This document shows, piece by piece, positions 1 to 64,000 of a stretch of DNA of 64,000 nucleotides (the first letter of the stretch is position 1; every line of letters starts with the position of its first letter). The notes beneath the pieces are model-generated. The model saw nothing but the letters and a program-made list of their open reading frames with translations, had not been told where the DNA came from and did not search any database. A program made the translations under genes and the position numbers. The DNA lies in assembly GCF_902652985.1 (NCBI RefSeq), contig NC_047022.1, positions 16,430,001 through 16,494,000 of the forward strand. The letters run 5' to 3'. The stretch comes from Pecten maximus (taxonomy: Eukaryota).

Positions 1-12688: not shown

Positions 12689-15600
12689 ATGATTCTCCAA
12701 CCTGTCGACTGGGGGTTGATTACAGGAATAGCCACTGATGTCGCCTTTGGCTACTGTATGTATAAACTTTATGCATATGGAAGTCGGTATGTGGCAGATA
12801 TTCAGGTAAGCCCGAACTACCGTGTAACGTTACTAGGTCAAAGTGTCATAACTTTTGTTGCCCGCCCAATATTTGGACCTGTTTCCGAATTGCCAAGTTC
12901 ATTTAAAATAAGAACAATTTAACATACATATCGTTATTTCTACTACATTTTGTCAGGGTTTTTTTGCGTGGAGAAAAGCATTCCTTAGACTGTTGGCATT
13001 AAAAATTACGTACAGGACGTCGACTCGGATCAACGTCATATTTATAAATAGAAGCAAGTACCATATTACCGGCCATTGGATGTACATGTAGGATGATTCA
13101 ATATCTTCCAATAATTTTTATACACGTTTTTTTATTGACAAGTATTTACTTTGAAGGTTAATTGTTAAATTATCTAAGAATAAGTATAGTGAATGAAGGT
13201 TAATTATTAAATTATCTAAGAATAAGTGTACTGAATGCATTTTCATGAATTTGTTTTACTTTTGTGTTTAAAATAAAAGATGTAATTAACAAATGGTCCA
13301 CATATCAGTCTCTATCATTACAATGTACAAAATGTACTGTATTGTACAAGTGTTACATTGCAATCATTGCATGATTTTTAAAAATTGAAATAATCATTTT
13401 ATAATAAAACTAGTTATATCCCAGTCAATCACAAAGTTTTATTAACCTGAAAAAAAAATCAAATTCACCAACTTCATATACATATATATTTATCCTGCAA
13501 ATACCAGCGATTGTCGGAATACACCCACCATTTTTGCTGTATACGGTAGTGACAGAAAACAGCTGTATTTTGGAATCTTTGTATGTGCATTAATTCAACT
13601 GACCTACTTCCAAGTGAAATGTTTAAAAGGCGAACATATTTGGATTCATTGTTGATACTGCTTCTCTTCAAAATGATTATTAGCTCACCTGGTCCAAAGG
13701 ACCAAGGTGAGCTTATGTCATACCGTGGCGTCCGCCATCTGTCGTCCGTCCGTCAACAATTGACTTATTTGACTTCTTCTTCATAACCGCTCATCAGAAT
13801 TTGAACAAATTTGGTCAGAAGCATCCCTATGGGTAGGGGACTCAAAATTGTACAAATGATGGGGCCTGAGGGGCGGGGCCAAATGTGGTCAATTGGGCTA
13901 TACTGATATAAACAACTTCTCTGAAACCGAGCAATGGATATCTCGCATATTTGTCTGGTAGCATAACTATTGGGTGGGGATTCAAAATTGTACAAATGAT
14001 TGGGACTGACCCTCCAAGGGCCTGAGGGGCGGGGCCAATTGTGGTCAATCCGGCTATATTGATATAAACGACTTCTTCTCTGAAACCGAGCAATGGATAT
14101 CACTCCTATTTGCCTGGCAGCATCACAATGGGGTGGGGATTCAAAATTGTACAAATGATTGGGCTGGCCACCCAGGGGCCAGAGGGGCGGGCCAAATGTG
14201 GTCAATTTAGCTATATTGTTATAAACAACCTCTTCTGAAACCTAGCAATGGATAGCACTCATATTTCCATGATAGCATCACTATGGGGATAGTATTCAAT
14301 ATTGTGCAAATGGTGGGGACCTAACCCCGGGGACCAGAAGGGTGGGACCAAAATTGGTCAATATAGCTGTACTGATATAAGTGACTTCTTCTCTGAAACT
14401 GAGCAATGGATATCACTTATACTTCCATGATAGCATCACTATGGGGATAGTATTCTAAACTGTGCAAATGGTGGGGACCTAACCCACTGGGGGCCAGAGG
14501 GGCGGGGCCAAAAGGGGTTAATTTGTCTATTGATATAAACGTCTTCTAAAACCAAGCAGTTGATATTGGTCATTTTTGCCTGGTAGCATCACTAAGAAAT
14601 GGGGATTCAAAATTGTACAAATAGTTGAGCTGACCCCGCGGGGCCAAAAGTGTTCTGAACAGTATGGCTAAATTAATATAAGGGACTTCTCCTCTGAAAC
14701 ACAGCAATGAATATTGTTTATATTTGCCTGGTAGTACCACTATGGGGTGGGGACTCAAAATTTTACAAATGGTGAGGTTGACTCCTGTTTAAATTATCCT
14801 CCAGATCTACAGGAATAGGATCCTAATATAATGTATTGAATATAACTTTATGCTGCTTTTTCAGGGAGCAAAACATATCAAGTTAAGTGCAGGATTGGAG
14901 AAGGAATTAGAGCGATGCACAGATAAAACTATGCCCTATGTGTGGCTAGAAGGACTTGCAGCTTCTGTTGGCAACCCCATGATAAGTCGGTACAGCGACA
15001 AAGAAGGTGTCGTCCAGGCCATCTCCTTAATAGAACACAAGTCTAAAAGAATTGCAGGGAACACTTGGTATGTAGATACTTTACAGAGCTTTCTATCTTA
15101 ATAACATGATATTCCAGTATCTGATTTTAATTATATTGACTTTTTTTTCTTCATTATTTTCGAGAGGTATTTGATCAATAAATAGGAAAAATTTCAGGAA
15201 TAAACTGAAAAAATTTAGGAAGCATGCATAAATATTTACAAAAATCTGAATTTAAGAAGTACTACTGCCCAGCAAAGTCATTACAAATCTATTACAAACC
15301 CATTACAAAACCATTAAAAACACTGATTCCATTAAAATTGGCCATTATTTCTCGTTTCCATTTTTGGGACAAACCTGGAGTTAAGTAATGTAATGGGCAT
15401 TATTTTTCTAAATTTCAATTACTTTCCTATTAATATTTTCTTTGTAATGGTCATTAACAAAATAATGGCCATTACTTCATGTTTTGTATTTTTCTTAATG
15501 GCCTTTATTCTGTTTGTAATGGCCATTAGAGTGGAGTCATCATAATGTTATGGCCATTACTAACTGTGGATTTTATGTACTCCCATAACATTTTCCATTT

Positions 15601-18600
15601 AATGGCCACAACAAATTATGATCACAATGTAATGGCAATTATTTATTGGTAACTTCATGTAATGCCCATTACATTTTCCATTTAATGGCCATAACAAATT
15701 ATGGTCATAATGCAATAGCCATTACTTAATGATACCTTTATGTAATGCCATTACATTTGTTATTCCGATGTGCAATTCCTCATAAGTAACATTTTTTTTC
15801 TTGTAATGGCCATTACAAATATTACAAATATCATCACATCATATTGTAATATATATGACAATGTTTAATATACTACCATGAATTGTTGACCTTAAATTAA
15901 TGTATTATTTCAGTGTCTTATTTTTCATTATATTGTTATTGTTGAATTCCATGTCTATATTACAATTTTGTTGTTGGCTTAAAGAAGAATAAGGAAACTG
16001 TACAGGCTTACTAAACCCCTTCACAATAAAAAAAACTTCAAATTTCCCGCCAAATTTTCCCGCCAAATTTTTCCCGCCCAATAACTTCAAGCAGGAGAGT
16101 TCCAATACATGGCAGCCATGAGGCTTTTCTCACACATATGAACAACATGTTATTTTACAAATGAAGGGAAGTATTTATCTTTAATACCTGGTTCATGATT
16201 AATACAAGACTACCAGGAAATGAAATATTCAACTCTGGAAGTATGTCAACCTGTTTATAGGTAAGAATTAACTTAAAACCAATCACCATGCATGTGACCT
16301 AAATTTACATAGTGTACATTATATTCAAACAGCTTTGGCATTTCTTAAATTGTATTGCCTATTCAACCAAATTGTACAAACACACATCATATGTACATTG
16401 AGAATTAATGCAATAATGAACATAAATCACTCTTACATGTATCTGAAGAATATTAAAAGGATTTTGGGTCCACATGATTGTGTACTGTGAATATCCATTT
16501 TTGAAGCAGTTATCAATTTGAAACAAATGATGGATCACTTTGAATGCAATTTTTAATGGAAGGACTACATGTACAATGATATTGTCAAACATGCATAGTG
16601 ATACAGTTCATGATGAACTTTGATGAAATTAAGTGGTAAAATGCATTTTCTAAATTTTCTGAATGCGTCTAATGTAATGGTCACATGTAAGTCCATTAAT
16701 TTTGTATACCTGTATATATATAATGGCCATTACACTTTTGTTTGTAAAAACGTAATGGCCATTACCATTGTGTTGATCTTTAAACAGTTTTTGTACTTTA
16801 AAAGTAATGGTCATTATATTTGTAAAAATTATGGCCATTAAAGTGTATTTTCTTGTAATGGTCTTTTAGTTTTGTACACCTTTAATGGCCATTACACCTT
16901 TTCTGACGAAATGTAATGGCCATTACAGAGTACACTTCAGAAAGTAATGACACCGTTAATGGGCATTACAAAAATGGTTTTGCTCCAAACCTAATGGCCA
17001 TTACATTACACCAAAATGTTTAATGCCCATTACACCATAAGGTTTGATGCCCATTACATTGAAAACTAATTATTGATGGCCCTATTACATTGTAATGGCA
17101 ATTACTTAGTGAAAACGTTAATGGGTTTGTAATGGGCAATTTGACAGTAGTGATAAGAGTTAATGACTATTAATGTTTTTGTCAAACCATTAAAATCCTT
17201 AAAATGCATTTAAATTTTATTGTTTTTTTTTCAGACCCATTAATTTTGTACCTTTAATAGTCATCAATGTTAAATTAAAAGCCATTATTAAAATAATTAA
17301 TGATCATTATAAATGTTTTGTTAATAGCCATTAAAATGTATTAATTAAGTACCATGAACTAATTGATTTGTTTTAACCCTTTGATGATCATTAAAATTGA
17401 AAACTGTCACATTTAAAGACTATCAAACTTGTATTAAAATTTTTCAATTAATAGCAATTAAAGGTACAAAATTAATAGCATGATTGATGGTTTTATGATG
17501 GGAAATTTTAATGGGGTTTTTAATGGCCGTTTTAAGGGCTTGGGTATGCAGTAGTATAGCTTTCATAACAAACAGGAGTTAGTAACAACATAGTGTCTTT
17601 GTGGTTGGTTGGTGGTTTTGGAATAGACCAACAAATTATTACAATTAAAAAAAGAAATATTATAGATAAATAATTATAGATAAAAAATATCAGTACTTTA
17701 TCAGTCATTTAATTCAAAATTTGGCAATTCAACTGAAAATTTATTATAAATGAAATTGAATTTAAGTTGATAAAAATTAATAACTTTATCATTGTTATTA
17801 TCACTCTGTTATTTCCTTTTCATCATTGCTTATATCGTAAAATGACAGTGACATTGGGGTTTTGATTCTTGTCTCAGTTTTTTTAAAAAGTTATTTTCTC
17901 CAAAAATTTGACTACATTCTTTTATGACATCACCGATGTGTTTCTTTTCTAACAGGGCTGACACGAAACATACAATACGAGATACATCAGAATTCATACC
18001 GTTCCTTATCCACGCTCATGATCAACCAGACCACAAGATTTTCATTAGCGAACCTGGATGCGCTGAATATTTGACAGACAACCTCATGACAACTTACGAC
18101 AAATTTGAAAAAAGGGATAATTCCTCTCTTATAAAACATGGCATGGACCTCATATCAGGTGAAGTAAGTAAAGGATTCCATGAGATGGAGCGCATGTTAC
18201 TTGTAGGCACCCAGTTGTTGGGTGTTGGAGAACTAACTTTAGAAGGCGGTAAGGTCAAGCTGCGGCCCCCTGCTGATGGTAAAAGATACATTGTGACAGC
18301 CATTGGTAAGGAAGAACTCATCAACAAATTCAAGTCGCAATCCAAAATGGCAAAGTTCTTTTTCAAAATTTCTGTAGTTATAGGCACTTGTTTATTAACT
18401 TTTATGTTATATCGTTGGTATAAGAAATTACAAGAGGAGTACCAACGAAGGCAGGTGTTAAGAAATATACGAGAAGAAAACAGGAGAGAAAGGAGGGAAG
18501 CCACAGAACGGAGGGCACGGAACGCTCGAGAGCTTAGAGACACAGAAGGTGGTCAGGCTGATGGAGATAGACAACAGGACGGAGCTGATGAACGAGAATT

Positions 18601-18757
18601 GTGCGTGGTTTGTCTGACTAATCCACGGGAGGTTGTCCTCATCAGCTGCGGCCATATATGTCTCTGCTTGGACTGTGCAGAAATGCTTCCTACCCCGCTT
18701 CTCTGTCCTGTGTGTAGAGCACCTGTTGAGCGATTTGTACCATATTATAGGCCGTGA
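12689..18757 (+). CDS. MUL1: Mitochondrial ubiquitin ligase activator of NFKB1 (MUL1/MAPL), 373 aa, 3 coding exons
   Basis: Exons 12689-12805, 14865-15067, 17956-18757 (1122 nt, GT-AG, phases 0 and 2). N-terminal TM; GIDE-type region (PYVWLEG, ERMLLVGTQLLGVGEL, LRPPADGKRYIVT); second TM; C-terminal C3HC4 RING CVVC...CGHICLCLDC...CPVCR. Confidence 0.93.
13678..14790 (+). mobile_element. Helentron-associated (HINE-like) non-autonomous element with internal degenerate tandem repeats, in MUL1 intron 1
   Basis: 5' hairpin AGCTCACCT-GGTCC-AAA-GGACCA-AGGTGAGCT, (GTCC)n microsatellite, then about 8 diverged ~120-130 bp units (CAAAATTGTACAAATG...GGGGCGGGGCC...CTTCTCTGAAAC). Confidence 0.75.
15260..17556. 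mobile_element. Large AT-rich non-autonomous DNA element (CACTA/EnSpm-like architecture) with arrays of TAATGGCCATTA motifs, in MUL1 intron 2
   Basis: Left end TACTACTGCC..CATTACAAA; inverted ends TTTGTAATG..GACAGTAGTG (~17151) and GCAGTAGTA (~17556). At least 8 perfect TAATGGCCATTA palindromes plus many variants. Superfamily assignment is inferred. Confidence 0.55.
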
Positions 18758-19692
18758 ACTTGAGAAAAAAAGTCTTCTATCTTGCGGCATTGTTGTAAGT
18801 TCCAACAATGGTCAGAACAAAGGAGACCAGCATAGTATGATATTCTGACATTGAAATCTTGCTTCAGCCTAAGCAACCAAAAGAAGAGAAATCCGCAAAT
18901 CTAAGGAAAAAATATGCAGGTGCTATTGATTTTTGCAGTTTTGATTTTCATACTTTTATTAAGTAGAGATGTAATTATGCATATAATCCTATCATTCTGC
19001 AATCTAGGATCAAAATGATGTTGTTCAAAGTTAAAGAGCTAACTAGTTCACCACTTGTATACGTGGAGATATTGTTTGAAAATTTAACCTGGTTGTGTCA
19101 TGAATGACATATTTTTCTCACTTAAACAATAATTTGAAAAAAACAAGATCATGAACAAAATAGCATTCAATATAATCCATGCACTTGTGTTATTTTTTAG
19201 TACAATTTAATCCATATTTTGTCTGTAACATTCATGTCACTATATTTAACCAGTAATAAGCCCATGCCCGGTTATCATCCCACCCACATTAATTGCAGCT
19301 TGGTAAAAATTGTTCTCAATAAAAACAAAAACTAAAGTTTTTAGTAAAATCTAACATGTTGGTCCTATGGGCTTATTAAAGGATAAATACAGTATACTAC
19401 AGATTCCGAATCAGCTAAATTATTGCATCAATATTAAATGTTAATTTGACAATGTTATCAGAAATCTACAACATGAACCATATTATGTTTTATGTTATGT
19501 TTATGTCATGGACCAGACTTGGTTGTTCAGGCCATTTATGATCAGGATCAGTAGCATAAAAAGAGCTTGAATATTATTGAAACTAATTAATTTGTCAAAT
19601 TTGTTAAACTGTTTTCGACATAAACAACTACATTGTGTATTTAAAACATATCTACAAGAGGAGTGTGCTAAAAAAAAACATTTCCAAGGTTT

Positions 19693-20091
19693 CAGTGTTC
19701 GAAAGTAAAGGTGGTCCGATGGCCCGAGGCTATAGAAAACCTGGCCGGTCTATGTAAAATTTCTAAATGTTGGCCCGAATGGCTATGAAAAGTTTGAGTC
19801 CTGACATACATTTCAATTCATGTAAACAACATTCCTATATTTTCTGACAAACAATCATATGAAATCAGAGTCTACAATCAAGGTGTTTTTACTGAGAATA
19901 GCACGTTATTGGCTTCAAACATTTAAGTGAGTATGAACTTGATGATGCAAGCTTTTGCGCGATGCAGTTATGCTACTTTAAACAATATATGTTTACAAAA
20001 TAGGTCTATCGAAAAATGACTTGGGCTAAGGGATTTAAATTTTCTGTAGACCAATTGTCTAAGGAATTTTCATACATACTTTCAAACACTG
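19693..20091. mobile_element. MITE with 15-bp TIRs and apparent 6-bp TSD
   Basis: CAGTGTTCGAAAGTA ... TACTTTCAAACACTG, flanked on both sides by AGGTTT. Confidence 0.7.
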
Positions 20092-21097
20092 AGGTTTTGA
20101 AAAATCAAGTTTCATTTGCCAAAATTTTTTGATTGCATTTGTAGAACAATGAGGAAGTGTTGGATACTGAATCAGGGTCTTGTGAAGCATTATACAGGTA
20201 TTTCATATTTCTCCACAGTATAAGTTCAACATCTTTTTTCAAGCCTGCTATTATACCTATCGTTCCATCTTTGGAAGGTAGAGTGTAGAGTGTAGCATTC
20301 AAGTGTTATGCATGATATACACACAGCGCATGTATACTGATATATAGTATATATACTATACATGTATACATGTGTCTGATATATAGTATATTATTTTGTA
20401 AGCTCTTTATAAATCACACTACGTCATTATTAAAAAAAAGTCGTAAACTGACACAAATATCCGGATTTCAATTTGGGTCAGAAAAAAAAATTTTGGTTAA
20501 CACAAAATAATTAGTAGTAACACAAATATAATTAATTAATTAATTATTGTGTATTCTTTTTCTTTATTTATGAAAGAAAGGGAGATAATTTGATAGATAC
20601 ATATAGCATTATTTCAGAACAAAATATTAAAAAAAAATTATCCATAAGACCATTTTGAGTTATATTTTGTGTTTGGGTCCACAAAATCATTAAATATTAA
20701 ACCCTTCAGATTTATAAAGTTTATGCATTTATTTAACTTCTGACTGGTCTTCTGAATGCCCTGTTCAATGACAATTTATTTATGGCAGTTTTAAGCAAAT
20801 TGGTTGGTGCAATAATTTTGACCTGTCTATAAAGGCAACCTGTCTATAGTGACTGTTTTTCTGCCTCCCCTTGGGCGGTCGCTATAGACAGGTTTGACTG
20901 TAATTATACTGTATATAATATTATTATTATAGACCTTTGGTTAGGACTGTTTGCCAAGTTCCTGTGGCTCTGATGATGTCTATTTGGCACATGTTTTAAA
21001 GCTGATAACTCAATCTCACTTCAAACATCCTCGTTTGTTTTTATCCTAATCCATGAAGGTTGGTGATTTGTGATATTAGATCCCTCTCAATACTTTG

Positions 21098-21508
21098 TAG
21101 TATATACTGTACATGTATACTTGTGTCTGATATATAGTATATACTGTACATGTATACTTGTGTCTGATATATAGTATATATACTGTACATGTATACTTGT
21201 GTCTGATATATAGTATATACTGTACATGTATACTTGTGTCTGATATATAGTATATATACTGTACATGTATACTTGTGTCTGATATATAGTATATATACTG
21301 TACATGTATACTTGTGTCTGATATATAGTATATACTGTACATGTATACACGTGTCTGATATATAGTATATACTGTACATGTATACTTGTGTCTGATATAT
21401 AGTATATATACTGTACATGTATACACGTGTCTGATATATAGTATATACTGTACATGTATACATGTGTCTGATATATAGTATATACTGTACATGTATACAT
21501 GTGTCTGA
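21098..21508. repeat. 37/39-bp AT-rich minisatellite, ~11 copies (TAGTATATACTGTACATGTATACTTGTGTCTGATATA)
   Basis: Direct tandem units. A stray ~1.5-copy relative lies at ~20330-20392. Confidence 0.9.
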
Positions 21509-22369
21509 CATTCTGGTCATGTTACAGAGTTTTTATATAGAATAGTAAGTGGAAAAACTATTCATGTTTTGTTTTTTATTAAACTATTATTTTAAGGTTT
21601 AACACAGGGACTTGACACAAATTCACAGACTTGTGATCCATTAAAGTATCAATATTGACCATGGGTTTTTATATAGTGATCTTAGCTTTGATTTATAGGT
21701 GTTAGATAGATATGGTTTACATGTGGCATGATGTTATGTCCATACCAGTCACATGTTTATTCTACTGTATATGTCAATAATATGTACCAATGATTTTCAT
21801 CTCTTTTCCAAAGAAGTTCAACAGCAAAAACATATCTTTCACATGCAGTAGAATCTGTTATTGTGTAACCTTGTTTTAAATAGTACATGAATGGAACAGT
21901 TCCTGACTATATACAGTATATTGGATGACAAAAGACAAATCATGAAAGTGTCACAACCTTATTTATGACTACGAGTACCCTGTAATGTCAGCAGAGACAA
22001 CATGATGGCTTTGAGTTTATTTTTATGCAAGATTTATCAATTTGTAACAATTTTTTTCAATATCACTCACCAGAAATTTCACTGAAATGAAAAATCCTTA
22101 GGGGTTGTTACATATACAGTGTATATGAAATGGTAACTGATTATATTACTAGATTTTCAACTACAAAATAAATCAATGTTTAGTTATATTATTTATTGAA
22201 TATCTGTTTGAATAAATTTGATTTTATCTAAAGCCGTAGTCTAATTTATTTCATTTCCAAAAATGTTCATTTGCAATTAATTGAAAGTCTGTGAACACAT
22301 ACGGAATATTGAATACAAGGAGGATATGTCAAAATCTGAAGACCTGCCATTAGTCATTTTGTTCCTTCA

Positions 22370-22670
22370 CGGAGGCATGGTTGTCTAGTGGTAGGACGAA
22401 GGGCTATATTTGACCAAAACATTCCTAGTTTGGCACGAGGACTGAGTTGTATCCTTGAACAAGATACTTTACTCCATTGTGTTCCAATCAACTCAGCTGT
22501 AAATGTGGTGCAAGATATGTCATGTGTAAGCTGTTAGTGACGGAATGGCAGCTCCGGCTGCATGCTCCCCAGTGAGTTGAGAAAGACATTGGCTGCATGG
22601 TTGCTAAAAGCCCAATAACTACCAATGATAATTTGTGACCCACATTGACAGCTATGATGCTGTGATATAA
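22370..22670 (+). mobile_element. Degraded CORE-type tRNA-derived SINE
   Basis: A-box-like TGGTTGTCTAGTGG followed by the CORE-like TGTATCCTTGAACAAGATACTTTACTCC...ACTCAGCTGTAAATG. Confidence 0.55.
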
Positions 22671-22685
22671 GGGTATATGAAACTT

Positions 22686-23010
22686 AAGAAATAGCGATAA
22701 ACATTTTCCATTCTAAAAATCCAAGATGGCTGCATGTCGTTCTGTTAATTAGACTCAAAATTTAATGATCACAACTAGGGATCAAGAGAAACCTACATGT
22801 GAAGTTTGAGAAATATCCCTCCAGTATTTTTTCAAGAAATAGCAATAACAAATTAATTCAGTTATCAAGATCCAACATATGGCTGCCTGTCAGCCATTTT
22901 GTTTTCCTGATCATACTCAATATTGAATTGGCACAACTGGGGACCCATGGAAATCTACATGTGAAGTTTGAGAAATATCCATCCAGCACTTATCAAGAAA
23001 TAGCAGGGTG
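22686..23010 (-). mobile_element. Degenerate fragment (~2 units) of the 155-bp HINE core repeat seen at 56031-57700
   Basis: GAAATAGCGATAA, ATCCAAGATGGCTGC and TGAAGTTTGAGAAATATCCCTCCAGTA are reverse complements of motifs in the 155-bp unit. Confidence 0.7.
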
Positions 23011-23039
23011 AGACGTTTTTGCTGTAAAGGTAAACTATC

Positions 23040-23250
23040 GGTAAGACTACTATTCACTACTTGACCACTACTATTAATGTATGTAAGTACATGCATAAAT
23101 GGTGTTCGATTCCTCGATCGGATGTGAAAAGGTATGTCACCTTCCTGACCATCCGTGGGTTTTCTCCATCTACTTCGGCATCGACCCGTTTTCCTCACAC
23201 ACTAAGACTCGCGCGCTTCCCTCTTGGCCAACAAGCACGATTAATGTAAT
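23040..23250 (+). mobile_element. Degraded V-type SINE (family of 51519-51710)
   Basis: GTTCGATTCCTCGATCGGATGTGAAAAGGTATG...GTGGGTTTTCTCC...GGCCAACAAG matches the reverse complement of 51520-51660. Confidence 0.6.
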
Positions 23251-23357
23251 TTTATATAACTTGTTTCATGATTACATGTATTTTAGAAAGAAAAGTATAA
23301 TTTTGTAATTTGCTGTATTTTCTCGTCCAAGGAATGTTTTAATTATTTCTTTTAAAA

Positions 23358-24165
23358 ACCAATGGGCCTGTATCACTCACCTGGCTCTACAGCAACTTTG
23401 AAGCTGATCTAGGTAATTTCTGCAAATATCAGATTAGGCTAAGTTTATTCATGTCAATAATTTTTTAGCCCTTCATTTAAGCAGGCTATTGGCCTAAGAA
23501 GAAGTCGTTTGAACATTTTAGCCTATTTGACCCCTGTGACCTTGAATGTCGGTCATGGTCGTTCATTTGAACAAATTTGGTAACCCTTCACTCAAGCATG
23601 CTACAGGCCCAATATCAAGTCCCTGGACCTCTTGGTTATTGAGAAGAAGTCGTTTGAAGATTTTAGCCTATTTGACCCATGTGACCTTGAATGTCGGTCA
23701 AGGTCATTCATTTGAACAAACCTAGTAGCCTTTCACCCAAGCATGCTACAGGCCCATTATCAAGTCCCTGGGCATCTTGGTTATTGAGGAGAAGTCGTGT
23801 AAAGATCATAGCCAATTTGACCCATGTGACCTTGAATGAAGGTCGAGGTCATTCATTTGAACAAACTTTGTAGCCCTTTACCCTAGCATGCTACAGGCCC
23901 AATATCAAGTTCATGAGCCTCTTGGTTATTGAAAAGAAGTTGTTTGAAGATTTTGTCCTATTTGACCCATGTGACATTGAATGAAGGTCAAGGTCATCCA
24001 ATTGAGCAAACTTGGTAACCCTAAACCCCGGGATGCTACAGGCCCAGTATCAAGTCTCTGGGCCTTTTGGTTATTAAGAAGAAATTGTTTAAATGAAAAA
24101 TCTGACACTGGACGGACGGACGCCGGACGCCCCACCACGACATAAGCTCACCTGTCCTTTGGGCT
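23358..24165 (-). mobile_element. Helentron-associated (HINE-like) element with ~145-bp internal tandem units (~4 copies)
   Basis: Ends GGGCCTGTATCACTCACCTGG and (GGAC)n...TAAGCTCACCTG. Units start GCCTATTTGACCC at ~23521, 23667, 23811 and 23957. Confidence 0.8.
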
Positions 24166-24606
24166 TTTGGAGTATTTTTGTTGCTGAATTCAATACAGGA
24201 TGGTGGCCCCCATATCAAAAAAGTTCAAATTGGTAGAATTTTAAAATGTTCTATTTACAGGTGTTTGAGGTGGTATTCTTCAAATTTAGGGTTAGTGGAC
24301 CAGTGTTGAAAACTCCATTTAAGTAGGACTTTTCAAAACGGTAACATTTTCGTCTATGGGAAATCATTTGGTTCCTTGGTTCGCATAGTGGCGGACTAGG
24401 ACCATTATTGAATTTTGGGTCCAAAAAGCGTTGTAAAATGACACTTCTTTGTTTTATTTCCGAGGTGATCATTTTGTTTTTTGTTTTGTTGCTTGTTTTA
24501 CTGTTTGTTTGTTTTTGTTTTGTTTTGTTTCGTTTTTTAGCTTCATTAAAGAAATAGGCATGTTTTTACCCGAACGGGGTTAATTTAAGAAAACTGTTTT
24601 CAATTG

Positions 24607-24680
24607 CGAAAAAGCGCTGTATGTACCACGAAAAAGCGCTGTATGTACCACGAAAAAGCGCTGTATGTACCACGAAAAAG
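24607..24680. repeat. Perfect 22-bp tandem repeat x3.3 (CGAAAAAGCGCTGTATGTACCA)
   Basis: Identical copies at 24607, 24629 and 24651. Confidence 0.9.
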
Positions 24681-25073
24681 TAAAATTTGCAGGCAACTCC
24701 CTTATTGGCGACCAAGATTGACGCTTTTTCGTTTTTTATCCGAAAAATTGCCATTTATATAAAATAAAATGGAGCTTTTTTCAGGGCAAAAACAGTACTG
24801 TTTAGAACGATCTTTCGGCCCGAAAAAAACTTGCCTTACACTTCGACATCTTAAAAGTGCAGCACTAGTCGACAAGATAAAAGGACACTTTTTATGTTCA
24901 TGTTTAAAGTCAAATCCATGTCCCATAAAGTGTAGAGATTTTGCCGAGTTTACTCTTCAATCCTCAATTGTCTTTGCCGATGAACGAACCAAAGATCGCG
25001 ATTTATTTCAATTCGCGGGTGTGTCTACTTCAATATCAAAATGGTTTTAAATTAAAACGTGGCATCACTATAT

Positions 25074-26199
25074 CTAGCTGTAATTTATTTCAATAAGAGT
25101 GTTGATGAATTCCCGGATGTTTGCGATCCATGCGGAGATTTTCCGTCTATGGTTTCCTGACGGCGCAATAAACTCGCTTCCTCCTTCTGTACTAGGGTTT
25201 TCAGACGTAGTTTGCTGGCGAATTGCTTTCTGTGCCGACATGTTGACAGAAATCGGATGAATAGTGTTCGTACTGGTAGTGGATAGTGTTTCTGACTGAC
25301 AGTCATGTTTTGTCGCCAACATGTCATCGTCTGCCATCTTCACCATCTCCGCCGAATGCATCAGGTATATGCTGTATTCTTCCTCCATTTCATCCCCAGT
25401 GTCATCTATTCCTAACATGAGAAAAATATCTGTCATAGAAAACGATTTGATTTTATTCATCTCTTTTGAGGATTCTAGTTTACAAAAACAGGATTAACCT
25501 AGAGAGAAAACGGTTGCTTACAAAGACCGGAAGTTACGTACAAAATACAATGGACTTTCTTGGTGCAAATTATTCACTCGATTCAATCTAAAGATTTGAT
25601 CATAACTACATTAATCTTTGTCTGAAAAGTGGCATCTCTAAAAAAAGAAATCAAGATAATGGACAGCTCCGCAATAGCAGTTGATATTTTAAAAAAAAAC
25701 TTCGTTTCATTAATTCCGTATTGGAATTGAATGCTGAAGCATTGAGCAGGACTATATTTACGGCTAGGCCTATTATATGGGCTATTGGTGTTATTATTCA
25801 ACGTATAAAATGTCAATATTGATATTTACCAATATGTTGAAATTTCTGTTGATGTGGAATTGATAAAGCCTCCCCGCCGTTCCAGAATGTCTGTAACCTC
25901 CCGTGACAGACGCCAGTCCTGTGATGTCTGGGCGGTCTCTCTTCCCACCGTACGGCATAGTTCTCCTCATCCAGAACAACCCATTTCCAATTGAACTCCG
26001 ACTTTGACGGAAGTTCCACAGCAGCAAACCACGTTCCTGATTTTGGCGGGAACTCCTTGGCATGCGCCGCACCTTCAAGTTGCCACGTGCCTAGTTCTTC
26101 TATAGATCCACACAGTGCCAGCCGGTCGTGTGTGTTTTGTACTACGTACGATATTTCGAATAAGTAGGATACAAAATTGGCCCTACTACTCAGCGACAT
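25074..26199 (-). CDS. CBM20 (starch/glycogen-binding) domain protein; N-terminal CBM20 plus acidic/Ser-Thr-rich C-terminal half, ~256 aa, 2 exons
   Basis: Exon 1 26199-25830 (donor G|GTAAAT) encodes LALCGSIEELGTW...W...VELP..SEFNWKWVV......VRWEE, the CBM20 pattern. The acceptor at 25475-6 joins in frame to the 128-aa ORF ending at 25074. A second acceptor at 25499-500 would end the protein at 124 aa. Confidence 0.75.
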
Positions 26200-26314
26200 A
26201 TCACTAAGTGTGACGTCACTGACTGGTTGACGTCACAATACAAATATTTCACGGGTGATTGTAATCGGGATAATTCGAGTCAAATTCACGGACGTCAATC
26301 AGTTTAATCACTGG

Positions 26315-26536
26315 GTTGGTTTGTTTTTGTTTAATGTCCTATTAACAGCGAGGGTCATTTAAGGACGTGCCAGGTTTGGAGGTGGAGGAAAGCCGGAGTA
26401 CCCGGAGAAAAACCACCGGCCTTAGTACGGTCAGTACCTGGCAACTGCCCCACGTAGGTTTCGAACTCGCAACCCAGAGGTGGAGGGCTAGTGTTATAGT
26501 GTCGGGACACCTTAACCACTCGGCCACCGCGGCCCC
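26315..26536 (-). mobile_element. Full-length tRNA-derived V-type SINE with 9-bp TSD
   Basis: Starts GGGGCCGCGGTGGCCGAGTGGTTAAG (A box); B-box GTTCGAAAC; V-domain-like GTTTTTCTCCGGGTACTCCGGCTTTCCTCC; (AAAC)n tail; TSD AATCACTGG at 26306-14 and 26537-45. Confidence 0.9.
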
Positions 26537-26984
26537 AATCACTGGTTAACATCAAAATAATTCGTAATGGACTTCTGTTATGTATCTTGGGTTTTGCAGT
26601 GATCTTGTGGCGGTACACACATTCCCTTCGGTTGCGCAAATGTACTGAATATCATTGGCACTACAACATTAAGGTTCTAAAAACACTGTCTTAACATAGT
26701 TTTGACAACTATTTACCAGTTTGACAGGTCAGTTGACATGATGCTGAGGGCGGATTGCACTACTACGCTTGTATCATCCATACCTCCAAAGTTTTAAAAG
26801 CACAGATAAGTTTGTATCAAATGCAAGCTAGGGCCGTTTGTCGGTTAGTCTTGTTGGAGTATGTGTAACTGGAGAGGCCTTACTAAACAATCGAGGTCTA
26901 GGCTTGGAACTTGTAAAAGCAGGGATTTTCGTCTGCGAAAAGCCTCCAGGAAGATTGCAGTATATTATACAATGTACGCCCGAT

Positions 26985-27792
26985 CATCATCACATCATCA
27001 TCGTCATCATCAAACTTTATTTCCTCCCAAAGGAGATAAGTGGAATACAACAAAATCGACAGAAAAAAAAGGAATATCAAAATAAGTGAAGAGTTCATTT
27101 AGCGCGCTTTCCATGAGTAGCTACTATGTAGCTTACTCACTATCGCGTACTTACATCAGAATCAGGGCGAGAATAAGCGCGTGACGCTAACAACGAATCG
27201 AGCCGCCTTCATAAGGAAGCGATTCCTGCAAATATCATCATCAAATGGAATGTTCTTACTAGCGCCTAGTAGGACTTGAACAAATGATGCGTTGTTCTCG
27301 CATGTCACGATGTTGAAAACACGTGGGCCAAAATCGTTCAGAATATCTTGTAGGAAACGTTCACGTGATTCCCTGAAGTGGGGGCAGATGGAGCTGCTAT
27401 GCACGATGACATCGCTGAAGGGCTGGTTGCACAAGACACACACTGCACTAACATGGCTTGAGGTCAATGTTGCACATAACGATTGAATTATCTGGGTGTC
27501 TGGTAGAGATTCCGCGACTTGCCACATAACGTAAGGTCCATATGAGCAGTGGCACGCACGAAACAACTCAAAATCGCGATCAGATGCCATGCGATCCTGT
27601 AAGGCTTTGTTTTCGGTACTAGATATAGCCGCCTTTACTAGACGTTTCCATTGCCGTTTCGGAGGAAAGACGTAGGTTTGAGTATATGTAACAAGGTACG
27701 GAAATAGTTTATATCTCTGGAGCACATTGGTTATATCTGGGAAGTACCCGTTGGCGCGAGGACATCCAGGTTTGAAGGCATGCGCACTCAAA
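26985..27792 (-). mobile_element. Young 5'-truncated non-LTR retrotransposon (LINE ORF2 C-terminus with CCHC zinc finger), flanked by a 157-bp direct duplication
   Basis: ORF open from the insertion junction (27791) to the stop at 27162, with CVLC-x9-H-x4-C. 3' AATAAA (27021-27016) then a (GAT)n-like tail. Flanks 26828-26984 and 27793-27949 are identical except for one G/A. Confidence 0.85.
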
Positions 27793-28400
27793 CTAGGGCC
27801 GTTTGTCGGTTAGTCTTGTTGGAGTATGTGTAACTGAAGAGGCCTTACTAAACAATCGAGGTCTAGGCTTGGAACTTGTAAAAGCAGGGATTTTCGTCTG
27901 CGAAAAGCCTCCAGGAAGATTGCAGTATATTATACAATGTACGCCCGATACAGATGTACATTTGTATATTGTATGTCACCAATATTTACAGCGAACAGTA
28001 ATTGACCTAAGATAGAACATTGAGGAACTCCTGCTTTAATAGTTCACCAGATATCCCACGTATGATTTTATTTCAATTATCAGTTTTTATGCCATACGTG
28101 ACCAAAGGCCTTAGCAATGTCACAGAACACCAAAAAGGGAAGGCCTACTTTCTTCTAGAGCTTGAGAAGATATTATGGTTAATTTAAGAAGTTGATAAGA
28201 TTTCCTTCCTATGTTATCATTATTTGAGTCATCTTTGCAAAAAAGGGGGAATAAATAATAAAAGAAACGTCCAAGCCGTAGTTTTACGCCATATTGTGTG
28301 TATGACCCATTTGGACAGAATCATCCTCGGAGAGACATGCCGGAAAACGTAACATTATTTTTTAACTGGATAAACTCCCGCGTAATATCACATCGTTTGC
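27793..28400 (-). mobile_element. Old degenerate CR1/L2-group LINE reverse transcriptase remnant (target of the younger LINE)
   Basis: Minus-strand motifs VFCDIAKAFGHVWH (28130-28089), GVPQCSILGQLLF (28031-27993) and RLFADE followed by ILQQD inside the duplicated block; frameshifts and stops. Confidence 0.75.
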
Positions 28401-28949
28401 AAAACTATCGCGATATGATGCGAAAGGTTCACGTAATATCTTAAAGTTACCGTGTCTACTCTTAATGCAAAATCTTTGCATAATATTTCTAACCTATCGC
28501 GTTAAAACCTTCTCTCTCGCAATATCGAGAAACTGTTACAATGATTGACGATCTTTCAGCTCAACCGACTTTCGTACTTAGAAAATGCATCTTGGACATA
28601 ATTATGAGGGTGAACCTTTGGCCCTCTCATCTTGACTCAGAATTTGTGTGCTGCAACCAAACGTTGGCTGGTTCGTAAATTTCAAATCCTATTTATATTA
28701 ACATCTAAGTATATGTGTGCCACTAGTGTGTAGCCATAACACCATGGTGTAGCTTACGCAACACTTCCTTTGATATTTACTACGTTATGTATATGAAATT
28801 TGTATCAAAATAGCAAAATCACAGGAAAAACAGCGGTTTGGCTTCTAAGGAATATTTATTTAATAAACATAATATAATATATACGACGACGATGACGATG
28901 ATGATGATGATGATGATATCACAGACGTTATTGCAGAAGTTATTTGTCT

Positions 28950-29819
28950 TCAGTAGAACAGATCTTCATTGAAGATAGCATACATATCCTGATGCCGCAT
29001 CCGAAGTCTCTGGATGGCGGGATGTAGCGATCGGACAGATACGTCTCCGGACCGAGAGTCCACGCAAACTGACCGCACAGACGCGGCACTCTGAGTTCGC
29101 CAAACATTGGTCTGTTTTTTCTTGATGCATGAGAAGAGGATGGAGGTTATTCTGTTCAAAATCCGGTTTTTCAAACTGACTTTTCTACTAGGTGAACAGG
29201 TAGGTATCTCTGTTAAGGTAATAAAAACTAAATATTAGATCTATGGGTGGATCTTAAACATATGATTGAATAAGCATGTGCTTGGAAACATTAAAACCTG
29301 TCATTCGACTCTTTGTTACAATGATTAAAGTTTATACCATCAGGAAATAAGAAATATTTATGGAAAATCTCTTACGGTATGAATGGACGCCTTCCACGAG
29401 AGAACACTCTGAACAGGCCCAGTATCCGCCAGATGTTGGTGGTCTGCGCAGGTCAGAGGAAACGGAAATAGAAGATACAGATCCATGGGCGATTACCACC
29501 ACTTCCGGATACAGACAAGCAGGAACTCTTCTGTCTGATTGTACTTGTGTCTGATGATAGAAATAACGTATCAACATATGCTTAAAATATTCAGATTTAA
29601 AATACATGAGTGATAAGAATGAGGAGTAAATCTTCAAATCAACATTTATACCCCCCCACCCCCCAAAAAAAAATTAAATAAAAAAAACAACAACAAAAAA
29701 CTATAAAAAAAACTTTCGTCCTATATATTGCATGTAACGTACTGTAGTTGAGTTGAAGATTGTATATAAGAACACAAACAAATCATCTTTACCTTGTCAA
29801 ATTGGTTAGTTTTGTCCAT
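28950..29819 (-). CDS. Hypothetical ~153-aa Ser/Arg-rich protein, 3 coding exons, no recognisable domain
   Basis: Exons 29819-29793 (MDKTNQFDK|GTAAAG), 29550-29376 (CAG|...C|GTAAGA) and 29209-28950 (TTAACAG|...TGA). Phases 0 and 1 are consistent. Upstream acceptor at ~29846 and a putative non-coding exon donor at 30622/30621; AATAAA at 28860-28855. Confidence 0.65.
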
Positions 29820-31329
29820 GATGTCTTTTAGAGTTCTGTGTTTTCCTAGAATTAAAGAAGTTTTCAAATTAAAAACAAAAACACACACAATCAAAAACAG
29901 AAAACGCATTTAAATGAATTAATCACATTAAAAGAAAAGCAAAAACAAAAATATATTCCAATGATTAGTGTAGTATGCTCTTAATTTACATTACATTGAG
30001 TGATATGACAGTAATATCGTATAGGACGTTTTGATGGCACTTTAATAAGGCTGCATAATAATCCATTTGATATTGCTACTAGGGTTACACAACTGCTGAC
30101 TCCCATAATTCCAGATTTTTTGTCGATTGAAAATTTTCGAAGCATGCTACTTTACAAAAAAGAAACAATTACAGTATCTGAAATCAGTCTTTCCTATTCC
30201 GCGAAAAAAATGACAACGCGAAAATACTTGTGTTTGATAAAATGCGCAAAATCCTTTAGACCCAATTGATATGGCAAATTAAGATCGTATTAGGAAGCAA
30301 CGAAATAGGGTAATATGATTAACATATCAGTTGAGAGAAATATCAAAATGTTCCTATCTACATGTTACTATTTGGACATGAACTTATTTAAAATCATTTC
30401 AGATACATTAATTCCTTTGTGAAATTATATTTTCGAATTTTATTTCTTAAGTTAGCGCAACAGTTTCAAACTGCTATCATACGTCAGAGGCGATATATAG
30501 TCTATTAGAAAAAAGGTTTACTATGCATTGTAAAGTATTAATTGTCAGTCCGTAATACTCAATATTCTTATTTGTAATATAAATCGTGTTCATTTTAAAT
30601 AATTAATAATGCAAAACCTACCTTATTGTTGCCAGAGAGGTCTATGATATCAAAATATGTGCAAAAAATGTCGATTTATTTCGGATCTTGTTGCAGTACA
30701 GCAGCTGTTACAATATCATCGATGTAGACACGTAAAGGGGTTGCCGTGGTAGGGTACGTAATGACGTCATAATGGTAATGACGTCATAGATAGATAAAAT
30801 CTCGTTCTTTACTTCCGTTGAGAACCGTGACTTCATCAAAGCCGAGAACTGTGTGATATTCTCGTTAATTCTTCGATATTCCGGTCGCTGCATCATCAAA
30901 TCTAGTTTCCCGTGCGTATATATAAAAATACAAATATTCGTTAATATAGTGTTTTTTTAATTTTCAAATATTAGAAAAACGGACCGTCTTTTTATTATTG
31001 AAAAGGATTCGTCTAACGGGGAAAATATAGCTGACATCGGACGGACGGACGACACACACGCCAGACGCCGAACAACGTCATAAGCTGATCACGTGCATTC
31101 GGACAGGTGCGCTTAAATGTACCGGGTTCCGGGAAGGCAAGGTATAGTCCCCTTTATAAAGAAAGTGGTGGTTGTTATTCTTAAGCTGAAATACACGATT
31201 TTACTATTTGAGAACCCTTCATAGAATACAGGGGTCAAAACTAGTTTAAAACTCCATATAATTCCGTCTGAAAATCCAGGTCTTACTTGGGTCGGGAAAA
31301 AAAGTTAAAAATATTCTTCCTAAATTTCC

Positions 31330-31990
31330 TCGATCTGTGAGTTTTCCATTTCTATATAGCAACATCCCTGCTTCCCCTACATATTCGATATTCAAGGACT
31401 AGATGTTCTTGACAGATGTCTACTATTGACCGAGGTATAAACAACACAAGGTTTCGAATAAAGCAGGTTCGTGAAGGCTATGGTAAGGTTCCATGGTCGA
31501 AATCATGATTTCATTGAGAAATATGTATGGATTTTGAAGAACTCCAAAGACATTTTGGTCAACATTGCGTCTCTCCTATAAAAACATTTTGTCACTCTTC
31601 TCATTCCAAACTTAGCGCATCCGTTCCCGTAGCTTTCTATTACGGGAAGACGAACTGCGTAACTCATGGTTGTAAATTATATTACGACTAGCAGGCCCAA
31701 AGGAAATGAACAGAGGATAAAATCGCGAGAATAATTAAAATTCTGGCCGACAACTTCGTTGAATTTGGTGACAAGGTTAGACTAGTGCATGGTATGTACC
31801 CATGCGATCCGTTAGACTTATCAGAGCATTAACCAGAGTCTATGAAATTGTAGTTCTCGCACGATTTCCTATACAGATGTCCACTAATGACTGATACAAA
31901 CATAATATAACCTCTTGACAGATGCAGATGTCGATCAAGGAATAACATTCGGATTTTTTTCCATTGTACGATATCAAAGGTCTATGTTTG
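31330..31990 (+). mobile_element. Highly degraded Penelope-like element RT remnants
   Basis: FPFLYSNIPASPTY (~31345-31386) resembles the PLE NFPFL.SNIP.SPAYG motif; weaker DNFVEFG-like and LYD-like pieces lie downstream. Confidence 0.45.
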
Positions 31991-32016
31991 TTGACATCCA
32001 TATCGTTTCTATCCTT

Positions 32017-35000
32017 TGGACACGTCTGTCGGCCATCATTTGGACACGTCTGTCAGCCATCATTTGGACACGTCTGTCAGCCATCATTTGGACACGTATG
32101 TCAGTGGTTCTATTCTTTTGAACACGTTGGTCGGCGGTTCTATTCTTTTGAATACGTTGGTCAGTGGTTCCGTTCATTTGAACACGTCAGACAGTGGTTC
32201 TGTTCTTTTGAACACGTCAGACGGTGGTTCTGTTCTTTTGAACACGTCTGTCATTGGTTCTGCTCATTCCAACACATCTGTCAGTGGTTCTGTTCATTTG
32301 AACATGTCTGTCAGTGGTTCTGTTCATTTGAACATGTCTGTCAGTGGTTGTCCTTTTGAACATATCTATCAGTGGTTCTGTTTCATTTTAACACGTCTAT
32401 CAGTGGTTCTGTTCATTTGAACACATCTGGCAGTGGTTGTCCTTTTGAACATGTCTGTCAGTGGATGTTTTATTGAACACATCTGTCAGTGGTTCTGTTC
32501 TTTTGAACACGTCAGACAGTGGTTCTGGTCTCTTGAACACGTCAGACAGTGGTTCTGTTCTTTAGAACACGTCAGCTAGTGGTTCTTTTCTCTTGAACAC
32601 GTCTGTCAGCTGTCAGTGTTTCTGTTCTTTTGAACACATCTGTCAGTGGTTGTTTCTTTTGAATACGTCAGTCAGTGGTTCCGTTTCATTTGAATACGTC
32701 TGTCAGTGGTTCTGTTCATTTGAACACGTCTGTCAGTGTTCTGTTCATTCGAACACATCTGTCAGTGATTCTGTTCATTTGAACACATCTGTCAGTGGTT
32801 CTGTTCTTTTGAACACATCTGTCAGTGGTTCTGTTCTCTTGAACACGTCTGTCAGTGGTTCCGTTCTTTTGAACACATCTGTCAGTGGTTCCGTTCATTT
32901 GAACACATCTGTCAGTGGTTCTGTTCATTTGAACATGTCTGTCAGTGGATGTTTTATTGAACACATCTGTCAGTGGTTCTGTTCATTTTAACACATCTGT
33001 CAGTGGTTCTGTTCTTTTGAACACATCTGTCAGTGGTTCTGTTCTCTTGAACACGTCTGTCAGTGGTTCCGTTCTTTTGAACACATCTGTCAGTGGTTCT
33101 GTTCTCTTGAACACGTCTGTCAGTGGTTCTGTTCATTTGAACACATCTGGCAGTGGTTCTGTTCTTTTGAACACATCTGTCAGTGGTTCTGTTCTCTTGA
33201 ACACGTCTGTCAGTGGTTCCGTTCTTTTGAACACATCTGTCAGTGGTTCTGTTCTTTTGAACACATCTGTCAGTGGTTCTGTTCTCTTGAACACGTCTGT
33301 CAGTGGTTCCGTTCTTTTGAACACATCTGTCAGTGGTTCCGTTCTTTTGAACACATCTGTCAGTGGTTCTGTTCATTTGAACACATCTGTCAGTGGTTCT
33401 GTTCATTTGAACATGTCTGTCAGTGGTTCTGTTCTTTAGAACATGTCTGTCAGTGGTTGTTTCTTTTTAACACGTCTGTCAGTCGTTCTGTTCATTTGAA
33501 CATGTCTGTCAGTGGTTCTGTTCATTTGAACATGTCTGTCAGTCGTTCTGTTCATTTGAACATGTCTGTCACTGGTTCTGTTCATTTGAACATGTCTGTC
33601 AGTGGTTCTGTTCATTTGAACATGTCTGTCAGTGGTTCTGTTCATTTGAACATGTATGTCAGTGGTTCTGTTCATTTGAACACATCTGTCAGTGGTTCTG
33701 TTCATTTGAACACATCTGGCAGTGGTTCTGTTCATTTGAACACGTCAGACAGTGGTTCTGTTCATTTGAACACATCTGGCAGTGGTTCTGTCCTTTTGAA
33801 CATGTCTGTCAGTGTTCTGTTCATTCGAACACATCTGTCAGTGATTCTGTTCATTTGAACACATCTGTCAGTGGTTCTGTTCATTTGAACACATCTGGCA
33901 GTGGTTCTGTTCTTTTGAACACATCTGTCAGTGGTTCTGTTCTCTTGAACATGTCTGTCAGTGGTTCCGTTCTTTTGAACACATCTGTCAGTCGTTCTGT
34001 TCATCTGAACATGTCTGTCACTGGTTCTGTTCATTTGAACATGTCTGTCAGTGGTTCTGTTCATTTGAACATGTCTGTCACTGGTTCTGTTCATTTGAAC
34101 ATGTCTGTCAGTGGTTCTGTTCATTTGAACACATCTGTCAGTGGTTCTGTTCATTTGAACACATCTGGCAGTGGTTCTGTTCATTTGAACACGTCAGACA
34201 GTGGTTCTGTTCATTTGAACACATCTGGCAGTGGTTCTGTCCTTTTGAACATGTCTGTCAGTGTTCTGTTCATTCGAACACATCTGTCAGTGATTCTGTT
34301 CATTTGAACACATCTGTCAGTGGTTCTGTTCATTTGAACACATCTGGCAGTGGTTCTGTTCTTTTGAACACATCTGTCAGTGGTTCTGTTCTCTTGAACA
34401 CGTCTGTCAGTGGTTCCGTTCTTTTGAACACATCTGTCAGTGGTTCTGTTCATTTGAACACATCTGTCAGTGGTTCTGTTCATTTGAACATGTCTGTCAC
34501 TGGTTCTGTTCATTTGAACATGTCTGTCAGTGGTTCTGTTCATTTGAACACATCTGTCAGTGGTTCTGTTCATTTGAACACATCTGTCAGTGGTTCTGTC
34601 CTTTAGAACATGTCTGTCAGTGGTTCTGTTCTTTTGAACATGTCTGTCACTGGTTCTGTTCATTTGAACATGTCTGTCACTGGTTCTGTTCATTTGAACA
34701 TGTCTGTCACTGATTCTGTTCATTTGAACATGTCTGTCACTGGTTCTGTTCATTTGAACATGTCTGTCACTGGTTCTGTTCATTTGAACATGTCTGTTAC
34801 TGGTTCTGTTCATTTGAACATGTCTGTCAGTGGTTCTGTTCATTTGAACATGTCTGTCACTGGTTCTGTTCATTTGAAAATGTCTGTCAGTGGTTCTGTT
34901 CATTTGAACATGTCTGTCAGTGGTTCTGTTCATTTGAACACATCTGTCAGTGGTTCTGTTCATTTGAACACATCTGTCAGTGGTTCTGTTCATTTGAACA

Positions 35001-35190
35001 CATCTGGCAGTGGTTCTGTTCATTTGAACACGTCAGACAGTGGTTCTGTTCATTTGAACACATCTGGCAGTGGTTCTGTCCTTTTGAACATGTCTGTCAG
35101 TGGATGTTTTATTGAATACGTCTGTCAGAAGTTCAGTTCTCTTGAACACGTCTGTCAGTGGTCCTATTCATTTAGAACAAGTCTGTAAGT
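32017..35190. repeat. ~3.2-kb minisatellite: three 24-bp units grading into ~100 copies of a 30-bp unit (GAACACATCTGTCAGTGGTTCTGTTCATTT)
   Basis: Direct tandem repeats. A diagnostic variant (CAGTGTTCTGTTCATTCGAAC) recurs at ~32734, 33810 and 34259. Confidence 0.95.
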
Positions 35191-35722
35191 CATCATATTC
35201 CTTTAAACAAGGCTAGATTAGTATGGCACCAAAGATATTCTATCCATTTTGATAATTCTCTATTTAAAACAGGAGACAAAAAGTATATCAATGAAAGCAA
35301 ATGTTTTAATACAAACACACATGACAGTAGCTAGGTAATAATATTAATGCTTCTTACATTTGTTCAATTTTACAAATTCATTAAAGCTTTGTTCAACGTT
35401 TAGCACTTTATAAGAAATATATTCTAAAACTGAAGGTTTGAAGATACATTTTCAACAATTTATTATAAAACTATTGTAGACATTCTTGTATTTTTAGTCC
35501 GAGACAAGGGCCTTTGACGACATTCTTTGTTTTCATCAGAAATTCTTGTTAAGGATTTTTTTCCAGAAGAGCTTTTTAAAATGTCTCTATTCGGTTAGTT
35601 CAAACAAGGATCTTTGAAGACAATCCTTATAGAACACGTCCAATTAATCCTTGATTGTATAAATTAAGAAGCGTACAAGACAAACACAGGTGGAGGCACA
35701 CATGACACAATGAACAGTGGTG

Positions 35723-38700
35723 CTAAGATCCCTTCAATGATGTCATGCCCGCTCTCATGATCTCGTCCACCAGTAGAAGGTTGGTTGCTATCACAGTGCT
35801 GAAAATCAAAACAATACATTGATGAAACAAAGGACTGGACTTATGATAGACACATATTGATAGTTTAAATAGGTGAACAATTTCTTAGGGATTTTTTTTA
35901 ATGATAACCAAACCATTATTTCATCTTATAAGTGTTGTTGTAACCTTTTCAGAAACTTTTTTCAAATCATCAAAATTCGGAAAAAAAGTTAGTCTTTGAA
36001 AGCTAACAATGAAATATCTTAAACCGCTTTCTTTTCTTACCAGGAATGGAGGAGTTGTTTCTTCACCCTATAGTTGTCTACAATACCAGAATCAATCGGT
36101 ATCAAGGCTTCACCTGTAAAGAGGGAATTCATCAATGTCAGGTACATCCCATAACTTAAAGACAGATCATGTATAATTACTATATATTCAAAAACAAGAT
36201 TTGCATTCGTTCTTCATTTCTGGCAACAATCCTGGTATTGGGTGTCTGACATTTTGAAATAAATCAGTTGTTATTGTTAGTATCATTTCTGAATTCAATT
36301 GGTTTTAAAATTGATTGTTTTGAAGAAAATGCGATATTCCAATCTCTACAAGAAATGTTAACATTATACATCCTAATTTGTAATTTAACTGCTGGTACAT
36401 ATAATTAGTACCTGTTTTGATGTCTAGTCCGACAGCCTGATTGGGGTCGGTGTACTCCTCCTGAAGCTTGACAATAGATTCCTGAGGGTCCAGTCCAGAG
36501 TTTACAGCTAAAACCTTCACAATGATCAGCAAGGCATCGGCAAATGCTTGTACACCTGTTGGAAAAACAATGTACTGCAGATTAAAGGTATGTGTTTGCT
36601 GGGTTTTATCTCCCTGTCTTTTTGAGGCAGGGTCTCTTTGCAGTAGTTGGTGAATACCTCATTGAAAATATACGGGAGAACCATTGCATACCATCCAGAG
36701 CAATTAGGATAAAGTGTTTTGCTCAAAGATACATCAACAACAGCACAGACAGGTCTGTCTCTCAGTTTCTCATGAAACACAAACCAACACGATGGGGAGT
36801 GTCAAACTATACACCTCCGATCTTCACTGGAGATTATGTGACTGGCGCTCTAACAAACTGCGCTTTCACAGCCCCCTAAAGGTGTATATATATATATATA
36901 TGTTATTTTCAACTTCAGATTCTTTCTCTTGCAGATAAAACTTCAGATCATATACAATGGTATACAAGATTGCTATATTGAATATCAACTGATACGATCA
37001 AGTACAAAATGGCCAATGATTTCTAAGTGATGAAATACTCATTTATATTTGAATGGGAAATTTTGTGAATTGGGCAAAATTTGTGAGACTTCAACTCGGG
37101 TAGGCCTGTCATTTTTTCTGACTAATGAATGATCCAAGCATCTTACTCTAAGCAAACACTTTCTTGTCCCAAATGTTAGCACATTTTTAACATGGATGAA
37201 AGGGTCTTGAAATTCTGGAAATAGTTTGTTTTGCAAAAAATTAACACCGACATGCATAGAGGAATATTTTTCCAAAATACTGATTTCAGTATTTATACAG
37301 AAAAAAATCACCCATATAAACAGGTTAAAGAATGAATTAAGCATCCTGCATACAGGTAATAGAAAACAAGATTTACTTTATACTTTAATTTGCAATAAGT
37401 GCAATTAATGTTTAGAAAAATGCTTTCAACAGGAAACACACTGAAATAAGATTACCACTATGAAAACGAATGTGTTTTAACATATGTATGATTCCAATTG
37501 TAGGACTGCTCATCTTTAATATGGTTATCTCCCTTTTTGTAACCTTCAGCACAAGAGACAACCTTTTATCTAGTGAGATGCTCCCTAGCTATACTGTAAT
37601 ATACTTTGACAACTAGATACACTGTATTACCTAAACGTGCTCGTCCCTTCACTTCACTCTTGTATTTCATCAGTTCCTGATAAGCTGCAATCTCAAAGGC
37701 TCCTGCTCCAGGGATAACACAGGCTGTAAGGATAGAAATTAAATACATTATGTATACAAACCATAGAGGCAAAGCAAAAAATACAGAGAATTCAATAATA
37801 ATTTGAAGTATCCAGCCAATGTCTTTCCTGTGTAGCTGCCAGTTGCGGCTATAACATTTTTTACATGACAGTCCTTGCATTGTCCAACACCTACTCATCT
37901 ACAGCTGAATTGACAAGAACACGGGGCCGCGGTGGCCTAGTGGTTAAGGTGTCCGACACTTTAACACTAGCCCTCCACCACTGGGTTGCGAGTTTGAAAT
38001 GTACGTGGGGCAGTTGCCAGGTACTGACCGTAGGCCGGTGGCTTTCCTCCACCTCCAAAACCTGGCACGTCCTTAAATGACCCTGGCTGTTAATAGGACG
38101 TTAAACAAAAACAAACAAACAAGACAAGAACACAGCAGAGTAAAGAATATGTTCAAGGACAACACAGATACAACATGGTACCCATGCATGGACTCAAACT
38201 AGTGACCCTTCAGCCACATAACCATACGTCCTACCAATAGACTTTTGTGCCTCCTACTTCAAATTGTCATTTTCCATTCTAGCCTAAAATATAATTTCTT
38301 CTGTTCACATAGCAACCATAAATGTAATATTTTCTCTCTAGGAAGCTTAGTACCTAAACAAGAAATTTACTCAAATGCATAACTAACCATCTTCAATGGC
38401 ATTCTTGACCGCTCGTAGCCCGTCTCTGACAGCATCCTTGATCTGGGTCAGAGTGTGTTTATTGGGCCCCTTTAGGACCAAAGTCACTGAAGCTGGGTTC
38501 TTGCACTGTTCCACAAAAGTGTATTTGTCTTCTCCCTATTTAAGCAAAAAACCTGGTAATAAGCAACGTAAGGGACAGGCAACCCAATCAAAGATATCAA
38601 TTTATAAAGCGACCTCAGCTTCATCAGTTGTCTTAAAGATGTTTATCGCTGGCAACACTTACTCTGCTTTGCATATAAATATGTATTATCTTTATCTTCT

Positions 38701-41700
38701 GTCAGTTATTGTAAGTGACAGATCACATGATGATTGAGAACAGTGTACTTACCAAGACCTGTTCGTAAACAAGGCCAGCACTTCCCAGGCAATCAGGTGT
38801 CAAGTCTTCCACAGAGTTCATAGCAATACCGCCACAGGCCAGGGAAAGTCTGTAACAATATCAAATGTGTAAAGGGTAATCAGAAAGTATAGATTTAGGA
38901 AAGTCTGTACAAATATATATGTAAAACTAAGGTATTCCAAAAATAAGGTTAAGTTCTGAAAACACTGCAAGGGATATTCCTGAATTAACCACAGGTATTT
39001 TTTCTTTAAATGTGAAAACTGATTTATACACTCTGTACATAATTATTTATTTTGTTATCTCCACTATCAAAAACATGCCCAATTTACTAATAATTCGTTA
39101 TACACTGATCAAATATTATTGAGAATCACATGAATACTTTATGAAACATTTAATTCATCACATCTGATGTTACTGTTTCTCTGAACAGGAAGTATATTCA
39201 TTTTTTTTCATCTCCAAAACCTCACCGTTCCATATTCCTCCTCTTTGCTCTTCTAAGTCCAACAATTCCCTCCTTAGCCATCATGTCCAAAGACAAAGGA
39301 TCAATACCCTGAAAACAGGAAATTAACACTTTAAAAACTGATTTGTAGTATTGTGTAGAAGAGTCAATACCATTGTAGGTGCCTTTCACCTGGATATATA
39401 TCATGATGGTATGTAGGGGGTTGATGAATAAGGTAATTTATATAAGCTTGAATCAGAAGAACCAATCACCACTGGCTCGAGACCGACACTTATAATAATG
39501 TATTTGGTAGTATTTCTACCGGTTTCTCCTAAAGTACTATGCATATAGAACAGCTGACTGCTGTAGTAGAGTCAACACTGTTGTAAGTATGGTGGATCAA
39601 TGGATCCTTCACCTTTCACCTGAGTATATGATGGTATGCAGGGTGTTGATGAATTAGGGTAATTTATATGTCTTAATCATAAGAATCAATAGCAATTGGC
39701 TGGAGGAAGGTACTGAAGGTATTTCTACTGGTTTCTTCCAAAGTATTGGGCTTCTCCAGGATTTATTGCAGTTGTCAAAATTTACTTTTTTCATCACCAG
39801 CAATTCAATGCCGAGTGTCTAAAATTTTGATAATAGCAAACTTTATAGCAGTGTTTACATTAATTCTAAAACAAAGTAAACATCAGTAGAGAAAATATAA
39901 GAAACTCATCACTTATCAGAAAGATTTCATTCCTCTTAAAGTCATAATTTCTAATGTCGGTATCTATTCCACTCATATTTTCACTATCTGTGCTCGTGTA
40001 TCACATTTATAAAACAGATTGTCGGGGAAAACGAACTAGCGAAAATTTGCAAGTAGACAAAATTTGTCACCAAATGACAGAGGAGTTCTATAATTTTATA
40101 AACCCCTATTAAGACTTCTTAGTACAACATTGAAAGATAAATGAATATTGACATTTTTATTATTTGGGCTTTACTGTACCTCCCACTCTATATTTCGACA
40201 GTTAGAATTTATTTTTACCTTCCTGGCTTCACTATGAATGTTCACTATTTGGACCCTTATCAGTATAAACTAACAAGCCCTAAAAAGACCACAAAGTCAT
40301 GACATAATTATTTTAATAGCATATACAGTGTATATTGCTAATTCATAGTTAACTATGCTATTTACTTATGTCTTTTGAGTGTTTTTCTATGCTTTGATTT
40401 ACGATAGAGTATTTTTTTTCACAGCCCATCAACATTTTGAGTCATTTAGGGCCAATTATGACAGAAAATAGGAAATAAACAATTTTAACTGAAAATGAAC
40501 CGTTAGATTTTGCTGTATTAATTACTGTTTTTTGTACTTATGTAGAAAATATACCAACCTTCTGGTTGATAACGATGAACCCACAGTTGTTTCCTGCACA
40601 GACTTGTTTTTTCAGAGCAATGATCTTGCGGACTCTTTCATCAATGAATTCCCTCTCTGCCTTCACCAACTTCTCACGCTCTTCAGCAGTCTTATAGAAG
40701 AATGTTGAGTTCACTTCACTAGAGACAGAATAAAGATTCACATCTTATTACCAATTACATAATCGGTTATTTTTGATGAAAGGATTAATTTCTCTAGGAC
40801 AGCTGCAGTTTCTAGAATTCATGTGTTTTTTTTTCTCATTACAATTGATATCTCAAGACATTTTATATCATAAGAGATACATGGGGCCTTGCCACCATTG
40901 CATTATCTTCATTGATGGTATGTAATTATTTCTTTTGATTATACAGGAAATAGTAATGGTGATTTTGACTTTAGAACAAGAAATTATACTATAAAAAGAA
41001 ATGTTGATCTTGACTTTGGAACAAGCAATTACATCCTAAAAAGAAATGGGGATTTTGAATTTGGAAACTTGGACTGTAAGCAGAAAAGCTTAAACTAACC
41101 CAGATTTGACCTTGATTTGTATGATGGGTGATGTCTATGAACCAGAAGATGCTTATTTTTTAGTAAAACCTTGTCTTGCACTTTGTCAAGAGTTTCCACA
41201 CTAACTTAAATTTTGTTTGTATTTCCTCCTTGTTTTATACTAGAGTTTTAATTACAGTTTAGTCAGTATTCTCTGTAATGTTTTAACACTGTCTGAAAAA
41301 ACACAACCTTCATCCTATGTATAGAGCCTAATCAAGATCTGTGAAGAAATGACATCAACTTTCAATTTTATACTCACGTTTTTTCATACTCTAGTGACAC
41401 GTTACATGTCAGTATGAAACAATCCTCTGAGCGCTTCTTCATGTCGGGATGACGGGCACCGTGGTCCATTACAATACCTCGCACCAAACTGAAAGCGTGA
41501 AATACCACAAATACATTCTCAAACTTTCAATCTTACTTTTCAAGACAAGATCAATTTTAATGATTTTAATCAAATAGGTAAACCAGGTACTAAATTATTT
41601 TCTAAAAGGTACAATCATTGATTAGCAGGACCTTGTTATAGCACCTGTCTGCTTATCGCGATGAGTAGATTTTGTTGACAAAGACTTTATGATCACTTTT

Positions 41701-44700
41701 GCTGGGGTCTGATTACTCATATAATGATTTTTTCTGCTTCTTTTTTAGGATTTGAATGGAACACTACAAATCCAATGGAAAGTGACCGATATACAGTGAC
41801 CTTCCACCAAGATGATAATTGCTTATTCTAGTACCATAGTTATTAGTTCGGCACAAAGTTTATAGTCTGAATTTCCCGTCATATCAAATTTTGTAACAAT
41901 ACATTAAATCACCATGAATGTTTCTGCCACTTGACAACCCGAAAGAGAGTTTAGTGAAGATCACATCAGCAGTTCGCGAGTTTAGCTAGTTACATTGCAT
42001 CGGGACGGGATGGACATAGGTAACACTATATGCCCCTCCATTTCATCAATACAAAGACTACATTTCAAGGGATAACACTGAATATTTCAATCATCTTTAT
42101 CAAACTCTGATTATAAGAAAAACAAATTATTTTGATTTTTTTTTTTACATTTCCCCAAGGATTTCCTTATAAATGGGTTCAATTGTTTATATACATAATT
42201 CTAGAATCTTACTTAGTGTCCATGTCAGTCTTGTGTTGCATCTCCATAATCTCAACCATGTGCAAGTCGATAGCTTGGTTGGGTTTCTGTATGGCCAAAA
42301 CCGCATCCACAACATGCTACAAATATCAATAAGTTTGTTGAGTTCAATGAGTGTCTGTTTAAAAACTATACTGGTAGCTATCCAGGGGTGATACAATAAT
42401 GCTTTGTTGCACCCAAAAAGACAGGATACACATACAATCTCTACAAGAAGGAAATAAAGAAAGTCTGTCTGTCTGTCAAAATATGAACTTTTTCCATTAT
42501 TTCTCATCTTTTCTTTTATCTTTTGGAATGACCAAATCTGACACAATCCAGATTTTAACAGGTACAAGTTAACTAAATGTACAAAGAACAAGGATCCATG
42601 AAACAATCCCTGAAGTATCTATTTCAGTTGTCTTTGTGGTTATTCAAATTCAGATGTAACAGGACAAGTGTTTCAGTGTTTTGTGATCAGAGTAGATTTA
42701 ACAGGACAAGTTTTTCCGTGTTTTGTGATCAGTAGATGTAACAGGACAAGTGTTTCTGTGTTTTGTGATCAGTAGATGTAACAGGACAAGTGTTTCCATG
42801 TTTTGTGATCAGTAGATGTAACAGGACAAGTGTTTCCATGTTTTGTGATCAGTAGATGTAACAGGACAAGTGTTTCTGTGTTTTGTGATCAGTAGATGTA
42901 ACAGGACAAGTGTTTCTGTGTTTTGTGATCAGTAGATGTTACAGGACGTGTTTTGTGATCAGTAGATGTAACAGGACAAGTGTTTCAGTGTTTTGTGATC
43001 AGTAGATGTAACAGGACAAGTGTTTCAGTGTTTTGTGATCAGTAGATGTAACCGGACAAGTGTTTCAGTGTTTTGTGATCAGAGTAGATGTAACAGGACA
43101 AGTGTTTCAGTGTTTTGTGATCAGAAGATGCAACAGGACAAGTGTTTCAGTGTTTTGTGATCAGTAGATGTAACAGGACAAGTGTTTCTGTGTTTTGTGA
43201 TCAGAGTAGATGTAACAGGACAAGTGTTTCTGTGTTTTGTGATCAGTAAATGTAACAGGACAAGTGTTTCAGTGTTTTGTGATCAGTAGATGTAACAGGA
43301 CAAGTGTTTCAGTGTTTTGTGATCAGTAGATGTAACAGGACAAGTGTTTCAGTGTTTTGTGATCAGTAGATGTAACAGGACAAGTGTTTCTGTGTTTTGT
43401 GATCAGTAGATGTTACAGGACGTGTTTTGTGATCAGTAGATGTAACAGGACAAGTGTTTCAGTGTTTTGTGATCAGTAGATGTAACAGGACAAGTGTTTC
43501 TGTGTTTTGTGATCAGAGTAGATGTAACAGGACAAGTGTTTCTGTGTTTTGTGATCAGTAGATGTAACAGGACAAGTGTTTCAGTGTTTTGTGATCAGAG
43601 TAGATGTAACAGGACAAGTGTTTCAGTGTTTTGTGATCAGTAGATGTAACAGGACAAGTGTTTCTGTGTTTTGTGATCAGTAGATGTAACAGGACAAGTG
43701 TTTCAGTGTTTTGTGATCAGTAGATGTAACAGGACAAGTGTTTCCGTGTTTTGTGATCAGAGTAGATGTAACAGGACAAGTGTTTCAGTGTTTTGTGATC
43801 AGAGTAGATGTAACAGGACAAGTGTTTCCATGTTTTGTGATCAGAGTAGATGTAACAGGACAAGTGTTTCAGTGTTTTGTGATCAGTAGATGTAACAGGA
43901 CAAGTGTTTCAGTGTTTTGTGATCAGTGGATGTAACAGGACAAGTGTTTCCGTGTTTTGTGATCAGTAGATGTAACAGGACAAGTGTTTCAGTGTTTTGT
44001 GATCAGAGTAGATGTAACAGGACAAGTGTTTCCATGTTTTGTGATCAGAGTAGATGTAACAGGACAAGTGTTTCAGTGTTTTGTGATCAGTAGATGTAAC
44101 AGGACAAGTGTTTCAGTGTTTTGTGATCAGAGTAGATGTAACAGGACAAGTGTTTCAGTGTTTTATGATCAGTAGATGTAACAGGACAAGTGTTTCCGTG
44201 TTTTGTGATCAGTAGATGTAACAGGACAAGTGTTTCAGTGTTTTGTGATCAGTAGATGTAACAGGACAAGTGTTGCAGTTTTTTGTGATCAGTAGATGTA
44301 ACAGGACAAGTGTTTCCGTGTTTTGTGATCAGTAGATGTAACAGGACAAGTGTTTCCGTGTTTTGTGATCAGTAGATGTAACAGGACAAGTGTTTCAGTG
44401 TTTTGTGATCAGTAGATGTAACAGGACAAGTGTTTCAGTGTTTTGTGATCAGAGTAGATGTAACAGGACAAGTGTTTCAGTGTTTTGTGATCAGAGTAGA
44501 TGTAACAGGACAAGTGTTTCAGTTAACCTTACCTCTGTGAGAAGGTCAGCGAGGTCATTGTACACCTTGGTACGGAGTGAGGTTCTTGCCACCTGGATCA
44601 AGGTATCACGATCTACTTCACGCTTAACCTTGACATCATCCAGGACCTAAAACCAATATTACAGTGAAACTTAATACAACATAAAAAGCACAGGAGATGT

Positions 44701-47700
44701 TGAACAGTTTTAAATGAATATTTCTGTTGGGTAAAAAGTTGAGAACTGGTACAATTTGTTCAGTATACACACCTGTAGAGCCTTGTTCCTTGCTAACTCA
44801 AAACCCTCTGCAATTATCCTTGGGTGAAGTCCCTAGAGAAGTAGCAAGAAAAGCATTTAAATTAAAACATTTCTCTACCAGTATTTATTTTTTCACAAAT
44901 ATTCTTTTTTCAAATATCTGTAACAATGGAAAATTTTAAGTTGAAAAATATACAATAAGCAATGGGATTGGATTAAAGTGAGTCTCTAGTCTAAAACTCA
45001 TGATGAATTAGCACATACCTCAGAAACATAAAGATCTGCCTGTTTCAATAGTTCTCCAATGATCAGTACATTAGATGTTGTTCCGTCACCAGTGATGTCA
45101 TCCTGAGCAGTGGCTACTCGAGCTATCAAGGAGGCTGTAGGGTGCTGGATTTGCTGTTAAAGGAACCATAAATTTGTACAATATACTTATTTTAACTCTA
45201 AAATATACTTCAAATCCATCTTTTGACTCTCTAAAATGTACCTTTGAAAGGAGAGATTTCATAATCAATATTTCAGTTATAATATGACTTCCACAACGGC
45301 TCTCTAAAATATACTTTGAATTCTTTATAAACTTTTAAAACTGCTGTCAGAGATACAGGCTATTAATCGCCCATTATTGATTATATGGCTTGAGGTGGAG
45401 TACTTGTCCCACTATGTTAACAAGTTGGGGTTACATAGAACAGTATATCGGAATAGCTTTTGGGAAATATCATTAATTGACAGCATAAAAAATTCTGAAT
45501 AAAAAGAATATAGTTAACCAGTATGTAAAAGTATGATTGTGAAAGAACTGAGAAAAACACATTCCTGCCAAGTGCCCTGACAGTAACTGAACTCAGATCT
45601 ACGGCATGATAATCAAAGGCTCTACCTCCTGAGCCAGAGAAGCATGCAGAGTGACAGAGACATCATCTAACACTACCTACAAGCCACACTGACCTGTTCC
45701 CTTTACACTACTCCCCCCGTTTTTCTTGAGAGTTCCTAAATCTCAACCCTAGACTCTCAATACCACCATCATGGGATTTTAGTAGCAGGGATTGACACTA
45801 AAAGAAGCCAAGTTGTCTGTCAAATAAATGATGCTTAGCTTCAGTTTTTCTCATTTACTTTTATTTTCCAAAACGTTTTAGAAAACTCCATGGTGTAATC
45901 AAGCTCTAATAGGTTATGCTCAAAATGAACCAGAATGCAAGAAACTGTGTAGAATTATATTTTTCCTTGGGTTGGGGTTTCAAGGGACATTCCCCTCCCT
46001 GATCCCCCAAGAGGGGCTATATCTACATGTTACACTGGAACATAAGACAATCTGGACTGCTTCATTTCAAAACCTGGCTGCCCAGTTGTCTCAAGGGGGT
46101 GGAGTAAATGACCCCCCCCCCCCCCCCCCCCCCCCCCCGTCGGTGTGATAATATATGGCACTACCACCTATGCCAAAGAAACATGATCCATCAGCTGAGT
46201 GACAGAGACCATGATATATTCACAACTATGTACAAGTCACATCAACCCATTCCTTTACATAATGTTTACTTAGAATTTCTTTTTACATTAGTACTTGACT
46301 TGTGTAGAGTGTTTTTTTTAGTTTCTTATATTTGTATCTGTCAATGACATTTTTTTTTTATCAAACTGTGTGACTTCTTTACCATTTCATGGAGAAGAAC
46401 ATTTCCATCCTTGGTTAGTTTGATATCACCTGACCCAGACACCAGCCTGAAAATTGAAAGCATATCTATATTACACACATTTGCATTTACTGGCAATCAG
46501 AATGAAAGAGAGTAATAAATTCAAATAATTCATAAAGCCTTAAATAGTATCCTAATACAGAGCTTTAATGAGTATACATGTATGATTTCCCACGCCTCCA
46601 ATTTCCCCAATTACGCTCAAGAGCTGTACACAAATTTATATATTTCTTTCTATTATCCAGTAACTAGACTAACTGCATGTTAGTGATGGGAATCCGTTTT
46701 GGTAACTCTTACTTTCAGAATCAATAATTGGAAAATCAAAATGGAGCCATTATCGATTACAATCAATTTTCTTAATTTAGCACAGAATTTCCCTTTTGTA
46801 GAAATTTAATATCTATGTTCATCTCAAGTTCATTCATTGCACATCTTGGCCTTACTCCAACAATGTTAGAGGTTTTACACGGCAAGACACTTTTGACACG
46901 CGCCGTGTAACCTGTAACTGCCCATACCTGATTTTCCCGATGCTGACGATGAAATTTTCAAAGTTCGTATTTTGAAAAAATATAGCGCGTCAACTTACAT
47001 TTAAATGACCAACAGTGTCAAATATATATTCCTTTCCATAATCCTATGATTAAATGAGAAGAATTTCATAGCCAACACACAAATTATGAAGTTTTCTTCT
47101 TCCGAAGCGAAGCAGAGCCCAAGCAGACCATACTGCCGGTAGTGAAAGTAGAAATACCACGTGATTTGCCGGTTAATACAAAAATGGATTACAAGCTATG
47201 TCCTACAAGCTGAATACAACAAAATCTGTATCATTTTGTTCCGTTTGAAATACCCAAGACTATTTTGTATTAACTTTTAGGCAGCCATTTTTAAAACTGG
47301 CTACAACGACATGGACATGATTTTGTGTGTTCTATACCGGATTATACTATATATTTGTGTCTGTGACATACATATGGGATATATATTGCATAAATGATGC
47401 GTAGACATCGTTGTAATGACCTGTCAACCACTTAAGTGTTTTTTTCAAACATATTTCGTTGCTCCTGAAATCCAGGCGCAAGCTGCATCAAAGAATATAA
47501 GTGCTTCGGAAATAAGAGGTCGCAGTCGGCAAAATCATATCCGATAGAAAAAGAGCCGACCAGCGGCCACTTATGTTATAGGAGTAGTCTTGGCCTTTGC
47601 TATCATATTAAATATCTTTAATTCTGAACACAAAGCATTTAACGGTTGTTAATATGTTTAAGTCTCCTTAATGCTTGTAAACGACCAATAAATATATCGG

Positions 47701-48366
47701 TAAAATACAAAAACAACTACTTCTCTGTTCGATAACATTACAAAAATATGCGAAGATTAACGAACAATTTCAGAATTTTCGGATTAATCATCTTTTCAAA
47801 ATTAATCGTCATCGATGATCGGTATTACTTTTTCATACTAATTTCATAACATCGGCTCACCACTACTGCATGTAATAAGATCCTCTTCATCGGATTCGAA
47901 ATCATACAATACATGTTACTATGTAATATTAAAAAAATATCAAAAAATGTGGTAGAAACAGTTATATTAATTTGTAATGTCAACAAATCAATGCAAAAAC
48001 GGGGTTTCTAATACACAACCTAAAATATTATACAACTTTGGAGTAAAGCTTATGATATAATTTATTTTCAACAGAGTAAAAATATATCCGATAGCAACCC
48101 CGCTTGTCTTTCAAAACAATTTAACATGTTATGTCCCGACATGTTGTTAAGCTCAAGCATGAATCCCACGTGTTCCAGAAACTTCTGTGGAAGGCTCTCA
48201 AGTTTTATTTTTCCTCGGAATATACTTACATTTTGAGTGTGCCTTTTGGACCAAGATTTGTTTTAAGCACATCCTGAAGCCCTTTAGCTGCACTAATGTT
48301 CACTGCTAAGGCCTGGGCGGCCCTGGCAACTTCAGCCTTGGGATTCAGCGACTTGATGGCAGACAT
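35723..48366 (-). CDS. CCT6: T-complex protein 1 subunit zeta (CCT6), 532 aa, 15 exons
   Basis: Exons 48366-48230, 46446-46383, 45153-45019, 44832-44773, 44646-44533, 42316-42213, 41488-41378, 40718-40559, 39308-39226, 38849-38753, 38535-38388, 37723-37631, 36555-36412, 36113-36041, 35798-35723 (1599 nt). [61 protein letters not shown]. Confidence 0.97.
36650..36875 (-). mobile_element. Degraded CORE-type SINE in a CCT6 intron
   Basis: Reverse complement reads GTTGATGTATCTTTGAGCAAAACACTTTATCCTAATTGCTCTGG, a CORE-like motif, with an A-box-like GCGCAGTTTGTTAGAGCGCC upstream. Confidence 0.55.
37923..38122 (+). mobile_element. tRNA-derived V-type SINE with 11-bp TSD (internal deletion in the V core)
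   Basis: GGGGCCGCGGTGGCCTAGTGGTTAAG...TAATAGGACGTTAAAC(AAAC)n; TSD GACAAGAACAC at 37912-22 and 38123-33. Confidence 0.9.
42651..44523. repeat. 40/42-bp minisatellite (~46 copies) filling most of CCT6 intron 5
   Basis: Unit AGTAGATGTAACAGGACAAGTGTTTCAGTGTTTTGTGATC, with +AG (42 bp) variants and two 30-bp deletion variants. The array ends ~9 bp from the exon 5 donor. Confidence 0.95.
46681..47865. mobile_element. Non-autonomous hAT-type DNA transposon in CCT6 intron 1
   Basis: Termini TAGTGATGGG ... CTCACCACTA flanked by a perfect 8-bp TSD CTGCATGT (46673-80 and 47866-73). Confidence 0.8.
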
Positions 48367-48420
48367 GTTGAATGCAGGAATGCCGAAATCTCGCGTTTCA
48401 ACCGGAAGTGTGCGAGATTA
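48367..48420 (-). promoter_or_regulatory. CCT6 proximal promoter/5'UTR with an ETS-type ACCGGAAGTG site
   Basis: ACCGGAAGTG at 48401-48410, flanked by inverted ATCTCGC/GCGAGAT, 35 bp upstream of the ATG; typical housekeeping promoter motif. Confidence 0.5.
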
Positions 48421-49256
48421 TGATCATTGGGGGACCATTCATTTTTTTTTTCTATAATTCTATAACCAACTTTATTCGACGCTCAGAAGGCACATGATTT
48501 CAAAAAAAATTAAATTTAAATTTAGATTTCCTCTCATCAGAAATTGTTTCTACCAACATGTACAAAACACCAGTTCCTACCGTTATGTGTGTATAATTTC
48601 TTTCCTTTTTTGCACTGCGAGTCATCTAAGACGTTTCAATATAACAGTTAAGCTTAGAGATCGTTTCGCCACACACAATCACATCCCAGATTCGATTCAT
48701 TTCGCCCAAAAACTTTAATCAAACACCCTAAAAATTCCATTCCGCTCTATATGTTACATCACCCCAAAAGTTATACAATGTACGTGTATTGCGGCTCATT
48801 ACCTGCTATTTTTATAATCACAAACTGTTTCCTCAAGACTTTTTTGTCTTGTTAGGCTAGATCTCTAATACTTCAAAAGTTCAGGAATTTTTGAAAAATT
48901 ACTATTACAAAATTACCACAGAATTGAAACCTGCCAAGCAATCTGATTATCATATTATATTGAGTTTATGCCTCTATATTTTTTCTTTACATATAAACAT
49001 TTTACCATAATAAATTAGATCTACCGTGTTGATAATTTTGCGCTGAACGCAAGTCATTGTTTCCTCATGCTGAGAACGAGAACTTGGTGGCTTTATTGTG
49101 AGGTACCAGAATATAAAAAAGTAGGCGCTCCATCCCTAGCAGTGTTGTTGAGTCTGCGATGCCATCCCTCCAATCATTGTTGGTCAGTACAAATGGACAC
49201 TCAAAACACATTCCATTTCCTGTTACGGCCGTATAAAAGTGTAACATTTAGTACTA

Positions 49257-50101
49257 CAGTGGACTCTGTCTAAACCGGACTAGACTCCAACAGGTTTATA
49301 TAATTTGGCCGGGTTGTAGAAAACTCCGAATAGTAGAGACTGACTTTGTATAAGTAGATATACAATTTATTTACAACAGTTGTACTATAGTATATGTAAT
49401 AATGTACATACACACAAATCTTGAAAACACATTTTATTTCATATCTCTGTGTTTAGACGGTATGAACAACCGCCGGGAGCCCACAAAGCCACCGTTGCGC
49501 AATGGACCAGAACGAAACCTACTAGTGTATGGAAGAAACGAGACCCTGAAATATGGTCGGGTTACAGAATATACAGAGTCCGGGTTACAGAATAGATATA
49601 GTCCGGGTTACAGAATATACAGAGTCCGGGTTACAGAATATACAGGGTCCGGGTTACAGAATATAGTCCGGGTTACAGAATATACAGAGTCCTGATTACA
49701 AAATAGACAGAGTCCGGATTACAGAATAGACAGAGTCCGGATTACAGAATAGATAGAGGCCGGATTACATAATAGACAGAGTCCGGATTACAGAATATAC
49801 AGAGTCCGGGTTACAGAATATAGTCCGGGTTACAGAATATAGTCCGGGTTACAGAAAAGACAGAGTCCGGATTACAGAATAGACAGAGTCCGGATTACAG
49901 AATAGACAGAGTCCGGATTACAGAATAGATAGAGGCCGGATTACAGAATAGACAGAGATCGGATTACAGAATAGATAGAGTCCGGATTACAGAATAAACA
50001 GAGCCCGGATTACCGTGAGAATAAACAGAGTCCGGATTATAGACAAAGAAAGAAATTTTCAGGACTAAATTGTTTGAGTTCAATTTAGCCAGAGTCCACT
50101 G
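49257..50101. mobile_element. Tc1/pogo-like MITE with an internal 19-24-bp tandem array (GAGTCCGGATTACAGAATAGACA variants)
   Basis: TA|CAGTGGACTCTG ... CAGAGTCCACTG|TA; tandem array ~49557-50040. Confidence 0.8.
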
Positions 50102-50659
50102 TACTTTTAATGTAATGAGTGATACTGGTATGCATAGTAATGATCATTGTGCTACATGATCAAATAAATTTGATTAATTTAATAGCCACCATAGCAGATT
50201 TGGAGGTTCGATGTTGTCAACGCATACATATCTTGCCTTTGACACCACATAATTTGTCTGCCCTTAGCACGGGCTCGAGTAAACAAGGCGAGCCAGTGAT
50301 CATCGCCACTGCTACAAAATAAGTCACGAGAAATTTATGTTGAACTTAAAATATATATGTTTGAAACCAGCTATGTTTACATGTTGTATGTATGCAAAAT
50401 AGCAAAAATATCACAAAACTAAAAATGTATCTGGAAGCATAAATTTGCAAAAAAAAACGTAAATAGTTACGCTTGAGCGCGGGGCGATATCACTCGTCAC
50501 ATCTCGGCCGATTCCAGTACCCTTACGGAATCGGCCGAGGTTAGCCGAATGGGGGCGATACAAGATGGGGGCCTTGTATTGTGGAATTCTGGGACAAAAT
50601 GGTTGGGGCAGCATCGGCGTTACAGTTTAGGGGGAATCGTCTGGCACCCGAGGAGTGTC

Positions 50660-50809
50660 TATAGATTCCGTAGTATGGTGCTGCATCTCTATGAAAACAT
50701 TTTAATCATGATTAAAACATTTACTTATTTCAGAATTCTGTGGACCTGTGCCCTGTTGTTTTCTTTAATCTAATTTACAATGTATAAATACCATACTACG
50801 GAATCTATA
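50660..50809. repeat. Perfect 20-bp inverted repeat enclosing 110 bp (small MITE)
   Basis: TATAGATTCCGTAGTATGGT (50660-79) and ACCATACTACGGAATCTATA (50790-809). Confidence 0.75.
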
Positions 50810-51351
50810 TATTGTAATCAATTTATTCAGCAAACAGCAAACATACCGTCAAAACATTTAAAAAAAACAGCATTCTTACAGAATATGCAGACTATGCAGT
50901 ACAAACTGTCGTCTAATGCAATTTAAAAAAAACCCAATCTTTTGTTCTTAATAAAATACTCTATCAATAAGAAATTGATTAAATGTAAACTTAATTTATT
51001 TACAACAATTGCGAAATATAACACTTTAAAGTAAAGAGCTACTAAAGATTTTGCATGGAAGGTGATTTGTATATTTATATTTAGCAACAGTGAAGTTGAC
51101 CTTTGAACTCTGATGCTGAAACAATTCTAAGCAAGCTCTTTCAATAAGGAAGCTCTGTATGAAACACAAGTTATTAGTTGGAAACTGATTATGTATACAT
51201 ATAGTAACAGTGACCTTGACCTTTAACGCTGAAAAGCAATCCAAAGTAAGCACTTCCAATAAGGAAGCACTGTATGAAGTTTGAGGTAGACCAAGTATCA
51301 GTTTGACTGACAAAAGCGAACATAAGAGTTATATCAACTTATATTAATCAC

Positions 51352-51518
51352 CAGTGGCGTAGCTAGACCTGATTTGATGTGTACGCAGATGTGGTGCCAA
51401 AAGTGAGGGGAGGGGATATGGGGAAAAATTAAAAAAAGACATTGACACTCAAAGCTTCGGGATTTTTAAAATTATGTGTACGCACTTGCGTACCCGCGTA
51501 TAGGAAGCTACGCCTCTG
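51352..51518. mobile_element. 167-bp MITE inserted at the 3' end of a SINE, 5-bp TSD
   Basis: CAGTGGCGTAGCT ... AGCTACGCCTCTG termini; ATCAC duplicated at 51347-51 and 51519-23. Confidence 0.75.
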
Positions 51519-51710
51519 ATCACTCTTGTTGGCCCGGCTGGAATTGCGCGAGAGTGTTAGTGTGGTAGGAAAACCGGAGTACCCGGGAAACCCACGTCGT
51601 GGTCGGGCAGGTGACCCCATACCTTTGAATCACGTCTGATCGGGGAATCGAACCCCGGCCGTCTAGGTGAAAGGCAAGTGTACGTATTACCACTGTGCCA
51701 TCCGACCACC
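51519..51710 (-). mobile_element. tRNA-derived V-type SINE (second family)
   Basis: Minus strand: TGGCACAGTGG (A box), GGTTCGATTCC (B box), GTGGGTTTCCCGGGTACTCCGGTTTTCC (V-domain-like). Confidence 0.8.
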
Positions 51711-52349
51711 CTTTTGTTGAAATTGATTAAATGTTTCCTTATTATCTTTAGAAACGGTATCCAAATTTTAAAAACCATCCAACGGATTTATAGCGAAATA
51801 TACCTGTACCTCAAAGACTGTCAGTGGGAAACAGAAATGCCATGCTAGTAGCGGGTGACGTCACGTAGCAGAAGACGCTAACTTTTCCGGAGCTCATGGT
51901 CTTATTCTCCTTGTACTTTTTCACGACATCCAAACAAATCTATATGTTTTATTTAAATTGCCTTCGTTTAATAGATTTTGAATTATAGTTTCGATATCAT
52001 TTCGGTATTCATTTTTGTTTACCCCCAGGGACGTCGATATGTCAGTACGTACGTCTATGCATCTCTTTACTCATACCAATATATATGTCTCTGCTCATAC
52101 CTGCGATTACTCCGAGTATTCCTCCATTGTAATGATTATCATGGTATTTTTTTCAGGAAACTGCATACTTCCAAAATTCGACACATTTAATTATAAAAAA
52201 TAGCTTTCCGTGACAACAGACAAGTTAAAATTGCACCAAAGAATTGCAATGTGATCAAATATTTTTGCATATTACATCATTGGGGAAAACTTGAAATAAT
52301 GAACACTCCCTGACCTGTTCATACGTCACAGGAAGAAGTTTTCGCTTAC

Positions 52350-52443
52350 TTCAGTCAATAGTCTCGGGTCAGCGGCTCTAGTCAGCTGTACATTGGCATA
52401 GAGCATACATATAAGAACAACCGCGAAGAGCTGATTTATATGG
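52350..52443 (+). promoter_or_regulatory. Probable promoter and non-coding first exon of POR
   Basis: CGTCA and CAGGAAG motifs, Inr-like TCAGT at 52350, CpG-richer exon-like stretch ending in the donor GG|GTAAGA at 52443/4. The POR ATG exon begins with an acceptor at 60177-8, so an upstream exon is required. Confidence 0.5.
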
Positions 52444-54748
52444 GTAAGAAGAGGCTGATCCTGAAAGGATATTGTGTGTGGTTTGCTTAAGATTCGGTTT
52501 TAGTAAGACAGTCGAGACAGATGATTACCGGCAGTATTATATCTAACGTTACTGAAGACTAGATTCTAATTTCTAGCACGAATTTTTATATAATCTAAAG
52601 TTTCATTTTTTGTCACGTACACACCTTATTTGCCTATACAGGTTTTGCAAAAAGAAACCATGCTTATATAAGGATGTTTAGATCGGCAGGGTTAATATAC
52701 ATTGCCATTTTGATCGTACAAAAACCACTTGCTAGGCTACAGTACAGTATATTCAGTCTGAAGGTAACGACCCCAATTGTGACCTGGCCTTAAATTTCAT
52801 GATCAGTGATTGAACGGGGTTGGAAGGTCACGTTAAAATGTCAACTTAATTTTCTGAATCTCTGTGCCTATATGTGTTTGGTGTATAGTGTGTAATATTA
52901 TCAATGGGGTCAGAACATTGTTTCTAGAGTTACAAGACTAGAGACATACCTTGTATATATGATATATATATATACCTCTGGCAAACCTCATTTGCAATTT
53001 CATGAGTGCCATATCATTTTATTGAACAGTCATATCGCGCAACAGATGGCATTTTTTATGTGTTTTGCTGTTTTATAATTATACACTATATAATGTCCCC
53101 ATTAAATGTGCTATAGTGCAAATTAATTGTTACTGTATTAATTAACATGTCATTTTGTTAAAATCTTTTTCTCTTTACTTAGCACTAAATATGGGATAAC
53201 CTTTCTCAAAATAACTTTTTTTAACAGAGTTTACAAATATTTTCCCATTCAGATGTGGTTAATTTCAGGATATACCTGCAGGTTGAATATTATTCAAAAT
53301 GTTATCTTAATTAGCATAACTTTACATATTTTTGAATAGCTGGCTCAAAATTGAGGATTAACTGGCAGTTTTTGCCATCAGTACACAGCTTTTATTAAGA
53401 ACAGTTGATGTCTTTTTGAAGAAAAATAGCTTGACCCATAAGACTTCATCAAATAAGTAATCTTGGGTTCTGAATTTGCTGAATTTCAATGGTCAATCTA
53501 AATCCTTGCATTATTCATTCAGATAGAAAACAGATATATTTTATGTTTGGTAAAATTTAGATATTAGTCATTTCATTTCAAAAAAATGTTGGTGGATTAA
53601 GGTTATAATGTAAATAAGTTGAAGGTTACCAAATTGAAGACACATATGGCTTTGATAGTTACTGAATTCCAGCTGTCATTGTTGTATCAACATAACTTTC
53701 TGTATTAATTTGTACTGAGTCAGAATTCTTCTCCTGAGGATAGGTAACATTACCAGTGATTACAAAATGTTATGAGCAATCTGGAAAAATTATGGTACAC
53801 TTGTATAACCAATGCATAAATAACAGTTTTATGTATACATGTAAGTGATAAGCTTTAGTATAAGCTTTCTTCAGTACCGTGTGTACCTACCTACCTACAT
53901 TATATATATGTATTATCACTTTACAAATTACAGGTATGTAGACAATTATAATAAAAAAAAACCTGTAGTAAATTAATGATTATCACCCCTCCTCCCCCAC
54001 TTACTTAGTCATTTTCATTTCAAAAAGGATTTAGCAACATGCTTTGTGTATCATTTGTGCATGTGTCTGTTTGTCTAAGATTTGGCAAATAATTTTTGAC
54101 AATGCATGACAAGATATGTTTACATTATTAGAGAGTTCCTCAAAATATAATCTATATAGAGATTTAGCAGAAGATGTTTGATCACTACAACATTATTTAT
54201 ATATGCCATAATGTAATAGAGTTGCTTTGAGTAGAATACCTCTCCCAGCACATAATCTGCACATTGAAACTGGTCCATATCAAATTACTGTAAGAAATGA
54301 ACATCTGTACGTGCAGAGTTTTCAACTCTGGTGACAAGAATATGAACATTACTTTAATTTTTAGGTCATCTGACCCAAAGGGTCAGGATGACCTATAGCC
54401 ATCATGCTTCTGTCGTCGTCCGTCCGTAAGCCGTCCGTAAAGTTTTCATGTTTCAAACTTCTCAAGTTCCACCAGTGGGATTTAGCTGAAACTTGCCTGA
54501 AATGATCCTGAGATGGTCCTGACCAAGTGTTGTTATTTTTCGGGCTGATCCGAAATCCAAGATGGCCGCCATCTTGATAAACACATTTTAAATTTCTTCT
54601 CAAGTTCAACCAGTGATGTTGAGCTGAAACTTGCCAGAAATGATCCTGAGATGATCCTATTTCAAACTTATTCTCAAGTTCCACTGGTGGGACTCGGCAC
54701 TTACTTACCTGAAATGACCCTGAGATGGTCCTGACCAAGTGTTGTTAA

Positions 54749-55893
54749 AGCTGACAGTGCAAGTTAAAAAGCATCCAATCGAGATTAAAAAAAATAATAC
54801 ATGTACAGATTTCCAAAAATTGTTTCCGAGACATCCCCCAGTTATGGTAGTGTCGTATCTAAGGACGGGCAGACATTTTTCTTTTTTGTTATGCGTGGAT
54901 ACGAACCGCTATAAAAGCACGTGCGTTCATTGAGACAAGTATCAGTCTATCGATACATGCGCATAGCGACACATCTCTAGATCTCCATTATACATAGTAT
55001 ACGTTCTCAATACACACGCCAATGGGTTTTTGTTTACATTGTACGCAATTGCGGAACTTGAATATAGAATTTGAAGAGGTAATTTTATATATACATATAT
55101 ATTTTATTTTACAATAAAAGAAAAGAAAATATTGACAATACAAAATATTTGGGCCTCAACAATACATGCACCTAATAAAATTATAAACAGAGTAAATATA
55201 AGTAAATTCCTACCTGAGTCTTTCCAGTGGGATATGCAGTAAGAATAACTTTACAACTGTTACAGTATTATATCCATAGTTTCCATCAAAATATTTTCCG
55301 TGTCATCGTATCATTTGTGCACGTGTCATAACGCAATTAAAGCGTGATAAAACCACACTACTGCACAACAATAGCCCTAGTGTAGTGTAGACAATAGGAA
55401 TACATCCGATGAGTTCCGAGTGCTAGTGTACATGTTGATGCGAGTAAAATTAAAAATCGGAACTCCTCGGATGCTTTACATGTTATCAAAATGGCTGCAC
55501 CCACAAAAAACACGTGAGAAAATGGATAGAGTATTTGGAATTAATTCGTTATGCATTTTCCAGCATTTCTCAGGTTACAGGTAAGTGCTTCTGTTTGGTG
55601 TCGTTCGCGAATACAGTTGTAGGTCACGTGGTGTACAGATATAGTGTAGGTGATACAGGTGTGTCACCGTGAACACCTGAGGTTAGAGTGAATGCGAGTG
55701 TGACGTAGCACGTTCTTTTTATAGCAGCGGCGGCTTGGTTGTATCCACGCATAACAAAGAAGAAAAATGTCTGCCTGTCCTTAGATACGACACTACCATA
55801 ACTGGGGAATGTCTCAGAAAGATTTTTGGAAATCTGTACATGTATTATTTTTTTTAATCTCAGTTGGATGCTTTTTAACTTGCACTGTCAGCT
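54749..55893. mobile_element. Non-autonomous DNA transposon with ~175-bp TIRs and TTAA TSD (Kolobok-like)
   Basis: TTAA|AGCTGACAGTGCAAGTTAAAAAGCATCCAA... and ...TTGGATGCTTTTTAACTTGCACTGTCAGCT|TTAA. TTAA TSD with AG...CT termini fits Kolobok. Confidence 0.8.
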
Positions 55894-55897
55894 TTAA

Positions 55898-57890
55898 TTT
55901 TTTAGCCCACCATCATCAGATGGTGGGCTATTCAAATCGCCCTGCGTCCGTTTGTCGTCGTCCGTCCGTCCGTCCGTCCGTCCGTCCCTCCGTCCCTCCG
56001 TCCGTCCGTCCCTCCGTCCGTAAACAATTCTTGTTATCGCTATTTCTGAGAAAGTACTGAAGGGATCTTTCTCAAATTTCATATGTAGGTTCCCCTTGGT
56101 GCCTAGTTATGCATATTGCGTTTTGAGACCAATCGGAAAACAATATGGCCGACAGGCAGCCATCTTGGATTTTGACAATTGAAGTTTGTTATCGCTATTT
56201 CTCAGAAAGTACTGAAGGGATCTTTCTCAAATTTCATATGTAGGTTCCCCTTGGTGCCTAGTTATGCATATTGCGTTTTGAGACCAATCGGAAAACAATA
56301 TGGCCGACAGGCAGCCATCTTGGATTTTGACAATTGAAGTTTGTTATCGCTATTTCTCAGAAAGTACTGAAGGGATCTTTCTCAAATTTCATATGTAGGT
56401 TCCCCTTGGTGCCTAGTTATGCATATTGCGTTTTGAGACCAATCGGAAAACAATATGGCCGACAGGCAGCCATCTTGGATTTTGACAATTGAAGTTTGTT
56501 ATCGCTATTTCTCAGAAAGTACTGAAGGGATCTTTCTCAAATTTCATATGTAGGTTTCCCTTGGTGCCTAGTTATGCATATTGCGTTTTGAGACCAATCG
56601 GAAAACAATATGGCCGACAGGCAGCCATCTTGGATTTTGACAATTGAAGTTTGTTATCGCTATTTCTCAGAAAGTATTGAAGGGATCTTTCTCAAATTTC
56701 ATATGTAGGTTCCCCTTGGTGCCTAGTTATGCATATTGCGTTTTGAGACCAATCGGAAAACAATATGGCCGACAGGCAGCCATCTTGGATTTTGACAATT
56801 GAAGTTTGTTATCGCTATTTCTCAGAAAGTACTGAAGGGATCTTTCTCAAATTTCATATGTAGGTTCCCCTTGGTGCCTAGTTATGCATATTGCGTTTTG
56901 AGACTAATCGGAAAACAACATGGCCGACAGGCAGCCATCTTGGATTTTGACAATTGAAGTTTGTTATCGCTATTTCTGAGAAAGTGCTGAAGGGATCTTT
57001 TTCAAATTTCATATGTAGGTTCCCCTTGGTGCCTAGTTATGCATATTGCCTTTTGAGACCAATCGGAAAACAACATGGCCGACAGGCAGCCATCTTGGAT
57101 TTTGACAATTGAAGTTTGTTATCGCTATTTCTGAGAAAGTACTGAAGGGATCTTTCTCAAATTTCTTATGTAGGTTTCCCTTGGTGCCTAGTTATGCATA
57201 TTGCGTTTTGAGACCAATCGGAAAACAACATGGCCGACAGGCAGCCATCTTGGATTTTGACAATTGAAGTTTGTTATCGCTATTTCTCAGAAAGTACTGA
57301 AGGGATCTTTCTCAAATTTCATATGTAGGCCCCCTTGGTGCCTAGTTATGCATATTGCGTTTTGAGATCAATCGGAAAACAACATGGCCGACAGGCAGCC
57401 ATCTTGGATTTTGACAATTGAAGTTTGTTATCGCTATTTCTGAGAAAGTGCTGAAGGGATCTTTCTTAAATTTCATATGAAGATTTCCCTTGGTGCCTAG
57501 TTATGCATATTGCGATTTGAGACCAATCGGAAAACAACATGGCCGACAGACAGCCATCTTGGATTTTGACAATTGAAGTTTGTTATCTCTATTTCTCAAA
57601 GTACTGAATGGATCTTTCTCAAATTTCATAAGTAGGTTCCCCTTGGTTCCTTGTATTGCATTTTTGGACCAGTCTGTCCTGAAAACAACCTGGCAAACAA
57701 ACAGCCATTATCGTTAAATCTCAACTTTCTTATATAGCTAGGATTCCCTTGTTTGAAAAGTACTGGAGGGATGTCTCGATTTGCACAGATTAATAAAATG
57801 AAGGGAAAAGTAGAGAAAAGATCAATCTGACATTGAACCTATGAAGATCATTCAATGGTGGGCGCCAAGATCCCTCTGGGATCTCTTGTT
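55898..57890 (+). mobile_element. HINE-like element carrying a 155-bp tandem array (10 near-identical units plus one diverged)
   Basis: 5' hairpin TAGCCCACCATC-ATCA-GATGGTGGGCTA, (GTCC)n, units at 56031, 56186, 56341 ... 57580; 3' GGTGGGC plus palindrome AGATCCC-TCT-GGGATCT then CTTGTT. Confidence 0.88.
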
Positions 57891-59756
57891 TAATTAATTG
57901 GCCTGAAATCCAAGATGGCAGCAATGGCCGCCATCTTGAAAAACACATTTTAAACTTCTTCTCCAGTTCCACTGGTGCCAATGAACTGGAAATTGGTGAG
58001 GATGTTAAGGAAGAGGAGCCAACAAAGTGTTGTTATTTTTTCGGCCTCGTAAAAACTTTGACATGGCAGTCACAGCGGCCATTTAGGAACATGATTGCGC
58101 AATCATGGTTTTCCTGAACAACACCCATTTCAAACTTCTTCTCAAGTTCCACCAGTGGGATTCAGCACTTACTTACCTGAAATGACCCTAAGATGGTCCT
58201 TACCAAGTGTTGTTAATTTCAGCTCGGTCCAAAATCCACAATGGCCGCCATGGCCATTAAAGTGCTACTATACTTGCTACTGAGTATGTATACTACAATA
58301 GTACAAGGGTCTTTAAAGTCAGATGACCCTTTGGCCTCTTGTTGTTAATTTGTCAAATTTTCAACTTTTAAAGTACATACTATTGGGGGAAAAATCAAGT
58401 TGATCCAATTAATTAACACAATAAGTTTTAAAGATTTGACAAATGTAAAGTAAATATGTATATGATGCCACACAATTACTGTAAAAGTCTTTGTAATTTG
58501 CGCAGTTTAGTTTGTTAAAATTTGTTCATGGATTTGTCCGGGATCCATTCTCTATAGAAATTGATATATATATAATGTAGTGCTATATTGCAGTGACTGC
58601 CATTGTATTGTATTGTAAAGTTTAAAGTCAATAGATGAATTGAATTGAATTGAATATGTGAGCCTCTGTTCAGTGCTCACTTTGCTTTTAGCCAATCATA
58701 TGGTGGGCTATTCATCTGTCCATCCGTAACAATCCTAGTTATCGCTTTTTGATGTAAAGATTTTTTTTAAACTTCAGCCCATTTTGCCTAATGCTAAGAA
58801 AAAAAATTGTGAATTTGAAAGAAAAACTGCAACTTTTGGGAATTTGGCTGTTGCTCAACCATTAACATTAATTTGATTAACATAGGACATGTTCTGCGTG
58901 TATTCTCCATGACATGTGCATACAAACACACATAGCTCGACATACATGTATATGGATGTTTCTATGACCCAAAATGAACTATCTAACCTCAGGGGTCAGA
59001 ACTCCCCCCCCCCCCCCTCCCCCCTTATATTAACATCATGTCAAGCCCCTGTGCACACATAAGAAAGTAATATACAGATGTATTGGCAAACTGCCGCATT
59101 AGTCAACATACATATAAAGAGAGTTTCAATAATACTCTGATTCACTTGTTTGCTATTGTTCATTTGTATAGCATTGCATCGATATCAGTTTTGCTCTTTT
59201 GAGCAAACCAATCCCACGATGACACTGTCTGTATATATAGCAATGACATGTATGTATCTGTGGGTCACATGTTCTGACCCGATAATGATAGCAGTATTGA
59301 CTATGTAAACAAAGCATGGCGGTGTATACGTACGTAGATCAGCATATATATATACAGTCATGTATATAGCAAACAGTACATTATGGCTGTACTAATATAT
59401 AGTGTGCTGTGTAGTTTGTTCAGTTGGTATTATTAGATTCTGTTTTAATTTTTAGAAAACTTCATTCTGTATCATACATGTATTTGGTCTAATAGTCACC
59501 CAGTGGCAGTTAGCAATTTGAAAATTTAAGAATTAAATTGAAAATTTAAGAATTATAAAGAAGTATTCTTAAGGTAATTTTGGAAGAAATGGAAAGATGA
59601 TTAATATTACTAATTATCAGTTGTGACAAAACATTTACATTAACCAATGATTTTTAGTTTGGGAATGGAGGACAAATTCTTTATACATTTTTTTTTAGGT
59701 CTTTACGCATGTTTTGAATTGTTTGATTATTTAATAAATGTATCATTCATATATAC

Positions 59757-59818
59757 ATATGGCATATTTTTATACAATCGATCATGGTCATGATCGATTG
59801 TATAAAAATATGCCATAT
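59757..59818. repeat. Perfect palindrome: 30-bp arms with a 2-nt spacer
   Basis: ATATGGCATATTTTTATACAATCGATCATG-GT-CATGATCGATTGTATAAAAATATGCCATAT. Confidence 0.9.
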
Positions 59819-60194
59819 ATATACACGTATATACAGCGTATATATATATACCGAAAAAAATGAAAAAGAGTCAATTGTAAACATTCACAATATTTTGATA
59901 TGTTGGTACATTGCTAGATAATAACAAATATTAACTTTTAGGAATTTAAAAAAATGCTGAACTAAAACATGAAGTCTCATAATCTTTGAGAAGGAACTTT
60001 TTTCTAGTTCACTAGCTATAGGGTTTTTCTAGGAAAACATCAATGTTAAATATGCCTACAAATTCAAATAGGAAATAAAAGAAACAGTTAATTTTTGAAA
60101 GGAGTGGGTAACAAAAGAAAACAACCTGTTATTATATCTTATACAATAATGTAATATCATGTGTTCTTTTATTTGCAGTTTTCAAGTTTTAATC

Positions 60195-62523
60195 ATGAGT
60201 GAAGGTGTCGATTCAGAGATCCCTGTGGAGGCTGCCGGGGTAGTCCCTGCAGAAGAAGGGATGTTCTCAACACTTGATTTTTTCATATTATCAGCCCTGG
60301 CTGGTGTTTGTATATACTATTTCTTCTTCAAGAATAAAAAACAAGAGGAACCAACATTTAAAAAGCTAACTGTCCAGTAAGTAGAATGAAGGATATTGTT
60401 AGGGAATGATTTTCTACTAACTGGGAAGTATTTCATTTCCTGGTGCAATATGAAATTAGTTGCATTTGATTATTATACATGTACTTGTATTGATGGGGCT
60501 TAACGTCAACGACGAACATCCTTGTTCCGATTATAACTGAGTCTAACTAGGACACTAAGGGGAAAGGGGATGGGCAAGCAAATGTGAGATGCATTTCCAT
60601 ACATTGTAATCATTGCCAAAGTATCAAATAAGAGGATGGGGCAGACTAGCCTATATCTATATCTAATATCACTTTCTACTACTAACTGTAAATTTACCTC
60701 AATTTGAGATGATAAGTTATGAAAGTAAGAAAATAAAAAACAGAACACATTTTTTTCAGGCCTATGCAGGACCGAGCCAGTAATGCTGGGTTTATAGAGA
60801 AAATGAAAGCCTCAGTAAGTTTCAGATTCTTGAAAAAAGTACAAAAAATATTGATGTTGTAAACATAAAGTATGCCCTGTTTCTTAAAAAGATAAATATA
60901 TAAATATAACTGAATGTATACTGCAAATCAGCTATGTGATACCTGAATAACAATCATTAGTTTTCCTCTGATTCATCAAAAAAAGATTTCAACTCCTTAA
61001 GGAAAAGGAAATTCAGTTTTAATTAAGGTTTAGATATTTTCACTGAATATTTCTACCTTTACTGATATTTTTATTTAATCTGAGTTTAAGCAGCAAGAAA
61101 TGATAATGAATTTGTACCTTCATCTTAATGCCTGTGCTTTTCTAAGATATGTAGCAGCTGTAACCTAGCTGGCAGGTGTAGAAGAATGGGCTTATCTCTG
61201 CCTCTGGTCAACAAGCTTTAAGGTCTTAACAATGAGAATATTCCCATCTACAGTAATAAATATGAAAGACCACTTTTAACAATTTATGCAAAAATATTTT
61301 CTTATTTTGAGTTTGCTTTTCTCCAGGGGAGGAATGTGATTGTGTTTTACGGGTCACAGACCGGAACAGCAGAAGAATTTGCTGGCCGTTTGGCCAAAGA
61401 TGCCACTTGTTATGGGATGAAGGGAATGGTGGCTGATCCTGAAGAGTGTGAGATGGTGAGCTTAATGATCATGTAAATGAGAGTCTTTAGGAAAATAAAT
61501 TCAAAAGAAAAAAATGAAATATTTCATTAGGTTTGATTTATCAATGTAAAACAAGATGATAATGATATTAAGCACTTATAGTGTAGAAGATCGGTAAATA
61601 GAAAAACATTCTGGAGATAACAGGCTCATACTTATTCATATTAAAATCCCACAACAAAATTCATATATTACTGAGTATTTTCTCTGGTTCTGTGGAATTT
61701 GTTATAGATAAATTTTACTGAGGTATTCTGGGAAGGATTCAAAAATGAATTCCGTAAGGTTTGACAATATGAAGATAAATGCATGTTTGAAAGGAACACA
61801 GTATACTATTTCATGGATACTTGATTTCTCCAATTCATAATACCATCATCATCAACTGGAACTCAGTCATTGAAATTTAAGCTAAAAAATGTGGTAGGGT
61901 TCTCTTATGGATCCATGAGCAGTCAAAGTGGATTCAGTAAACTCCATCTCTATGTCAAAACATAGAAGTAAATATGTAAGGAGCATAACGATACTTGATT
62001 TAGCAGGTTGATGATACCCACATCAACAGAAACACATTCATTGAATTTAAACTTGAAAGCAGCTTTGAGTAAGTGAGAGCACATGTCTTTGAGAATTTTC
62101 ATATCAGTATTTCAAAAGCATTTTTCAAAGTCTGCAAATTGGATCTGTCATTAACAGTATTTCATCACTGTAGTTGTTTTTGTTTATTTAGCTGATGGTG
62201 ATATAACATCTACCACCAGAAACAATCATTGTGATGTTATTAAAAAGTGTGACAAACGTAATTCATGGTCATATAAATTCATGGACAAAGAGTACCCACA
62301 AAATGAATCAAAATTAAAGCCTACAAAAATTACAGATTTCACAGAGGTTTGTAAATACATATTTTACCTGCAGGAAGACCTTGTGAAGCTGAAAGACATA
62401 GATAATTCACTGGCAATATTTTGTATGGCGACATATGGAGAAGGCGACCCGACAGATAACGCTCAAGAATTCTATGATTGGTTACAAAATGCTGACTCAG
62501 AACTCAATGGACTTAAATTTGCT
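60195..62523 (+). CDS. POR: NADPH-cytochrome P450 reductase, 5' partial (TM anchor and FMN domain); continues beyond the window
   Basis: Exons 60195-60376, 60760-60814, 61327-61455, 62374-62523. Motifs: TM LDFFILSALAGVCIYYFF, VFYGSQTGTAEEFA, ADPEE, ATYGEGDPTDNA. The next exon start (VFGLGNKT) is present only as truncated tandem copies from 63390. Confidence 0.95.
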
Positions 62524-63379
62524 GTAAGTTATATCTGTGTTCATTCTTAGATTTATTTTCTTGTTAAGATGAAAGTAAATTATAAAGATTTGCTTTGAGG
62601 TTTTTCACATCAATGTCTTTCAAAATAGATTTATTTAAAAAGAGAAATTAATTAATTAAATCTGATGTTATATCTATGTATATATTGTATGATTAGTATG
62701 ATAGAATACATATTTTGTCACATATTTGCTATTCTTCTATATAATACGACCATATCATAAACATGAGACACATGTGTAATAACACTGTTTTGATCTATCA
62801 TTAATTAATATATGACATAGCGTGATTGGCTCTGTAGAGAATAACACCATCCAAGATGAAATTCTCATGTCTTATATAGAAAGGATTTGGGAGAGTTTTC
62901 ACTCATATTCGCAAAAATGAGTTATGTAATAAACAGAATCTTAAACTTGTGTCATATTTCATTTATCATGTGTTGCTTTAAGGCTTGTGGAATATCAAAT
63001 AATAGGACTGAATATGTAAATAGAGGATTTTATATGAGTGGCAATGGTGATGTGATATTGAATTTATATGCCACAAGCCTTTAATAAATTTCATATGACA
63101 TAGCCAAGAGTATAAGATTCTAATCAACACATAACTACTATTTATGAGTTTATAAGCAAAAAACTTTCAATTTTTCGTTTCTATATATATAACAGGTGAA
63201 ATCCGGCTTGGATGAGACGTTTCTGTCTACCCAAACGATCATGCGAAGTTGCATATTTATTATGACATCACAATAGTGTTATTGCACATGACATTGTGTC
63301 TTTCAATATTTATGACATGGTCGTATGACATGGCTGAACAGGCCAGTGATGTGATAATTTTCCATATGACAATCTATTA

Positions 63380-63795
63380 TCTTGTACAGGTGTTTGGGTT
63401 AGGTAACAAGACTGATAACATTTTAATGCTGTAGAACAGGTGTTTGGTTTGGGTAACGAGACTGATAACATTTTAATGCTGTAGAACAGGTGTTTGGGTT
63501 AGGTAACAAGACTGATAACATTTTAATGCTGTAGAACAGGTGTTTGGTTTGGGTAACAAGACTGATAACATTTTAATGCTGTAGTTTTTTATAGTCCATT
63601 CTTTGATCTTTAACAGGTGTTTGGTTTGGGTAACAAGACTGATAACATTTTAATGCTATAGTTTTGTAGTCCATTCTATGATCGTGTACATGTGTTTGGT
63701 TTGGGTAACGAGACTGATTTAAAATAAACATTTTAATGCTGTAGAACAGGTGTTTGGTTTAAGTAACGAGACTGATAACATTTTAATGCTGTAGT
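63380..63795 (+). repeat. Seven tandem copies (mostly 50 bp, up to 77 bp) of a POR acceptor plus the first 24 nt of the VFGLGNKT exon
   Basis: CAG|GTGTTTGG(G/T)TT(A/G)GGTAAC(A/G)AGACT at 63390, 63440, 63490, 63540, 63617 and 63750, plus an AG-mutated copy at 63692. The six AG-bearing copies continue GATAACATTTTAATGCT(G/A)TAG (in-frame stop). Confidence 0.9.
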
Positions 63796-64000
63796 TTTTA
63801 GGTCATCTGACCCAAAGGGTCAGGATGACCTATAGTCATCGTGTTTCGTCCGTCGTCGTCCGCCGTCCGCCGTGCGCCGTGCGCCGTCCGTAAACTTTTT
63901 CTTTCAAAACGCTACTCCTCCTTAACGCTTGGGTGGATTACTTCCAAATTTGGTTTGAAGCATCATTGGGGGAGGGCAATCATATTTTATATAAATGAGG
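63795..64000 (+). mobile_element. 5' end of a HINE-like element (same terminus as 54358), truncated by the window edge
   Basis: TTTTAGGTCATCTGACCCAAAGGGTCAGGATGACCTATAG followed by a GTCC/GCCGT microsatellite. Confidence 0.8.

Follow-up and report, generated by a model that had tools for sequence, protein, structure and literature searches.

In amphioxus, the mirage minisatellite of BflGb6 consists of repeated copies of an intron 3' end and the start of the following exon, numbering 6 and 3 on two haplotypes, with normal splicing, and the same reports describe other mirage minisatellites in Adh3, TnC, and PGBD5, including somatic instability in Adh3 (PMC3087553, PMC3902484). A human counterpart is described for CBS, in which the 844ins68 variant duplicates an intron end together with the adjoining exon start (52+16 nt); splicing uses the distal copy and removes the mutation-bearing upstream one (PMC7490669, PMC1802585). 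At the donor side, the identical splice sites within the polymorphic 37-bp VNTR of human F7 intron 7 are reported to be silent, with the exon-adjacent site being used (PMC1557585). A literature search, with most subscription journals outside its scope, found neither mirages in bivalves nor genome-wide mirage counts.

We analyzed a 64,000-nt stretch of DNA (hereafter the window; G000:C8:16430001-16494000) that contains an array of seven decoy copies at 63390-63794, in intron 4 of the gene for NADPH-cytochrome P450 reductase (POR). We are confident that this array is a tandem duplication of the intron 4 acceptor and the first 45 bases of exon 5, that it differs between two versions of the locus, and that it is likely passed over like any other intronic sequence, as splicing probably selects the genuine acceptor at the end. 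By analogy, the POR array is likely a mirage of the amphioxus type, similar to human CBS 844ins68, and the known cases splice normally. As in the amphioxus mirages described, tandem copies of an intron end and exon start are present, many but not all of which keep the AG, the units are highly identical (81-100% for BflGb6), and haplotypes differ in copy number (6 and 3 for BflGb6; 7 and 1 for POR; PMC3087553, PMC3902484). Unlike these mirages, the POR array has a likely non-chordate invertebrate host and units of 50 and 75-77 nt, and is separated from its exon on one allele by a 2.2-kb HINE. CBS 844ins68, as described, is laid out nearly as the short POR allele (one decoy, 77 nt upstream), but it is a single duplication, and the G runs that promote distal choice between its sites are a feature of CBS. 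Human F7 intron 7, being a donor-side case, mirrors the 16 donor arrays of our survey (see below) rather than the POR locus.

Anatomy of the decoy array and its host gene

POR comprises 14 coding exons separated by GT-AG introns and encodes 677 aa without an internal stop. The true exon 5 is located 2.2 kb downstream of the array, past a Helentron HINE, and matches human POR (E 2e-18), while four further exons match Flavodoxin_1, FAD_binding_1, or NAD_binding_1. The features of this region are listed below, with extended positions lying beyond the window and slashes marking splice junctions.

62374..62523, + strand: POR coding exon 4, ending LNGLKFA; donor GCT/GTAAGT after 62523; phase 0; Flavodoxin_1 match (E 6e-9); covered by RNA contigs
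62729..63341, no strand assigned: nested inverted-repeat (MITE-like), high-copy element in intron 4, immediately upstream of the array; high contig depth
63360..63434, + strand: decoy 1, a diverged intron end followed by 45 nt of exon 5 (1 nt lost); acceptor score of 9.3 bits; first exon base at 63390
63435..63584, + strand: decoys 2-4, 50-nt units that each retain only ~5 nt of intron (AACAG); acceptor scores of 5.6 bits; first exon bases at 63440, 63490, and 63540
63585..63661, + strand: decoy 5, a 77-nt unit; acceptor 10.6 bits; first exon base 63617
63662..63744, + strand: decoy 6, with its AG lost (CAT) and an 8-nt insertion; start 63692
63745..63794, + strand: decoy 7, a 50-nt unit; start 63750
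63798..64000, + strand: 5' part of the Helentron HINE (~2.2 kb), which ends at about extended 65999; ends uncertain by 2 nt in a T-run
Extended 66027-66151 (G000:C8:16496027-16496151; L011:6027-6151), beyond the window: true POR exon 5, VFGLGNKTYEHFNAMG to GDDDG; acceptor 10.6 bits, donor 9.2 bits

A preliminary description of this DNA had reported seven copies of the POR acceptor and exon start, six of them with an AG, and had placed the exon 4 donor after 62523, the start of the HINE at 63795, and the functional exon beyond the HINE. All of this holds, with the HINE starting in the T-run at 63795-63799 and the exon having been located by examining sequence past position 64000. The decoy units start at 63390, 63440, 63490, 63540, 63617, 63692, and 63750, and the six preceded by CAG translate as VFGL(G/S)N(K/E)TDNILML-stop, whereas copy 6, preceded by CAT and carrying the 8-nt insertion, reads VFGLGNETDLK-stop. 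The motif TTAG/GTAACAAG was found in copies 1 and 3. The resemblance to exon 5 is not due to chance, since the first 23 bases of the true exon have 0-3 mismatches to the decoys, whereas their best matches in the unique intron part and in the remaining window have 10 and 7 mismatches, respectively.

Where the preliminary description saw truncated copies lacking YEH, it was right about the stop but not about a cut at NKT: when aligned to the true site, every decoy consists of the intron end and ~45 nt of exon 5, with a 1-nt loss after base 23 and 5-9 differences, and DNILML-stop is the frameshifted reading of YEHFNAM. Similarly, its six intact decoys do have six AGs, but these are unequal. The intron part spans ~30 nt in copies 1, 5, and 6 and ~5 nt in copies 2-4 and 7, so that copies 1 and 5 have a full intron end, and the four 50-nt copies retain ~5 nt of it. 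Based on a weight matrix self-trained on ~280 automatically called sites in the same genome, the 50-nt copies (5.6 bits) are at the 16th percentile of 283 called acceptors, compared to 10.6 bits for the true exon 5 acceptor. Branch-point-like words did not separate the decoys from the true site. Decoy 5 is identical to the true acceptor over 27 nt of intron end and 23 nt of exon start (63590-63639 vs. L011:6000-6049, 50 bases), while the remainder of the unit has diverged. Judging from these sequences, this identity hints at a recent exchange between the array and the coding exon, and gene conversion could in principle carry the K to E and G to S variants of the decoys into the exon.

Two versions of the locus and a Helentron insertion

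A genome search with the array and exon 5 identified one further copy of the locus, on an unplaced 19-kb contig (C3803). This contig is collinear with the window's chromosome (C8) at 94-97% outside of repeats and includes all 14 exons, whose 2034 coding nt differ at 9 positions without any aa change. Intron 4 is 921 nt long on C3803, compared to 3503 nt on C8: the HINE is absent, and the array is reduced to one intact-AG decoy 77 nt upstream of exon 5, plus the tail of another decoy. Position 63320 is joined to 63645 by a 324-nt gap that starts in the right arm of the inverted-repeat element at 62729-63341. The same joint was found in DNA runs X3 and X4, which derive from other samples and studies and both also include pieces specific to the long array. 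C3803 is thus likely the other allele rather than a paralogue, with both long and short forms likely segregating. As in mirages, tandem units run across the host intron-exon boundary, and the authentic boundary is the terminal unit of an intact gene, directly adjacent to a decoy in C3803. The copy-number polymorphism raised by the preliminary description is also seen, with 7 decoys on C8 vs. one on C3803, a difference between haplotypes to the extent that C3803 is an allele.

Several further observations were made around these two versions. An 18-nt minisatellite in POR intron 10 spans 0.73 kb on C8 (L011:9891 to L012:620) vs. ~3.7 kb on C3803 (L122/L123, C3803:9466-13188), which points to a general instability of the locus. 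Run X3 has a 48-nt gap (63001-63050) inside the inverted-repeat element. Elsewhere in the genome, a sequence at L121 (G000:C8:31920185) matches POR exon 5 with 46% identity and presumably belongs to another diflavin reductase.

The element between the array and exon 5 has the complete layout of a Helentron HINE: subTIRs (63801-63811 and 65965-65975), a 5' IR (~63823-63830), a CGTCCGC microsatellite, a central array of ~161 nt x 12, and a 3' palindrome (65981-65992). The oyster Cg_HINE elements are described with this same succession of features, from the 5' subTIR and IR through the microsatellite and central tandem array to the 3' subTIR and the palindrome, and with insertion into a T-run, the likeness to the POR element being one of architecture (PMC7492417). 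The POR element was inserted in the T-run at 63795-63799, for which C3803 provides the empty site. Near-identical copies (96-100%) of its ~206-nt 5' end were found at 39 other places, among 40 candidates scored of 3219, suggesting that the insertion is young. Without the HINE, the spacer is the same as that between copies 4 and 5, indicating that the array formerly abutted exon 5. A second HINE-like element, with a CGTC microsatellite and a 155-nt x 10.5 array, is found at ~55900-58300, upstream of the first POR coding exon.

The two versions may be linked by the following history. A single duplication of ~77 nt would have decayed, acquiring the 1-nt loss and the substitutions common to all decoys, and this decayed unit could then have been re-amplified by unequal exchange or slippage, with the 50-nt units arising through loss of most of the intron part. 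On one allele, the young HINE would then have been inserted into the T-run of the last spacer, and another allele would have lost 324 nt of the array.

Splicing across the array

To the extent that exon definition applies here, it would favour the acceptor that is matched with the strong donor of exon 5 (score of 19.8 for the pair vs. at most 16.5 for decoy pseudo-exons), and rare decoy products would be removed by nonsense-mediated decay. The best decoy pseudo-exon (16.5) nevertheless corresponds to the 41st percentile of real exons. Given this percentile and the identity of the decoy 5 acceptor with the true one, decoy use at some level is possible.

Contigs from 4 of 24 listed runs, two of DNA (X3 and X4) and two of RNA (X6 and X9, these RNA labels being guesses), were compared with positions 62300-63830. 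None of the listed contigs from the two RNA runs, which represent two studies, joined exon 4 to decoy-specific bases, although contigs hide rare isoforms. In X6, a 735-nt contig covers exon 4 and then copy 4 for exactly the 23 nt common to true exon 5, and stops 122 nt past exon 4, exon 5 being 125 nt long. The apparent joint of 62523 to 63540 was thus rejected as an instance of decoy use, since the 23 nt that it spans are all shared with the true exon. In X9, a 3039-nt contig continues for 2543 nt beyond exon 4 with no listed piece on the array, a length close to the 1518 coding nt plus a ~1.06-kb 3' tail up to an AATAAA. The main RNA contigs therefore fit normal splicing, with the exon 4-exon 5 junction inferred from contig exit points and length.

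Within the array, each RNA run also has a single 80-nt contig of low depth, a length that would be expected if a 50-nt repeat had collapsed. The depth of these contigs (9.7 and 5.2) compares to 2.1-3.6 for the intron and to 29.4 and 17.9 for exon 4 in the same runs, and we tentatively read them as collapsed pre-mRNA or DNA. A raised word share in RNA runs (0.15-0.24) was considered as a sign of exonisation and rejected, as the extra cover in X6 and X9 comes from low-depth intron and dispersed repeats. Because 23 bases are identical between the true junction and decoys 4 and 5, short reads would mis-map there and mimic decoy splicing.

The main functional alternative is that decoys 1 or 5 are used to a meaningful extent as poison acceptors, with the resulting stop triggering decay and allele length or the HINE tuning POR output, i.e. 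a rheostat as raised in the preliminary description. Whichever decoy is used, a premature stop results at codon 187 of 677, the acceptors of decoys 1 and 5 are strong (9.3 and 10.6 bits), an AG-bearing decoy is retained on both versions of the locus, and contigs cannot show an absence of decoy use. Poison exons are typically characterized by sequence conservation. The array, on the contrary, differs between alleles in both decoy number and HINE presence, the form found on C8 being absent from the second allele. Moreover, internal donors are weak (at most 5.3 bits, or 5.9 at the start of the HINE), acceptors with equally strong pseudo-exons occur about 0.9 times per kb between called exons (95 in 102,557 nt, an overestimate since uncalled real exons are included), and no decoy-joined contig was found in either of the 2 RNA runs examined, within what contigs can reveal. 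We thus consider a meaningful rheostat quite unlikely, low-level use of the decoys being possible, and the array is likely a tolerated, unstable repeat of the kind known from lancelets and humans, and not a splicing control device.

The remaining alternatives fare worse. Stepwise removal of the intron through AG/GT sites, i.e. recursive or ratchet splicing, was proposed based on the six CAG/GT junctions, which do exist; the GT is, however, part of the Val codon that opens the genuine exon, 57 of 269 sampled exons begin with GT, and the regenerated donor (GCT/GTGTTTG) scores -1.0 bits, compared to 7.1 bits for the real donor and 3.6 bits at the 5th percentile of 283 unfiltered donor calls. Fly recursive sites are described as strong motifs within the longest introns, most segments being >1 kb (PMC6110457), whereas the POR intron is only 3503 or 921 nt long, making this reading highly improbable. 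We give just as little credence to an intron or microexon gain in progress through a duplicated AGGT proto-splice site. While a duplicated AGGT can make a working intron (PMC3265369) and mirages have been proposed as an intron source (PMC3087553), such a gain is described as requiring duplication of AGGT within an exon (PMC3265369, PMC2891723), whereas the decoy AG is the acceptor of an existing intron, so that skipping copies merely lengthens that intron; in addition, the POR frame is lost with all 242 decoy acceptor-GT pairs. Finally, tandem arrays can be mis-assembled, and the exact count of seven is that of the assembled sequence. The copies nonetheless differ by 5-9 substitutions and indels, and unique array junctions (63305-63431, 63559-63618, and 63661-63756) recur in two other DNA samples (X3 and X4). 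The disrupted allele envisaged in the preliminary description is rejected, as the gene is intact and encodes the same 677 aa on both versions. An assembly artefact or a broken allele is hence very hard to sustain, and the POR array is real and polymorphic, and likely silent.

Exon-edge arrays across the genome

The frequency of comparable arrays was estimated from 960 kb surrounding kinesin, myosin, and kinase matches, with exons called by cross-locus homology. After dropping 75 of 283 kinesin/myosin calls with weak support, 269 exons (including 61 from kinases) were searched with 24-nt edge probes. Acceptors were copied upstream in 5 of 264 cases (95% interval: 0.6-4.4%) and donors downstream in 16 of 258 (3.6-9.9%), compared to 0/264 and 0/261 for exon middles and 31/247 and 34/241 (12.6-14.1%) for intron positions 250 nt away, i.e. 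edges are below the intronic background. These edge copies have the polarity of the POR array, in line with our main reading. Five boundaries had first been moved to the exon-proximal copy, and zero wrong-side counts are thus partly built in; before this shift, kinesin/myosin counts were 4/203, 1/201, 15/197, and 1/203. On inspection, the five acceptor cases included three clear arrays (9 to ~36 units), one with its AG lost, and one probably miscalled boundary. Tandem Repeats Finder yielded 6/269 and 17/269, with arrays representing 22% of the sampled DNA. The overall rate on the intron side is thus roughly 1-2% of acceptors and ~6% of donors. The excess of donors over acceptors (Fisher p 0.014) is not firm, as kinesin genes account for 14 of the 16 donor cases and exons of the same gene are not independent (kinesin 14/128, myosin 1/69, kinase 1/61). 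This intron-to-exon gradient is consistent with duplications that are frequent and neutral and are then filtered by selection.

Within the window, a second acceptor mirage is found at 8236-8382 on the minus strand, with four near-identical 36-nt units (22 intron and 14 exon nt) whose acceptors all score 8.8 bits, the frame being kept only by the last (8250). This array fits the first decoy array of the preliminary description. A 40-nt x 47 minisatellite at 42652-44523 (minus strand) was rejected for that role, as it is intronic and begins ~9 nt after a CCT (Cpn60_TCP1) donor, the donor itself being outside the array. In the host exon of the 8236-8382 array, a bacterial-type substrate-binding domain was identified (Pfam Phosphonate-bd, PF12974, E 5e-7), here in an intron-bearing animal gene.

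Larger arrays were observed in the surveyed loci. One kinesin gene (L016, G000:C1:55296260) includes ~36 copies of a 49-nt acceptor unit, 30 of which score like the used site, and another (L038, G000:C10:5199005) includes ~54 copies of a 49-nt donor unit; these two mirages are better test cases for splice-site choice than POR. Acceptor arrays were also found in a kinase gene (L076, G000:C14:4990407; 54 nt x 9, with 38 exon nt) and twice in one kinesin gene (L026, G000:C18:1784265 and 1788011; 54 nt x 12 and a 34-nt array).

It is conceivable, if unlikely, that the long (seven decoys and HINE) and short alleles divert different fractions of POR pre-mRNA to decay, and would thereby form a segregating cis-acting dial. 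If true, this dial would act on POR, the electron donor for microsomal P450s, and mirage length could also contribute widely to splicing variation in this animal, given that such arrays are found at several percent of the exon edges of its genome. Otherwise, the POR array is ordinary, one more mirage, with a modest value as a natural experiment: the same exon is preceded either by one adjacent decoy or by six AG-bearing decoys 2.2 kb away, which provides a clean allele-specific test of 3' splice-site choice.
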